NCBI GenBank assembly: GCA_049515895.1
Contig: JBEKTQ010000023.1
Span: 14,224 to 78,223, forward strand
Source: Candidatus Bathyarchaeia archaeon
GTDB taxonomy: Archaea; Thermoproteota; Bathyarchaeia; Bathyarchaeales; Bathycorpusculaceae
Direction of reading: 5' to 3'
Length of the DNA: 64,000 nucleotides
Shown: piece by piece, positions 1 to 64,000 of the stretch
Numbering within the stretch: the first letter of the stretch is position 1
Layout of the letters: the number at the start of each line of letters is the position of its first letter
Translations under genes and position numbers: made by a program
The notes under the pieces: generated by a model
What the model saw: the letters and a program-made list of their open reading frames with translations, nothing else
Told to the model about the DNA's origin: nothing
The model's database searches: none

Positions 1-189
1 TGTAGCGTTATCTTGAGTAATCCCGCGAATTATTAATTGTCCAGTTTGCTTTTTTTGCAATTTTGTTTTGCTCATCCTTATCACTTTCAAGACTGATGCT
101 CGACTTATTCTTTTGTACTTATACCCACTTTAGTTTAAAAAATAGCACTTATATGCACCGCAAAAAATTAGAACGCTCAAAAGGCTGTT

Positions 190-343
190 CAATGTGCATT
201 GCGGGGGCAAAGGCCTGTCGCGAAACGGGCGCCATAGGATAAGCCAACCCCAAGATTATTTATTGCATTTTATATGTTCTGGTGATAAGATAAATCATAA
301 AGACCTTCTTCCCTCTATGAGGTAAATTTTTGGAAGCCCTTGG
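190..343. repeat. ~150-bp palindromic intergenic element, copy 1
   Basis: CAATGTGCATTG, then AAGGCCTGTC..CCATAG, AT-rich core with TGTTCTGGTGATAAG, then CTCTATGAGG..TGGAAGCCCTT; aligns by eye with copies at 2567, 3350, 4012. Confidence 0.85.
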
Positions 344-350
344 TAGCGGT

Positions 351-650
351 TTAGCGCATGCGAATGCTCTTAAAGGCGTGTTTGTGGGATTTGAGTACTA
401 CGGAGATTATGGTGCTTTGGACGCCTTTGATTTTCATGATTTTCTTATGCAAGACGTTGCGGAACTCTTCTATGCTCGAAGCCGAAACTATGGAAACAAT
501 GTCAAATTCGCCTTTAACGTCATAAATCTCTTCGATATTTTCAACCTTTTCGAGGGCATCTATGACTTGCGCTTTCTGAGGCGGATCAACAAAAATGTTA
601 ACTGAGGCCTCAAACCGACCTTGAATATTACTGGACTCCATATTGGTCAT
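351..650 (-). CDS. Lrp/AsnC ligand-binding (RAM) domain protein
   Basis: IEEIYDVKGEFDIV...IMKIKGVQST pattern; no HTH. Confidence 0.8.
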   Translation of the reverse strand: MTNMESSNIQGRFEASVNIFVDPPQKAQVIDALEKVENIEEIYDVKGEFDIVSIVSASSIEEFRNVLHKKIMKIKGVQSTIISVVLKSHKHAFKSIRMR

Positions 651-816
651 TAAAAACAGTTAAGCGGGTCAGGCAGCTTTTAGGCATTTTTGAGAACTGA
701 GGCGGGCTATTTTGCAAAGCGGAGCGGGCTAAAAGGCTTATCAATCGATAGCAAGAATTATAAAATTCCAGAAGCATCGATGTCGGTTCTTCCAAGTCTT
801 TGAGGGCTTTGGATTA

Positions 817-1098
817 ATGTCAAAAGTTAAGGGATTGAACGTAAGCTCTGCATTTTTGACACGTGTCATAGGAATTGACAAATTAGTAAAGTGTATTTCG
901 CAACAACACTTATTTCCAGTTTGGCTGCACTCACCAATTGGATGTGCCATGCCTAAGAGAATTAGAGCAGTTACATTCGTCATGTTACCTTTTGCCGTTT
1001 TCGCATGGGTGATTGGATGGACCATGTGTTTAGCAGGCGAAAAAAAGGTAACCCGGCAAAACAAAAAATCCCTCACAGTACATATTGTTCAAAATTGA
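817..1098 (+). CDS. small hypothetical membrane protein (true start possibly at MPKRIR)
   Basis: Single hydrophobic segment FVMLPFAVFAWVIGWTM followed by a basic tail. Confidence 0.35.
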   Translation: MSKVKGLNVSSAFLTRVIGIDKLVKCISQQHLFPVWLHSPIGCAMPKRIRAVTFVMLPFAVFAWVIGWTMCLAGEKKVTRQNKKSLTVHIVQN

Positions 1099-1298
1099 AG
1101 TTGTACCACGCGCTGTGCAGGTTTAAAGCTGACAGTTTAGCTGAAGGCTTGAATAGTCTCTTCGCCCGCGCTCAAAATCAAAACTTCAGTTATGGCGCTT
1201 TCCCTCCATAGAATTGGGCTTTCAGACAAAACTAGTCTTACGTTAATTCATAAACTCTTTATATTACTACTAATTCTAATTTTGGTTAGCTGTTCGCT

Positions 1299-1604
1299 AT
1301 GAATCGATCTAAGCTTGAGCGATACACTATTAGACGATCTAAGCTAGAAATGTACCTTGACCTTCTCAAAGTTTTAGCTCAGCGCGATCCGCTGAAGCTC
1401 ACCCATATTATGCATATGACTAACCTTAATTGCAGCGTGTCGAAAAAGTACCTTGACTTCTTGACTCTGCAGGGGCTGGTTGAAGAGAAGATCATTGGAA
1501 GAGAAAGAATAGTCTATGCGATCACCCAGCGTGGCGTGACAGTGCTTAAGCAGCTCAGAGAACTCAAAGAAGTGCTCCCCATCGTTGAAGAAACAGAAAA
1601 CTGA
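1299..1604 (+). CDS. winged helix-turn-helix transcriptional regulator (archaeal RRSKLE-type)
   Basis: RRSKLEMYLDLL...KLTHIM..NLN....KKYLDFL...GLV...YAITQRG. Confidence 0.85.
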   Translation: MNRSKLERYTIRRSKLEMYLDLLKVLAQRDPLKLTHIMHMTNLNCSVSKKYLDFLTLQGLVEEKIIGRERIVYAITQRGVTVLKQLRELKEVLPIVEETEN

Positions 1605-1728
1605 GCAGCGCACGCGCTCCTCTTTTTGATAAATATGAATTTCAAATTCATAAATACTATAAGTAGCCTCGATAAATATTTGTCATAAACACGTTTCTAC
1701 ACAACTAACTTGGAGGTGGGAACGAAGA

Positions 1729-2256
1729 ATGAGCGAAGTTATTCTGGAAAAGTCAAACAATGCAAAAAGGAAAACCTGTTTAATTGGACACCCAGACACT
1801 ACTCGAACACATACTCATTGGCCCGTGGCTTTTTCTTATCCAGAGGATTTAACAAATGCCTACCTGTTGGAAAACAAAAAGTCCGCGGTTTTGAAGAGAC
1901 TTGAGCATGCTCATGAAAAGCTGAAGGACGCTCGCGAAGAGATTAATGAGGCTGTTTTGGCGGCACTAGAAATGAAGGAAGCTCGCGACGATATCGCGGA
2001 CCAGATGACAGCCGCAATAGTGGCGCGAGGCGCTATCAGAAATGCCGAGATTACACTGAGTCAAGCTCAAACAAAGATAGAACACCTCAATTTTGAGCAC
2101 AGAAACGTGGACTCTAAACAAGCAAAGGAGGAAAAAATGGAATTACCGAAAAAAAACTTGAGCATTACTGCGGATTTTGTTATCGTGAAGGGTGTGTCTC
2201 TTGAAGAGAGACGTATAGAAGCGGAAAAACCGTTATACCTAGCAAGATATGAATAA
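1729..2256 (+). CDS. hypothetical coiled-coil protein
   Basis: 175-aa ORF, GGAGGTG RBS upstream, heptad-rich middle region. Confidence 0.6.
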   Translation: MSEVILEKSNNAKRKTCLIGHPDTTRTHTHWPVAFSYPEDLTNAYLLENKKSAVLKRLEHAHEKLKDAREEINEAVLAALEMKEARDDIADQMTAAIVARGAIRNAEITLSQAQTKIEHLNFEHRNVDSKQAKEEKMELPKKNLSITADFVIVKGVSLEERRIEAEKPLYLARYE

Positions 2257-2566
2257 TCAGGTAACACGAGCAGGTCTATGCGTAACACCCTAATTTTCAC
2301 TACAGATGCCACGCATTTGTTTTCTTCGCGGTATTTTCCCTCTTTTTTTATCAGCGCGCGGTTCCTCAGCCTAAATCCAGGAGATGCGTTAGAGGGGCGA
2401 ATGGAAACAGCCGGAAACGAGCGCGTAGCCACAGTCAGAAAGGTCTGAAAGTTCCAAAAACCGCCCGAAAATCCGCAAGGGCAGAAATGTTGTCCCAAAC
2501 CAAGGCTAGGCCAGTACGCTTGGCGCCCCGAAAAATTGCCGGAAAAAAAATCGGGCAAAATCGATA

Positions 2567-2716
2567 CAATGTACATTGCGAGCAAAGGTCCTCCGAAAAC
2601 TGGTGGGTATAGAGTGGGTAAGTTTGAATTTATTTATTTGATTTTTAATGTTCTGATGATTAGATAATTTGTGGAAGGCCTTTTCCTCTATGGGCTCCAG
2701 ACTTTGAAAGGCCTTA
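2567..2716. repeat. ~150-bp palindromic intergenic element, copy 2
   Basis: CAATGTACATTG, AAGGTCCTCCGAAAACTGG ... TGTTCTGATGA ... CTCTATGGG..CCAGACTTTGAAAGGCCTT. Confidence 0.8.
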
Positions 2717-2860
2717 CGAACGAGTTACAGGGGCAAAGTTCCAATCCTTATTTGATAATACTGTTAATTCTGTTTAACTTAAAAAGAAAAACCCCTATAT
2801 CATAAATAAGCAGATGAGCTAAGTGCATGAAGCGGAAAGACTTCAAAGCTCAACCAAAGA

Positions 2861-3136
2861 ATGCAAGAGGCATTGGAGAGAAAGCAATTGGCATCATTAA
2901 AATGGACAACCGTTGACCCAGATGGAAGCCTCTTTTCAAGGGGAAAACACGATTACTATGCAATTCTCGTCCGAGGAATCCCCGAAGAACATCCTAAAGA
3001 CTGTATTGTAGAACTCTACGTGACGGATAAAGAAATGACAATTTTTGAGATTAAGGTCAGCGCAGTTAATGAAAAAATTGAGCTATTATCTATACCTTAC
3101 GATAAAGCAAGGGGACACCTATTATTGCCTTTGTGA
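2861..3136 (+). CDS. hypothetical protein
   Basis: 91-aa ORF with globular composition, between repeat copies 2 and 3. Confidence 0.55.
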   Translation: MQEALERKQLASLKWTTVDPDGSLFSRGKHDYYAILVRGIPEEHPKDCIVELYVTDKEMTIFEIKVSAVNEKIELLSIPYDKARGHLLLPL

Positions 3137-3349
3137 CAGTTGAAATCTATTTCACAAACGCCGTACTCTGATTGCGGCAAAGACCTTGAAGAATTCAAGC
3201 GGGGAGGTTAGAGTTTGCGGAACTGCGTGAAGACGGCGAACCATCCAACAGTTCCCTCTGAACCTGCCCAATCAAGCAAACGATTTACTTTTTTTAAACC
3301 TTATGCATTCAAGATACATAAAAATCGCCGAAGCGCAAACTTGCCCGGT

Positions 3350-3503
3350 CATTGTACATTGTTTGGGGCCAAAGGCCTGTCTCCGATTGAAGCCTTTAGG
3401 ATAAGTCAAATCAAAATTTATTTTATTCATTTTTAATGTTCTGATGGCAAGGTAAATTCAGGCAGGCCCCATTCTATGGGGGTAAATTTTTGGCAGACCT
3501 TGG
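3350..3503. repeat. ~150-bp palindromic intergenic element, copy 3
   Basis: CATTGTACATTG, AAGGCCTGTC ... TGTTCTGATGG ... CTATGGGGGTAAATTTTTGGCAGACCTTGG. Confidence 0.85.
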
Positions 3504-3546
3504 TACGGTCGTATGCCTCTTTCACTGCAATATTCCCATGCATATT

Positions 3547-3578
3547 ACGCACTTAAACGCATACACTTATAAGTGCGT
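3547..3578. promoter_or_regulatory. inverted-repeat operator overlapping a TATA-like box upstream of the RHH gene
   Basis: ACGCACTTA...TAAGTGCGT inverted repeat, overlapping perfect palindrome CACTTATAAGTG. Confidence 0.5.
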
Positions 3579-3711
3579 ATGTACATGTATGCTAATGTGA
3601 ATAAGTGAAATCGAAGGGACAAAAGATGAAACAAATAAGAACCGAATACAAAAGTTGGCTACTCACTTATTTCAAAAACATGTAACCAGCAAAAAAAACA
3701 GGTGACTAAAA

Positions 3712-3854
3712 TTGGACCGCATCAACGTTGACATTTCAGACGAAATAGACAAACAGCTCAGACTAAAAACCGTAGAAAGATTCGGAGGCAAAAAGGCGAC
3801 TTATCCAAAGCTGTCCAAGAAGCGGTAAAAACATGGATCGACAAAAAACAATGA
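3712..3854 (+). pseudogene. ribbon-helix-helix (CopG-like) protein, frameshifted
   Basis: AGGTGA RBS, TTG start. MDRINVDISDEIDKQLRLKTVERFGGKK continues as GDLSKAVQEAVKTWIDKKQ* if one A is added to the A5 run at 3790-3794. Absent from the ORF track. Confidence 0.75.
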
Positions 3855-4011
3855 AGCCGTCCCTCTTCAAATCCCAATAACTATCTTATAAGAAGCCTAT
3901 GCAAAAGGCCAGGGAAGCCAGTTAGCCTGGAACTCCTCGCATGAGGATTATGGGCAATCTAACTGCAAAACCCCTTTATAGAAAAGTTTCAATCTGCTGC
4001 GTTATCCTATG

Positions 4012-4166
4012 CAATGTACATTGTGTTGGGCAAAGGTCTTCCACGAATTGGCAGCCATAGTATAAGTCAACCTACGTTTTGTTTATTGTATTTTATATGT
4101 TCTGATGATAAGGTAAAACCTGAAAAGCCTTTTCCTCTATGGGGGTAAAATTTTGGAAGACCTTGG
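4012..4166. repeat. ~150-bp palindromic intergenic element, copy 4
   Basis: CAATGTACATTG; perfect 11-bp inverted pair AAGGTCTTCCA / TGGAAGACCTT; inner CCATAG / CTATGG. Confidence 0.9.
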
Positions 4167-4249
4167 CTGGCCTTCCAGATGCTAGAAAATTTGGGCAGCC
4201 AAAACCATTTTAACCATCTTATCTTTGATATTAATCAGAGGTTGTCAAC

Positions 4250-4588
4250 TTGGCTAGCTGCAATGCAGAAACTGCGCAGAAAATCCTCAGCACAGTTCCG
4301 TACGCCCAGGGTTTCCACTTCTTCATGCCGGACGGCCATTATACAGGCGAAACAGCAATGTCTCTCTGCTCTTTCCTAAGAGACCTGGGAAGGTTAGACG
4401 GGCAATCAATCAAGTTCCATTTCGAGCGCACCGACTTTCAAAAGTGGATAAGAACCACAATCGGGGATGAGGAACTTGCCCGTAGAATCGACAAATTGGG
4501 TAAAAAATTGCCAGAAGAAAGTTTGCCGCAACAGTTAACTGACATAGTGCAGAAACGAATTTCTGAACTGCAGTTGACAGATACTTGA
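4250..4588 (+). CDS. DUF5752-like protein
   Basis: ILSTVP..QGFHF....G.YTGETA.SL..F...L....SI.FH..R.DFQKWIR..IGD.ELA. Confidence 0.75.
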   Translation: MASCNAETAQKILSTVPYAQGFHFFMPDGHYTGETAMSLCSFLRDLGRLDGQSIKFHFERTDFQKWIRTTIGDEELARRIDKLGKKLPEESLPQQLTDIVQKRISELQLTDT

Positions 4589-4788
4589 GAACAAAAAGCC
4601 TGTGCCTATTTTGGAGGGGTTAAACAAAACATGCCAACCTGAGGATTCAGCTTTTCGAACAAACTCCGAGGTTCAAGAATAATCTGTTGACAGATGCAGG
4701 GTTTGCTGAGGCTCTGGAATATTTTTCCTTAGGAGAAAAGAACAAAATGCAAATGTCCTACACGAAAAAGGAATAGACGTGGAGAGTT

Positions 4789-5463
4789 CTAACTGCTCCC
4801 GCTACATTGAATACCGTCTAGAGTGCTAGTGTTTAGATTACCAGAAGAATTAGAGTAACCGTTTTGAAGGCCTGCTAGGTCCAAATTTGCGGGGTTCTGT
4901 TGGTTTTCCACATTAAGGTAAACTGAGTTCCACCAAACGCTATGTCCTCCAGCAGTGTAAACAGTTACCTTATACGCCCCGTTTCCTGGTATAGGCAACG
5001 CAAGAGTACCAGTCACGGGATTCTGGCTAGTCCCAGGCCATGGAGGCACCGCATAATTTGCCTCATAACTTTGTCCAGTATCTGACCTAACAGCGACGTA
5101 TCTTACAATCTGGTCCTTGTACCAATTGTTAACTTTAAGCCAGCTTGGATAAACCGTTCCTTGAGTGGCAGCTGCGGTTGGTGTAGGTGTTCCTGATGAG
5201 GGTGTGGTTGACAGCAGATTACCCAGAGATCCGGTAGCCACCAATATAACAACAATAAATCCGAGGACAAAAACGATTGCCAGTACAGGGCCCAACTTTT
5301 GCGGTTTGCCGGCCGTTCTTTTCATTCTGTTATTTATTTGATGAGAAGGAACACTGGGACTTACAGCGACTCGTTCGCCATTTCTAATAATTCTCGCGCC
5401 ACAATCGGAGCAGAACTTTACATCTACGCTAATTTCAGCACCACATTCTGGGCAAAACGGCAA
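4789..5463 (-). CDS. zinc-ribbon membrane protein
   Basis: N-terminal CPECG...FCSDCG, one TM helix, Thr/Pro linker, extracellular domain. Confidence 0.85.
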   Translation of the reverse strand: MPFCPECGAEISVDVKFCSDCGARIIRNGERVAVSPSVPSHQINNRMKRTAGKPQKLGPVLAIVFVLGFIVVILVATGSLGNLLSTTPSSGTPTPTAAATQGTVYPSWLKVNNWYKDQIVRYVAVRSDTGQSYEANYAVPPWPGTSQNPVTGTLALPIPGNGAYKVTVYTAGGHSVWWNSVYLNVENQQNPANLDLAGLQNGYSNSSGNLNTSTLDGIQCSGSS

Positions 5464-5570
5464 TTTGACATCCTCTTTTTATGATTTATGAGAACTAAGT
5501 GTAGAGAGAGTAACTTAAATCTTACTAATTAATATACAATATTTTCTATCTAGTATTCTAAAAATACCAA

Positions 5571-5634
5571 AGAAAAAAGGGGATTTGCGGGTGACATCTC
5601 CACTCAGAGCAGGGTTCAAATCCCCCCGATCCAC
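5571..5634 (+). repeat. tRNA 3'-end-like fragment (att-like scar)
   Basis: GGGTTCAAATCCCCCCGATCCAC T-arm and acceptor-like tail with no 5' half; homologous to 8831-8892. Confidence 0.6.
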
Positions 5635-5858
5635 TCATCCATGCATTCCGTGTTTTGTCTCAAGAATTCGCAAATTGCGGAACATAACAAGCTTGAATTA
5701 GGGTTTTGCTGAGGCTCTGGAAGGAAGAAGAGAAACAGATCTGATTGCAGCCGATAGCGAATGGAGACTAAAGCCCTCTGAGGTCTAGGTCTTTAATCAT
5801 TGCTTTGAAGGATTAAAAAAATAAAAAAGGAAGGAGGTCTTTTGCTTTTGGTCTTGGT

Positions 5859-8609
5859 TTACGGTCGTTTTCTCAGCGTTATCATTGCCAGTGCTGCGAT
5901 TCCCACGATTATGACAATTATGATTGCAATTCCAATGTACATGACGGTGGTTTGCGTGGCTAAACCGGTAAGCGGCGTGCTTGTGGGTGCTGGTGTTGCT
6001 GCTGCATTGCTGGCGTAGAAATATGTTTCAGCGGTCGATGGATAGTATGATTGTGTGCCTGCAAAACTGGCGAAGACGGTATACTGACCTGCTATGTCAG
6101 GTTTCCATGTGAAGCCGAACGAGCCGCTGGCATCGCTTGTAGTTGTGCCGATCTGTCTGTAGTTGTTGTTGGAATCGAGGACGAACAGGTCAACTTTGAC
6201 GCCTGTGACATTGGAGGGCATAGGCTGCTGCATGTAAACATACTCCATCCACGGAGTCATACTTGCATCAGAAACGCAAGGAACTCCGTGCGGAAAGTTC
6301 GCTGCTTGTTCTAGTTGGTGTGTGCCCGCAGAGGTGTCGATGACTGCCCCCGTTATCGTCACGGGTGTTGCGGTCGTTATGCCAACGCCAGTTACTTCAA
6401 CGGTTGTAGCGCTAGGTCCTTTGCTGTAGGCGTATACCTGGTTGTCGTATGCATTTTCCGCTGTCATGATGCCGTCGACAATGGGGGCAGGACCCGTAAC
6501 GTAAAAGCCCATTATACTCCATATCAGCTTTCCAGTAGTAGTGTTTATTGCCAGTTCCGATGCTCCGCGGAATAGGGGCGGAGAATACTCATGACCCTCA
6601 TTGAGGAACCACACTCCATCAGCAACAGAACCTCCGCTAAAAACCCATAGTGGCCATACGCCGTAAGGAGTATCTGAGCCAGCGTTACCAGATGCTGTAT
6701 TTGTATTCGTATACCATAAGACAGTTCCTGTCAGTATGTTAATAGCCCACATGTCTCCTCCGAAACCCATCAAGTAAAGCGTGCCATTGTCGCCGAGTAC
6801 GGATTGGTAGCCGCCAATTGCACTGTATGGATTAGGGACTGGGATTCCGCCGTTTGTACCTGTGAGTTGAAGTGGGCCCCATAGTTGCGCGCCTGTTTTC
6901 ATGCTGTAGCCATATAATGTGCCGAACCCGTTGTTTTCTTCAACAAGGACTCCCCATCCGCCTACTCTGGTATCTACTCGAGTGTAGGGTGATAGCGTTC
7001 TATTGGTTACCCATAGCTGTGCGCCGTTTGTTGAGCTGTAGCCTGCTTCAACTTCCCACCCAACATTAAAGCTTAAAGCTGTTGTAGGTCGGTCAGTCAT
7101 AAGTACCTCGCCGCTGTCGACAGTAGTGATCGAGAGGCTTCCAGTTATTGGTGCGGTATTAATGGCAGTAGCTACAGGTGTGCGCCACATTATTCCGTTA
7201 GCGAAGTCGTAGAGCCGATATAGTGTAGGTCTCCAAGACCAAGAATTTGCAGTAGTGCCTGGTATATAGCCGCTTGGGTACAGAATACACTGCGTCGAGT
7301 TCCAGAGGTTAAGTGAAGGTCCAGTGTTAGTGACCTGTGTTCCTATGATTGTTTGTGTACCAGCGGTCGAGTTAATATAGTAGCCTATCAAGTCTCCGCC
7401 TTGACTTTCCGTAAGCGTCATTCCAGTGCCGTTGATGATGCTGCAGACATATTGCCCAGTCATGGCATCAATCATGTCATAAGTGGTGCTTCCTGGGGCA
7501 AGATGGAACCCAGCAACGTTGGATGCGACAGATTGACCGGTAATGAAAGCGGGAGTTCCTGTGAACCATAGGTATGCGATAGATCCAAACTGGTTGGGGG
7601 ACACGTAATCGAGTATTTGACCGCATCTTAGACTCAGAATTCCGCCGGTGGCTGTTAGCAGGGTAGCGTTTGCAGTTGAATATCCCGTTGATGGTTGGAC
7701 AGTTGAATAAGTATCCTCCCATATTTTGCTTCCCGTGCGTAAGTCAATGGCAATCGTGCCTGCTGGAGTACCTATAGAAGTTGGGAATTCCTCGTAGTAC
7801 ATTATGCCGTTCATGATTACTGTTGCCCACTTTGGCTCGTATTGCGAAGATGAATAGTAGTTGCTTGTTTCAGATCCGCCGAATTCTCCTCCGACTAAGC
7901 CTCCGAACGCAACGGGCCTTGTCCAGATGATGTGAGCGGTCTTTGGCGCTATAGTGTATGGATTATAGTTTCCAGTAATATTGTACACTCCGGTGGTGGC
8001 GAAAGCATATGCGCTTAGCCCAAGCCAGTTCCCTGTAATGGTAGACCATAAGCCGTTCACGGATTGTACTGGGCGTGTCCAGTAATTTGTTGGAAGTGGA
8101 GTTTGCGGTAAAGATGGTACTGGCTCCTGCTGCACTGTAAGCGTTGCTGGACTGCTTGTGGAAGGGGCAAATGTATCATTGATATAGTCGTTAGGTGCCG
8201 AGTGATTTGCACCTGCTAATATATCGCCTTGGAAGTTGAGTACAAAAGTGTAGTTGCCAAGGGTAGTGGGCGTATACAGAGTATAGGTTCCTCCAGTATC
8301 GTCGGTTGTAAAAGGTCCCAGTGTTTGGGTAGTTCCATCAGGCTTGGTGACTGTCACTTTAAGATTGTGCCATCTATCTCCAAATGCTCCAGCAGCTGTG
8401 GGTGGCGGTATTTGGAGCCAGAAGCCGACGGTAACAGTTTGGCCTATACCACAAGGGTTAGGCGAGACATTAATGTAAGCATACGTTGGAATTGTCCATG
8501 GCGGTGAATGCGCATTTGCGTTTGGTATTAATGTCATTGAAGCTGTCATTGAAAGTATAAAGAATAAACAAATTGTTATAGCTGCAATTTTATTTTTTAG
8601 CATTTTCAT
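5859..8609 (-). CDS. secreted PQQ-like beta-propeller surface protein with C-terminal membrane anchor
   Basis: Signal peptide from MKMLKNK (start 8609 rather than 8771), repeated TG..lW motifs, Ig-like ends, C-terminal TM plus RKRP. Confidence 0.9.
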   Translation of the reverse strand: MKMLKNKIAAITICLFFILSMTASMTLIPNANAHSPPWTIPTYAYINVSPNPCGIGQTVTVGFWLQIPPPTAAGAFGDRWHNLKVTVTKPDGTTQTLGPFTTDDTGGTYTLYTPTTLGNYTFVLNFQGDILAGANHSAPNDYINDTFAPSTSSPATLTVQQEPVPSLPQTPLPTNYWTRPVQSVNGLWSTITGNWLGLSAYAFATTGVYNITGNYNPYTIAPKTAHIIWTRPVAFGGLVGGEFGGSETSNYYSSSQYEPKWATVIMNGIMYYEEFPTSIGTPAGTIAIDLRTGSKIWEDTYSTVQPSTGYSTANATLLTATGGILSLRCGQILDYVSPNQFGSIAYLWFTGTPAFITGQSVASNVAGFHLAPGSTTYDMIDAMTGQYVCSIINGTGMTLTESQGGDLIGYYINSTAGTQTIIGTQVTNTGPSLNLWNSTQCILYPSGYIPGTTANSWSWRPTLYRLYDFANGIMWRTPVATAINTAPITGSLSITTVDSGEVLMTDRPTTALSFNVGWEVEAGYSSTNGAQLWVTNRTLSPYTRVDTRVGGWGVLVEENNGFGTLYGYSMKTGAQLWGPLQLTGTNGGIPVPNPYSAIGGYQSVLGDNGTLYLMGFGGDMWAINILTGTVLWYTNTNTASGNAGSDTPYGVWPLWVFSGGSVADGVWFLNEGHEYSPPLFRGASELAINTTTGKLIWSIMGFYVTGPAPIVDGIMTAENAYDNQVYAYSKGPSATTVEVTGVGITTATPVTITGAVIDTSAGTHQLEQAANFPHGVPCVSDASMTPWMEYVYMQQPMPSNVTGVKVDLFVLDSNNNYRQIGTTTSDASGSFGFTWKPDIAGQYTVFASFAGTQSYYPSTAETYFYASNAAATPAPTSTPLTGLATQTTVMYIGIAIIIVIIVGIAALAMITLRKRP

Positions 8610-8631
8610 TTTTCTCCTAATCTTGTTTTGC

Positions 8632-8667
8632 GCTGGGAAGAGGCATGAAGCTGCCTCTTCTCTCAGC
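8632..8667 (-). promoter_or_regulatory. 5'-UTR hairpin of the beta-propeller gene
   Basis: GCTGGGAAGAGGCA-TGAAGC-TGCCTCTTCTCTCAGC inverted repeat between a TATA-like region and the start codon. Confidence 0.45.
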
Positions 8668-8830
8668 AGAACTCCCTTTACCCTTTTTAGTATAAGTAAT
8701 TTACCTAATTTTCTACGAGCGAATCTTAGCGAATAAGCGCCTTTTTCCATTAATAAAGAACACAAAATCAATCTAAACTTCGGTATTAATTCAAAAAAAT
8801 AACACTTGACAGACTAACTCTTAAAAATAA

Positions 8831-8892
8831 AGGAGAAGGGAATTTTGCGAGTGAAATCACGGCAGTTCTGGGGTTCAAATCCCCGATCCACA
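8831..8892 (+). repeat. tRNA 3'-end-like fragment (att-like scar)
   Basis: ..TTTGCGAGTGAAATC..GGGGTTCAAATCCCCGATCCAC, degenerate direct repeat of 5571-5634. Confidence 0.6.
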
Positions 8893-8989
8893 TAAAATTT
8901 TTTACTTCGACAATCCTTATGTTTAGACTTGGAGATTGGTTACTTTGAGGAAAAAAAGAAACACGTTAGTTTTGGAGAAGCGTTCGTAA

Positions 8990-9304
8990 TTGAACTCAAC
9001 ACCAAGTAATTCTGAAAAGATGGAACAAGAACCAAGCTCTGTTGACATATCTCTTCTGGACATCTATCAGCTCCTAAATTTGTTCGTCATGCTATTAAGT
9101 GAACAAGCCTGGCGATACATAGGATTAAGGATTTATCCAGGCACGAATGAAATAAAGAAAGATCTTGTCAAAGCACACGTCGCCATTGACTGCATAATCG
9201 CGCTTGTCGACAAGATGGAGCCTTACCTAGATGATGCAGAAAAAGAACGCTTAAGAAGGCTAATAACAGACCTTCAAATAAACTACGCGGAACAAATGAA
9301 ATAA
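8990..9304 (+). CDS. DUF1844-like protein
   Basis: AW..IGL...P.T.E..KDL..A..AID....L.....LQINY. Confidence 0.75.
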   Translation: MNSTPSNSEKMEQEPSSVDISLLDIYQLLNLFVMLLSEQAWRYIGLRIYPGTNEIKKDLVKAHVAIDCIIALVDKMEPYLDDAEKERLRRLITDLQINYAEQMK

Positions 9305-9392
9305 TTTCTCAGAGCACACCCAAGTGGTTTTCGTTCTTTTTTGAAAAGCACACGATAATTCTCTAAAAGAAGAAAATAAAAAGAGAGTTTCT

Positions 9393-10673
9393 TTAGCTTG
9401 CAGCTGTGGCAGTTACTGAGGCCGTTTGGAAGCCTTCCCCTGACAGCTGTATTGTGTAGCTGTTGCCAACGATGGGTGTTATTGAAGTGTCGCTGAGATC
9501 ACGTAGGAAACCATAGGGCAGCGATACGACTCCTGTGAAGCTTAAGGTGACTGATTGACCGGGTTGCACGACAACGTAAGAAGATTCTGCAGCGCCTGTT
9601 CTGTCATCGGGTAAACGAGTAATCGGATTAATCGGTTGCATTCCTCGCCCCATGCCAAGCCTCTCCATCGGTACTAAGAAAGGTCCATTTGTTTGGGGTT
9701 CATAGCTTGTTCCAACAACTGAAGGGGAACTGATGTCGTGGGGAATCATCGGTTGCATTAATCCAGGGCCAAAGGGCGGAACCAGTGAGGTGCCATTGAT
9801 TCTGAAGGGCATCATTGTTGTGCCAAATTGTTGGCCCATTCTGACGCCTGGCATATAGAAGTCTGGCTGGTTGAAGGGTGTGTTAAATTCGCCGCTGAGG
9901 GCTACTCCAAAGATTCTGAAGGTTATGTCGCCACTGTTCTGCATCGTTACAGAGAGGCTTGTCACGTTACCCTTAACTGAAAGCGAGGCTGACGAGATTG
10001 AGAGGTCGCTTGAGACACTTTGGACAACGCGGATCATTCTTTCTCTATTGTATTCTCCCAGCTTAACGATTGTTCCGACTCTGATTTGAGCCGAGCTAAG
10101 ACCATTGACTACCACTGCGTTTGCGCTTGGAACTAGCACATAATAGCTAACGGGATTTCCATTAGCGTCGTCAGATCGGATCTGCACCAGCGTGGGGTTG
10201 AAGTCGACGAGCACGCCTGAGAGGGTTTGGTTAACTTGGGCGTTTGCGATCTGCAACACCATGGTGTCTGAAAGAGTTGTGAGGTCGTAGGAAGTTCCGT
10301 TAATCTCAGCTTTCACGTTGGCGATTGTGAACTGAACCTTGTCTACTGTGGAGTTGAATGGGATTGTGGCTGAGGCAAGAGTTTGGGTCAAATTAACAAG
10401 CGCAAAAGAGTTGACGGTTCCTGAACCTGCGACGGAGAGCCATTGAGAGGTGCCATCGCTTTGGACGACATGTAATGAAAGGGCTGAGTAAGTGAAGTTG
10501 AGCTGAGTTGTTCCAGCAGGCACGGTCGGCGGATCGGTGAGCATTATTGCAAAATTAGATTTCGCAGAAACCTTAGGCAGAAAACTTGGGTTAGCGAACA
10601 TCGCGACGGCGATTACCAAAATAGCTGCTAATACTGCGGCTACTCCATATTTAAAGGTCCATTTTCTGTACAT
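9393..10673 (-). CDS. DUF4382-like secreted protein
   Basis: N-terminal TM, MLTDPP motif, beta-rich domains. Confidence 0.7.
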   Translation of the reverse strand: MYRKWTFKYGVAAVLAAILVIAVAMFANPSFLPKVSAKSNFAIMLTDPPTVPAGTTQLNFTYSALSLHVVQSDGTSQWLSVAGSGTVNSFALVNLTQTLASATIPFNSTVDKVQFTIANVKAEINGTSYDLTTLSDTMVLQIANAQVNQTLSGVLVDFNPTLVQIRSDDANGNPVSYYVLVPSANAVVVNGLSSAQIRVGTIVKLGEYNRERMIRVVQSVSSDLSISSASLSVKGNVTSLSVTMQNSGDITFRIFGVALSGEFNTPFNQPDFYMPGVRMGQQFGTTMMPFRINGTSLVPPFGPGLMQPMIPHDISSPSVVGTSYEPQTNGPFLVPMERLGMGRGMQPINPITRLPDDRTGAAESSYVVVQPGQSVTLSFTGVVSLPYGFLRDLSDTSITPIVGNSYTIQLSGEGFQTASVTATAAS

Positions 10674-10783
10674 TTTTCATCGATAAGCAATTGGCAGAAT
10701 CTCTTTAAAACCTACATTTTTTAAAACCCGTTAAAAACCCTTTAACAAGCTTTCAAAACCCTTTAATCATTAAGCTAAAGGAA

Positions 10784-10843
10784 CTGAGGATAAGTAAAAC
10801 CGGAAAGCCTTTCCCTCTATATCCCCAAATTTTCTGAAGACCA
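10784..10843. repeat. right-half copy of the ~150-bp element
   Basis: CTGAGGATAAGTAAAACCGGAAAGCCTTTCCCTCTAT...AAATTTTCTGAAGACC matches the right arm of copy 4. Confidence 0.7.
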
Positions 10844-10943
10844 TGCGCGTACCCAAATAGGTTGTGCCTTATGCGGTCATAGGAAACTCGCTGTATCACG
10901 AAGGTGAGAACCCTTTTATAGCCAACTTTTCAGAGTCATACTG

Positions 10944-11246
10944 GTGATAATTTTGTCGAATTTTATTGTTCTAGGAAACTGGACTGAACAGGGCATAAAA
11001 AATGTCGCAGAGGTTCCGGAAAGAGTCAAGCAAAGCAGAAAAATGATTGAAAATGCCGGCGGAAAAATGCAGTTCTTCACAACCATGGGGAAATATGATT
11101 TTGTGCTTCTAGTTGAAATTCCAAAGGATGAAGACATGGCGGCAATAGCTTTGTGCTTAGGCAGCATGGGAAACATCCGCACAATAACTATGAAAGCTTG
11201 GACAGAGGCAGAAGCAACCAAACTGTTCACGACACCTCACCCATAG
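10944..11246 (+). CDS. GYD domain protein
   Basis: WTEQG.KN......R.......GGK...F.TMG.YD....E.P....G..RT.T..A. Confidence 0.85.
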   Translation: MIILSNFIVLGNWTEQGIKNVAEVPERVKQSRKMIENAGGKMQFFTTMGKYDFVLLVEIPKDEDMAAIALCLGSMGNIRTITMKAWTEAEATKLFTTPHP

Positions 11247-11375
11247 CTTTACTTTAACCCTTTTCAACCTCTAACTTTTTTCTTCGCTAAAGCCATCTTT
11301 TCATTTTGTTTCAAATTAGCCACAGAACATGATGGTTTATCAGTTAGCAAGAGAAAATAATCTAGTGGGTTTTTC

Positions 11376-12287
11376 ATGATAACAATTATCGGGGCTGGAA
11401 AAGTGGGCAGCGAAGCAGCCTACAATATTTTACAAGACAGAATAAGCGACGTGGTCTTAATTGACTTGTATCAAGAACTCGCGCAGGGCGAAGCATTGGA
11501 CATGATGCAGGCAGCGCCAGCAATCGAGTTTGACGGAAAAATCCACGGCACAAACGACTTCAAAGAAATGGGAGGAAGCGAACTAGTCATCGTGGTTGCG
11601 GGACAAGGCCGAAAGCCAGACATGACCAGAATCGACCTCATGAACAACAACGCTAAAGTCATCCGCTCCATAGTGAAGGAAGTCGCGAAATATGCACCAG
11701 ACTGCAAGCTTATGATAGTCACCAACCCAGTAGACATTATGACCTTCATCGCACGCAAAGAATCAGGCTTGCCGCCTAACCACGTGTTTGGTATGGGCAA
11801 CATTCTGGATACACTCAGGTTCAGAAGCTACATTGCACAAGAACTGAACGTGTCCAGAGAGGACACATGCGCCTTAGTTATAGGCGAACATGGAGACAGC
11901 ATGGTTCCATTAGTGGAATACGCGTGTGTCTCGGGAATCCCCATAACCACACTGCTCACTAAAGAGCAAATTGCGAAGATAGTCCACCAGACGATAAATT
12001 CAGGCGCAGACGTCATCAAACTCAAGGGTAGCACAATCTATGCTCCAGCAGCAGTCATCGCCATGATGGCAGACTCCGTTCTTAAAGGCAGAAACCGGGT
12101 CATGAGCGTGTCAACATGCCCAAGCGGCGAATACGGCTGTAGCAATTATTCAATAGGCGTACCAGTGGTTCTTGGAAAAAATGGAGTGGAAAGGATAATA
12201 GAACTCGAACTCGCATCCGAATCAAAACAGCGCTTCGAAAAATCCATAGAAACGATAAAAACTGCCATTACACAGCTACAGTTCTAG
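11376..12287 (+). CDS. mdh: malate dehydrogenase (LDH/MDH family)
   Basis: IIGAGKVG Rossmann motif, RKPDMTRIDL substrate loop, VTNPVD, LDTLRF, IGEHGD. Confidence 0.9.
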   Translation: MITIIGAGKVGSEAAYNILQDRISDVVLIDLYQELAQGEALDMMQAAPAIEFDGKIHGTNDFKEMGGSELVIVVAGQGRKPDMTRIDLMNNNAKVIRSIVKEVAKYAPDCKLMIVTNPVDIMTFIARKESGLPPNHVFGMGNILDTLRFRSYIAQELNVSREDTCALVIGEHGDSMVPLVEYACVSGIPITTLLTKEQIAKIVHQTINSGADVIKLKGSTIYAPAAVIAMMADSVLKGRNRVMSVSTCPSGEYGCSNYSIGVPVVLGKNGVERIIELELASESKQRFEKSIETIKTAITQLQF

Positions 12288-12451
12288 TCGTTCAGTGATA
12301 ATCTTTTCATAGACTTGGCGGTTCGCAGCAGTTCTTCTTCTTTGTCATCTGAATCACTTATTGTGCCAGGAGAGAGACCGTTTCTTGCGCGCTTGCGTAG
12401 AGAAATAAAGGTGTTTCAACTCTAATTATTGGAGAATACCGATTCTAAAAG

Positions 12452-13189
12452 GTGCAGATAATGAGTAAAACTACAGGAGACGATTTCCAAATTGAGACAA
12501 AGTACACCCGCCACAATATCCTCGGTGGCAACTTGGACTGGAGAAACAAACCAGAAACATACAAAAGCTACCCAGGGAGCAAAACCGTTCAATTACCCGA
12601 CCAGCTAAAAGAGGCCACCCTTAACTTTGCTGAAGTTCTCACGAGACGCAAGAGCATTCGAGCCTTCTCAACACAGCCTTTAACGAGAGCTGAGTTGGGT
12701 TTCCTTCTTTGGGCATCGACCGGCATCCAAAGAATAGAACACGGTTACGAGTTCCGAACCGCTCCGTCGGCTGGCGCATTATACCCCATCGAGACATACA
12801 TAGCCGCTAACAACGTGGAAAATGTGGATTGTGGCATTTACCATTACAACATAAAGAATCATCAGTTAGAAGAATTAAAGACCGGAAGTTTTGGCGCAGA
12901 CTTAGCCCACGCTGCTTTGGACCAAGAGATGTGTGCAACCGCATCTGCCGTGTTCATCTGGACCGCTGTATTTAGGAGGTCAAAGTGGAAATACAAGCAG
13001 AGAGCCTACAGATACATCTATTTGGATGCAGGACACGTAGCCGAGAACTTGGCGTTGGCAACGGCAAGCATCAATTGTGGCTCCTGCCAAGTCGGGGCTT
13101 TCTTTGACGATGAAATTAACTCGATAGTGGTTATAGATGGAACGGAAGAAAGCGCAATTTGCCTTAGCGTAGTCGGCCATTCCAAATAA
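12452..13189 (+). CDS. SagB/ThcOx-family nitroreductase-like dehydrogenase
   Basis: RRKSIRAF, RTAPSAGALYPIETY, YRYIYLDAGHVAEN. Confidence 0.9.
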   Translation: MQIMSKTTGDDFQIETKYTRHNILGGNLDWRNKPETYKSYPGSKTVQLPDQLKEATLNFAEVLTRRKSIRAFSTQPLTRAELGFLLWASTGIQRIEHGYEFRTAPSAGALYPIETYIAANNVENVDCGIYHYNIKNHQLEELKTGSFGADLAHAALDQEMCATASAVFIWTAVFRRSKWKYKQRAYRYIYLDAGHVAENLALATASINCGSCQVGAFFDDEINSIVVIDGTEESAICLSVVGHSK

Positions 13190-13794
13190 CAGCTGGATTC
13201 TCAAGTTTCCAAATTAGCATGATGCCTTCTAGAAAGACCTGGATCTTAAATCGGCTAAAGCCTTCCTGCTTTTCTAGGTCGTCGGCAGAGTAGTAATGGC
13301 AGATTAGGAGGAGGAAGTCGCTGCCGTGGTTGAGCCAGGCTCGGACGTCTTCGGCTGGGGCAAATAACTTGCATTCAAAACAGTCTCCTGCAAAACACAC
13401 TGAACATCTTAAGGTAATGCCAAGTTTCTCAAGAATAACTCCAGTCCTGCAGCTGTCATAGACCTAAACAAGCCTACAAATTCCGCTCACTCGCGTCATC
13501 TGGGTACTTTTTAGCTAATTCGCTCATGTCAGCCTCAAACAACAGCACAAACCTGACCTCGCCAAGACCCACGACGAAAACAGACCGCAAATCCTTAGCT
13601 TGCCACAAAATCTCGTTAATGTTGAACTTGCCAAGGCGTTCTCTGAGCTTAGCTTCGTATTCCTGGGCTTGACGCTGCAAACGTTCAAACCCTTCCCGAT
13701 CAAACTCTTCCTTTTCAATTTTACTCACTATAATGTCCCTCCTCTGAATTCTTGTTATCATAATTATGATGGTTTTAAAAAATGCAAAAAACAA
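13190..13794 (-). pseudogene. decayed viral tail-assembly-chaperone-like gene pair (gpG/gpGT-like)
   Basis: ORF ...ELAKKYPDDASERNL* continues across stops and frameshifts as LFRSMTAA.LELS/EKL/ALP*DV..VLQETVLNASYLPQPKTSEPGSTTAATSSS*, overlapped in another frame by EDVRAWLNHGSDFLLLICHYY...FKIQVFLEGI. Confidence 0.45.
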
Positions 13795-13819
13795 TTGGAA
13801 TTGGAAAATATGCCATTAG

Positions 13820-14665
13820 TTAATTGGCAGTATTGATATATAGCAAAGCTCCGTTAGGCTGGAAATCAGCGAAGAATACGCCATGACCAGTGTTGCCGCT
13901 TTGATATCCGCCGGTAAGTAGCATTGTCATGCCTTGATAAGATCCATACTTTTCCCACTGAATGGATATGCTTAATGTGTTTATGTTTGGGGGGGTTCCC
14001 GTCTTGTTCTGGTATGCTTCAATTGCACCTTTGTCGAACGAGTTTAGACCCAAGGAGTCAATCTGCTTTAGACTATCCGTATCTGTTTGCTGTGAAGGAT
14101 AAATTAGAGATGATGGTCTTCCACCCCAAGTGGAAACTGATGCATGGTAAGGGTAGCCGTTGGAGGCAGCGAACCTGAAGGCTAAATTGGACGTTTGTTG
14201 ATAGAGCACCACTTCTATGCTTCCCTGTCCAAAAGGATCTAATGATATACCTTCAACCACCACTTTGCTTGGGTGCTCTAGCACGAGAAATGCGAAGGCT
14301 GGCGAATTTTCTACGCTTTGTATTATCTTGGTTAATGAAGCATTCAAAATGTTGGAATATGAAAGGGTAACTCCGGATTGCTGAGGTTCAAAGGACGGTG
14401 GGTAACCTGCATTCCAGAGTACAATTCCTTCAACGGCTGTGAAACTCACTGCGAAAATCATGACTGCGACTATCAAATACTTGAAAATTCGCCTAACAGT
14501 GCCGCGAGAAACTAGCCAAACTAACCCGCCGATCACAGTTACACTGAGCACAAGAATCTCTATCCAAGAGTTGCTCAGGACAACAACCGAGGTGAACAGA
14601 CCTATGGCTATCAGAATTCCTATAATGATGCTCTTACTGATTTCTTTTTTGTCGGTTGAAGTCAT
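13820..14665 (-). CDS. hypothetical membrane protein (3 N-terminal TMs plus extracellular domain)
   Basis: 281-aa ORF, hydropathy pattern. Confidence 0.8.
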   Translation of the reverse strand: MTSTDKKEISKSIIIGILIAIGLFTSVVVLSNSWIEILVLSVTVIGGLVWLVSRGTVRRIFKYLIVAVMIFAVSFTAVEGIVLWNAGYPPSFEPQQSGVTLSYSNILNASLTKIIQSVENSPAFAFLVLEHPSKVVVEGISLDPFGQGSIEVVLYQQTSNLAFRFAASNGYPYHASVSTWGGRPSSLIYPSQQTDTDSLKQIDSLGLNSFDKGAIEAYQNKTGTPPNINTLSISIQWEKYGSYQGMTMLLTGGYQSGNTGHGVFFADFQPNGALLYINTAN

Positions 14666-14719
14666 TACTCAAGCCCCTAACGTGTTTATTGAAATGTGCT
14701 CGAATATAATGCAACACTT

Positions 14720-14736
14720 TTGTACAAATGTACAAC
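14720..14736. promoter_or_regulatory. tandem TGTACA operator upstream of the 13820-14665 gene
   Basis: TTGTACAAATGTACAA; similar double site at 15340-15359. Confidence 0.45.
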
Positions 14737-14751
14737 TTTCAAATATCGTGG

Positions 14752-15204
14752 TCAAACCAGTTTTTGTTTCCATATTCGAACACATTCATAAATTGTAACT
14801 AGAATGGCTGTTAATCCAATGAGAGTTGCGAGAATATTGCTCGGATTAAGCTGGAAAGAACCTTCAACCCAAACTGAAATAACATATAGCAGGAAAAGGG
14901 TTGAGAAAAATGCCGCATAAAAAACATACCGAGGCAAAAGCAAGGAGCCAAACTTTACAAGTTGCGTCAATACGCCAACCTTAACCTCTTTTGTCAAAAC
15001 ATAACCTTCGGTTGTTTTTTCGATTAAATGCAGACTCTCAAGTTTCTCCAAGTGGTATGTGGCAAGACCTGGGCTTGAGAAATCCAGTTTTCTCTGCACT
15101 TCCCTAGCACCCATCGCACGGCCATTTCGCACTAAGCAAAGGTAGACAAGCAAGGTGTTTCCTCTCAATTCACTAAAAGCCTTTAAGTCCTCTTCTTTGC
15201 TCAA
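14752..15204 (-). CDS. membrane-anchored wHTH transcriptional regulator
   Basis: LRGNTL.VY.....G.REVQR.L.FSSP.LA.YHL.KL followed by two C-terminal TM helices. Confidence 0.85.
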   Translation of the reverse strand: MSKEEDLKAFSELRGNTLLVYLCLVRNGRAMGAREVQRKLDFSSPGLATYHLEKLESLHLIEKTTEGYVLTKEVKVGVLTQLVKFGSLLLPRYVFYAAFFSTLFLLYVISVWVEGSFQLNPSNILATLIGLTAILVTIYECVRIWKQKLV

Positions 15205-15339
15205 CCAGTAGTTCTCCGTTTTACCATCAAGGAATAGTGTCCTTTGCTAATCTTTTTTTATGGTCACTTATCGTTTTGGAATGGCATCGTTCTCCTGTTT
15301 TTAATAGGCGATTGATATTTAATATATCGTTTTTGAACA

Positions 15340-15359
15340 ATTGTACAAAACCATTGTAC
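15340..15359. promoter_or_regulatory. tandem TGTAC(A) operator upstream of the wHTH-TM gene
   Basis: ATTGTACAAAACCATTGTAC next to TTTAATATA. Confidence 0.45.
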
Positions 15360-15654
15360 TTTCGATTTATTCGATTTTCTTTCTCGTTGGTTTAAGAGAA
15401 ATAGGAAAAAAGCGAATTCTTAGAAGTTGCCGACTGCGCTTAGGATGCCTTTGGCGGTGAAGCTGTTGCTTGTTGCGCTTTTCTGATCTCATTTTAGATC
15501 TAACTGTGCGATAACCACGTTGCTGAACGTGTAATTCAGGTTGCCTGCACACGCGGGGACGCTGCTAAAGTCGTTTTGCCTGTTAACTTGTTGACTATCC
15601 GAGGAACTTAGCTTAGATAAGTGGATATTTGATTGAATGAAATAAACTACAAAA

Positions 15655-16743
15655 TTACGGGGAATCTGTCCATACTGGCGTTACGGTATAGTTGGAAACA
15701 AATTCTGGCGAATAAATTGTCATCCCGATTGACGCCGAGTTTGAGCTGCTGTAGGAATCGAAGCCGTATCCGCTATTAATTGTTGGAAGTTTTGGTGGAT
15801 TTGTGTAAGTTGATGAATCATAGGTAAACGTTCCCCCTTCCGCTGGAACGGTCATGTTAATTTCTAATTTACCCTCTGCGTTGTAAGCTACAATGTGCAG
15901 CCCCGCGTTATACGCTGCCCCTTCTCCAGTGTTGGTCACTGACCCAACGATGAAAAGGCTGTTTTCAAAACTTACCCCGTACTGAGTGGTAGCTGGATAC
16001 TCCTTCATATTCAAGGAAGCAACAAGATTAGCCGTTGATAGGCTTGCTATCATGGCGTTGAGATTTTCCACTTGATTTTCTAGATAGGCTACTTGGCTGC
16101 TCAACGGCTGGTTTTGACTGAGAACAGTTGGAGCGTATGACCAGCAGACAGGTGTTATAGTCCAATTGTCGACGGCGCCTTCGTGGAATATGTTTATACC
16201 GACATTCGTGGTTTGTCCGCTGTCCAAAATTTGAAGCACCAGGCTGCTGTTCCCATAATTTTTTGAGACAAAAGCGTTAGTTGCGTTGTCACTTCCAAAA
16301 ATTGTACCAGTGAAGGGAACGGTCAGGTTTACTTCTAATGTGCCATTCGCGGCGTAGGCAACCACCTGCAACCCCGCGTTAACCGCGTAGCCTTTTCCCG
16401 TGTTAGTGACTGAACCTTCGATCCAAAGGTAATTATATGGAACGGGAGTGGGCACTAAGCCGCCCATGTAACTGCTATTAGCGCCTATCATTTCATGTGT
16501 TTCCAATGAGGTCACAAGATTTGCCAACGTCAAATTCTCCACTATCCCGGTGAGGTTGGCTAGTTGACCTTTTAGGCTTAAAATTTGAGCTTTTAAAGTC
16601 GATGTTTGATCTGAAACTTGAGATTGATTGTTTACTTGTTTGGAATTTCGCTGATTTACTATGTTAAAGTAAACTATTCCAGCGATTACACTGAGGAAGA
16701 GCGCAACGACTATCAACGCATATGCTTTTCTCCTACTGAGCAT
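15655..16743 (-). CDS. membrane-anchored protein with duplicated coiled-coil plus FxLYD-like beta domain
   Basis: Two copies of ANLV.SL...L.I.GSVTNTG.G.A.NAGL..VAY.A.G.LE.N.TVP...TPVW. Confidence 0.85.
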   Translation of the reverse strand: MLSRRKAYALIVVALFLSVIAGIVYFNIVNQRNSKQVNNQSQVSDQTSTLKAQILSLKGQLANLTGIVENLTLANLVTSLETHEMIGANSSYMGGLVPTPVPYNYLWIEGSVTNTGKGYAVNAGLQVVAYAANGTLEVNLTVPFTGTIFGSDNATNAFVSKNYGNSSLVLQILDSGQTTNVGINIFHEGAVDNWTITPVCWSYAPTVLSQNQPLSSQVAYLENQVENLNAMIASLSTANLVASLNMKEYPATTQYGVSFENSLFIVGSVTNTGEGAAYNAGLHIVAYNAEGKLEINMTVPAEGGTFTYDSSTYTNPPKLPTINSGYGFDSYSSSNSASIGMTIYSPEFVSNYTVTPVWTDSP

Positions 16744-16871
16744 ACTTGGTCAATGGATTTACTCACGATAAAAGTGTTTTTGTATAGATCTCTTGACTAA
16801 ACCGCGATTATTCAGTCAACATTTATTGACCAAGTCGGAATAATCGCCGACTGCGATTAATATAGGCGCCC

Positions 16872-17738
16872 TCAAAAAAATAGATTAAAAATAGGGGCTT
16901 GACTTGAGCGTTTGTGCCGTTTTAAGTAAACTAACAAAACAACACTCACCCCAACGACCACAACTGCTCCTAAAATAACAGCAACAGTTGCAGTTGGGAA
17001 AGGCTCTGGCTTCGTAATGACGAAAGTAACTGTCTTGGGTGTTGCTGTGTTGCAATAAGTATCGTTAGCGTAAATAGTTAGGGTATGTGAGCCATTAGTT
17101 AATCCGGTTAGAGTTGTATTTCCAACAATTGTCACGTTTGCTTGCCCATCTAAACTGTATCCAATCCATTGAGATGGTTTTGAGAGGGTGAAATTTAACG
17201 ATATGTTACTTGATAAAAAGGTTCCGTTTTCAAGTGATAAGTATGAAATCTGAGGTGGAGAAGGGGTAGGATAAGGTGAAGGGGAAGGCGTTGGCGGAGG
17301 AGATTCAGTGGGTGATTGGGAGACGATGACATACAATGGCAACGGACCCAAGCCGTACGTATCGTTTAAGGAGTCGGTTACTTCACATGAAATATCGTAT
17401 GTTCCAGGTGCCGATTCGACGAAATCGAATGTTGATGAGGTAGCTCCCGGAAACGCAAGCAAAGGTCCGAGAGCTGGAAGATTGTAAGACACCCCTGGCT
17501 TCCAAGTAGTCCACAACTGAGTATACCACTGATAAGTGTACGGCGGATTCCCGCCACCAACCGTCACAGTTATTTCAACGTGTTGATTCACAAGCGCTGT
17601 GGTGGATGTCTGCTCTACATCTATGGATGTGGGTCCTCTTGCCACGACGGCATGAACGCCGGTAATAATTGAAGCTGAGAGCCCAAAAACAAGAACTGTA
17701 AGCAGAACAATTCCTTTTTGCATCATCATGCCTTGCAC
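16872..17738 (-). CDS. secreted Ig-like surface protein with C-terminal TM anchor
   Basis: GG.PPYTYQWY, YSLDGQ.NVTI.GNTTL..L..GSH.L..YAND, PEPFPT followed by TM and basic tail. Confidence 0.85.
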   Translation of the reverse strand: MQGMMMQKGIVLLTVLVFGLSASIITGVHAVVARGPTSIDVEQTSTTALVNQHVEITVTVGGGNPPYTYQWYTQLWTTWKPGVSYNLPALGPLLAFPGATSSTFDFVESAPGTYDISCEVTDSLNDTYGLGPLPLYVIVSQSPTESPPPTPSPSPYPTPSPPQISYLSLENGTFLSSNISLNFTLSKPSQWIGYSLDGQANVTIVGNTTLTGLTNGSHTLTIYANDTYCNTATPKTVTFVITKPEPFPTATVAVILGAVVVVGVSVVLLVYLKRHKRSSQAPIFNLFF

Positions 17739-17894
17739 TATGTACAGTCAAAGTGACTTTTAGTTCTACTCAAGGAACAGAACGTTCCAGAGCTGGAACA
17801 CTTGTGCTGAATGCGCTTTTTTGATCCCATTTTAAATCCAGCTGCGTGATGGCTACGTTGCTTAAGGTATACTTCCGTGAGCGAAGGCTTATGG

Positions 17895-18002
17895 TTTGAA
17901 CCCAACAAACGTTCAAATCCCCCGGTTCATAGTGCGGTTTGAACCAGTTTGGCTTCAAGTTCCTTCGGACCTTTAAGGTATTGCAATGGGGCCCGGCGGG
18001 AT
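17895..18002. repeat. cluster of tRNA T-arm/3'-end-like fragments
   Basis: TTTGAACCC, GTTCAAATCCCCCGG, and TGGGGCCCGGCGGGAT (reverse complement ATCCCGCCGGGCCCCA). Confidence 0.45.
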
Positions 18003-18059
18003 ACGGCTTTACGACCGAGAAGAGAAAATGCTTTAAGCGGAGGGAAGTAATTTGGTGTT

Positions 18060-18512
18060 ATGCCAAAATTTGATGTTACTGATGAAGCCATCATTAGTGC
18101 TCCGCCTACAGTATTTTACAGAGCTCTTTTGGATGAGTACGCAGGGGTCACACATTGGTGGATGCCTTATTTTGAATTTAAGCCAAGAGGAGATAAACCA
18201 ATGGACCAGGAAGGCGCAATTTTTGACATAATAATTCACGATAAAATGACACTAAAGTTTTCTGCCAAGATAACAAAGATTGTGGAAGCTGAATCGATAG
18301 AAGAGGAATATGCGGGTGAGTTTGTGGGAACTGGAAAATGGACACTTGAGCCAACCTCAGATGGAAAGACAAAGGTTCAATTTCGTGTAAATGGCGAAAC
18401 CAAGAGACTATCTTTTGTTTTTCTCTCTCCATTCGTTGACATAGGAAAGAAGCATTCAATCGTGATTCAGAAAGGATTCAAAGCATGCAACAGTTACCTG
18501 TGCAAGAAATAG
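18060..18512 (+). CDS. SRPBCC (polyketide cyclase-like) family protein
   Basis: I.APP...Y..L.D.....WW.....G.W.LEP..G.T.V. Confidence 0.8.
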   Translation: MPKFDVTDEAIISAPPTVFYRALLDEYAGVTHWWMPYFEFKPRGDKPMDQEGAIFDIIIHDKMTLKFSAKITKIVEAESIEEEYAGEFVGTGKWTLEPTSDGKTKVQFRVNGETKRLSFVFLSPFVDIGKKHSIVIQKGFKACNSYLCKK

Positions 18513-18679
18513 CTTGTACTTCGGAAAAGATTCGTGCTGACGCTGTGACGTTTTCAGGTGCCAAAGTCACTAAGGTTGCCACACACACGGAAAGTACTCC
18601 CTTCGCAAGCATTTTTGGGAGCTCTGCTTGAGCTATCAAACCAAAACTCTTTAGTTATCATCCAGCTTACTGTGAAGGC

Positions 18680-19081
18680 ATGGTGACTATTAGACGCCCC
18701 TTGTATCTTACGCGTTTTGGAAAGCACGTTTTAGACGCTCGAAAGCATCTTCTGGAAACCGATTATGTTCAAGCATCAGAAGATGTTTGGGGAGCTTTAT
18801 CTTCGTTAGTAAATGCATGGTCAATAGTAGAGGTTGCATCAGTTGCGGTTAAAAAAGAAAAATTTGCTGAGCTGTTTCAACTGTTATTAAAGGAAGACTC
18901 CAATTTAAAACAGCTACTTCTCGATTCACACTTTGATAATCCCTTGCATTTTGCTTCGAAAACCGAAGGCTTACATCTTTACTTTTTGGGGAAAATGGAT
19001 TACCCAGAAGACTTCATGAAATCCACGTTAGAAGACTGTGTAAGGGTGCTTGAAGAAGTGGAGAAAGTACTGGCTAAGTAA
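18680..19081 (+). CDS. PaREP1/HEPN-like protein
   Basis: DYVQASEDVWGA.....A...LHLYF, helical. Confidence 0.6.
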   Translation: MVTIRRPLYLTRFGKHVLDARKHLLETDYVQASEDVWGALSSLVNAWSIVEVASVAVKKEKFAELFQLLLKEDSNLKQLLLDSHFDNPLHFASKTEGLHLYFLGKMDYPEDFMKSTLEDCVRVLEEVEKVLAK

Positions 19082-19698
19082 TTTAAGTAATTGAACGAAG
19101 TGCCTGTTATTCCGATCAGCCAAAAGTAGTTTGATTCCGTCCTATATTCGCAATATTCTGCCAGAACCCCTTTTTGAGACAGATTAAGCTTAATTCTGGA
19201 GAATAATGTTAGAATGTTTCGGATTAAATCAAAATCCCCGGCTAACAGCTTGCCGTCTTGATTAACTTGCGATAGAAGTCCATCAAAGGTCAACAGGGAA
19301 TCAAGAGTTTTAAAGCAAAGGTCGTCGTCTATAAGACCAAGTTTTTTCAGCTTCGCGATTACACGAGGAGTTTGGGATTTATCAGCTAACGATAAGCCAA
19401 CAGCACCTGTAACATGTTCGAAGCCATCGAATAGTTGCCTATCAACGGTGTTTATGGTGCTTACATACTGCCCTCCGCCAAAAGTGCTCATGGTCCTTGT
19501 AACACTGATGTTTGGAAAGGCTAAAACTGCGCTTGCCGTGGTCGCAAACGATTTAACGACAAAAATATTCTGGGCAAGGGAATGAATGCCTTTGGCATTT
19601 TCTGGCTGGAAAATATTGCAAAACAAAAAAGGCGAATCAACCGACATAAATATTATTCGCCTTAAACAGCACGTTTCCAACTGACTATAGGGGACCAA
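19000..19698 (-). CDS. hypothetical protein (likely start at MSVDSP)
   Basis: Long ORF, co-oriented with 19662-20117; 3' end overlaps the PaREP1-like gene. Confidence 0.6.
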   Translation of the reverse strand: MVPYSQLETCCLRRIIFMSVDSPFLFCNIFQPENAKGIHSLAQNIFVVKSFATTASAVLAFPNISVTRTMSTFGGGQYVSTINTVDRQLFDGFEHVTGAVGLSLADKSQTPRVIAKLKKLGLIDDDLCFKTLDSLLTFDGLLSQVNQDGKLLAGDFDLIRNILTLFSRIKLNLSQKGVLAEYCEYRTESNYFWLIGITGTSFNYLNYLASTFSTSSSTLTQSSNVDFMKSSG

Positions 19699-20117
19699 TT
19701 AACAACATAAGCAGGCTCATTAAGTTCATTTCTGTAATTCGAATTTACTGCAGCCATTGAAGGTATTGCTTTTAGCGTAACCATGAATGCTCCTTTTGTT
19801 GTTTCTACTTTAGTCTCTGAGGAGGCTAGAGTAAATTTGATAATATCAACAATCTGCCATCCATCGGTCGGTTGTTCACCTGCCTGGAAAAGAGGCTTGT
19901 CCTTTACCATTTCAGACGCTTTTGCCCCGACTTTTGTTATGGCAATGCCTCCTGTATGCTTGACAACAATATTTACTCCGCCAAATACAGAGAAGCCGCC
20001 CTCGCGAGCATCTATGATGCTTACAGCAACTTTTAGAACCGAACCATCTAACAATTCTACCGAACCGTCAATACTATTGCAGCTCAATGTAACCACTTGA
20101 TTAATAATTGCGCTCAA
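19662..20117 (-). CDS. hypothetical beta-rich protein, possibly internally duplicated
   Basis: ELLDGSVLKV.V.I motif and NELNEPAY.V.W C-terminus. Confidence 0.65.
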   Translation of the reverse strand: MSAIINQVVTLSCNSIDGSVELLDGSVLKVAVSIIDAREGGFSVFGGVNIVVKHTGGIAITKVGAKASEMVKDKPLFQAGEQPTDGWQIVDIIKFTLASSETKVETTKGAFMVTLKAIPSMAAVNSNYRNELNEPAYVVNWSPIVSWKRAV

Positions 20118-20481
20118 AAACTATTAAAAACTTTGTCTGTACAATAAGGTAAGTACTCTGACAGGATGTGTTTTTCTATAAAATTTTATTGCCTACTTCT
20201 TTTTCCAGCTTTCCAATCATTAAGCAATAAGAATTTGTGCCTTTTGGATGGTTGGTCTTGGCGTATTGCCATGCTTGAAAACGTAGCATTAAGTAAGGAA
20301 GCCCCCGTCAGTTGGCATCGTCCATTTCAAGCTTCCGTAAAACCCTTCAAGCAAAGGAATTTGGGGGAAGATTGAAAATACATTTTGACAATTAATAGTA
20401 CTGTTCAACAGTCTTAAAATCTTGAACCAGAATCCCAAAACTTATATAATGAGATTTAATACATGAGATAAGGGTGAAAAA

Positions 20482-20688
20482 ATGACTCTTAATGTAGAAA
20501 CAAAATTAATTGCAAGTGCCGGAGCATACGCCGTTGGGGTTCTATTGCTGTATATGCTAGTCATCGCTAACAGCGTCCTGCCTAGCGTCTTCGCTGTAAC
20601 CGCTATTGCCTCCTTCGCTGTCTTAATGGGATTAGTCTACTCATTTTACAGGACCGAAAAGCACCATCGACTCATGTTCTACCTTTAA
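20482..20688 (+). CDS. small two-TM membrane protein
   Basis: GGTGA RBS, TTATATAA upstream, two hydrophobic helices. Confidence 0.65.
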   Translation: MTLNVETKLIASAGAYAVGVLLLYMLVIANSVLPSVFAVTAIASFAVLMGLVYSFYRTEKHHRLMFYL

Positions 20689-20690
20689 GC

Positions 20691-20755
20691 AAGAGTAGAA
20701 AGCTGTGAGGCCTTCCTGAATAGCAATCAGGGAGTCACTGCCTACAGCAACTCTT
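20691..20755. terminator. long imperfect hairpin between convergent genes
   Basis: AAGAGT/ACTCTT, GCTGT-G-AGGC/GCCTACAGC, TCCTGA/TCAGGGA nested arms. Confidence 0.5.
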
Positions 20756-20756
20756 A

Positions 20757-23348
20757 TTATTTATTTTTAAATACCAGTTTACCGTCCTTTTCATCGACAA
20801 CAATTATCGAGTTTCTATCGACTTTTTCTTCAAGGATCATTTTTGACAATTCATTCAACAAGTTTCTTTGAATAACACGTTTTATTGGCCTCGCACCGAA
20901 CTGAGGGTCATAACCGATGGTGGCGATGGAATCGACGGCTTTTTTAGTGAAAGTCATTTTGATGCTGCTCTTTTCAAGGGTCTTCTGGATGGTTTTTAGT
21001 TGAAGTTCTACTATTTTCCGCACTTCTTCCCGGGTCAACGGCTGAAACATGATTATCTCATCGATACGATTCAGGAATTCTGGCTTAATGCTTTTTTTCA
21101 GCAAATCGAAGACTTGTTCTCTTGTTTGATTTAAGATTTCTTCGCGGTTTTGATCATTTACTTTTTCGAGGTTTTCTTGAATTATGTGGGAACCGATGTT
21201 TGAGGTCATTATGATTATGGTATTTTTGAAGTCCACTGTCCTGCCCTTGTTATCGGTCAATCTACCATCGTCAAGCACCTGAAGCAAGATATTGAAAACG
21301 TCCGGATGGGCTTTTTCAATTTCGTCGAGAAGCACAACAGCATATGGTTTTCTTCTGATAGCTTCTGTTAGCTGTCCACTTTCCTCGTAACCTATGTACC
21401 CAGGAGGTGCACCGATGAGCCTTGAGACGGTGTGCCGTTCCTGATATTCCGACATGTCAATTCTTACCATGCTGTTTTCGTTATTGAATAGGCATTCAGC
21501 TAAAGCTTTTGCCAACTCGGTTTTTCCAACCCCCGTGGTACCTAAGAAGATAAAAGATCCGATTGGTCGTTTGGGATCCTGCAAACCTGCACGGTTTCTC
21601 CTAATAGCATCCGATACTGCGTTGATTGCTTCGTCCTGTCCGACAACCCTCATGTGAAGTTCTGTTTCTATATTGAGCAATTTCTGTTTTTCACTTTGGA
21701 GCATTCGGCTGACTGGGATACCTGTCCAGCGGGAAACTACCTCGGCAATTTCTTCAGCATCGACCTCTTCATTAACCATGGCTGATCCTTTTTGCAGCTC
21801 TGACAGTTTTTTCTCTAGAGTTTTAATGGTTTTTTCTGCTTCGGGAATTCTGCCGTAGCGAATTTCTGCGACCTTCCCAAGATCGCCAATGCGGTTTGCG
21901 CTTTCATCTTCAAACTTGAGCTGTTCAATTTCGTTCTTTTTTATCTGTATCTGTTCAACTAGGTCCTTTTCAGACAGCCACTTCGCTCTGAGCTGATTAC
22001 GTTCTCCAGTGAGGTTCGCGATCTCTTCATTAAGCGATTTAAGCTTCACCTCATCTTTCTCGCGTTTAATTGCTTCACGTTCAATCTCTAACTGGCGAAT
22101 CTTTCGGTCTATTGTCTCAAGTTCTTCAGGAGCAGAATCTATTTCAAGTCGAAGTTTCGATGCGGCCTCGTCAATCAAGTCAATTGCTTTGTCCGGAAGG
22201 AAACGGGCGGAAATGTATTTCTGCGAAAGTTCAACAGCGGCAATTATTGCTTCATCTTTGATTCTGACGTGATGGTATGTTTCATAACGTTCTTTTAGAC
22301 CTCGAAGTATAGAAATAGCATTCAATGTATCTGGTTCGCTGACCATAACTGGTTGGAACCGTCTTTCAAGAGCTTTGTCTTTTTCAAAATACTTCTGGTA
22401 TTCATTTAGAGTGGTTGCGCCGATCGCACGTAATTCTCCTCTAGAGAGTGCGGGTTTTAGTATGTTAGCTGCATCCATTGCTCCTTCACTTGCACCAGCT
22501 CCGACGAGCGTATGAATCTCGTCTATAAATAGAACTATTTCGCCCTCGGCTGAAACGACTTCCTTTACAACACTTTTCAAACGCTCTTCAAATTCACCCT
22601 TAAACTTTGCACCGGCGATGAGGGCGCCCATATCTAGTGAATAAATTTGCTTTGATTTCAGATTCTCAGGTACATCTCCATCGATTACGCGGCGAGCAAG
22701 TCCCTCTACGATTGCGGTTTTGCCTACGCCTGGTTCTCCGATTAAAATCGGATTATTCTTGGTTCTTCGTGATAGGATCTGAAGGACTCTTCGGATCTCC
22801 TCGTCGCGACCAATTACAGGGTCAAGTTTTCCCTTTCTAGCCATGTCATTTAGGTTCAAGGCAAATTTACTCAATGCATTGTACGTCTCTTCTGCAGTTT
22901 GAGAATTAACCTTCGATCCTTTCCGCAATTGCGTGATAGCTGTCCTCAAATCCTTTTCGGTGACCCCGTTGTCCTTGAGCAATCTAGACGCCGCATCATT
23001 TAGCGTCAAGATTCCCAGCAATAGATGCTCGATAGAAATGAATTCATCCTTGAATTCTGAAGCTATTTCTTCTGCCTTCTGAAGGGCCCGATTAGAATTA
23101 GATGATAGATATTGTTGTCCGCCACTAACTTTAGGTAAGGAATCAATTAGCTTGTCAAGCGACTTTGAAAAATCATCAAAGTTTACATTTAATTTCTTCA
23201 ATAAATAGGGAACCACATTTTCGTCAACCATCAATATTCCCTTCAATAGATGTGAAGGTTCAATTGACTGGTTCTGTTTTGCAGTGGCAATTTCCGTGGC
23301 TTTCTGAATGGCCTCTTGTGATTTAATGGTAAAATTGTTCAAGTTCAT
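20757..23348 (-). CDS. clpB: ATP-dependent chaperone ClpB
   Basis: Clp-N repeats, GEPGVGKT and GTTGVGKT Walker A motifs, coiled-coil M domain, [13 protein letters not shown]. Confidence 0.97.
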
Positions 23349-23462
23349 TTATGGTACACTTCTTTGCCGAGTATTCTTGAATTTATTTATACGTTTTCAT
23401 TTTAGAATAGGAATAATTTCATGCTATTATATTTGTAAGTAGCTAGCATGTAAAATATTTGG

Positions 23463-25205
23463 TTACTGGTACACTTCTTTTCCAATTTCTGTTTTCATAC
23501 GGTTTGGTTTAGGAGTAAGTCTGGTTTGGCTCAAGCGTTTTCTAGCCACCAATAGAATCAGGACTGAAAGCACTATTATGACAAGAATTGTTGCAGCCAT
23601 AACCTCAAGGTTTTCGTAAGATGCCATTGGTTTTGAACTCGGCGAGTTTGAAGGTGACAATGACGGTGTAACTGAAAGCGAACTTGTCGGAGTTGGTGTT
23701 GGCGCGTTCGTTGGAGGGGTTGGAGAAACGGAAGAAGGCGGGTAGGTTGGATGGTAAGTGGGCGTAGGCACTGGAGGATGTTCTGGAGTTGGAATCGGCG
23801 TAGGCGTTGGAGTAGTAACTGGAGATGGAGCAACAAAATCCGCAGGTTCGATAAGTGTGGATTGAGGTGATTGGCTGAAATCAAAAGAATCATTCATGTC
23901 GTTGGAGATAGCGTCCCTCGTATGTAAGCTTGTAACGTTGAAAGTGTGTTCTGCAAGAGCAAGCATAGACGAGAATTCGTATTGCGTATGATCAATGAAG
24001 CCTGGCTTGGCCCAGGGAGAAATAACTATTGTTGGTACTCTGAAGCCTAAACCGCTTTGATCAATCTGCGGTGGAGCAACGTGGTCATAAAAGCCTCCAT
24101 AATCATCCCAAGTCATTACGATTGCGGTCGACGGCCAATATGTGCTGTTCATGATTTGGTTCACAAGGTATGAGACATAATCCATTCCAGCATCAGGGCG
24201 TGCAGGGGGATGTTCGCTGACCGATTGGTTTGCGAAGACCGCTGGTTCAGTTGGAGGTTGCCACGCTCCTGGCATAATCCAGGATACTGCGGGCAAACTA
24301 TTGTTCCGAATATCATTTACAAAATCTTTTGTACTCTTAACGTGGTCCGTAAGTTCGTTAGGATGATTCTGGAAATAATCAAACAAAGGAAGAGGATCCC
24401 AATAGGTGGCTGCAGTCGGATCGGTGTTTCCGTCGTACCATTTCCAAGACACTTGGGCGGCGGAAAGCTCCTGCGCCAAGGTTGCCCACGAAAAGCTTGC
24501 GCCAGGCCAGTTCACCAAGAAGTCGCCGCCGGTTAACTCAGTGTTAGGCGGGTTATCAACTATATTTCCGCTTGAAATCCACGGCGCAGTAGAATTTACT
24601 GGGCCGTCGGTGCCCGAAGCTATGTACAAGTGGTTTGGAAGGCTTGGGCCCATCTCTGAAGAGAAAAAGTTATCGTCAAGAACATAATGACCCGCGTAAT
24701 CCCAGTAGTATGGGATATCGCTTCTATCGTAATAACCCATTGTTACCGAGCTTCCTTCTGCTACGACGAAGCCGTCCATTTTGCCGTTGTCGTAAGCTTC
24801 GTGGGCTACTGTGGCTGAGTGATCGAGATTGACGGTAGATTGGGCGCTCAGATGAAATGGGGAGGCAGAATTGCTAAGTTCTTCTGTAAGGTCACTTGGG
24901 TCGGCTACTCCTGGCGGTAGCTCATCACCAACTATTGAAACTGGAACAGTAGCGCTGAGGTGATAAGGTTGAACGTACCCTAACGCAAGGTCAGTGGTTG
25001 CATATGGAAGCGAAATGCCTGGAGGAATGCCGTTAGCTCCAGGATAAGTTCCAAAGTAATTGTCGAATGAATGGTTTTCTTGAACGATGAATATTAAATG
25101 CTGTATTTTTGATGTTTCTCCGCTCGAAAGGCGAATTGGCGCTGTCACTCCTGAAATCAAAAAAAGAACCAAGATTAACAAGACCGCGAAAATCCTTAAT
25201 TTCAT
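23463..25205 (-). CDS. phospholipase C / acid phosphoesterase family, membrane anchored
   Basis: [47 protein letters not shown]; Pro/Thr stalk and C-terminal TM. Confidence 0.92.
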
Positions 25206-25712
25206 AGCTTACTTGTCCTTCGTTTCCAAAAACAAACCATGAGAGAGCCTTTTGAATGAAGCAAAAAGCATTTTATAAACTCAACGGTGATAACCGTGAA
25301 ACAACGGGTTATTACAAGGAAGGCTGTTTTCCAGGAAGCTAATAGCCCTTGATTCTGCAAGTATTTACGTCGTCATATTTTATCTCGTTTTCCCAAAACA
25401 ACAATCGCTGACGGTTTAGGTAGAGTCAAGTGCAAAACGGGGATTTGAAATAACAGCATCCCTTCTAAAGACTCTTTAGAGAACTGGTAACCCCTAAATC
25501 CCTTTTCAGCTAAAATGCTTCTTGAGGTAAGCAGTCCCAAAAGACTAGCGCTTTAAAGATGCAATCGAGCCATGATTTTACTAAGCTCTAATAAGATGCT
25601 GTCATGAATCAAAGAGATGTACGAATAGAGCATTTTGGAGAAAAGTGTAAAAGGAACTTTAAACTAGACTATTTAGGAGGAGTACTCTATTCTTGGGAAA
25701 AACAAAGGCTTA

Positions 25713-27218
25713 TTGGTTTTTGTCGTCCTTGCACTTATAGTAATTCTTGTTTTTGCGAGCGGTGTCTTTAAGGCTCAGCAAAACGTAATTGAAGTGACAC
25801 CCAGTCAGAATTCGGCTTTACCATTCACGATTGACACGTATGGAAACGCTTGGGATGGACCCATAGCCTTTGGGTTGTCAGGGCCCAACGGAACCAATTA
25901 TTTGGTTATTATGGACACAAACGGCACCTTGCTGGACCTTCGTGCCTCAACCAGCGGCTATGGCGTCGTAAAAAACATAGCGCAGAACAATTTTCTATTT
26001 GAGGGTGAGCCGCAGCTAAGCGGTGGGTCACAAATCGCGCCGAATTGGGCAACGCACATCTGGAATATTGTCTCGAACACAACTCAAGATTTTCCAAATG
26101 TTATTTCGCATCACGACGTCGATTATAACCCGATCAACAACACGTTTCTCACTTTGCAGGACTATGTAAGGCCAGTTGGAAACAATTTCTACCTGATAGA
26201 CAAAATACTTGAGGTCGATGCTCAAGGCAATGTGCTTTGGACGTGGGATGCTTTCAACCACCTACCTCTCAGCGAAGCCGATCCTTTCAATAATACGTCT
26301 GTGTATAACGGACAGCCGGTAATAGATTTCACTCACACTAATGCCCTTCTATGGGACTACAACAACAACGTTATCTATCTAAATGTTCGGAACACCAACA
26401 CATTCTATAAAATAAACCAGACAACCGGAAACATTATTTGGGGTTGCGGTCAATTTGGCAACTTCACACTTGTAGATGCCAACGGTTCTGTGCTTCCAAA
26501 CGGAGAAAGCCTATGGTACCACAGTCATGATCTTGAGCAGGTTGCACCGGACGTTTTCACGATGTTTAATGACGACTTCGACAACGTAACCAACTACTAT
26601 GACTCAAACAGCCAGATGATAGAATTTACGTTAAATGAGCAGAACATGACAGCTACAATAATCAGAAGTTGGACTGCACCAATACAATACTACTCATCAT
26701 ACTTAGGGGCAACTGACCTACTGCCCAACGGAGACTGGCTGGGCGACTTTGGCACACCAACCCACCAATTCATCGAAAACCAGCCCTGGAACTTCACCAA
26801 CGCAGGTGCCGTTTTGATTGATGTAAACGCCGCCGGACAAATAGTTAGAACGATAACCTTCCCAACAGGGTGGGCCATATACAGAAATCAAGTGGCAACT
26901 AACATAAGCGCAAACGCACTAAGCCCAATGCCAACGCCAACTCTGTACCCCTCAGCAACTCCGCCCACTGAACCAACAAGTTTCTTGCCTGGATTTCCGG
27001 CTCAATCAACGACCCAAACTATAGTTACGCCAACCCCAGCTCCAGCTCCAGCCAAAACTTCAGCTCCTACCGTAACTCAGGCACCCACAATCAAACCTAC
27101 AGCCAACGCTTCATCCACATCGCCGATTTCAGTCGATTCGTTAATTGTCATAATTGCAGTGATAGTTATTGTGATTGTTGCTGTTGCTCTGGCTTACTTG
27201 AAAAGGAAGAAAACCTGA
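25713..27218 (+). CDS. aryl-sulfate sulfotransferase (ASST)-like protein, membrane anchored
   Basis: SHHD, DFTHTNA, WYHSHD, LPNGD motifs; Pro/Thr stalk and TM plus KRKK. Confidence 0.8.
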   Translation: MVFVVLALIVILVFASGVFKAQQNVIEVTPSQNSALPFTIDTYGNAWDGPIAFGLSGPNGTNYLVIMDTNGTLLDLRASTSGYGVVKNIAQNNFLFEGEPQLSGGSQIAPNWATHIWNIVSNTTQDFPNVISHHDVDYNPINNTFLTLQDYVRPVGNNFYLIDKILEVDAQGNVLWTWDAFNHLPLSEADPFNNTSVYNGQPVIDFTHTNALLWDYNNNVIYLNVRNTNTFYKINQTTGNIIWGCGQFGNFTLVDANGSVLPNGESLWYHSHDLEQVAPDVFTMFNDDFDNVTNYYDSNSQMIEFTLNEQNMTATIIRSWTAPIQYYSSYLGATDLLPNGDWLGDFGTPTHQFIENQPWNFTNAGAVLIDVNAAGQIVRTITFPTGWAIYRNQVATNISANALSPMPTPTLYPSATPPTEPTSFLPGFPAQSTTQTIVTPTPAPAPAKTSAPTVTQAPTIKPTANASSTSPISVDSLIVIIAVIVIVIVAVALAYLKRKKT

Positions 27219-27291
27219 AACGGTTGAGCTTAAGGAGTTCAGAACATGACTTCCAGCGAGTCATGTGCCCCTCACAATTTGTAAATTGATG

Positions 27292-28554
27292 TCAGTTTTC
27301 CTGGATCTTTGGGTCAGAAATTTTGGTGGCGACGATTAGGCTTAAGGGGAATGCGGCGAAGGCAAGCAGCACGAAAGGCACCCATGTTGCAATGTACGAG
27401 TAAAGGAAGCCGACCAGTAAATAGGCAAAGGCCTGAGTTATATACATGAAGAATTGAAGGCACCCCAGGGCTTTGCCGCGTTTTTCTCGTGGGATTAAGT
27501 CCCCAAGCAGAGCCTGTGAACCGTTAGCTTCCAAAATGTTGGCTAACCCCAGAATAAAGAAGGCGATGAGGAGCAGGTAAAAGTTTGCGACAACGAAAAG
27601 CAGCATAGCAGGAATGTAAAGCAGGTAACCCAGCAGAAGATAGCGTTTTCTTCCAGCAATGTCCATTCTGAACCCAGCTATGAGCACCGGCAAAACGGGA
27701 CCAACAGCCATGAAAGCTGCTGCAATCGCATACTGCAAACCGATTATCTTCAGCGTTTCCGTGGCGTAGAGCACCAAGAAAATCTGGCAGCCCGCGGTAA
27801 TGCTGTTGATGCCAACGGTTGTAAAGAAGAGGTAATACGCGGATTTTGGAGCTTGAGCCCAAACTTTGAGGCTTTCCCTAACCGTTTCTGGATACTTGCG
27901 AAAAGCCTGCAGCATTTTGGGTCTGGCCGTGTGGTCCTCTGTCGGCAACGTTTCTTTTAGTTTCAACCGTATGAACGAGGCTGCAAGGTAAGCAACAAAC
28001 ACGATAGCGTAGGCGATTCGTATGCCGAAGTCAGACTGAGGCGACACATAGTTGCCTTTAACCAGAATCAAAACTCCCGCTATGAGAGGCGCAGGAATAG
28101 CGATTAAACCCGTGACAACAGAGTAAAAGTTAAGTCCAGTTCCTCTTTTTGCTGGTTCAAGTGAATCAAGCATCATAGCAACAAGGGCGGGTCGATAAAT
28201 CAAGCATAGGTTTTGAATTACCAATCCTAAGACAACCCATTGCCATGAGGGAGCGAAAACCAGAAATAAGTAGCCGAAGGATAAACCGAATGTCATCATT
28301 GCGACAAGCCATTTTCTGCCATGTTGATCAGCAAGGTATCCGCCTGGGAACTGGACAAACGCGATAGCTAACGAGCTTGCGAAAAACATCATTGACAGCA
28401 CAAATGGCGTGGCGCCGAGACTGATGAAGTATTTGCTGCTGAAGGTGTCCGGTATCGGCTGCGTGCTGTTCATTAGAACCCAGGTTATTAATAGTATTAG
28501 AAAATTGCCAGTGAGGACAGCGTTTTCGCCTGTTAATCGTTCTGAAAACCGCAT
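27292..28554 (-). CDS. MFS transporter
   Basis: GGYLADQHGRK motif A, about 12 TMs. Confidence 0.92.
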   Translation of the reverse strand: MRFSERLTGENAVLTGNFLILLITWVLMNSTQPIPDTFSSKYFISLGATPFVLSMMFFASSLAIAFVQFPGGYLADQHGRKWLVAMMTFGLSFGYLFLVFAPSWQWVVLGLVIQNLCLIYRPALVAMMLDSLEPAKRGTGLNFYSVVTGLIAIPAPLIAGVLILVKGNYVSPQSDFGIRIAYAIVFVAYLAASFIRLKLKETLPTEDHTARPKMLQAFRKYPETVRESLKVWAQAPKSAYYLFFTTVGINSITAGCQIFLVLYATETLKIIGLQYAIAAAFMAVGPVLPVLIAGFRMDIAGRKRYLLLGYLLYIPAMLLFVVANFYLLLIAFFILGLANILEANGSQALLGDLIPREKRGKALGCLQFFMYITQAFAYLLVGFLYSYIATWVPFVLLAFAAFPLSLIVATKISDPKIQEN

Positions 28555-28766
28555 TTTAAACTCGCTAGGTCGATAAGGAATTAATAAATTCAGTGGTGGA
28601 ATATCTTATTCTAAATTGTGTAAAGCGTCATTAGCAAACAAGCACCAAGAAAGCTCAAAATACCGCTTCAACCGAAATAAATTATACGCTGAAAAACCGT
28701 TTGGGTTGGGGGGTTTGACTCAAGATAATCTTAAATCCAAAGAGCGAAGATAGATTTGATTTCAGA

Positions 28767-29486
28767 GTGAATATGACCCGCCGAAAGCACAAGCACTTAG
28801 TTAGAGACACGGGAATCACCGTCGTGATCATCACGGTAGTTTTGGGCGCTTTAGTCGCAGCACTATATTTTGCCGGCAGTAGCGCCCAGAAATCCAAAAA
28901 CCCAACAGAAAACCCATCTCTGACAGTAGGAGACACCTTCACTTACAAGTTGTCGGGCTCCACGGTTCTGGGCAGTGCCGACGCTGTTACCCCCAAAGAG
29001 TTTTTGCAGTACAACAACACTGAATACTATCAAGTGAACGTAACAGCAATCCAAGGCACCCACGTTTCCCTTGAAACAATCTGGCAGTTCAAGAACGGCA
29101 CACAAGTTACAAATCCCCAGGTAATCGATTTATCCACAGGAGCGTGCGCCGAGCTCGCTGGATTCAGCTACCTTTACCCCTCAAACCTCAACCTTACCGA
29201 TCCTCTATACCCGCAGGAAACCAGCAAACTCGTCGTCAACAACACCAGCACCCAACAGTACGCTCACTCAAGCAGGGCAACAAACTATTGGGCAACAGAA
29301 GACGAATTTATCGACACCACCGACCAAACAGGCAACACTATGCGCTACGACTACATCGCAGTATTTTTCGACAAACAAACAGGGATGCTTGATCAACTGA
29401 CCCGAATTCAATTTTTCACAAACCCCGAAATACAGTTGACAACCACCTGGCAACTTACCAGCTCAAACGTCTGGGTCGTCCAATAA
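28767..29486 (+). CDS. hypothetical exported protein
   Basis: N-terminal TM, VGDTFTY, FDKQTGML, WQLTSSNVW. Confidence 0.8.
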   Translation: MNMTRRKHKHLVRDTGITVVIITVVLGALVAALYFAGSSAQKSKNPTENPSLTVGDTFTYKLSGSTVLGSADAVTPKEFLQYNNTEYYQVNVTAIQGTHVSLETIWQFKNGTQVTNPQVIDLSTGACAELAGFSYLYPSNLNLTDPLYPQETSKLVVNNTSTQQYAHSSRATNYWATEDEFIDTTDQTGNTMRYDYIAVFFDKQTGMLDQLTRIQFFTNPEIQLTTTWQLTSSNVWVVQ

Positions 29487-29643
29487 CAGACTAGCCAAGA
29501 AAAGCCTGATTTTGCATACGGCAACCAAAAATACCACACACTTAGATTCAATGTTAAAATCAACCTCAGAATTGACCCTAAATAAATCGCAAACGAAAAA
29601 TATGCGTCTAACAGAAACTTACTCGGAAAAAATTGAGTGATTT

Positions 29644-30513
29644 TTATCCGAATTTTCCGAAAATGAAAGCAAGCAAACCGAAAACGAACAGGAGAAGAAC
29701 GATCTTCTTTATTTGTCGAGCATTCTCCCTTGAAGGATTTCTAATCAACCGCGCCGAACACCAAACCAAACCGACGTCAGTTACCAGCACAAAGGGAACA
29801 AACCATACGGAGACTAAACGGAAAATCAACGGAAGAGGCGATAGACAGACGGCAAAGATAAAAAAGGCAGCCGCGGCATAAGCAGCCTTTCTTTCACCGA
29901 AGGTTACAGCTAGAGTTCTGATTTTGCTTAAGCTGTCACCTTGAACGTCAACAATGCCTTTTGCGATTTCTCGACCTGTGTTTGAGAGAAACGCCATGGA
30001 AGCGAAAAGCAAAATATTGATTCTGATTAGGTTGACTGCCACCAAGCTGCCGAATAGAAAAGGCGCTGCGACGCATGCACTAACCAGCAAGTTGCCAGCA
30101 AATCCCCTTCGTTTACCAACAGTTGAGTAGACCATCATAATCACCCAAGCCGCAAAAGCAAACAAAAAACAGTAAACGCTTATGACGAAGGCCGAAACCA
30201 AACCCACAGCCGTCAGAAATCCAGTTAACACCAATGCAGCCCTCAAGGAAACTGCACCGCTTGGGATTGGGCGCGAAGGCTCATTTATCTTATCTATATC
30301 AAAATCGTAGTAGTCATTAACAGCCATTGCGGCCCCAGTCAACGTAAACGCGGTTATTGCGCCGTAAACCAGGTTCAGCCAATGTAGGCTGCTGTTGCCT
30401 GCCAAGCCGACGCCTACGAGAACCGCGAAACTCATAACTATGCAGTTCACAGGCCGTAGCAATCGAAGCAAACCACTGATTTTAACCACAGAGATTAGCC
30501 CTTTTCTTGACAT
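29644..30513 (-). CDS. digeranylgeranylglyceryl phosphate synthase (UbiA family)
   Basis: RPVN, NDYYDFDIDKINEPSRPIPSG, REIAKGIVDVQGD. Confidence 0.9.
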   Translation of the reverse strand: MSRKGLISVVKISGLLRLLRPVNCIVMSFAVLVGVGLAGNSSLHWLNLVYGAITAFTLTGAAMAVNDYYDFDIDKINEPSRPIPSGAVSLRAALVLTGFLTAVGLVSAFVISVYCFLFAFAAWVIMMVYSTVGKRRGFAGNLLVSACVAAPFLFGSLVAVNLIRINILLFASMAFLSNTGREIAKGIVDVQGDSLSKIRTLAVTFGERKAAYAAAAFFIFAVCLSPLPLIFRLVSVWFVPFVLVTDVGLVWCSARLIRNPSRENARQIKKIVLLLFVFGLLAFIFGKFG

Positions 30514-30660
30514 ATTGTAAGGTCTAGTAATTAAAAACTAACTCAAGTAATCCCAAATTCGAATCAGCAATTCATAAGCCATTTATTCACTTTCATGCTT
30601 GTTGTAGGTAAGGGACATCTATTGAACCTTAAGAGTCAATAATATGAATGCCCCGAAACG

Positions 30661-31968
30661 GTGACTGAAAACTTGAGAATAGGGTTCTTCGTTTGGGAGT
30701 ATCCGCCAGCCCTCGTAGGCGGACTCGGCACTTACGCTGAATACATAACGCGGGAATACGTATCGATGGGTCATGACGTAACAGTTTTCACATTAAATCC
30801 AGGAAACTTAAAAACTAGAGAAATCGTCAAGGGAGTAGAGGTCCATCGACCATTAATCGCCAACGCAAGCAACATTTTCCCTATGTTCGTTACTGAAGAC
30901 CTGAAAAAATGGGGCACAAACATCAGCATGTTCAACAACATTTTCATCTACAACGTACTCAGCGCAACGAAGTTCATAAACAGCATGATAAAAAAAGAAG
31001 GCCACAACTTCGACATGGTATGCGTTCACGACTGGCTAAGCAGCATGTCAGGAATGATGATAAAAAACGAAACAAAAATCCCCGTTGCATTCCATGTTCA
31101 CAGCACAGAATGGGGAAGAGCCGGCGGACCAGGCTCAGAAGTTGTCTCTCACATCGAATGGGCAACATCCGAAAAAGTAGACAGAATACTGACAGTCAGC
31201 TACGCGATGCAGGAAGATTTGGTTCGGCACGGCTGGTCGAAATCAAAGATAAGCGTCGTTTGGAACGGAGTAGACCCTCAAAAATATACCCCGAAAATAG
31301 CGAAGCCTGAAGAAATTGAGGCAATACGTTCAAGATACGGAATAAAACCGGGGGATAAAATGATCCTTTTCATCGGCAGATTAACATGGGTTAAAGGCGT
31401 CACGAATCTGGTTCAAGCCATGCCCACAGTCTTGGAAGAATACCCAAACACTAAATTAGTTATACTGGGAAAGGGCGAGCAGCAAAATGACATAACCGAG
31501 TTAGCTAACAGATTAGGGATAAAAGATAAAGTTTCCTGCCGTTTTGAGTTTGTTCCTGAAAAAGAACGTATTCTCCATTACGCAGCGGCAGATGTCTGCA
31601 TTTTCCCATCGACTTACGAGCCATTCGGAATAGTAAGTCTCGAAGCAATGTCGATGGCGAAACCGATAATAGTCGGAGCTCAGGGGGTCGTGGGTTTCAG
31701 AGAACAGGTAGTACCCTCTGGAACTGACCAAAACGGAGTACACGTGAATGGCGGGAACCCGATGGACATCGCATGGGGCATAAAAGAAACCCTTTCTGAC
31801 CCTGAACGAGCTAAAAAATGGGGAGAAAACGGACGGAAAAGAGTAATTCAATACTTTACATGGAGAGAAGCCGCTGAGCAAACAATGCAAATCTATGAGA
31901 AGCTTTGCTTCGAAGGCGGAGAAAAATTCGGGGTACTTGATTTAGCTGAAAATTTAGTGAAAACGTAA
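30661..31968 (+). CDS. GT4 glycosyltransferase (glycogen synthase-like)
   Basis: WEYPP..VGGLG, HDW, HSTE.GR, YEPFGIVSLEAM. Confidence 0.9.
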   Translation: MTENLRIGFFVWEYPPALVGGLGTYAEYITREYVSMGHDVTVFTLNPGNLKTREIVKGVEVHRPLIANASNIFPMFVTEDLKKWGTNISMFNNIFIYNVLSATKFINSMIKKEGHNFDMVCVHDWLSSMSGMMIKNETKIPVAFHVHSTEWGRAGGPGSEVVSHIEWATSEKVDRILTVSYAMQEDLVRHGWSKSKISVVWNGVDPQKYTPKIAKPEEIEAIRSRYGIKPGDKMILFIGRLTWVKGVTNLVQAMPTVLEEYPNTKLVILGKGEQQNDITELANRLGIKDKVSCRFEFVPEKERILHYAAADVCIFPSTYEPFGIVSLEAMSMAKPIIVGAQGVVGFREQVVPSGTDQNGVHVNGGNPMDIAWGIKETLSDPERAKKWGENGRKRVIQYFTWREAAEQTMQIYEKLCFEGGEKFGVLDLAENLVKT

Positions 31969-32281
31969 ACAAGAGATTGCAAAGGAAAAATAACATTTGA
32001 GAATGCCGAACTCGCCATCAAATGGTCAAACCATGCGAACGCAAGTTACTTAAATCAGTTAGAGGAAAGAATACTGCCATACAACCTATTGCAGCCAACA
32101 AACATTTTAGCAATCAGAGAGGGTAAGGCAGTTAATTGTGCGCATCCAAGTAAACGCCCACTTTTCCAGTGACTGCTGTTCAAGACTACCTGCAGACTTC
32201 TTTGGTTCGCCGTTTGAAACGCCAGAAGAACGATGTTTTTCCGTTTTGCATATTAATGAGAACCGCTAAGGTGAAGGCTTA

Positions 32282-33103
32282 ATGAAGAAGTGGTTAGTGC
32301 TCACGGTAGTGTTGATAGCCGTCATCCTTCTTGGCGCTTCGCTACTGATTTTTCTCAATAACAAGAGCAATAATGCATCTTCAGTATCATATTACACTTA
32401 CTCGATTATTGAGACCTACCCCCATGACACAACCTCCTTCACTGAAGGCCTTTGGTATTCGAATGGTCTTCTTTACGAAAGCAGCGGCAGCGGAAATGGC
32501 CCCGATTACGTTTCAACTTTACGTCAGGTTGACTTAACCACTGGTAAAGTCCTGCAAGAATACACACTGCCAGTCCAATACTTCGGCGAAGGCATAGCCG
32601 TCATCAACAACGAAATCATACAACTAACGTACACAACCAACATAGGGTTCATCTACGACAAAAACACGTTCGCGTTGCTTGGCAACTTCACTTTCCCCAC
32701 TCAAGGCTGGGGTTTAAACTATGACGGCAAAGACTTAATCATGAGCGACGGCTCAGATCACCTGTACTTCCTAAACGCAACAACCTTTCAGCGCATAGGA
32801 GAAGTCAAAGTACACGATGGAAACACAACCATATCGATGATTAACTCGCTGGATTACATCAACGGCGACGTTTACGCCAACATCTGGCTCACAAACAAAA
32901 TCGCCATAATCAACCCTGAAACGGGACAGGTGAAGGCTTGGATAGACCTCACAGGACTACCAGCTTCAATTGCAAGCAAAACAAACGATAACGCTGTACT
33001 CAACGGCATCGCGTACGACCAACAAAACAACAAGCTTTATGTAACAGGCAAAGACTGGACAAGCCTCTACCAGATAAAACTTGTACCCGAAAACAAACCA
33101 TAA
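32282..33103 (+). CDS. glutaminyl-peptide cyclotransferase (plant/bacterial beta-propeller type)
   Basis: YPHD..SFTEGL, YFGEG, QGWGL, SDGS, ANIW, VLNGIAYD, VTGK.W. Confidence 0.92.
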   Translation: MKKWLVLTVVLIAVILLGASLLIFLNNKSNNASSVSYYTYSIIETYPHDTTSFTEGLWYSNGLLYESSGSGNGPDYVSTLRQVDLTTGKVLQEYTLPVQYFGEGIAVINNEIIQLTYTTNIGFIYDKNTFALLGNFTFPTQGWGLNYDGKDLIMSDGSDHLYFLNATTFQRIGEVKVHDGNTTISMINSLDYINGDVYANIWLTNKIAIINPETGQVKAWIDLTGLPASIASKTNDNAVLNGIAYDQQNNKLYVTGKDWTSLYQIKLVPENKP

Positions 33104-33371
33104 TGCTAAAAAGGTTGACTCTTGATGGCTACTACCCATTATGAAATAATTGATTGTAGCGTCTTGCGAAGCGATAAATCCCCTTATTTGGAGCGCTCGC
33201 TGATGCAGGTTTAAAAGAAAAACGACAGAAAAAACCTTAAATTTGGCTTTCCAGACGTTTTTAACCGCTAAGTGTTGCGCTTTTGCTTGTAATCTCAAGA
33301 TTTCTTTTGTTTCAATTTTGTTGAAAAAAGTTAAATACTGATAGCTCTGACTAAGAGGAACGGGGATCCGT

Positions 33372-34073
33372 TTGAGTGGAGGAGAAAATACAATACCTAC
33401 GACTGAAAGTAAGTTTCCTTGGAGCAACTATACACTGAAATTGGGCAGAGGAGAACCCGTTTCAACAACGCAGTACGTGCTATATGCAGTGCAGATCGCA
33501 GCGGTTATCATTCTTTCGTACTTAAGCGTCGCGGTGATTCCTTTGAGCTATGCAGGTATATCATTGTTCTACTTTGTGTACCCCTTCTTCTTAGTATTTA
33601 CCATGTGGTGGGGAGCTTGGGGTATGCTAGGAGCATACGTTGGATGTGTGATCGGTGCAGGCGTACTTGTTGGCACAGGACCAGTTCCATCGATAGTCTA
33701 TTCGATCAGCGATTTGGTGCCTCCGTTATTCGCATTCGTACTTTACCGTGGATTTCTAGCAAACAGAGGCTATGATCCTTTGTGGAGAGATTTGACAGAC
33801 AAAGAAGTTGCAGGCGTCAAGACAAAAAGGGTGGGAGCTTGGGTATGGTTCATACTGATAAACGGAGTTATACTGAATATAATAAGCGCAGAGATCGGCG
33901 TCGGAGTACTTTACAAATTTGGTCTGGTTGCATCCAATGCGTACTGGCCATTTTGGATCGGGTGGATTGTCGGCGACTTCGTGGCCATGGTTATCATCAC
34001 CCCAGTGCTCGTCAAAGGACTAACAACGCTCGTGGAAAGGCAGGGTCTCGTCAATCACGGCTGGATAACTTGA
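33372..34073 (+). CDS. putative ECF substrate-specific (S) component
   Basis: About 6 TMs, WWG.WG..GAY.G...G motif, first gene of the ecfT/ecfAA' operon. Confidence 0.6.
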   Translation: MSGGENTIPTTESKFPWSNYTLKLGRGEPVSTTQYVLYAVQIAAVIILSYLSVAVIPLSYAGISLFYFVYPFFLVFTMWWGAWGMLGAYVGCVIGAGVLVGTGPVPSIVYSISDLVPPLFAFVLYRGFLANRGYDPLWRDLTDKEVAGVKTKRVGAWVWFILINGVILNIISAEIGVGVLYKFGLVASNAYWPFWIGWIVGDFVAMVIITPVLVKGLTTLVERQGLVNHGWIT

Positions 34074-34116
34074 CAAGAATCCTTCCGCAAGAATAATGCG
34101 TTAAAGAGGAAGGCAA

Positions 34117-35178
34117 TTGGCAAACCCAGACGACAATGCACGTACTGAAAAAAAGTACGTGCGAACCTTTATTTTTTCCATGCGAACTGGCACCCCAGTC
34201 GAGAAGTTGCATGTGATAACAAAAGTTTTCATGATAGTTGCATTTTCTATCCTTACTCTTTACATGTTCGATATCCCTGTTTCTCAGGGTGGCCCCGACA
34301 TCATCGGATTATTTCTCATGATGGCTCTTACGTTTATTCTATTAGCAATCTCGAGAACAGCCAAGTATTTGGTGACATCTTATCTTGTGTTGTCAATCCC
34401 CGTTCTTCTGGCACAATTCTTCTGGTGGCTTTTCTTCAGCGAATCGCTGCCCGGAGCTAAAATGACGTTTTACCTGTGGCCAGGATTTTTGCCAATAGGA
34501 ATTTCCACCGTTGTGCTGGTAGTTACTTTCGTTCTAGTTTACTTGAAAACTCGGAGCATTTTTGTTTCGCTTACACCCGCCTTGCTATTGTGGTGGTTCA
34601 CTGTTATGCCAAGCGTTTTGAGTTATTCACCTTTAGCAACTTGGTTTAAGTTTCCACTCGGAGGAGCCTATTCTTTTTCCCTTCCTCAATGGTCAGCTTA
34701 CGTTGGATTCGCTAAGGCTCTGGGATACGGGGTCTTAATCTACACGTCGTTTCTTTTTCTTTTGACGACAAGAGATGCTGAGATTGGGGGAGCACTCAGG
34801 CAACTACGAGTGTCTTTCCGAAAGGCCTTCTTTGTCATGCTGATGTTCCGAAACCTAAACACAATTTTGCTTGACTACGAAAGCATCAGAATGGCTCAAG
34901 TGGCGCGCGCGTCCACTGTAATAAGAAGCGGCATATTGTCGCGGATGAAGGATCTGGCTTACGTATCCATTCCGTTGGTAGCAACCATGATTAGACGATC
35001 TACAGAGATGGGCGTAGCGCTTTACGCTAGAGGTTTCGAAGCCTCAAAAGGCATGACGGACTATAAAGAGACTAAACGATTAAGCAGCATTGATTACATG
35101 ATAATGGGTATTTTAGTAGCATTCTTAATATACGAGGTAATCCTTGGACACTCCATCACTGCCTTATTCGTGAGGTAA
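34117..35178 (+). CDS. ecfT: ECF transporter T component
   Basis: LTT, AQVARA and ALYARGF XRX motifs. Confidence 0.85.
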   Translation: MANPDDNARTEKKYVRTFIFSMRTGTPVEKLHVITKVFMIVAFSILTLYMFDIPVSQGGPDIIGLFLMMALTFILLAISRTAKYLVTSYLVLSIPVLLAQFFWWLFFSESLPGAKMTFYLWPGFLPIGISTVVLVVTFVLVYLKTRSIFVSLTPALLLWWFTVMPSVLSYSPLATWFKFPLGGAYSFSLPQWSAYVGFAKALGYGVLIYTSFLFLLTTRDAEIGGALRQLRVSFRKAFFVMLMFRNLNTILLDYESIRMAQVARASTVIRSGILSRMKDLAYVSIPLVATMIRRSTEMGVALYARGFEASKGMTDYKETKRLSSIDYMIMGILVAFLIYEVILGHSITALFVR

Positions 35179-35183
35179 AATGT

Positions 35184-36989
35184 ATGTCGGTATTGGAGGT
35201 CAATGGTTTCTGGTGGAAATACCGATCATACGTAGGGGCGGAAAACCCATACACGCTTAGGGATTTGACGTTCAAGGTTAACAAGGGAGATTTCTTCGGG
35301 ATAATCGGGCCTAGCGGCGCGGGAAAAACCACTCTTTGCTACGCTTTGACTGGAATAATTCCACATGTTTTTAATGTTCCCTACGGCAAAGAGCGTGAAC
35401 ATGTAAAAGGAGAAATAAAACTTTTCGGGCAAACACTTACCAAAGTAGAAGCTGTGACGGACGGAAAAACAGGCAAAACAGCCGACAAAATCGTCGGCAT
35501 GAAACAAACAGCACCCAGAGTTGGATTATTGCTCCAAGACCCAGAAAACCAATTCCTGAGAATGGATCTTCTTCATGAAATCAGCTTTGGAATGCAGATG
35601 CTTCAGCTTCCTGAAAGCGAAATTGAGAAAAGAGCCAAAGAGGCGCTTGAAGTAGTCGGGTTGGGCTCGCTTTGGCCAATAGCGGATCTTGTTCACCCAA
35701 ACGAATTGTCTGGCGGCCAGAAGCAGAGGGCTGCCATAGCTTCCTTCATCGCCCTGCGACCAGAATTGCTAGTGCTAGACGAACCTATGTCCAACCTTGA
35801 CCCTGAAGGTAAGCTCAGCATAATCAAAGCCATAGACAGCATACGAAACCAATACGATTTAACAATAATTGTGGTTGAGCATAATCCAGAGGTAATTCAA
35901 AAGTACGCTAACAAAGTGCTGGCGATGAACAATGGGCAAGCGATTGCGTATGGAACCACCGAAGAAGTTTACTCGCAGTCGAAACTGTTTGAAGAAAATG
36001 GACTCTACGCTTCGGACATAACCAGGATCGGGTGGCAATCAGGTTTAAGCTACCAAGGAAGAGTCCCCTTCACCGTCGACGAAATGTTAGAGGCATTTGA
36101 ATCCAAAAAAGAAACAATCTTAACAGACATCGAGGACGACCCGCCCCCTGAGAACGCTGAGGAAATAATAAGCATCAAAAACCTTGACTTCTCTTACGAA
36201 GACGGGACACAAGCGCTTAAGGGCGTAAACTTCACCATAAGAAAAGGAGAATACGTGGGGCTCATAGGGCAAAACGGCGCAGGCAAATCAACCATATCAA
36301 AGGTGATCAGCGGCTTATACAAGAATTTTCAAGGCGAAGCAAAAGTCATGGGGTTAAACCTGCGTGACAGAAAAGTGATTCAGAAAATCCCCTGTTACGT
36401 CGGCTACGTTTTCCAGAACCCGGACAACCAGATTTTCATGCGTAAAGTTTACGATGAAGTAGCTTACGGGTTAAAGAACCTGAAGATTCCGCAGCAGGAG
36501 ATTGACCAAAGAGTCAATGAGGCGCTGAAAAGCGTTGGCTTGCTGGCAAAGATTAACGAGGACCCAATGTTTTTGGGAAAAGGCGAGAAACGACGGTTAA
36601 CGGTGGCATCTATTCTTGCGATGAACCCTAAAATCATGATTGTTGATGAGCCTACAACGGGCCAGGACTTTCGAATGTCCGAGGACATAATGGATTTGCT
36701 TGAAGAACTGAACAAGTCGGGTACAACAATTTTGGCGATTACACATGATATGACGCTTGTTTCTGAACATACAAAAAGAGTCATAGTGATGCATGAAGGC
36801 TCAGTGCTTTATGATGGCTCGACAAGAGGATTCTTCGCAGACGAGGTGTTGCTCGAAATAGCGGGGATAATACCGCCTATGGCAGTGAGATTCAGCCACG
36901 CCTACATGAAAAAGCATCCTTCTTCGCCATGCTTCATAAACACGAAAGAATGGGTTACAGCGCTAAATCACCAAGAAGAAACAGCCTAA
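35184..36989 (+). CDS. ecfA: ECF transporter fused double ATPase
   Basis: GPSGAGKT, QDPENQ, LSGGQKQR; GQNGAGKS, FQNPDNQ, DEPTTGQD. Confidence 0.93.
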   Translation: MSVLEVNGFWWKYRSYVGAENPYTLRDLTFKVNKGDFFGIIGPSGAGKTTLCYALTGIIPHVFNVPYGKEREHVKGEIKLFGQTLTKVEAVTDGKTGKTADKIVGMKQTAPRVGLLLQDPENQFLRMDLLHEISFGMQMLQLPESEIEKRAKEALEVVGLGSLWPIADLVHPNELSGGQKQRAAIASFIALRPELLVLDEPMSNLDPEGKLSIIKAIDSIRNQYDLTIIVVEHNPEVIQKYANKVLAMNNGQAIAYGTTEEVYSQSKLFEENGLYASDITRIGWQSGLSYQGRVPFTVDEMLEAFESKKETILTDIEDDPPPENAEEIISIKNLDFSYEDGTQALKGVNFTIRKGEYVGLIGQNGAGKSTISKVISGLYKNFQGEAKVMGLNLRDRKVIQKIPCYVGYVFQNPDNQIFMRKVYDEVAYGLKNLKIPQQEIDQRVNEALKSVGLLAKINEDPMFLGKGEKRRLTVASILAMNPKIMIVDEPTTGQDFRMSEDIMDLLEELNKSGTTILAITHDMTLVSEHTKRVIVMHEGSVLYDGSTRGFFADEVLLEIAGIIPPMAVRFSHAYMKKHPSSPCFINTKEWVTALNHQEETA

Positions 36990-37112
36990 ATCAGATTATT
37001 CTGTTTGTACCCGCCTGTACGCTGGTTCGTTAGATATCAAAAAGAAGCCTCTCATTATGAATCATGTAGGCAATTGACAATTGGGCCATCATAGCGTGTG
37101 GAATTTGCAGCT

Positions 37113-38874
37113 CTAGGTTAAATTTATGGTTACTGATTTGGTTGCCCCTGTGACTATGACAATTCCACTTAGATAGCTCCAGTTATTGCCTTGAGAAGTT
37201 TGAGTTGTCCCGTCAACGGTTACTGACGTCGGCTGCGTGTTAACTAGAAATGTTTGGGTGCCGGTGCCTCCGCTAACTGAGTACGATATGCTCGTGGAGT
37301 TATAGTTGTTTATCACGATATTGACGCCGACTGAACTGAGCGTCAAGTTTGAAATGACGCCGTTCAAGGTCAAATTGTAGAATCTGAGCAAGTCACCTGT
37401 CTGGTTGTAGCCTGCCAGAGTTATTGGGCTTACAAAGCTTGTGCTAAAGCCGCTTGCTCCCAGAAATGGAGTGCCGCTTGCAACGCTAGCCGTTAAAGGC
37501 GAATAGGCAGTGATGTTGGATGTGAAACTGAATTGATTCGTTTGATCGGTTAAGTACTGTGGTCCACCCTGCGGGTTCGAGTATACTTGGTAAGTATAGG
37601 CGTTTACGATGGGGCGATTTGGATTACTCATGTTGAAAGTGTAAATCCTCGCGCATGCAGCACCTGCCTGCGCGTCTATTTCTTGTCTATTAAAGAAGAT
37701 CTCTTCTCTGTTTCCAACTTTTTGATTGTATGCTACCCCTTCTCCAATATCATGCCCGTCTAAAGTCATAAACACGTTCGAGTAGTTGCTCAGAATTTTT
37801 TCGAAGTTTTTAGCCCAATCGACATCGTTAGGGCTGGTCGTGTACCCATATCCTCCCACTCCATTGAGGAAGTTGTGTGTCGCAACAATAACGTTATCGT
37901 TCGGGTTGCATTTTAGAAGGGTCTGCATCCAGTCAATAACGGTTTGGTTAGAATCGTAGGCAATGTTAATGACCATGAAATGATAGTTGCCATAGCTAAA
38001 CTGTACCGCTGTGCTTGTGCCGTTGAAAACGCTTGCTACCCAATAAAGCGCATTTTGCATAGTTGCAGCATTGAAGGCCGAGTATCCTTCGCCGCCTATC
38101 CAGTCGCCATTTTCATTCCCGACGGGGTTTCTTTCTCCGATGAAATCGTGGTTTCCCGCGTTCCAACAGTAGGGAATTCCGTTGCTGTAGAGCTGCATCA
38201 TGGCAATGTTGGCGTTTCGCCAGTCTGTCGAGTTACCTGGGTTCTGCACGATATCACCTGTGTGGATGACCATTGAAACATTCAGGGCGTTGCTGTTGTT
38301 TACTATCCAGTCGGTAAGGTTGTTGAATAAGGCAGGGTTGGTGTCGCTTAAGTATTGAGTGTCTGATATTTGAATTAAGCTAAATCCATCGGTGACTGGG
38401 GCTATCCCAGTTCGCCATTGTTGACTCCAAGTTAGCTATTTGGGCATTCAACAAAACAATTGTTGATTGTTCCGAGGATACTTGGTTTTGGTCATCTTTC
38501 AGGTTCACGTTGGAGAATGAAAGTAAATCTTGAAGGGTGGCAACTTGAGAGTTTGCAGAGTTAAGGGAACTAGTCTTAGTTGTGAGTTGCGATTGAAGAT
38601 TTAAGTTAGTTGTGTTTGCTGAGGTCACTTGATTTTGAAGACTCGCAACTTGTGTGTTTAGCGCGTTCAGCGAATTATTTGTAGAGTTTAAGCTTGGTTC
38701 TAAGGAAGCAATCATCGAGCGTTCAGACTCTACTTGGCTTTGGAGACCTCGATTTTGATTTTCCAAAAAGCCAACCGTTATACCCAACAGAATAATACAC
38801 AAACCTGCAATCCCCAACATAACTTTTCTATTTACAACCTTCTTTCCACTCATCCACTGCTTCCCTCTTCCCAA
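37113..38874 (-). pseudogene. exported calcineurin-like metallophosphoesterase with N-terminal TM and coiled coil, split by one frameshift near 38400
   Basis: Motif I ISDTQY lies between the two ORFs in the downstream frame; HTGD, AGNHD, ATH, DGH follow. Confidence 0.8.
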
Positions 38875-39232
38875 ATCGTACCGCTAATAACGATAGAGAC
38901 ACGATTTCTTATGTTTTACCTAAAAACAGCAATTCAAAGAAAAAACGTCGCCTAGGGAGTTTTCTAAAGATCAAAACCGCCAATTCAATGTTTTGCATAT
39001 AAAAGTAGGGGAACAACTCAAAATGTGGAAAGTAGACATTCAAAATAAAAAATGCAGCGGCAATTGTCACAAACGTTTGAACGAGAATTAGATCTAAAAT
39101 TGTTGTTTCTAAACGAAATAATCTTTAAGATTGTTTTGCCTTTAATTTATGATTGTCGGGGTTTCTCTTTAATTATAGCAAGTTTTAAATCTGCTTTACC
39201 CCAAAAGAACACAAAACATTAGAGATAGCTGA

Positions 39233-40285
39233 TTGCATTATCAATTGGTGCTTATGAAAAAAACAGCATTAGCACTAACATTAATCTTGGCACTCTCAGC
39301 ATCCGCGGTGATTAGAGTTGCCATAGTAAATTTGGGCAGGGCTCAAAGCGGGACCGCAACCGCAACCTCAAACCCTGCTGCAACAGTAGCATCTGGAGGA
39401 AACGGCAATCTCGAACTCACAATGAGCCTCGACAGAACAACATACGTTTTGGGCGAACCAGTCAATCTAACATTAATGATTACCAACATCAGCAATCAGA
39501 CAATAAACTTCACGCATACAGGATTAGATTTTGATTTTCAAATTTACAACGACACAAACAACATCGTGTACCAGTGGTCAAATTTCAAAGCTATACCTCA
39601 ATTCATAACCATTGTGCCGCTTCAGGTCGGACAAAGCAGGTCAGCTAACTTCACTTGGTCGCAAACATGCAATTTCAACGCCCAAGTTGAAGGAGACACA
39701 GTCTCGCCAGGAATCTACAACATAATTGGTGAGACTGGTCCAACATACAGAATACAAACGACGCCGACGCAACTAACAATTGTCAAAACTACCCCAACTC
39801 CAACACCTACAACTCCAGCCACAACTACCCCCACTCCTACGGCAACAGTGCTTGCAACGACAAGCAACAATGAAACAGTTGACCTTAAAATCAGCGGAAA
39901 CATAACCAGTTCACAGATGTCCAGCCTGACAATCGCAACAAACCAGTCCGCCGCGAAAACAACGGTATCTTTCACAGTCACAGGAGAAGGCGGGACCACA
40001 GGCTATGGAAACATAACCATACCAATAAGTTCAGTGCTCTACGGAACAAACCCAGTAATCTACATTGACGGATCACAAGCTTCAAACCAAGGCTACGCAC
40101 GAGACAGCAACAACTACTACGTGTGGTACACAACAAGTTTCAGCACACACAAAGTATCAATTGTATTCACCGCACGATCTTCAGTTCCAGAATTCCCATC
40201 ACCTGTGATCTTGTCCCTAGTCATAATATTAGCAGTCTCTGTTTCAGTTGCGTTTATGCCAGGAAAACGCATGGAAACAAATTAA
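39233..40285 (+). CDS. secreted Ig-like (BsuPI-like) surface protein with PEF-type C-terminal sorting signal
   Basis: MKKTAL signal peptide, DF.I......VYQWS, Thr/Pro linker, VPEFPS followed by TM. Confidence 0.8.
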   Translation: MHYQLVLMKKTALALTLILALSASAVIRVAIVNLGRAQSGTATATSNPAATVASGGNGNLELTMSLDRTTYVLGEPVNLTLMITNISNQTINFTHTGLDFDFQIYNDTNNIVYQWSNFKAIPQFITIVPLQVGQSRSANFTWSQTCNFNAQVEGDTVSPGIYNIIGETGPTYRIQTTPTQLTIVKTTPTPTPTTPATTTPTPTATVLATTSNNETVDLKISGNITSSQMSSLTIATNQSAAKTTVSFTVTGEGGTTGYGNITIPISSVLYGTNPVIYIDGSQASNQGYARDSNNYYVWYTTSFSTHKVSIVFTARSSVPEFPSPVILSLVIILAVSVSVAFMPGKRMETN

Positions 40286-40426
40286 TAATCTTACATAGAC
40301 AATAGAATAATAAAAAATTTTATCTTCTTCACTTTCTTGAACCTAAGTGAATTTGACCACGAAAACTCAATTTACGCACTTACGATTAAACGTTGAAATC
40401 AAAGAATTTACCATGTTGAGAACAGT

Positions 40427-40924
40427 TTGTTATATATAATGGTTGATACAAGTGTTGGAACCATAGTCACGCCACGTTTGGGGGAACAGGGTTTGGATGA
40501 AGTACTAGACATGTTAGATAAAACCGTTAAGCGGATTCAGAAAGTTGTTGATGAAACCAAAGAGGCAACCTGGAAGCAGTCAGCTCTCTACGAGCAGATT
40601 ATGCAGGCGCCCGACGCTTCTGACGAGAAGAAAATAAAAGCGTTCATTAAGAAAACCCGCTATCTTGACCTGCTTGAAACCTTGAACTCCCAGTTGAGCC
40701 TACTTTGCATGCTGCAGATTTTCGCGTTCAAAGTTAAAGTGCTTGAGGTTACTGTTGACAAGATGAATGAGCAGCTAGTGAAATCGGGTATTTTGCTCAA
40801 GACAGGTGAACTGGATGAAGTGAAAAAGAACATTGACGCGCTCAAGATACTAATCGAAGCACAATATGAGTCCATGAGAGAAATACGGGAAACCAAAACC
40901 AAAGCATTAGACTACATACACTAG
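40427..40924 (+). CDS. hypothetical helical protein
   Basis: 165-aa coiled-coil-rich ORF. Confidence 0.7.
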   Translation: MLYIMVDTSVGTIVTPRLGEQGLDEVLDMLDKTVKRIQKVVDETKEATWKQSALYEQIMQAPDASDEKKIKAFIKKTRYLDLLETLNSQLSLLCMLQIFAFKVKVLEVTVDKMNEQLVKSGILLKTGELDEVKKNIDALKILIEAQYESMREIRETKTKALDYIH

Positions 40925-41009
40925 AAACATCAGATTAAAAATCAAATAAAAAGGGCAGCCTGGTGGTTTTTTGCCACTCATGCCTGCAACGGTACGTTTT
41001 TTGATTGGC

Positions 41010-41933
41010 TTATTCTACGATCTTTTCCCAGCTTGTAACTAAGTCAAGAACTTCTTGGCCTGCCTTGCCGCCGTAGCTCTTAAGGCGCTCGCGGGTGTCT
41101 TTTTGAGCTATCGCAGCTTTCTGGAACTCAACCATTTGTGCAGCTTTGTCTGTCAAATAGAGGATTCCATCTACGCCGGCTCTTGCCATACGGACTGAGA
41201 CTGTTAAGAGTTCATTTACGGTGGGTGTTTCTCTTGGGTCGTCGCCGGGGCCGATAACGTACAATGCAATGTTCAGTTTAACGTCTTTGAAGAGTTTCTT
41301 GAAGTTGCGTGTCAGCATTTCCCAGTACCACGGAGTCGCATAGTTCTTGCTGAACATGACGACCAGGAACTCGTCGGTTAGCGGGGCTAAGTCATCAAAG
41401 TTAACGCCGAAGCGTTCATAATTAGTAACTGGGTCTGGAAGGACGCCGATGACAAACTTGCTTTTTGCTCTGTCTCGTACCCGTTCGCTTACCAATGCCA
41501 TGTAGTCTGCGATTTCTTTTCTTCGCCATTCATACCAACTTAAACCGCTTTTCTTCCATAGTTCTTGGCAGCGTGGGCAAACGCAGTGTCCATGCTCTGC
41601 AAAGTGGATGCTGTTGAGCCATATACCCGGGCTTTTGCGAGCGACGTCTTCGATGTAGTCAAGTTGTTCTGCGCGGTGTTCGGGTTGGGTTGCGCAGAGA
41701 ACGTCCCATCTGACATTGAAGTTGTCGTTTGTTCTCCATGCCGGACCCAGCGCTGACTGGGAAATCCAGTCTGGGTGGTTGCGAGCAGTAACGTTATCTC
41801 CGAATATTGCAATGTTGCTGTGCATATCAGGTTTCGGTGGTAATCGTCTGCCTACTTCGGGTTTAACTCGAAAAAGGTCATAGTCGAAGCCTGGAACTTT
41901 TTTTGCTTCAAACATGTATGTGCCGAATTTCAA
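41010..41933 (-). CDS. hypothetical protein, putative glycoside-hydrolase-like TIM barrel with CxCxxC
   Basis: HPDWI, GIWLNSIHF...CVCPRC, WRRKEI, RFGVNF..L. Confidence 0.55.
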   Translation of the reverse strand: MKFGTYMFEAKKVPGFDYDLFRVKPEVGRRLPPKPDMHSNIAIFGDNVTARNHPDWISQSALGPAWRTNDNFNVRWDVLCATQPEHRAEQLDYIEDVARKSPGIWLNSIHFAEHGHCVCPRCQELWKKSGLSWYEWRRKEIADYMALVSERVRDRAKSKFVIGVLPDPVTNYERFGVNFDDLAPLTDEFLVVMFSKNYATPWYWEMLTRNFKKLFKDVKLNIALYVIGPGDDPRETPTVNELLTVSVRMARAGVDGILYLTDKAAQMVEFQKAAIAQKDTRERLKSYGGKAGQEVLDLVTSWEKIVE

Positions 41934-42100
41934 TTTGATTCTACCTTTTTAGAATCCAAAACGCTTGGCATTGTAATAAAGTTTTGCGTAATCAGGGCTA
42001 AATAGGTTGCAAAAGCAAAATTCGAGGTTAGGATTGTTTAATGTCACCAAAAGCCTGTCTTAAGCGCAAACACGGTTGATGCCATCTAGCCGGTTTGGCG

Positions 42101-42532
42101 TTACGCAATGGGTCCAGAAGGGTAGCGTCCAATGGCATCGAGGATTTCTTCCGCCGTCGTCTTTTTGCCGACGTTCCGCACTAAATCCGTGGCAACAACT
42201 ATCCCCACAAGCTGGTTTTGCTTTAAAACTGGCAGCCTCCTTATTTTATGCCTTGACATCAACCGCGCTGCATCCCTAATTGAGGTGTCAGGGTTAACTG
42301 TAACGAGGGATTTAGACATGATTTCAGATACTTTAACATCCAATGAAGCACGTTTCGCAACAATTCTCCTCACGAAGTCCCGTTCAGTAACGATTCCGAC
42401 AGGAGCAGACTTATCCGTGACGACCAAGCACCCTACCCCCTTTGCAGACATAAGTTCAGCCGCTTCAAAGACGCTTTGACTAACATCGATCGTAACTACT
42501 TTCTTTGTCATGATGTCCTTAACCGCTGGCAT
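42101..42532 (-). CDS. CBS-pair protein
   Basis: VKDIMT, VGIVTERD, IRRLPV, VGIV. Confidence 0.93.
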   Translation of the reverse strand: MPAVKDIMTKKVVTIDVSQSVFEAAELMSAKGVGCLVVTDKSAPVGIVTERDFVRRIVAKRASLDVKVSEIMSKSLVTVNPDTSIRDAARLMSRHKIRRLPVLKQNQLVGIVVATDLVRNVGKKTTAEEILDAIGRYPSGPIA

Positions 42533-42681
42533 AAAGCATCAGGTAAGAAGGTGGTTTCCTCGATGATAAAAGCATTGGCAGTACTAACTGATTATTGGGC
42601 TTCCAACTATGGATATGCCTTTGATGTGGAAAAGCATTTAACTTCTTAACTCAAACATCATATAAAGCTTTCAAGGAAGAG

Positions 42682-43104
42682 ATGAGAACAGTAATGCCGA
42701 TAAAGTATTTTGAAGCGCCGGAAATCAAAAAGCAGGTTGACCAGCTAGCTGAAGAATGTGAATTCTACCATGTCGTGCCACAATTCGTTTTCTGCGTCAG
42801 AAGCAAAGGTTCCAAAGCCAGACGTACAATAGCGCGCATACACGGGTTGGGCAAGATTTGGCAAGGAGTTCTGAACCTGCCGCCATCTTACACAATTGAG
42901 GTTATTTCAGAAGTGTACGATAAAATGTTGCCTGAAGACAGAGAGAGAACGCTCATCCATGAATTAATGCATATTCCTGGCGGGTTTGGCGGCGGTTTCC
43001 GCCCGCACAAAGGGTACGTTGAACGGAAAAACGTGGATGCTGTCTATCGGAAACTACAGAACGATCGGGCTGTCAAAAAACAGAAAACTCTGTTTTTCGA
43101 ATAG
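42682..43104 (+). CDS. small HExxH metallopeptidase
   Basis: RS.GS....IARI.G, Y.IEVISE, LIHELMHIP, RPH. Confidence 0.8.
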   Translation: MRTVMPIKYFEAPEIKKQVDQLAEECEFYHVVPQFVFCVRSKGSKARRTIARIHGLGKIWQGVLNLPPSYTIEVISEVYDKMLPEDRERTLIHELMHIPGGFGGGFRPHKGYVERKNVDAVYRKLQNDRAVKKQKTLFFE

Positions 43105-43264
43105 CCCCCAGAAATCTTGCGTTTTCAGCTATATGTTTTTAAGCTTCGAACGGGGGGTTATGAAAAGTTGCAGCTTCAGCACGAAAAAAGGCTGTAAAGT
43201 TAAATACTTCGGAAAATGGTTTAACCTTAAAAAGTCGTTTGCCGAAGGAAATTGAGGTTTAGAA

Positions 43265-44923
43265 ATGCGACATGTTATGAAAAGTCTAAAGCATAACGGC
43301 ATATTCGTTCCAACTTACGATTACAAAGGCTTTAGCGTCAAAATCAATGGTCAAGAATTGAAGCTGGCGCCTAAAAGCGAACAGATGGCTGTTGCTTGGG
43401 TAAGAAAAAGCCTGTCCACAGTGTCTCCGCCGGACAAAGTTTTCAAACATAATTTCATGCGTGAATTCCTTAGCGAGCTAAAGCAGGAGAACCCCGCCGC
43501 AGGCTTCTTGGACTCATTTATTCCAAAATACCTAAACAGTATCGAACACGCGCCTAAAACCCAAAATAACGGCGACTGCAAGGCCGAAGAAATCGACTTT
43601 AGCAAAGTCTGCACCTTTATCGAGTCAGAAAAGGCAAAAAAAGAATCTTTAAATAATGAAGTTAAAAAGCAGCAAGCCGAAGAACGGAAAATCCGTCGGC
43701 TGGAATTCAAAGAAAAATTCGGCTACGCAGATGTTGACGGGCAGCGGCTTGAGATTGCCAACTGGACTGCTGAGCCATCTTGTCTTTTCGCTGGACGCGG
43801 TGACCATCCGCAGCGTGGAAAGTGGAAAGACGGACCAAGCGAGCAGGATATCATTTTGAACTTGCCGCCTGATGCGCCTAAGCCCAAGGGAAATTGGAAA
43901 GGGGTGGTTTGGGAACCCGAAAAAATGTACGTTGCGAAATGGGAGGACAAGCTTACGGGCAAAATCAAGTATGTCTGGTTCAGTGACACCGCGTTTTTGA
44001 AGCAGAACCGCGAGAAAGAAAAATTCCAGAAAGCCGAAACCTTAGGCAAACAAATCAAGACGATTGAGCAGCATATTCTACGTAACCTGGATGACGAAGA
44101 CGAGGCAAGACGGAAGGTTGCGACGGTTTCATGGCTTATTTTGGTTCCCAATATGAGGGTCGGCGACGAAAAGGATCCTGACGAAGCTGATACGGTAGGC
44201 GCTATCACGCTTCGAAAAGAGCACATCACCTTTGAAACGAACAACGTCATTCACTTTGACTTCCTAGGGAAGGACAGCGTCAGATGGGACAAGAGATTCG
44301 AAGCTCCACCACAAGTTATCAGAAACATACAAGCTTACATGGCTGACTCAAGCAAAGAGTACCTATTCGAAGGCGTCGACTCCAAAAAGGTCTCTCGTTT
44401 TCTTAGCGAGAAAATGCCGAAGTTAACCGCCAAAGTGTTCCGCACTTGGAGATGCACAAAAACCGTAAGGGAAGAACTTGAGAGAAGCGGCGTCGTCAAA
44501 GAAGACCCTGAATACAAGAAGGTTTACGCGGCGAAAATGGCTAATTTCAAAGTCGCTGAGGTGGCAAACCACAAACGCAAAGTTCCGCCCACATTTGACC
44601 ATCGATTAGAGAAAAAAGAAGCCAACCTTAAATCGCTCGAAACGCAGCTTGAGATTAAGAAGGCAACTGGCAAAAAAACCGAGTCACTTGAAACCCGAAT
44701 TGCTAAAGCGAAGCTGGATTTGGAATTGACGCGAGTAACCAAAGAATACAATTTGGGCACATCGCTGAAATCGTACATTGACCCTACTGCTTACGTGAAA
44801 TGGGCGAAAAAAGTGAAGTTCGACATCGAAAAATTCTACCCCAAAACTCTCCGCAACAAGTTCAGCTGGGCACTTCAAAGCAGCCACGCACAACCGCAAA
44901 CAGCCGAGTGCATAACTGCATGA
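43265..44923 (+). CDS. DNA topoisomerase IB (eukaryote-like)
   Basis: L.HNG, EP..LF.GRG.HP.RG, MRVG.EKD, ADTVG, FDFLGKDS, LTAKVFRT, ANHK, LGTS.KSYIDP. Confidence 0.95.
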   Translation: MRHVMKSLKHNGIFVPTYDYKGFSVKINGQELKLAPKSEQMAVAWVRKSLSTVSPPDKVFKHNFMREFLSELKQENPAAGFLDSFIPKYLNSIEHAPKTQNNGDCKAEEIDFSKVCTFIESEKAKKESLNNEVKKQQAEERKIRRLEFKEKFGYADVDGQRLEIANWTAEPSCLFAGRGDHPQRGKWKDGPSEQDIILNLPPDAPKPKGNWKGVVWEPEKMYVAKWEDKLTGKIKYVWFSDTAFLKQNREKEKFQKAETLGKQIKTIEQHILRNLDDEDEARRKVATVSWLILVPNMRVGDEKDPDEADTVGAITLRKEHITFETNNVIHFDFLGKDSVRWDKRFEAPPQVIRNIQAYMADSSKEYLFEGVDSKKVSRFLSEKMPKLTAKVFRTWRCTKTVREELERSGVVKEDPEYKKVYAAKMANFKVAEVANHKRKVPPTFDHRLEKKEANLKSLETQLEIKKATGKKTESLETRIAKAKLDLELTRVTKEYNLGTSLKSYIDPTAYVKWAKKVKFDIEKFYPKTLRNKFSWALQSSHAQPQTAECITA

Positions 44924-45192
44924 GTATCACCGAAACCAAAGACGGCACAATCATCACAATTTTCGTAAAACCAAATTCCCCCAAATTCGTCGTTGAGCTT
45001 GAGGGGGACGAAATAGTTGTCCACAGCACAGAAGAACCTGTCAAGGGAAAAGTAAACAAGGAAATTTTGAAAGAATTTTCAAAGCTTTTGCATGCCAAAG
45101 TTGAGGTAGCAAGTGGCGCCACTTCAAGGCAGAAGCAGCTGTTTGTTCAAGGTTTGACAAAAAACAAAGTCGAGCAACTTCTTCGCTGTTGA
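44920..45192 (+). CDS. DUF167/YggU family protein
   Basis: VKPNS, P.KGK.N.E, GATSR.K; ATG overlaps the TopIB stop (ATGA). Confidence 0.88.
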   Translation: MSITETKDGTIITIFVKPNSPKFVVELEGDEIVVHSTEEPVKGKVNKEILKEFSKLLHAKVEVASGATSRQKQLFVQGLTKNKVEQLLRC

Positions 45193-45438
45193 TATGTTGA
45201 ACTGGATATATTACGAGAATCGAAATATGCCTTTTAAAGCAAAAGTGCTTAAACGATAATGTTAAAAGTTGAGCTTCGAAGAGGGAGGGACTAACCCCTC
45301 ACCTTACCCCAAAACTAACGTACCTCAAACTTTTGTCTGAATTCAAAAATCCGCACCAAGACCATTTTCTTGAATGACCAAATTTTTTAGTCAACCGGAC
45401 AACTCAAAAACTACAAAAAGTCAATCGCTACTGAAACC

Positions 45439-46743
45439 TTAAGCCAACCAACCCGGCTGATAACCGTTTATTGCCACTGATTGTGACTTAAATCGAAGCA
45501 TAGCCGCGATGCCGCCGAAAGCATTCTTGAGCATCTGCCCCTCTTCAGTTTCAGTCGAAATAATCTCTACATCGGTGTTAGCAAGTTCCGCCAGCTCCGC
45601 CAAGTCATCAACAACATCCTTCTTGTCAATCACGGTCACGGATGGCGCGCTGCATTTTGCGCAGGGCTTGCCGACGAGTCCTTGTTCGAAAGCACCTTCT
45701 TCCTGAGCTTTCACTGTATGCTGCTCTTCGTAGCCGCATGCGCTGCATTTCACGGTGACACGAACCAGATCCAAGCTTTCAGACATTATGAGCAAGCGAA
45801 CCGCTCCAGCTTGCAGCATCCGCCTCACTTCAGCTTCGCCGTAAGTTATCATTCCCGTGTCATGGCCGATTTCGTAGAGGAATTTCTGCATGATTTCTTT
45901 TTCTTCGATATAGCGAACTTTTTTCATGATCTCAGGCGCTTTATCCATCACTTCTTTGACGCCCTGCTCCTCCACGTAGGCTGTATCAACAACGTCGAGA
46001 ATTTTGTCCTTTAACTGATAGTTCAAGTAGCCGCCTTTTTCGAAATCATATTTTGTGGGTCCGGGACCGCCAAGAATGATGCCTTTCAGGGTGTCAATGG
46101 GCAGGAAAGTTTCGTTAGCATGCGAACCGACGCGGGTAAAATACTCGTTTAGCTGCATGTCCCGTAAACGTTCATATCGCCTAGCTGACTGCCCACCTGC
46201 TTTAGTTTTCCCCGTAACACCCGAATGCATCTGACGGACAATATCTAACCGCTTGCCCTGCAAGGTTGCAATGGTAGCGTTATTGGCATCTACCAGTAGA
46301 ATGCCGTAGGTTTCTTTCTCCCGCAACATCTCTTGCAGATGCTCAGTGTGAAATCTTGAATCACAACGATAAAGAAAAATCTTGATCGGTTCAGGCGGAA
46401 CTATAACGTACGCTTCCATGCGCTCGGTGCCTGGTCCACCACCTTCTGGCAAAAGAGCACCCGTAAAGATCACTATGCCCTTTTCCCCAGGATCTTTGAA
46501 GAGCTTGAGTTTTTGCTGGGCTTTAGTGATGGCATCCAGAACGTTTTTGCGTGTAACGTTCGATTTGATGTTGCTTGCTGTTCCATATTCGTTGCGCAGA
46601 AGGCTCAACGCGTCGCTAATTTGCTTGCCTGGCGGAACATAAACTGTGATGAGTTCCGTGTGGCTGCCTTCCTTGCTTGCTAAGGCATTGAGCATTTTTC
46701 GAAGTCTGAATAGCTCAAGAGACGATTTTTTCGCTGTACTCAA
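45439..46743 (-). CDS. prf1: peptide chain release factor aRF1
   Basis: NIKS, YRCDSRF and GGQS motifs; CxxC..CxxC insert in domain 3. Confidence 0.96.
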   Translation of the reverse strand: MSTAKKSSLELFRLRKMLNALASKEGSHTELITVYVPPGKQISDALSLLRNEYGTASNIKSNVTRKNVLDAITKAQQKLKLFKDPGEKGIVIFTGALLPEGGGPGTERMEAYVIVPPEPIKIFLYRCDSRFHTEHLQEMLREKETYGILLVDANNATIATLQGKRLDIVRQMHSGVTGKTKAGGQSARRYERLRDMQLNEYFTRVGSHANETFLPIDTLKGIILGGPGPTKYDFEKGGYLNYQLKDKILDVVDTAYVEEQGVKEVMDKAPEIMKKVRYIEEKEIMQKFLYEIGHDTGMITYGEAEVRRMLQAGAVRLLIMSESLDLVRVTVKCSACGYEEQHTVKAQEEGAFEQGLVGKPCAKCSAPSVTVIDKKDVVDDLAELAELANTDVEIISTETEEGQMLKNAFGGIAAMLRFKSQSVAINGYQPGWLA

Positions 46744-46827
46744 ACAACTTCACTAAATTCTATCTTTAATCAGCACAATAAACGTTAAAAGGAATCAAAT
46801 AAAAGTTCCGACTGAAAAAAGGGAACA

Positions 46828-47844
46828 TTAGGCTTTTGGCTTAGCTGCCGGAGCTGGAGCGGGCTCTGGCATAGGAACACCTATGGCTTCCCGTAGATAA
46901 GCTTTGAAGGGACCCAGTTTCCCACCATAGTTACCCGACGAAATCTTAACAACGCCTGGAACGCCGATGGCTGCGGTTACACCCTCTTTCATGCCCTTTT
47001 TGACGGCGTCCAATGTCAAACCGTTCATGACGATTTCGTAAACGCATTTCACTCCCTCTGGCACCACGGTGTCAGGTACGAGGTCGCGTATAGTTGGGCA
47101 GTAAACATGATTGGTCGAAGCCTTGAGTTTGTATTTTAGCGAACCCGCTTTACTTCCTGCACGACAAACGCCCCCTGGAAACTGCATTATTACGTCAGGA
47201 GCATTTGCGCGGATTGCTTCTGCTGCTGCCTCGGCAGCTTTGAGTCCCGAACGCTGGTCCTCAGCGAAAATCATAAAGTTGCCGCCGGCAACCGCTTCCA
47301 TAGCGCCAAAACCGTTTTCAACGATGAAGTCGCCTTCCATAACGGGGATTCTCCAGCATTTTCTTCCTCCCACCATGGCCTTTTTCTGGAAGCCATCGCC
47401 GAAGTAGCGCAAGCTGTTGCCAACATCTAAAGTTCGTTTGCTCTTGTCCATGCCATTGAAGGCTGCGGTTGTCGGGCAAGTCAGGGTGCATTGGCCGATT
47501 CGCTGCATAAGTTGGTGCTTGAGTTCAAAACGGTCACGATTATAGATTTGAATAAGTATTCCAGGTCGTTTGTCAGGGGTCTGGTCTGCTGGAACGGTTC
47601 GTTCGATTGCTGCTTCCGCAGTCGCCTCAATGACGCTCGTGGCAAAACCCGTTGTTAGGCTCGCGGCGATTTGCGCCCATTTTTCGTTTTGAGCGGTGAT
47701 TAAAACTCTTCCTACCCAAAGCGCGAACATTTCGGCAAAAGTGTCTTGAACCTTTACGATGTTTCCGCAGGGTGACTTAACAAGGAACATTTTTTCGTTA
47801 TCGTCATAGCCTTGAATTTCAAGCTTGTTAGTGTTCGTTGACAT
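46828..47844 (-). CDS. ftr: formylmethanofuran:tetrahydromethanopterin formyltransferase
   Basis: DTFAE, TPD.RPG, RIGQC.LTCPTTA, FGDG, AGGN, SGNYGGKLG. Confidence 0.93.
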   Translation of the reverse strand: MSTNTNKLEIQGYDDNEKMFLVKSPCGNIVKVQDTFAEMFALWVGRVLITAQNEKWAQIAASLTTGFATSVIEATAEAAIERTVPADQTPDKRPGILIQIYNRDRFELKHQLMQRIGQCTLTCPTTAAFNGMDKSKRTLDVGNSLRYFGDGFQKKAMVGGRKCWRIPVMEGDFIVENGFGAMEAVAGGNFMIFAEDQRSGLKAAEAAAEAIRANAPDVIMQFPGGVCRAGSKAGSLKYKLKASTNHVYCPTIRDLVPDTVVPEGVKCVYEIVMNGLTLDAVKKGMKEGVTAAIGVPGVVKISSGNYGGKLGPFKAYLREAIGVPMPEPAPAPAAKPKA

Positions 47845-48107
47845 GAAAGAGACCTCGCATTCAGTTGGGAATTGTGTAATTTAAGAGTTTTCATAAACGT
47901 GGCAGGGTTTCACCGTTTTTCAATCCCAAAAAACTTCTGTCGTACGTCAGTACACGGCATTTGCGTTTTGAGGTTCTCTGTTTCCGCCGCTTAAGAAAAA
48001 TATGGCTCACGCCCCAGCTTAATGCCGCATGGCTAGGCAGCGTTTTTTGTTCCTGCGTTGCTCCTTCCTTCTTTAATTTAAGGCGCAAAAAAGTGGTAAC
48101 TTCATTT

Positions 48108-48812
48108 TTATGCGTTTACTTTGATTATTTCCGGGATTTTACCCGCCATCCCAACCTTGCCCTTGAATATTATCAAAACCCCTTCCACGCCTTCAATCGA
48201 CATTCCCCGCGTGATACCTGCTTTGATCCCTACGTCCGCGTCTTCCCCTTTCACGGCGTTGCCCACGGCTGTGGCTACCGCGTCCGCTAGGCGTGCGTTT
48301 TTGCAGAAAACGGTTGCTGCTTCGGCATCGCCAAAACTTAATGCGTGGCTGAACCGTCCTGAACTTGTGGCGACGCCTATGGGAAATTCAGTGAGCCTGA
48401 AGCCGAAGCGTCTTGACAGGGGTTCGTCTCCAGCTGCGACTGCTACATCGATAGGCACGTTTGATGCTGCGGAGATTTCTCCGCCGTTTTCCACCACCGC
48501 CACTTCGCAACCCAATTCAGTCATGTCGTCAACGGCAATGTCCGCTATGACTCCTGCGACGGCTGCCATCGGCCCAACCCCTGCCTTTTCGGCGGCTTGA
48601 GCCATAATTTTTGCCACTAATGGTTTTTCAGGGGCTGGGTACGGTTTGAGCGTGTAGAGGAATTTGGGGTTTTCTTTTATGTAAACTTCGAGTTCTTGCC
48701 TGGTTCGCCTGATTGAATCTTCGGCTGCCCGGATGCCTTGCGGTTTGTCAGAAATAATGGTGCACAGCGTTTCTTTTAGGGTAAAGGTTTCTTTGAAAAG
48801 GTTTTTTGTCAA
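48108..48812 (-). CDS. UPF0280 / ApbE-like protein (COG2122, MA1715-like)
   Basis: GVGPMAAVAG, VENGGEI, TSSG...HA.SFG.A.A, ADA.ATA.GN. Confidence 0.9.
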   Translation of the reverse strand: MTKNLFKETFTLKETLCTIISDKPQGIRAAEDSIRRTRQELEVYIKENPKFLYTLKPYPAPEKPLVAKIMAQAAEKAGVGPMAAVAGVIADIAVDDMTELGCEVAVVENGGEISAASNVPIDVAVAAGDEPLSRRFGFRLTEFPIGVATSSGRFSHALSFGDAEAATVFCKNARLADAVATAVGNAVKGEDADVGIKAGITRGMSIEGVEGVLIIFKGKVGMAGKIPEIIKVNA

Positions 48813-48813
48813 C

Positions 48814-49245
48814 TTATTTTTTCCTGTTCGTGGCTGATTGGTCCCCGTTGGATTGTTTGATGGATTTTATGGCTCTTGCTGGGCACGCGTCAACGCAGAT
48901 GCCGCAGGTGCTGCCGACGCATTTTTCCTTGTCAAACTTTACTGAATAATCTGTTTCGATCTTTATGGCTTCAACGGGGCAAAGTGCCACGCATGATCCG
49001 CAGCTGAAGCATTTTTCAGCGTCAACTTCGATTAGTTTGGGGACTGTGACGGAGACGCCTCTTTTTCGGAACGCTTGCACTATTTTTTCTTGGGCCTCGT
49101 CTGGTACTTCTGCGAGTATTTCGCCGCCTTTAGAGTTAATGTGGGCTGACAAGATTGCCATGGGAACTTTGTATTCGAGTATTATTTGGGATGCTATCGG
49201 CTGTGGCACTTGTTCTTCAGTGAATCTTAGGAGAAGTCTCACCAT
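48814..49245 (-). CDS. NIL-domain 2x[4Fe-4S] ferredoxin (MA1822-like)
   Basis: N-terminal NIL-like domain; CFSCGSCVALCP and CVGSTCGICVDACP. Confidence 0.9.
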   Translation of the reverse strand: MVRLLLRFTEEQVPQPIASQIILEYKVPMAILSAHINSKGGEILAEVPDEAQEKIVQAFRKRGVSVTVPKLIEVDAEKCFSCGSCVALCPVEAIKIETDYSVKFDKEKCVGSTCGICVDACPARAIKSIKQSNGDQSATNRKK

Positions 49246-50753
49246 GGTTTTTGCCTTCCTAACAGTTTAGAGACGTCTTCTGAAGTGATTATTCCCAGCA
49301 CCTTCTTTTCCATGTCAACGACCGGTAGGGCGGAGATGTTGTTTTGCGCCATTCGTTTGGAGGCGACCTCAAGGGGGTCGTCGGGTTTAGCGGTGACGAC
49401 GTTGTGGGTTTCGATGTCTGCTAAAGCTTTTTTGCCTTCAGCCATAGCCTTAGTTATGTCCCATGAAGTAACTATGCCCCGCAGTTTGCCCACGCCGTCG
49501 ATGACGACTATGTGGTTAACTGATTTGGTGACTATGCGTTCAGCAATTGCCTGTATCTGCTCGTCCTCCGTGCATGTGACTGCTGCGTGCATGACTGAGA
49601 CGACGAAGGGAATTTCTTCAGTTTGCCTCATGGGCCTAAAAACGGTGTCAAGGGGTAGCCGTTCAAGGGGCGAAGTAAGCAGGAATGAGCCGTCTGCAAT
49701 CCATGACTTGAGCGTTTGAGAAACCTTCTTCGCCATCTTTATGCTGGACAGGCTGCTGACCCTTATTTTTTTGTCGTTAACCATGATTGAGCCCGATTTG
49801 AGTTCTTTGTAGCTTACTTGCCTAAGTTTAGGGCGGTCTCGCCGCGGCACGCTGTAGTCAACAACGTCTGTGAAGATTTCGCTGTCACGAATCGCCGTTT
49901 TCTTGGCTAATCCCTCGTTCAGTATTGGAATGGGGATGCCTAAGCCAACATACATTGAAGTGCCGTAACGCGTGAAGGCAGCGCCCTGCAAAAACTCAGG
50001 CGACATCTTCTTAGCGTCGCCTTTCACCATGAGGGTGCCGTTTAGGTTTTTGGGGCTGTGCTGCGTTCCTTCGCCGATAACGTAGCCTTGAGCGCCGCCT
50101 AGGAAGATGCGGGTGCCCATGCCGATGGTTTCGTAGTCTGGGTCGTTCATGAGGGGGTTCAGTTCGCCCGCGCCTGAAAACGTGGCGTTGCGCAGCCGTG
50201 GCAAGAGTTTGCTCATGTAAGTGTAGATTGTTTCGTCGCTGGTGTTGACCGCGCAGTTGTAGCGTTGGTAGCAGTTGCGGAAGTTGAGGAGTTGGAACTG
50301 GTTGAGGTCGTCTTTTGTTATGTTAGTTTTAAGTTGGGTCCTTGGGTAGCAGTCTGTTCCGTAAGCTGTCGCGCGGAGCTCAACTTCTTTTCCTGCCACG
50401 AGATCTTGGATAACGTGTCCTCCGCCGTATTCGAAGGGCTGTGTAGTCGACATATTTGTTGCGCCGATGTAGAGGTCCACTGCCGCGCCTGGGTGGCAGA
50501 CTTCCACGTCGTTCATCCACGCATGATCAATCTTGATAGGCGGGTCAGAGTGCCCAAGGTTGATGACTGCACCGGAGCTGCACATGGCGCCGAAAGTCCC
50601 AGTTGTAACCACATCAACCTCTTTGAAGGCGACTTCGACGCCGCTGCTTTCGACTAGTTTCTTCATTTCATCAGCAGTTAAAACCTGCGCGTCGCCCATG
50701 CGGATTTTCTCGTTAATCTCATCTACAGTCCGAGTTTTGCTTTGGTTGGACAA
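49239..50753 (-). CDS. homocysteine biosynthesis protein, DUF39 plus CBS (L-aspartate semialdehyde sulfurtransferase, MA1821/MJ0100-like)
   Basis: VDVVTTGTFGAMCSSGA, YGGGHVI, TDCYPR, RNCYQ.Y, GEGTQH; C-terminal CBS pair. Confidence 0.93.
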   Translation of the reverse strand: MSNQSKTRTVDEINEKIRMGDAQVLTADEMKKLVESSGVEVAFKEVDVVTTGTFGAMCSSGAVINLGHSDPPIKIDHAWMNDVEVCHPGAAVDLYIGATNMSTTQPFEYGGGHVIQDLVAGKEVELRATAYGTDCYPRTQLKTNITKDDLNQFQLLNFRNCYQRYNCAVNTSDETIYTYMSKLLPRLRNATFSGAGELNPLMNDPDYETIGMGTRIFLGGAQGYVIGEGTQHSPKNLNGTLMVKGDAKKMSPEFLQGAAFTRYGTSMYVGLGIPIPILNEGLAKKTAIRDSEIFTDVVDYSVPRRDRPKLRQVSYKELKSGSIMVNDKKIRVSSLSSIKMAKKVSQTLKSWIADGSFLLTSPLERLPLDTVFRPMRQTEEIPFVVSVMHAAVTCTEDEQIQAIAERIVTKSVNHIVVIDGVGKLRGIVTSWDITKAMAEGKKALADIETHNVVTAKPDDPLEVASKRMAQNNISALPVVDMEKKVLGIITSEDVSKLLGRQKPW

Positions 50754-50970
50754 TTAGCCTTACCTTTTAATGCCAATCGAAGAAGCTATGCAAGGATATA
50801 TTTTTTGCGCAAAACCGAACTAATTTAGCGAGTGATAGCCAAAAGGACCTTTTTTGCTTTTATTCAAGAAAAACTATCGCTAGTGGTTACGGGAGATTTT
50901 TTGGGGAGAAAATTGGTTGTTTGTGTTTTGGGTTGTTTTTTTGGTTCAGGGCTTGAGGCGTTTGTAGGTT

Positions 50971-51080
50971 GCGTTTTTTCCCGTTTTCTCCCGTTCCATC
51001 GCGTTGATTCCCGTTCTTTCGCGTCTTTTCCCGTTCCTTCCCGTTTTTTCGCGTTGATTCGCGTTTCTTAGCGTTTATTA
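50971..51080. repeat. 11 x 10-bp tandem array, consensus SCGTTnnTTC
   Basis: gcgttttttc ccgttttctc ccgttccatc gcgttgattc ccgttctttc gcgtcttttc ccgttccttc ccgttttttc gcgttgattc gcgtttctta gcgtttatta. Confidence 0.9.
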
Positions 51081-51094
51081 AGACCTAACCTTAA

Positions 51095-51397
51095 GTGATT
51101 AAGCATGGGGTCGTTATGCCGCTAACTGAAAAAGTCTCCTTCACTGCCACGCTTCAAGGGGCAAGTGCGGTTCAGATTCCAAAATTGATTCGGTCCCGTT
51201 TCAAGCTAGAGTGCGACCAACCGTTGAGGGTAGGCGTAAACTTTTTGGATCTACACAAGGGATGGCAGTTCTTTTACGCAAAAATACGCAACGACGGACG
51301 ATTAACCATCCCCAAACTAGTACTGAATCTCTTTGGGGACGACGAGCAGCCAAACTTAGCGGGGTACGTGTTGGAAATAACGCTTGAACCAGCGTGA
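51095..51397 (+). CDS. tandem AbrB/SpoVT-like DNA-binding protein (likely start 51116)
   Basis: Two swapped-hairpin halves: F.ATLQ....VQIPKLIR..FKL and F.AKI..DGRLTIPK. Confidence 0.75.
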   Translation: MIKHGVVMPLTEKVSFTATLQGASAVQIPKLIRSRFKLECDQPLRVGVNFLDLHKGWQFFYAKIRNDGRLTIPKLVLNLFGDDEQPNLAGYVLEITLEPA

Positions 51398-52016
51398 AGG
51401 CTGGGGCAGCACGCAATGCTTTATCAATGCACCCTTGCAATAGATCGAGCAATGAATTTCCTTGCTTTGCGAGACGGGAGCAGCTCTTACCTCGTTAGCC
51501 TTTGCGTGGTTCTTGAGGTCCCAAGACCAGATTTCTGCTTCATAGGCTTGCAAGCTTTTCTCCAGAGGCTAACCCATTCAACATCCATCTCATCTAACAA
51601 TTGAAGAGTGTCAGGGTCATCTTCATCGGACACAATAGTTTTTTTCTTCAAAACCATAATCGCCTAAACCAATTCTAAAACAAGCTTTCTTGACTTAGTA
51701 TAAAGTATACATTGCATTTAAACCCAACGATGAAATGGCCAAAAACTCAACCGCAAAGTTTCGAGAACCTGATTTTCGCAACGCTTTTAAGTTTCCGAAT
51801 CAATGTAAATCTATTAAAAACTTGCGGGTATGCGCTCTTTTACCGATAGCGCGTGTTTTCTTTTGCCGCCTTAGAGTGGCGTTAGACGTAATGTTTTGTC
51901 TGATGTAGATTAGAAGCTGTCTGGCTTTTCTTTGTTTTCGGGCATTAGATTTGGGATTTTGAGCGTTATTTTCGGTTAGCATTTTTTTCAAAATTCAAAT
52001 AACAAATTTATGGGAG

Positions 52017-52409
52017 GTGAGAGAAGGAATGAGGCGTAGACAAGATTTTACTGTACAGGTTGAGAGGCGCATTTGCCATCTTCAACGAACCGCGAAGGTA
52101 GACACACAAGGGTTAAGGAACAGGTGGATTGAGGAACTTGATCAATTGTTTGGCATCGCTACTTCGATTGCGAAAGGCGAAGTTACAAAACAGCAGGTTG
52201 ACGATAAATTACAGTCGATAACTCCAAAAGAACGACAGCTGTGGGCGCAAATAGCAGCAAACATTGGAATGGTCATGGGCAACATATCAAAAGGGTACGA
52301 TGAACGACAGTTCAATGAAGACCTAGCCGAACTCGAACGACAAGTAGATCAGGTCCAAAAGCTACTTGGCGGAACTGAGCAAGCAGAAGGCAGAAGCGGC
52401 ACGGAATAA
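52017..52409 (+). CDS. hypothetical helical protein, possibly proviral
   Basis: 130-aa ORF with GGAGGTG upstream; helical; isolated in a decayed region. Confidence 0.6.
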   Translation: MREGMRRRQDFTVQVERRICHLQRTAKVDTQGLRNRWIEELDQLFGIATSIAKGEVTKQQVDDKLQSITPKERQLWAQIAANIGMVMGNISKGYDERQFNEDLAELERQVDQVQKLLGGTEQAEGRSGTE

Positions 52410-52568
52410 TTGCTTAATCGCAAATGACGCAATTTTCCGATTTTTTGATTTTAAGACTAAGAATGGCTGAAACTCTTTGAAAAACAAACTGTTCATTCTC
52501 CAAAGGCGCCCGCCAAAACCTGCCTGCAACTGCGAAAGTTTTAAAGATTGATGTGCCCCTACACGTTC

Positions 52569-52624
52569 GGTGTTGGATCGTAGGCGGTGGGGTAGGGGTC
52601 CATTGAGACCGTATACCCTATATA
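52569..52624 (+). ncRNA. paralogous 5' part of the 53011 ncRNA candidate
   Basis: About 56-bp near-identical copy, preceded by its own TGCGAAAGTTTTAAAG BRE/TATA (52531-52546). Confidence 0.45.
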
Positions 52625-52970
52625 TGTTTCATAAAAATCATCCGGAGAACGCAAAAACCATCTCAGCGTTGTGATGAAAGAATTACAAGCAACCACATTT
52701 GAACTTAAAAACAACGAAAAACCGAATCTCAATGTTTGAAGGGAAAGAAAAGAAAAATGCCGAATGAAAGACTATGTTGTCCAAAATGCGGGTCTGAGGC
52801 GATAGAGAAAAACCAGAATCAAGAGAAACGTTGCAAGCAATGTGGAAAAATATTCTATTTTGTCACGCCTGAATGCGGTTCGCAATTTAGCCCTGAAAGA
52901 TACAATCTTTAAAGCAGATGAGACAAGTACCAAAATTTTAAGCAAAAGCCAGAAAAAACTATATGTCATG

Positions 52971-52986
52971 TGCGAAGGGTTTAAAG
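52971..52986 (+). promoter_or_regulatory. BRE/TATA promoter of the ncRNA candidate
   Basis: TGCGAAGGGTTTAAAG about 25 bp upstream of G53011; same motif and spacing at the paralog. Confidence 0.6.
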
Positions 52987-53010
52987 CTCCTTCTACGCCT
53001 TTTAGTTTTC

Positions 53011-53140
53011 GGCGGTGGATCTTAGGCGGTGGGGTAGGGGTCCATTGAAACCGTAAACCCTCTATACGACGGGCTGACACCTGCGGATGAGGCGTAAAAG
53101 GCCGCCTGGATCTTCATTCCCGAAACATTGGTCCACCGCT
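53011..53140 (+). ncRNA. unassigned structured ncRNA candidate
   Basis: GC-rich; 11-bp terminal helix GGCGGUGGAUC/GGUCCACCGCU, inner helix UAGGCGGU/GCCGCCUG, CUGA..GAUGA K-loop-like motif. Confidence 0.6.
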
Positions 53141-53234
53141 ACTGCTCGCCGCTGGCGTGCTAACTCACCTTACTAACCGATAAATTGAAAAAGCCAAACG
53201 TGGTAGAAAGAAGAAAAAGCATGAGGGAATCAGA

Positions 53235-53471
53235 ATGGTGAAACTTAACAAGATAGACGAGAAAGTTGTGGCCGCACTTAAGCCAAAGGGCAAAGAGTTG
53301 GGACTTCAAGAATTAACCGATCAGACGGGTGAGAGCTCGAAGAAGGTGTTCCGTTCACTGCGTAAACTCTTCGAAAACGAAATTATTTCAACCCAAGCCC
53401 GCAAGTACTGCCTCACAGGCAAAATGCCCGGCGGCAAAGGCGACGAAGAACCCGAGGAACCCCCAGAATAG
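53235..53471 (+). CDS. small wHTH protein
   Basis: LGLQELTDQTGES.KKVFRSLRKLFE..II. Confidence 0.75.
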   Translation: MVKLNKIDEKVVAALKPKGKELGLQELTDQTGESSKKVFRSLRKLFENEIISTQARKYCLTGKMPGGKGDEEPEEPPE

Positions 53472-53528
53472 AACCTCAGCACTCATTTTTTATCAGACAA
53501 CGGTCTCAAAACCAGGACAGATTTTGGA

Positions 53529-53605
53529 TGGAGCCTCGAGCGGGCCTTGCTCCCGCGGCCTGCTGCTTACAAGGCAGCCGCTCTACTGGGCTGAGCTATC
53601 GAGGC
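53529..53605 (-). tRNA. tRNA-Thr(UGU), CCA encoded, non-canonical T loop
   Basis: GCCTCGA-TA-GCTC-AGCCCAGTA-GAGC-G-GCTGC-CTTGTAA-GCAGC-AGGCC-GCGGG-AGCAAGG-CCCGC-TCGAGGC-T-CCA; all four stems pair. Confidence 0.9.
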
Positions 53606-53782
53606 GCAGTCTGGATTAACCAGTTTTACACCCTTCACATTAAAGATTAAACAAATAAAAGTTACTGCTAAGATTCGAGTGGCTGAAACAAAATATTCAA
53701 AGGTTTTGACAAAATCAGGCGCAGATCGTGCTGGTTGGTGAAGGATAATATTTTTTAGTGTGCCTAACAGAATTGCTGGTAG

Positions 53783-54073
53783 GTGACTTGGTTGGTAAAA
53801 ACGCAGAAGTACTTGGCTATGATTAGGATTAGCCCTAACATGGCTGCGAAATTGTATGAGCCGCTGATGGAGTTCAGCGAAAGCCCGATTCCTGGTGTGA
53901 CTCTTGAGGAAGCTTATCAAGTGTTCGGCCGATGGGATTTCGCGGTTCTTTTTCAGGCAGACACAAACGAGAACGCACTGCATTTTGTCGGAGACAGAAT
54001 CCGTTTAGTAGAAGGAGTCATGGAAACATACACAATTCCGCTGACGCCGATAAAGAATTACCGAAAAAAGTAA
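53783..54073 (+). CDS. GYD/Lrp-like ferredoxin-fold protein
   Basis: AYQVFGRWDFAVLF.A......FV...IR.VEGV.ET.T. Confidence 0.7.
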   Translation: MTWLVKTQKYLAMIRISPNMAAKLYEPLMEFSESPIPGVTLEEAYQVFGRWDFAVLFQADTNENALHFVGDRIRLVEGVMETYTIPLTPIKNYRKK

Positions 54074-54569
54074 CTGCCATCCACGCGTTTGAACGTTCTT
54101 AATCAGCCATATTAAGAGCTAATGCGCGCGTGAAAGGAATTCAATCCTGCGCCCTACAAGAGAGTTCACCCGTAAGCGCTCTTTTTTCTGTAGGCATTTT
54201 CGGAGATGCAGCTTACGTTTGAATGCGACATGCGTGATACTTTCTAAAATTTTGACCCAGGAAGGAAGTAAAGGTTCCTCGTTTGAGCTAATAATAGTAT
54301 TTTTTATTATTTCTGCCTACGACGAGGCTGTCTACGCCTCAGGAAGTCCCCCTCTAACACAACTCGTAGCAAAGCATGAATTCTATTCATAATTCTTATG
54401 GTCAATATGAATTGCTATTTCATAAGCCATAAGTGGGAAAATGGGTGAAAACACTATTGAATTTGGAACGGTTGATGTGACTATGGCTTTTATCAATATG
54501 AGAGAAGTTAGCGATTGCTTAAACGACAAATCCATGCATATCATGCCTCACGACTGTGGGATGAACTAA

Positions 54570-55682
54570 ATGCAAATGTTACGTTTAGTTTTAGTGTTAA
54601 TAACAATTGCATGTATCGCAGGGCCAATTGGAACCGTCGCGATAATCTATCGAAATAATTTAAGCCAGATGGTTGTAACGCCTCAACTCCAACAACTATT
54701 CAATAGTAATAACAACTCAAATAATAACGGGAATAATAACAATTATAATTCGAATAATAACAACCTCCCAAATAATGGTGCCCCAAATAATGGAGGAAAC
54801 ATTAACAATAATAATCCACCTATAATCGGTTCAATGAACAGTTTTGGCGGCTCAGGCCAATTTGACGTCACTACTCCGAATAATCAAAACGCAGCCGGAA
54901 TACAAGCAAACATTAATTGTTTAGTTTCCCTTAATGGAAACAACATCCAACTTGGCTTAGACTTATCACCAACAAGCGTTCCCAGCAGTCTTCAGTCAAC
55001 ATTTAGTAACACCGATTATCTCTTCAACTTTGACGGGACAACATCCGGCACAAGTTCTGGCACGCAGATTACTGCAAACGCTCAAGGAAGTCTGAGTTCA
55101 GGCAGCACATTTAACTTAAACTTAAGTGGAACAATCGACCAAGCCCAAGATACATTATCATTCACATTAACATCTGCGCAAAACTCCCAAACAAGCATAA
55201 CCACTCCTCAAACAATAAGCCTGCATCCCAACGGTAACAACAACAATAGCGGCAACAACAATAATGGAAACAACTCAAACAATAATTATAACAACAACTC
55301 TGGAGGAGGAGTAAGTCCAGTTTTCCTCAGCGGTCAGGTTGACACTGTCCATAAAACAGTAACGTTGACTTTCTCCTTAAACAACGGTTTAAGCCAAGGC
55401 ACGACAATAAACTCTATGAGCGGAACCGTAGAAATAACCGCTGATCAATACACCATAGGAACCGTCAGTAGTAATGGTCCGATTACAATTCCTGCAGGCC
55501 AATCGGCTACCATCACCGTTTCAGGCGCTTTAACCCAAAACGGTCTAAACTATTTGAGTGATCACTATAGCCATGTCGCTTCATTGGATGTCACGGTTGT
55601 TAACGGCCAAATGACAGAAAACGGCGTAACAAATCAAGGAGCACAATCCCAGGATTTGGGTAATATCGCATTAAGCTGGTGA
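54570..55682 (+). CDS. membrane-anchored Asn-rich protein with a LEA-2-like C-terminal domain
   Basis: N-terminal TM, two poly-Asn linkers, beta-rich domains. Confidence 0.8.
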   Translation: MQMLRLVLVLITIACIAGPIGTVAIIYRNNLSQMVVTPQLQQLFNSNNNSNNNGNNNNYNSNNNNLPNNGAPNNGGNINNNNPPIIGSMNSFGGSGQFDVTTPNNQNAAGIQANINCLVSLNGNNIQLGLDLSPTSVPSSLQSTFSNTDYLFNFDGTTSGTSSGTQITANAQGSLSSGSTFNLNLSGTIDQAQDTLSFTLTSAQNSQTSITTPQTISLHPNGNNNNSGNNNNGNNSNNNYNNNSGGGVSPVFLSGQVDTVHKTVTLTFSLNNGLSQGTTINSMSGTVEITADQYTIGTVSSNGPITIPAGQSATITVSGALTQNGLNYLSDHYSHVASLDVTVVNGQMTENGVTNQGAQSQDLGNIALSW

Positions 55683-56242
55683 ATATGATGGAAAAAATCA
55701 ATTTCGTAGGATTAGCGGCTGGAATTTCAAGTTTGATTCTGATTGCCATCTCGTTTTTTATTCCCTGGTGGCAATTCACGGCTAGTAATCCAGCGAATGT
55801 CCAAGTTAGATTCTCGCCAGTCAACTTTAACCTGTCACATGCCGGCGTCTCAGTTGCGATACCTTTGGTTTTGGCTTTGAACATAGCCTGCTTGCTTACT
55901 CTGCTGGCAGGAGGTATCGCGCTTGTTGTCTACGCTTTGAAACCAACCAAGCCTTACTCTAAGCAGTTGCTTGGTTTCGGATACAAAAAACCAATCTACA
56001 CGCTGGTGGCTTTCATCGCAATATTGATCGCGTTGCCCATCATAATACAAGTCTTTAGCGGAATAAACGTGCCAATTAACAGTTCAGCAACGATAACTCC
56101 TCATGGCTCAAGCCAAAGCGCTAACGTCTCAACACTCATTAATTGGCCTTTCTACTTCGCTATCGTAGTCACTGGACTGAGCATTGCAGCAAGAATGGTT
56201 CATGGGAAAATAGCTAAATCCGCAGTACTTCCCCCTCAATAG
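55679..56242 (+). CDS. membrane protein (about 4 TMs), coupled to the upstream gene
   Basis: PWW after TM1, GYKKP, FY.AI..; GTGA overlap. Confidence 0.8.
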   Translation: MNMMEKINFVGLAAGISSLILIAISFFIPWWQFTASNPANVQVRFSPVNFNLSHAGVSVAIPLVLALNIACLLTLLAGGIALVVYALKPTKPYSKQLLGFGYKKPIYTLVAFIAILIALPIIIQVFSGINVPINSSATITPHGSSQSANVSTLINWPFYFAIVVTGLSIAARMVHGKIAKSAVLPPQ

Positions 56243-56464
56243 CATAGTGCGCCTTTTGAGTTGTTTTCTCTTAATCAGAACCGTTCCAAGTAAAGATACT
56301 AAAAATAAGAAGTGCAATAACTGCAATTGTTGATGGAGACTCTCGAACAGAAGTTAAGCTATTGCCGATACTACTCATGCTTATTTTAAGAAACTATGGC
56401 AAACTGAATTTGCTACAAAGATGGAAATGGCGACAGCAAACTAGAAAATCCTTACCTGAAATGA

Positions 56465-56821
56465 CTACAAACTTCTGTAATAAGTTTCTTCGTCTATTAT
56501 TTCCTTAATTGTCTTTTTCTCTATTTTCATATCTTTGACCAAAATCTCTAAAGCTTTCCTTACCTCCAGATTACGTCTAATACTCAATGGGTCTGATGTA
56601 ACTCTGTATCCCAACCCATTCATAATATCGAGGAGATTAAAGGAAAGATGCATGTTCCCTTTATTGTTCAGAAAAGACATTATTCGGTCTTCAAGTGAAT
56701 GTACTTCTCCAGAATCCCATTCATCATTAACTATTGGCATTTTTCGCCCAGTTTCTATCCTTCGATTTGTAGATTTAAGACTTCTTGCTTTTTCTTTCTT
56801 AATCCGTTTTACCATTTCCAT
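56465..56821 (-). CDS. wHTH-like protein (likely start at MPIVNDEW), paralog of 58995-59267
   Basis: MPI..EW.SG...LED.I..FL...DI..GLGY...AL..LVK...E.KTIK......YY. Confidence 0.75.
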   Translation of the reverse strand: MEMVKRIKKEKARSLKSTNRRIETGRKMPIVNDEWDSGEVHSLEDRIMSFLNNKGNMHLSFNLLDIMNGLGYRVTSDPLSIRRNLEVRKALEILVKDMKIEKKTIKEIIDEETYYRSL

Positions 56822-56983
56822 TCAAGTTGGCACTCAAAAGTTTAGACCAAAATAACGAACCTAGAATAGGTTTTTTGACATAATCCATTCCAGAAATATC
56901 CCTTTTAAGACTTAGAAACAATCTCTTGTTTCTAGTTCGAGGAGAGAGGAGAGCTTCAAAAGTGATAGGCCAGAGGCAACTTT

Positions 56984-57154
56984 ATGATCTGTGATTGGTG
57001 TGGAAAGAATTATTCGGAGACATTGCAGAGTAAAGAAGTTTTCCACATACTGAAAGGGTATGCATTCACCCCAGTTATTTGTGATGATTGTTACAGTAAA
57101 TTGAAAAAAACAGAATCATCTACCTTAGACGCAAAAGAACCCAAAAATCATTAA
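56984..57154 (+). CDS. zinc-finger microprotein (56 aa)
   Basis: MICDWCGK...VICDDCYSKL; below the ORF-track cutoff. Confidence 0.6.
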   Translation: MICDWCGKNYSETLQSKEVFHILKGYAFTPVICDDCYSKLKKTESSTLDAKEPKNH

Positions 57155-57322
57155 GCCATCAATCATGCTTGTTTTTCTTTAACGTGTAGAAAGAGAGCCT
57201 TTGCTTTGGAAAGCCCAAAAAATAGTTCGGTGCAAAGGCTACTTCACTTTGACTTAGCCCTCACCTTATGTGGAAGGTAGTTTCAAAACATCACTTTTAA
57301 ACGTCCAGCATAATCTGACAGC

Positions 57323-57496
57323 ATGGATTTAACTAGACCTTGTGATGCTTGTGGCAAAATGATTGGTGGAGCATTCAAACATTGTCCCAAATGCCAAATT
57401 TACTTCTGCTACGTATGTTGGATTGAGTTAATGTATTTTCAAAAGAAGTCGCTGATAGAATGCCCTGCCTGTGGCGAGAAACTTCTAGGTTCTTAA
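57323..57496 (+). CDS. C4C4 RING-like microprotein (57 aa)
   Basis: CDAC-x10-CPKC-x4-CYVC-x14-CPAC. Confidence 0.7.
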   Translation: MDLTRPCDACGKMIGGAFKHCPKCQIYFCYVCWIELMYFQKKSLIECPACGEKLLGS

Positions 57497-57579
57497 GGCA
57501 GTATTCCAGCAAAGTATTCAAAGTTAATAAATATTAAATCTGCATAATTACGATACTCAATCAATGGTGAAACATTGAT

Positions 57580-57822
57580 ATGAGCAATAAAACCTTTGCC
57601 ATGTTTATACTAGTTATCGGTTTAGCTTTCTTAATCGTGGGTGCTGGTGTTGCCATATCTTCCATGAACCAAGCGATAGATAGCCCATTTATGGCAAGCG
57701 CCAACAATGTTAACACTACTTGGAACACTGAAACAGCCGGTATTGTAATAGCTGTGATTGGAGCGCTTCTAATTCTTTTGGGAATATGGATTCTTTTTCA
57801 GAAGCCATTTTTTATGCTTTAG
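57580..57822 (+). CDS. small two-TM membrane protein
   Basis: GGTGA RBS, two hydrophobic helices. Confidence 0.7.
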   Translation: MSNKTFAMFILVIGLAFLIVGAGVAISSMNQAIDSPFMASANNVNTTWNTETAGIVIAVIGALLILLGIWILFQKPFFML

Positions 57823-58063
57823 CCACTGCCTAAATCAGGGAAAGATAGCTTATGATACGATATCATTTGATAAGATTAGCCTTAAGTCTGCAACGCTTGT
57901 TTTTAAGTTGTTTTTTTGAGATCGTTTCTTGTTTAGCTTAGCATCAAAGACTAAGGATAGCCCGGTCCATGACTTGGCGTGGGAAGGCCTTCAAAATCCG
58001 GGTCTAAGGCGGAAAAGGCAGAAGCCCTGGCGCCTATTTGCAGATATAAACGCATAGAACAAA

Positions 58064-58231
58064 TTAATAGTGAACGTACATGTGCATTATCTGCACAATC
58101 TTGTCCGAGTCGTAGCCGGCTTTGACGAGCCAATAGATCGCTTCCTTTATGCATTGTATGTATTCTGGATCAGAAGCAATACATGCGGCCAAGCCTGCAA
58201 TGGCGACGCATCCGATTACTAAAGCTAGCAT
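58064..58231 (-). CDS. hypothetical microprotein (55 aa)
   Basis: MLALVIGCVAIAGLAACIASDPEYIQCIKEAIYWLVKAGYDSDKIVQIMHMYVHY; TATA-like sequence upstream. Confidence 0.4.
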   Translation of the reverse strand: MLALVIGCVAIAGLAACIASDPEYIQCIKEAIYWLVKAGYDSDKIVQIMHMYVHY

Positions 58232-58606
58232 TTATTTAGCCTAAGTCAAAGATGCCAGCCCAGACTAATATATCTTACTACTTAATACAAAATTGAAGAC
58301 TTTAGCTGCGAAGAAGAACAAGGTCTTCGGCGCTTTATCTTATCGTCAGAACATATGAAACAAATAGACAAAATATCAATCGACTTATTTTATGCTTGGA
58401 AACCTTTGGAAAGCCTTTCCACCCGAACTATACGGGAAAAAAGGGAGCGCGAAAACAAACTTCCTTTGAAATATCCCATGTGCGGAGGACCTGCTCAGGA
58501 GAACCGATTGTTTGGAGGCGATATCTCGTTAAGCATTACCCGGGTAAGACAAGCCTTTGGAAGTGTTGTGTTCGGGACAGAAGAGACCTGGGAAAAAACT
58601 TTACTG

Positions 58607-58894
58607 TCATTCTATGCATTCTGAAATTTCTGGGTGCCTGCTTAATTCATCAAGAGACTTGTTTAGCAATACATTGTCTCCAACGGTAGCAACTAATGAG
58701 ACGGGCACACACACAATTGAGCTTCTAAATCTTTTTTTGAATCCAAGGTCTTCAGAAGCTGGTTTCGACAACTTCACATTTAAATGCGTAATTTGCCAAT
58801 TGGTAGTATTCATTTCTATGCCTTTAACCTCTCCGAGATCAAAACCGCCTGCACAAATAACAAATTTTCCTGAAAGATTTTCAAAAGTCACCAA
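58607..58894 (-). CDS. PRC-barrel domain protein
   Basis: L.GK.VI...G..LGEV..IE.....WQITHL.V...V..VGDNVLL. Confidence 0.85.
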   Translation of the reverse strand: MVTFENLSGKFVICAGGFDLGEVKGIEMNTTNWQITHLNVKLSKPASEDLGFKKRFRSSIVCVPVSLVATVGDNVLLNKSLDELSRHPEISECIE

Positions 58895-58994
58895 AACATT
58901 TCACCATTTTAATTATTAAAAAAAATCAGCAATATAATTCTTCCTATAATTGCAGGCTTAGTTCTAATATATTGGCGCTCTACGTTTTTCAGAT

Positions 58995-59267
58995 TCAAGA
59001 CTTAGCCTTATAGTAGACTTGCTCTCCATCCGGCTGCTTTATTGTTTTTGCTTCTACTGTTCCTTTTTTGACTAATTTGTCCAATGCGTTTTGAATAGAA
59101 AAGGCTGCAACAAGGTTCTCCAAATTTAGGTCATTGTCGTATCCTAAACCACTAGCAATATCGCCGTAGTTGACAGGGTACGCATTTCGTCTTAGAAATG
59201 CAAGAATTTGATCTTCCAGTGTATCCGCTGTTCTACCACTATTCCATTCTTCATTACTAATTGGCAT
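58995..59267 (-). CDS. wHTH-like protein, paralog of 56465-56821
   Basis: MPISNEEWNSG...LEDQILAFL..DIASGLGY..ALDKLVKKG.VE.K.....YY. Confidence 0.8.
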   Translation of the reverse strand: MPISNEEWNSGRTADTLEDQILAFLRRNAYPVNYGDIASGLGYDNDLNLENLVAAFSIQNALDKLVKKGTVEAKTIKQPDGEQVYYKAKS

Positions 59268-59268
59268 T

Positions 59269-59424
59269 CTAATCCCAATTCCTAAGTTTTAATCTCAAAA
59301 GAAGCCTGTCATCAGCGAAAGCCCGTTTTACTCTCACACCTGCGCTTTCCATGGTCGTGTGGGAAGTAAGAATCCGCTTCACCTTTCTCAAGGAACCCGT
59401 GTGCAAAGATTCAATGTGGCTCAT
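59269..59424 (-). pseudogene. truncated pirin-family N-terminal fragment
   Basis: RKVKRILTSHTTMESAGVRVKRAF resembles the pirin N-terminus (..T.EGAGV.V.R.F), then terminates. Confidence 0.55.
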
Positions 59425-59787
59425 AATTGACGACCTATCCTAAACTCAAGCTATTTGTCGCCAGACTTTAAGGTATGTGGTAGGACAATTGCAATAACAA
59501 GGTACCGCATTTCTCCAATGTCGAAACTGACAAAACGACTGCCGGCAGAGCGCGGGCGAATGCAGAAACGGTTCTTTAACTGATGCAAATTAATTTGGGT
59601 AAGTTCTATTGACTGTGGATTGCACAATTGATTCAACGTCTGAGATGTTCTTCAACAGTTCGTCAGGAATAAAAGCAAGAGATCGTGTGTTACGGCTGTC
59701 GTCCAATCACTACGCTAAAAAACAAGTAATGCCTTAACAAGAATGGAGAAATTAGAAATGGAGAAGACAAATTGTAAAATACATTCT

Positions 59788-59832
59788 AAGCCGAGCATAA
59801 TTCTTGTTCATGGTGAATGGGCCGATGGTTCA
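59788..59832 (+). pseudogene. alpha/beta-hydrolase N-terminal fragment
   Basis: KPSIILVHGEWADGS resembles KPTIVLVHGAWADGS; frame breaks afterwards. Confidence 0.55.
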
Positions 59833-59898
59833 ATCCGGAAACATGTGATTCATAGGCATGCGTCGAACTCTTTGGCCAGATAGTGGAGGAGAAACTGC

Positions 59899-61305
59899 AT
59901 GACAAAAACACGAGAAGAAAGAGACAGCCTTGGCATCGTTGAAGTTCCTGCGGATAAATTATGGGGGGCTCAAACCCAACGTTCGATAGAGCACTTCAAT
60001 ATTGGCAAGGATTTGATTCCTCGTGAGATGATTGACTCATATTCAATTTTGAAGAAGGCAGCTGCACAAGCAAATCATGCTAGCGGCCGACTCAACGATG
60101 AGCAATTTCGATTAATTACTCGGGTTTGTGACGAGATCTTGGCGGGTCAGCATCGGGACATGTTTCCGTTGCATGTATGGATGACTGGCAGCGGAACCCA
60201 GTTCAACATGAACGTAAATGAAGTAATTTCCAACCGCTGTTGCCAGCTGGCAGGGACTCCACTGGGAAGCATGAGACCCGTGCACCCAAACGACCACGTA
60301 AATATGTCTCAATCATCCAATGACACCTTTCCCTCAGCAATGAACATTGCCGCTGCGGTAAACACCAAGCAACAGCTCATTCCGGCTGTGCAAGCTTTGC
60401 AAGAATCCATCAGTAAGAAGGCCGAAGAGTGGAAAGATATCATCAAAATTGGCCGCACGCACATGCAGGATGCTACGCCGCTGACATTGGGACAGGAATG
60501 GTCAGGATACGCTGAGATGTTGTCAGACGATGTCGAGAGAATTGAGGCAGCACTACAAGGAATATACAGATTGGCTCTCGGTGGAACGGCTGTCGGAACA
60601 GGCTTGAATTCCACGCCAGACTTCGCCAAAGCCGCAACAGCTAATATCGCTGCGATCACAGGCTTGCCCTTTAAAACTGCACCAAACAAGTTCGCCGTCC
60701 AAGGTGCGCATGATGATTTGGTTCATCTATCTGGTGCCTTTAGAACTCTCGCAGTTTCTCTTTATAAAATTGCAAACGATATACGCCTGATGTCTTGCGG
60801 TCCACGCGCAGGGTTTGCTGAACTGTCGATTCCCTCAAATGAGCCTGGTTCTTCGATAATGCCTGGTAAAGTAAACCCAACTCAATGTGAGGCAATCACT
60901 ATGATCGCTGCACAAGTCATGGCAAACGACGTCGCCGTAGGTTTTGGCGGAGCAGGTGGATACCTTGAGATGAACGTTTACAAACCACTTATCATCTACA
61001 ACATAACCCATTCAATAACTATTTTGTCCGATGGTTGCACTAACTTCAGAAAGTATTTGATAGAGGGTACCGTCCCTAATGTAAAAAAGATCAAGGAATA
61101 TGTTGATCGCTCGCTAATGTTAGTGACAGCGCTTTCGCCAGTGATAGGATACGATAAGGCTTCCAAGATTGCCCATTACGCTTTGGACAACGATTTGACC
61201 CTCAAGGAAGCGGCTTTGAAACTGGGCTTTGTCTCAGAGATTGAATATGACCGCATAGTTGATCCTAGGAAAATGGTTCACCCTTATATTGCAACTAATG
61301 CTTGA
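59899..61305 (+). CDS. fumC: class II fumarate hydratase
   Basis: [60 protein letters not shown]. Confidence 0.97.
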
Positions 61306-61464
61306 GATTTCGCTAAGAAAATTGACATGGGTTCGCCGACATCTTGTGATTCGGCTCTAAAAGAAATGAGCGATCCGTCCTGAGCTCGCAGGAACGATCC
61401 AATCTAAGTCTCACCTTCGCTCAATATTACTTTGGCTACTTGGACGCGTTATTCTAGCTGAAAA

Positions 61465-61547
61465 AAATATCGCGTTGATTTGAATCCCATTTTAAAATCC
61501 ATGGCGGGCGGGGATAGCTATGAGCCTTGTTTGAACCCTTGGGTTGA
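61465..61547. repeat. degenerate repeat with tRNA-like arm, left of the DUF169 gene
   Basis: GCGTTGATTTGAATCCCATT ... GCGGGATAGC ... TGAACCCTTGGGT; matches 62577-62729 and partly 17816-17903. Confidence 0.5.
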
Positions 61548-61675
61548 CGCAGTGCAGAAGATGGACTAATTCAAGCGTAAGTTTGACTGATGCATGTGTA
61601 GTCTCGAGTAATTAAACAAGACTTTTCAAGGCTTGGATTAACCAGCCTAATCTTTTACAAAGAGTAAAGTAAAGG

Positions 61676-62452
61676 TTATTTTGATTTTTGTATTCGCTCC
61701 TGAACTTGCTTCCAGGAATTTGTGATTAAGAAGCTCTCTTCCATATTTGCAACCATGCGTTCAAACTTGCCCATGGGAACTGCAAAAGAAAGCGTGTTCT
61801 CAGGTACAAATGGGCGTGCCGAGGGATCAAACAAACCAATAACTGCTCTTGGTCTAGCGGCATCTTTCTCAAGAAACGGATAGGTCACGATAGAGGAGCA
61901 ACCCGAACCAAAAGGCGAGAAGACACCATTAGGATCTGTCTCGTCAAAATTAGCCAACGTAAATAACCCTGCCAACACATCGAACTTAGCAAAGAAAATT
62001 ACTACATCAGGATTGTCAGCTTCATTGAGCATATCCCACCTCTTGAAAACTACAAACTTGGCTGGAGCTTTGAACTTCGGCAGGTTCTTGCTCCATTCAG
62101 CCGCAATTTCAGGTGTCTTCTTGTAGCGTTCTCCTTCAAGCTTTCCTGGAATGCCGCAAGACAGGAAGTACTCAAAATTGGTGGTCATGTTAGTGCTGAA
62201 GCCTAGAAATCTTCGCCCGCCAAAACAGGCAATTGATGTGGCGTCGAAACACAATGAATTGCCTTCTCTAACGGTGGAAATCGCTGCTATCACACATCTT
62301 GGAATTGATCCAGCCTTAACTAGTTCTGCATGCCCTTCCTCGTTTGTGTAATAGAATGTGATTGGAAGTTCGGATCCGTTGAAATATCGTTTCCATAATT
62401 TGATAAATTTTTCTTGAGTGCTGGCGTTCACAGATAAGCCCTCTGTTTTCAA
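61676..62452 (-). CDS. DUF169 family protein
   Basis: C.GG...LGF, EGERYKKTPE, PDVVIF, FGSGC, G.FDPSAR. Confidence 0.85.
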   Translation of the reverse strand: MKTEGLSVNASTQEKFIKLWKRYFNGSELPITFYYTNEEGHAELVKAGSIPRCVIAAISTVREGNSLCFDATSIACFGGRRFLGFSTNMTTNFEYFLSCGIPGKLEGERYKKTPEIAAEWSKNLPKFKAPAKFVVFKRWDMLNEADNPDVVIFFAKFDVLAGLFTLANFDETDPNGVFSPFGSGCSSIVTYPFLEKDAARPRAVIGLFDPSARPFVPENTLSFAVPMGKFERMVANMEESFLITNSWKQVQERIQKSK

Positions 62453-62576
62453 TGTGGGAATATGAAGACTAAATATTTTTTGATCATAACAGAATATTGG
62501 TCGAGCTATGTTCCGAAAGCAGGCTATCTTGTCAAGCTGACTTTATCGCTAAGTGTTTCAAACGGACTTATCCGAA

Positions 62577-62729
62577 AAATAGCGTTGATCTAAATCACAT
62601 TATGGATGAGTGCGTCCAAACGTCTTTTTGCGGAAAATATCAGAGTGCTGGGTTACAAAGCAAAATTTGTTTTTTTGGGTAGTAATTGTTAAAAGCGTGC
62701 GGGATAGCACTGAACCCTCGGGTCGTTAT
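62577..62729. repeat. degenerate repeat with tRNA-like arm, right of the DUF169 gene
   Basis: GCGTTGATCTAAATCACATT ... GCGGGATAGCACTGAACCCTCGGGT. Confidence 0.45.
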
Positions 62730-62796
62730 AGCTAAGTGAGCCAGAATACTCAACCGGAATAGCGTGTCAAGCGCTAGAAATTCAAATAGTAACTTT

Positions 62797-63480
62797 TCAG
62801 GGTAGCATTTTTTCTCTTCTAATTAGCCTGCTCGATAGTAAAAGCAACCCGGCTGATAGGCCGCCTGCCAAGATGCAAAGTGACAGGACAACTATGAGCT
62901 CTGGGATAAATCCAATAAAAGAAAGATAAAAGGTTGGAAAAATAAAAGGGACGCCAATCACCGTCCCGAGAGGAGTGTCAGCACCTACTCGTTGCTTCTG
63001 TAACGAGCTAAAAGCCATCATAGTCATAGTAACCAAAGAAACCACTGAAAAACCCAAAAACGCCGTGAGAAACAGCATCAACAAATCCAAAAGAAAGACA
63101 GCTGTTGACCCCGCAATAGCACCGGCGATCAAAATTGCGGCACCTTCTCCGGTGAAGAGGATCACTGCAAGGAAGAGAGCGGCTTTTAAATATTGCTTGA
63201 AGACGTCGCTTTGGTTCCAACCAAGAGAAAGCAAATACTCCAAGACCCCGTTGTTCTTGTCGTATACATAGAGCAATGTGACTGGCATAGTAAACATTAG
63301 AAGGCCCAAAGTCATGAACGATACGGAAATGAGAAAGACCGCTGCACTTGAACTTCCTGCAAGAAGAGATAGGGCGAATATCACAAAAATCCCAAGGGCT
63401 GCAAGGCCCAGCCCCAGTCCTGCCTGTATTTTACTTAGGTTGAGGCTACGTTTAGCAAAAACCAAAACATTACTTTGCAT
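62797..63480 (-). CDS. ABC-2 type exporter permease (start MQSNV)
   Basis: About 6 TMs, YDKNNGVLEYLLSLG, C-terminal RREK.LP; overlaps the ATPase stop. Confidence 0.8.
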   Translation of the reverse strand: MQSNVLVFAKRSLNLSKIQAGLGLGLAALGIFVIFALSLLAGSSSAAVFLISVSFMTLGLLMFTMPVTLLYVYDKNNGVLEYLLSLGWNQSDVFKQYLKAALFLAVILFTGEGAAILIAGAIAGSTAVFLLDLLMLFLTAFLGFSVVSLVTMTMMAFSSLQKQRVGADTPLGTVIGVPFIFPTFYLSFIGFIPELIVVLSLCILAGGLSAGLLLLSSRLIRREKMLP

Positions 63481-64000
63481 TCTTCGAGCCCTCCTGAGCT
63501 TTTTCAGCGCCGGATGTCTCAAACAGTTCCTGCAACGGATTATCGAGTTGGCGCATTTCAGTAACCAAGACACCGTTTTCAACGATTTTCTTGAGAGCAA
63601 GCCCCGCTTCTTCAGGGCTGGAAACGCTTAAGACGTAGTAGTCGCCCTCGTGTTTGGCTTCGACAATCCCAGTTATATCGGTTGAAGCTCTGATGCCTAC
63701 GCGATAATTCTTGGGTTTAATATTCGAGATTCTATCAAGCATTGTGACGGAACCATTTTTAATTAGGATTAGATAGGTGCCAATGTCAGTTGCTTCATAG
63801 AGGTTATGAGAAGAATAGAGAATCATCCTGTCCTTGCTCAATCTCACGATAATATCTCGTATTTCCTTGGACACTGCTGGATCTAAATTTGCGGTGGGCT
63901 CATCCAACAAGTAGAGATCTCTTTCGCTCAAGAACACCTTAGCGATGGCAGCTCTCTTCTTTTGTCCTTGAGAAAGGTCAGAGAACCGCTTGTTTCTCAG
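63470..64000 (-). CDS. ABC transporter ATP-binding protein (5' end outside the window)
   Basis: LSQGQKKR, LLDEPTANLDP, SSHNL; frame is open to the window edge. Confidence 0.9.
   Translation of the reverse strand: MRNKRFSDLSQGQKKRAAIAKVFLSERDLYLLDEPTANLDPAVSKEIRDIIVRLSKDRMILYSSHNLYEATDIGTYLILIKNGSVTMLDRISNIKPKNYRVGIRASTDITGIVEAKHEGDYYVLSVSSPEEAGLALKKIVENGVLVTEMRQLDNPLQELFETSGAEKAQEGSKNAK

Follow-up and report, generated by a model that had tools for sequence, protein, structure and literature searches.

The window, by which we mean the whole 64,000-nucleotide stretch of DNA analyzed here, carries near its start four repeats that we read, at about even chances, as module-junction elements of mobile islands, integrated beside tRNA genes of Bathyarchaeia from peat and wetland, whose cassettes are exchanged by recombination within the repeat. 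The exchange is probably guided by homology rather than made at one fixed cut. The original prediction of four co-oriented copies of near-constant length is confirmed as an observation and partly supported in its interpretation. All of the copies were found where they had been described, in plus orientation (Table 1), each with a 137-nt family core that was matched by nhmmer with E values of 5.6e-39 to 5.4e-46 in a search of the whole genome.

Table 1. Positions of the repeat copies, neighboring genes and other features in the window.
Feature	Position	Strand	Evidence
95-aa cassette gene, 5' part (MSKTKLQKKQTG...)	1..90	-	No Pfam match
Accessory palindrome CAATGTGCATTG of copy 1	190-201		Sequence
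Putative junction element, copy 1	207..343	+	nhmmer and CM matches, sequence
Cassette gene, AsnC/Lrp ligand-binding domain only	351..650	-	Pfam PF01037, E 5e-15
Cassette gene, winged helix HTH_45	1299..1604	+	PF14947, E 8.2e-15
175-aa ORF	1729..2256	+	No significant Pfam family
Palindrome CAATGTACATTG of copy 2	2567-2578		Sequence
Putative junction element, copy 2	2582..2717	+	nhmmer and CM matches, sequence
91-aa cassette ORF	2861..3136	+	No Pfam family
Palindrome CATTGTACATTG of copy 3	3350-3361		Sequence
Putative junction element, copy 3	3369..3503	+	nhmmer and CM matches, sequence
RHH cassette gene, frameshifted	3712..3853	+	Sequence reading
Palindrome of copy 4	4012-4023		
Putative junction element, copy 4	4030..4166	+	nhmmer and CM matches, sequence
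Perfect 11-bp outer inverted repeat of copy 4	4033-4043 / 4154-4164		
DUF5752 cassette gene	4250..4588	+	PF19027
65-bp direct repeat, distal copy	5563..5626	+	88% identical to C23:13604-13668
Incomplete element consisting of the right half (model 73-133)	10784..10842	+	nhmmer E 9.7e-8, CM match
Degenerate solitary family member	58284..58420	-	

Members of the family have a median length of 137 nt (standard deviation of 3.4; n = 186). As predicted, the center is AT rich (24% G+C versus 46 to 51% in the arms; n = 186), and it reads nearly invariantly TTTTATAT-GTTCTGATGAT-AAGGTAA. Conservation is higher there than at the ends and peaks at TTTTATAT and the almost invariant 11-mer that follows it. 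The predicted core motif GTTCTGATGAT is conserved, although copy 1 reads TGTTCTGGTGA; it adjoins a TATA-like run, and its conservation in this place, which recombination alone does not explain, hints, as far as the sequence goes, at a regulatory or protein-binding role. Both arms terminate in a self-complementary box, AAGGCCTT (GGAAGGCCTTCC in its complete form), and the right half holds a third box of this type internally; in the consensus, these palindromes, to which a protein may bind, are spaced ~31 and ~93 bp apart. The further palindrome that had been assigned to each copy lies outside the family core. It is exact in copies 2 and 4 but reads CAATGTGCATTG in copy 1 and CATTGTACATTG in copy 3, and of 98 family elements, 12 have it 5' of the left arm and 9 have it 3' of the right arm. 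The sequence bore out both the perfect 11-bp arm pair of copy 4 and the CTGG/CCAG pair of copy 2, and the left-arm CCATAG proved only partly right, not being preserved in copies 2 and 3.

The outer 10 positions of the arms pair in 87% of cells, so terminal inverted repeats are present, and with RNAalifold the four window copies give an outer helix, as might be expected of a structured noncoding RNA or of a folded single-strand site with paired arms. We find such a reading hardly credible, as the covariation term amounts to only -0.25 kcal/mol, the sole variable pair of the outer helix is uncoupled (TG 29, CG 28, TA 13, CA 13), and the arms of an element pair with each other no better than with foreign arms (mean of -10.1 versus -10.3 kcal/mol; permutation P = 0.68; 48 to 98 elements), contrary to the partial covariation that had been proposed for them. 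Structured RNA is also disfavored by Rfam, in which the element had no match at the gathering score and none at an E value of ≤0.1 over the island, the only matches over the window and island being to tRNAs.

Scans of the source genome and its relatives with profile and covariance models gave 13 copies here (nhmmer, whole genome) and hits (E ≤ 1e-6) in 39 of the other 80 genomes from this genus, every genome in this sample being a metagenome assembly. Stretches with the exact core numbered 38 in genomes taken one per species (35 titled Bathyarchaeota or Bathyarchaeia, 1 "uncultured archaeon" and 2 others on short contigs from a single MAG that is labeled bacterial) and 90 in JGI metagenomes, and the metagenome runs with the window's own stretch came from peat or wetland. 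When both sets are taken together, neighboring elements have the same orientation in 150 pairs and the opposite orientation in 1 (77 versus 1 for neighbors less than 6 kb apart in genomes and 73 versus 0 on metagenome contigs). The densest array reaches 7 copies within about 5.3 kb, and the distance between elements is 390 to 560 bp in many compact cassettes.

The cargo between the elements turns over from one relative to another. The tRNA-Thr islands of five species keep their frame, with integrases that are 76 to 92% identical in four of them and 38 to 48% identical in the fifth (G077), and ORFs between the elements of these five islands had no cross-island match at an E value of 1e-5; what did match between islands was confined to pieces of the integrase and to ORFs that cover the tRNA end. 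The elements themselves are mosaic in that each half shares its inheritance with the flank next to it, the left one with upstream sequence and the right one with downstream sequence. Among 186 dereplicated elements (an earlier set of 98 agreed), pairs that share only the upstream flank have identities of 0.704 in the left half and 0.673 in the right (n = 133), and pairs that share only the downstream flank have 0.573 and 0.718 (n = 258), compared to a background of 0.582 and 0.652 in the 12,705 pairs that share neither, these pairs being non-independent samples. Both flanks are common to only 5 of the 396 flank-sharing pairs (identities of 0.836 and 0.818).

Single loci show the same pattern. 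Two loci of G016 are 100% identical over ~935 bp, starting inside an element at model position ~97; in G002, a lone DUF5752 cassette has a right half (model 67 to 135) on one side and a left half (model 2 to 85) on the other, both with the core; and contigs from peat metagenomes combine pieces of different window elements. The break points are scattered (model ~97, 100 to 114, 124 to 127 and 36 to 62, also outside the element), two recent events stopping at the internal AAGNCCTT box (model ~97 and ~102 to 111). The earlier idea of a cassette array is supported by the co-oriented arrays, by cassettes found in varied neighborhoods and by breaks of homology inside the repeats, where modules are swapped between relatives. 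The protein-bound capture site that had gone with it is conjectural, the break points falling at no single fixed position.

In the mechanism that we propose, modules of one to four genes in either orientation would lie between co-oriented elements of double-stranded DNA and would be swapped through recombination inside them, with each module keeping the half that adjoins it, the left half in the case of the upstream module and the right half in that of the downstream one. If two direct elements recombined, a module would come out as a circle, which could then enter any other element (Campbell-type), and with such re-entry strictly co-oriented arrays would arise automatically. Since exchange takes place at varied points in the element, it appears to be guided by shared sequence rather than made by one defined cut, and the lack of a defined crossover leaves a dedicated enzyme without support; the reaction might proceed via host recombination or via a homology-dependent activity of the SSV-type integrase described below. 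For the integrase of pTN3, recombination of identical segments down to 104 bp is given in the available text of one review (PMC8371274). Our genomes and contigs showed neither circular cassettes nor excision junctions nor empty sites, and part of the pattern could be due to ordinary divergence with occasional recombination.

The mosaic halves and the arrays also bear on two readings that had been offered before, neither of which held up. A MITE family, i.e., nonautonomous transposons with terminal inverted repeats inserted in intergenic DNA, would account for the length of ~137 bp, the outer inverted repeats of 10 to 11 bp, the AT-rich interior and the many dispersed copies, solitary ones among them. 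We consider it very unlikely, as halves inherited with different flanks indicate that the element does not move as one unit, and neither the 150:1 co-orientation nor a center more conserved than the ends suits a transposon of this kind. No parent transposase was seen beside the elements (the two DDE transposases found are separate insertions), and MITEs are further disfavored by the lack of target-site duplications, with flanking repeats of 5, 6 and 8 nt in 1, 0 and 0 of 186 elements, no more than in shuffles. A replication origin or iteron-like site, with inverted initiator-binding sites around an unwinding element, would fit the inverted arms around a center of 24% G+C, yet we regard it as extremely unlikely, as up to seven elements fall within about 5 kb and their halves are mosaic, and Pfam named no Orc1/Cdc6, Rep, primase or helicase among 88 ORFs beside the arrays.

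Unlikely, though the most probable of the rival readings, is that the element is first of all a composite regulatory punctuation, a terminator, promoter or operator module reused between the transcription units of the island, its shuffling being a by-product of similar copies. The low G+C content of the center would suit such a role, as would its TATA-like run, a plus-strand run of at least five T in 87 of 186 elements, the position of the best-conserved part at TTTTATAT and the 11-mer, and the three AAGGCCTT boxes as putative sites of a dimeric regulator. Gene ends also crowd both arms, with stops 8 to 35 nt from the right arm or within the left arm, and homologous exchange is compatible with the scattered break points. 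T4-type phages offer a precedent in their PeSL promoter-terminator motifs, which the available parts of two reports describe as short conserved composites around small, mostly unknown genes in hyperplastic regions; recombination between them inserts, deletes and replaces sequence and can set mini-circles free (PMC2839356, PMC4122927). That account agrees with what we see here, namely elements in one orientation, shuffled cassettes and scattered break points; the elements also flank variable ORFs and mark the boundaries of indels and replacements between relatives. They differ in their archaeal host, in being twice as long and having three boxes, in showing no sign of a stem-loop terminator, and in residing in tRNA-integrated islands with a split integrase. 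However, the genes of single-gene cassettes flank the element in both orientations (roughly 13 sense versus 9 antisense by a hand count), and a single polar promoter cannot drive all of them; by eye, the sense genes seem to have a TATA-like box of their own ~25 nt 5' of their starts (about 4226 to 4235 in the window), and regulation alone does not predict the 150:1 co-orientation.

The islands are anchored at tRNA genes. Eight fetched arrays begin beside one, five at tRNA-Thr(ggt) (G000, G016, G077, G090, G092) and three at tRNA-Cys (G002, G023, G001). In the source genome (G000), the array of contig C2 lies between perfect 46-bp repeats of the 3' part of tRNA-Thr, and its integrase (PF16795; E value of 1.3e-7; 32.1 bits versus a cutoff of 27) is split, with both pieces reading the 46-bp repeat in the same frame as WSLRRDLDPRPLPYQ. 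The attachment site is inside the integrase ORF and the gene halves are at the two ends beside the tRNA, the makeup of an integrated element of the SSV-type suicidal-integrase kind. A recombinase linked to clusters of copies, as foreseen, is present in other loci and genomes in the form of this SSV-type tyrosine recombinase. The 3' end of the integrase abuts or overlaps the right arm of an element in 8 of 12 genomes with a close integrase, as it does in all 9 of the metagenome contigs that match int(C), while in the circular form the integrase gene would be placed like a cassette between the last and the first element. Elements are present in each of the 12 genomes whose integrase reaches at least 64% identity, and 16 of 39 element-bearing genomes had no match to this integrase (E ≤ 1e-10).

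With SSV, pTN3, pT26-2 and TKV, the islands share PF16795, an attachment site in the integrase gene, a tRNA target and int(N)/int(C) at the island ends. Modular exchange has been noted for integrated elements with suicidal integrases, and repeated junction elements punctuating their cargo, as found here, are not described in the available text of that source (PMC8371274). Our hosts are mesophilic Bathyarchaeia of peat and wetland, whereas this text places suicidal integration in hyperthermophilic archaea, the three suicidal integrases in its table of characterized enzymes being from Sulfolobales and Thermococcales (PMC8371274).

Co-oriented sites between compact, promiscuous cassettes beside a tyrosine recombinase, with cargo turnover between relatives, recall integrons. 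True capture of this kind, by a dedicated recombinase (the SSV-type integrase of the island or an enzyme acting in trans) with a defined cut and site-specific circular cassettes, seems to us quite improbable. Strict co-orientation, compact cassettes, the cassette-like position of the integrase gene in the circular form, the lone cassette between core-bearing half elements, the two recent events that end at the AAGNCCTT box and a weak central 11-6-11 dyad seen by eye (TTTTATATGTT-CTGATG-ATAAGGTAAAA) would all be in keeping with it, but the break points are not at a single position and many element-bearing genomes are without the integrase. There was no attI-like special site, hybrid circle or secondary-site consensus to be seen, nor any lone core copy in the genome at up to 5 mismatches in 28. 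The ends of attC carry the core sites RYYYAAC and GTTRRRY; the first is found in 1, the second in 3 and both in 0 of 186 elements, in agreement with the earlier claim that the array is unrelated to attC. Unlike in integrons, arm pairing is not element specific, cassette genes occur in both orientations, half-sites travel with different cassettes, and the recombinase is an SSV-type PF16795 enzyme that targets tRNA and splits its own gene, not IntI with attI. The dif/pdif modules are small gene modules bounded by short sites for the host recombinase, pdif sites being 28 bp long and usually alternating in orientation. The arrays resemble these and Xer-exploiting elements in their site-bounded modules and tandem co-oriented accumulation at one site, and differ from pdif in being co-oriented and in that we found no copy of the element core on the chromosome.

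The genes between the window copies are small, as had been described, and Pfam names an AsnC/Lrp ligand-binding domain, HTH_45 and DUF5752 among them; the RHH gene, frameshifted here, is intact in a relative (47-aa homologue; RHH_6, E value of 2.7e-7). The 95-aa gene sits between an element located immediately 5' of the window (C23:13821-13956) and copy 1 and has a homologous 108-aa ORF in a G016 array. The stop of the AsnC/Lrp gene and the right arm of copy 1 are 8 nt apart, and the cassette of this gene also follows other elements (contig C40, G012, G016, G002, G020), with homology beginning inside the element. The HTH_45 family is multi-copy in 66 of 80 genomes of the genus. The entire RHH cassette recurs on contig C2 (77% across 761 nt) as well as in G020, G002, G012, G001 and G085, and the DUF5752 cassette lies between two elements in G016, at two loci of G002 and in G020. 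The window had been said to lack a recombinase, and its whole contig has no tyrosine recombinase of PF00589 or PF16795. Its own island, in which no integrase was found, is bounded only by the 65-bp, 88% identical direct repeat, which contains a T-arm-like GGTTCAAATCC. The two copies of this repeat enclose all five elements of the island, and metagenome contigs diverge at the distal copy (loose ends; L103, 8796 to 8827).

The four repeats lie where the original prediction placed them, all on the + strand, and a profile built from them recovered its own copies at E values of 5.6e-39 to 5.4e-46 in the 3.18-Mb assembly, together with nine further copies beyond these four. One of the nine lies directly upstream of the window, so the island here (an element array with its cargo at a tRNA) has five consecutive elements. 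A right-half-only fragment of the family was also seen outside the island, past an ORF for a 970-aa surface-protein-like product. Degenerate half elements picked out by eye at about 722-760 and 4592-4635 were unsupported, the sole weak match being at 789-818 (E of 5.1).

Locations of elements and associated features (C, contigs of the source genome G000; L, loci of related genomes)
Feature	Location	Strand	Basis
Family core, copy 1	window 207-343	+	profile match
Family core, copy 2	window 2582-2717	+	profile match
Family core, copy 3	window 3369-3503	+	profile match
Family core, copy 4	window 4030-4166	+	profile match
Element directly upstream of window	C23:13821-13956		profile match
Four co-oriented copies	C2		profile match
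Single copies, one each	C10, C24, C40		profile match
Degenerate copy	window 58284-58420	-	profile match
Right-half-only fragment	window 10784-10842
Surface-protein-like ORF	window 5859-8771	-
CAATGTACATTG-type palindromes near elements	window 190-201, 2567-2578, 3350-3361, 4012-4023; C23:13968-13979
tRNA-Thr attachment sequence copies	C2:174708-174739, 175855-175886, 181437-181468
65-bp direct repeats flanking the window's island	C23:13604-13668; window 5563-5626
Further copy of the 65-bp repeat	C2:186755-186805
tRNA-Ala(tgc) to its partial copy	C23:11311-12192
RHH cassette gene	window 3712-3853
Intact RHH homologue	L111:2393-2536
Inverted element pair, congener G077	L107:8097-8612
Duplicated two-gene cassette, congener G016	L057:9185-10193 (its contig C5); L061:7714-8721 (its contig C4)

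Full elements have a median length of 137 nt (SD 3.4, n = 186). On the + strand, the left arm reads AAGGYCTTYC...GAAWT...(variable G+C-rich part)...ATAG and is followed by a centre with only 24% G+C and then by the most conserved block, TTTTATAT-GTTCTGATGAT-AAGGTAA, whose predicted GTTCTGATGAT core is present in the copies. An internal box (AAGSCCTT then YCC-CTCTAT) lies 3' of this block, and a second G+C-rich variable part separates it from the right arm, AWTTTTGGAAGRCCTT. As AAGGCCTT is its own reverse complement, each element has three copies of one palindromic box. These boxes and the near invariance of TTTTATAT-GTTCTGATGAT lead us to argue that a protein, whether regulator or recombinase, would read the element. 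Most of the smaller details predicted were borne out, and both the perfect 11-bp arm pair of copy 4 and the CTGG/CCAG pair peculiar to copy 2 are present, but the CAATGTACATTG palindrome, noted in each of the four copies, is an accessory outside the family core. Of 98 elements, 12 have this 12-bp palindrome (up to two mismatches allowed) 15 to 20 nt 5' of the left arm, and 9 have it about 10 nt 3' of the right arm. The palindrome moves along with the cassettes (the gene modules between elements) and may be a candidate operator for a small regulator.

Partial covariation of the arms had also been proposed, and this did not hold. In 48 complete elements, the mean duplex energy of an element's own arms was -10.1 kcal/mol versus -10.3 kcal/mol with foreign arms (permutation P of 0.68), and pairing of one element's right arm with the following element's left arm, the combination of a cassette circle, was at background level. 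RNAalifold gave weak structures on both strands with an almost zero covariation term for the outer helix, the sole frequently variable pair of which is uncoupled (TG 29, CG 28, TA 13, and CA 13 in 98 elements), and Rfam detected tRNAs only, with no family match for the elements. These tests argue against a folded RNA or DNA hairpin: the inverted repeat formed by the arms is conserved and does not covary. Integron attC sites are expected to have core motifs and to fold on themselves; both motifs together were found in 0 of 186 elements and there was no self-pairing signal, so that the elements are indeed unrelated to attC.

Arrays are strongly polar. Orientation was shared by 77 of 78 pairs of neighbouring elements less than 6 kb apart in genome loci and by 73 of 73 neighbour pairs in metagenome contigs. 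The sole inverted pair among these 151, in the tRNA-Thr island of G077, is arranged tail to tail, 250 bp apart, and adjoins the tRNA-Thr end. Gaps between elements are often 390 to 560 bp, which is space for one small gene. Arrays start past a tRNA 3' end, by 16 to 154 nt in the five measured, and run in the direction of the tRNA. Arrays were located at tRNA-Thr(ggt) in the source genome and in the congeners G016, G077, G090, and G092, and at tRNA-Cys in G002, G023, and G001.

On contig C2 of the source genome, the 3' part of tRNA-Thr is present on both sides of the array as perfect 46-bp copies. The distal copy falls inside a 315-codon ORF with an archaeal phage integrase domain (PF16795), and a short ORF at the tRNA end of the island reads the repeat in an identical frame (WSLRRDLDPRPLPYQ). 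In having its integrase gene split by the attachment repeat, this island is like SSV-type elements, whose integrases are described with this split, "suicidal" arrangement (PMC8371274). Circularization of the island would place the integrase gene between the last and first elements, like a cassette. The 3' end of the integrase abuts or overlaps an element right arm in 8 of the 12 genomes with an integrase at least 64% identical, all 12 of which have elements, and in 9 of 9 metagenome contigs matching int(C), one half of the split gene. No match to the C2-type integrase was obtained at an E of ≤1e-10 in 16 of the 39 element-bearing genomes, and the contig of the window, as predicted for the window itself, has no tyrosine recombinase. 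A third, 32-bp attachment copy, 1.1 kb past the end of the C2 island, suggests a second, decayed tandem integration.

The island of the window is found downstream of a tRNA-Ala and its partial copy, between 65-bp direct repeats that are 88% identical. These repeats, of which another copy is on C2, have an acceptor-like end as well as a T-arm-like GGTTCAAATCC. They are not called as tRNA by ARAGORN or Rfam and may represent copies of an attachment site or the 3' portions of an unusual tRNA. The partial copy of tRNA-Ala, about 0.8 kb after the complete one, covers its 3' two-thirds (89% over 75 nt), with a PIN-like 141-aa ORF in between. The arrangement resembles a small remnant of an integration beside the element island, and metagenome contigs part at the tRNA end.

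Array and adjoining ORFs matched Pfam families DUF5752, HTH_45 winged-helix, AsnC/Lrp ligand domains, and an RHH protein, as well as histidine kinases, TrmB, SIR2-like, AIPR, DUF1643, TPR, and beta-propeller proteins, two DDE transposases, and one integrase fragment. Pfam named no replication initiator among the 88 ORFs scanned. Replication origins should be infrequent in a replicon and have a linked initiator gene, and the proposal that the elements are origin-like sites conflicts with this expectation. Single-gene cassettes, counted by hand, are about 13 in sense versus 9 in antisense relative to the elements, and cassette genes end tight against the element arms. HTH_45 was considered as a partner protein by co-occurrence and rejected, since it is present in 66 of 80 genomes with or without elements and does not discriminate. 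The RHH cassette gene of the window is frameshifted after GGCAAAAAGG, the intact 47-aa homologue in a relative matches RHH_6, and the paralogous RHH cassette on C2 also has no sense-strand ORF of at least 35 aa.

The cassettes turn over within a stable frame. Five species share the frame from tRNA-Thr to an element-integrase junction, with integrases 76 to 92% identical in four of them and 38 to 48% in G077, and their islands have two to seven elements each (three in G077, one inverted). No inter-element ORF of these five islands matched across islands at an E of 1e-5, and matches between islands were confined to integrase pieces and to ORFs over the tRNA end. Three cassettes of the window (DUF5752, Lrp-domain, and RHH) are found again at other loci of the source genome and in other genomes, and their homology begins or ends within elements. 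Among 186 dereplicated full elements with 120-nt flanks, pairs sharing neither flank (n = 12,705) set the background at identities of 0.582 for the left half and 0.652 for the right. Pairs sharing only the upstream flank (n = 133) reached 0.704 and 0.673, those sharing only the downstream flank (n = 258) 0.573 and 0.718, and the five sharing both 0.836 and 0.818. The excess identity declines from both sides toward the element centre, and a first set of 98 elements gave the same decoupling of halves. A MITE is expected to move as a unit and to leave target-site duplications; the decoupled halves speak against this alternative, as do flanking repeats of 5 to 8 nt, found in 1, 0, and 0 of 186 elements, within the range of shuffles.

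Individual junctions point the same way. A stretch of about 935 bp is 100% identical between two loci of G016. It starts inside an element, at position ~97 of the family model and at the internal box, while the left arms and AT-rich parts of the two loci are unlike. The duplicate is a two-gene cassette (133-aa ORF and HTH_45), and the L061 copy ends beside another AGACCTTCTT box, so that the segment has a 10-bp direct repeat at its two ends. A DUF5752 cassette standing alone in G002 has a right half (model 67-135) on one side and a left half (model 2-85) on the other, and each half includes the core. No empty site was found in relatives of this cassette, in which only the right flank, beginning at a core-like CTGTGATAAAG, is kept and the left flank is not comparably adjacent. 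Peat metagenome contigs from four DNA runs connect parts of different window elements, although they are short and may derive from other loci or organisms; one, also short and of uncertain locus, joins the sequence upstream of copy 3 to copy 4 via a different left arm, a hint of the RHH cassette being absent. Neither a circular cassette nor an empty site was seen in the genomes and metagenome contigs searched, and no syntenic counterpart was found for the solitary element on C10.

Break points are scattered (model ~97, 100-114, 124-127, 36-62, or just outside the element), and a fixed crossover point was rejected, the X-drop limits of identity being broad. The predicted cassette array stands in outline, on turnover, recurring cassettes, and decoupled halves, but not with a defined crossover. 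Because the breaks are not at a single place, exchange looks guided by homology rather than cut at a defined point. Host recombination could be the agent, or a homology-dependent activity such as that of the pTN3 integrase, for which recombination of identical segments as short as 104 bp is described (PMC8371274). The leading rival is a composite terminator/promoter role similar to that of PeSLs, the promoter-terminator motifs flanking small genes in T4-type phages. Such a role could be compatible with exchange, and PeSL motifs are described as also mediating modular shuffling (PMC2839356, PMC4122927). A bolder and rather unlikely alternative is that the elements are recombination sites of an archaeal integron analogue unrelated to attC, with a recombinase capturing and releasing circular cassettes and islands serving as programmable cassette stores. 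Either the self-splitting integrase of SSV type or an enzyme of the host would then be the recombinase, the site would be the 137 bp with three AAGGCCTT boxes and the conserved core, and the setting would be tRNA-linked Bathyarchaeia islands rich in regulators and defence-like genes. We class the elements as a case of cassette shuffling bounded by repeats, here in tRNA-integrated islands of archaea that have a self-splitting integrase.

Bathyarchaeia are an abundant group of uncultured archaea whose mobile DNA is, to our knowledge, little known; at the level of titles and abstracts, we found no description of such elements in this group. The family provides a searchable marker for variable Bathyarchaeia islands (the 137-nt model or a 23-nt core pattern) and a testable mechanism for swaps of island cargo such as small regulators and DUF5752, SIR2-like, AIPR, and histidine kinase genes. 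It could help to explain how islands with broken integrases continue to diversify. Homology-guided exchange would carry the PeSL principle over from T4-type phages to integrated elements of archaea; a dedicated enzyme acting at the sites would mean that integron-like capture was invented independently a second time, in archaea and in association with self-splitting integrases.

The distribution of the family was surveyed with a sequence-only covariance model. A first draw of 24 congeners included 11 with the family, and an even draw of 80 genomes of the genus included 39, with at most 19 matches per genome; among 16 genomes from other families of the order, one gave a single weak match. The exact core pattern gave 90 stretches in JGI metagenomes and no match in IMG/VR, and no dif-like chromosomal copy of the core was found at ≤5/28 mismatches. 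None of 73 metagenome loci was a circular contig. DNA runs matching the window's stretch were peat or wetland metagenomes, and no RNA runs matching window positions 1-5500 were found. Among 185,579 species genomes, the core pattern hit 38 stretches, by title 35 from Bathyarchaeota/Bathyarchaeia, one from an "uncultured archaeon," and two in a bacterium-labelled MAG. These two are on contigs of 2.4 and 5.0 kb (L130 and L146) of a MAG labelled Candidatus Acidoferrum and are probably mis-binned, as every other labelled match is archaeal.
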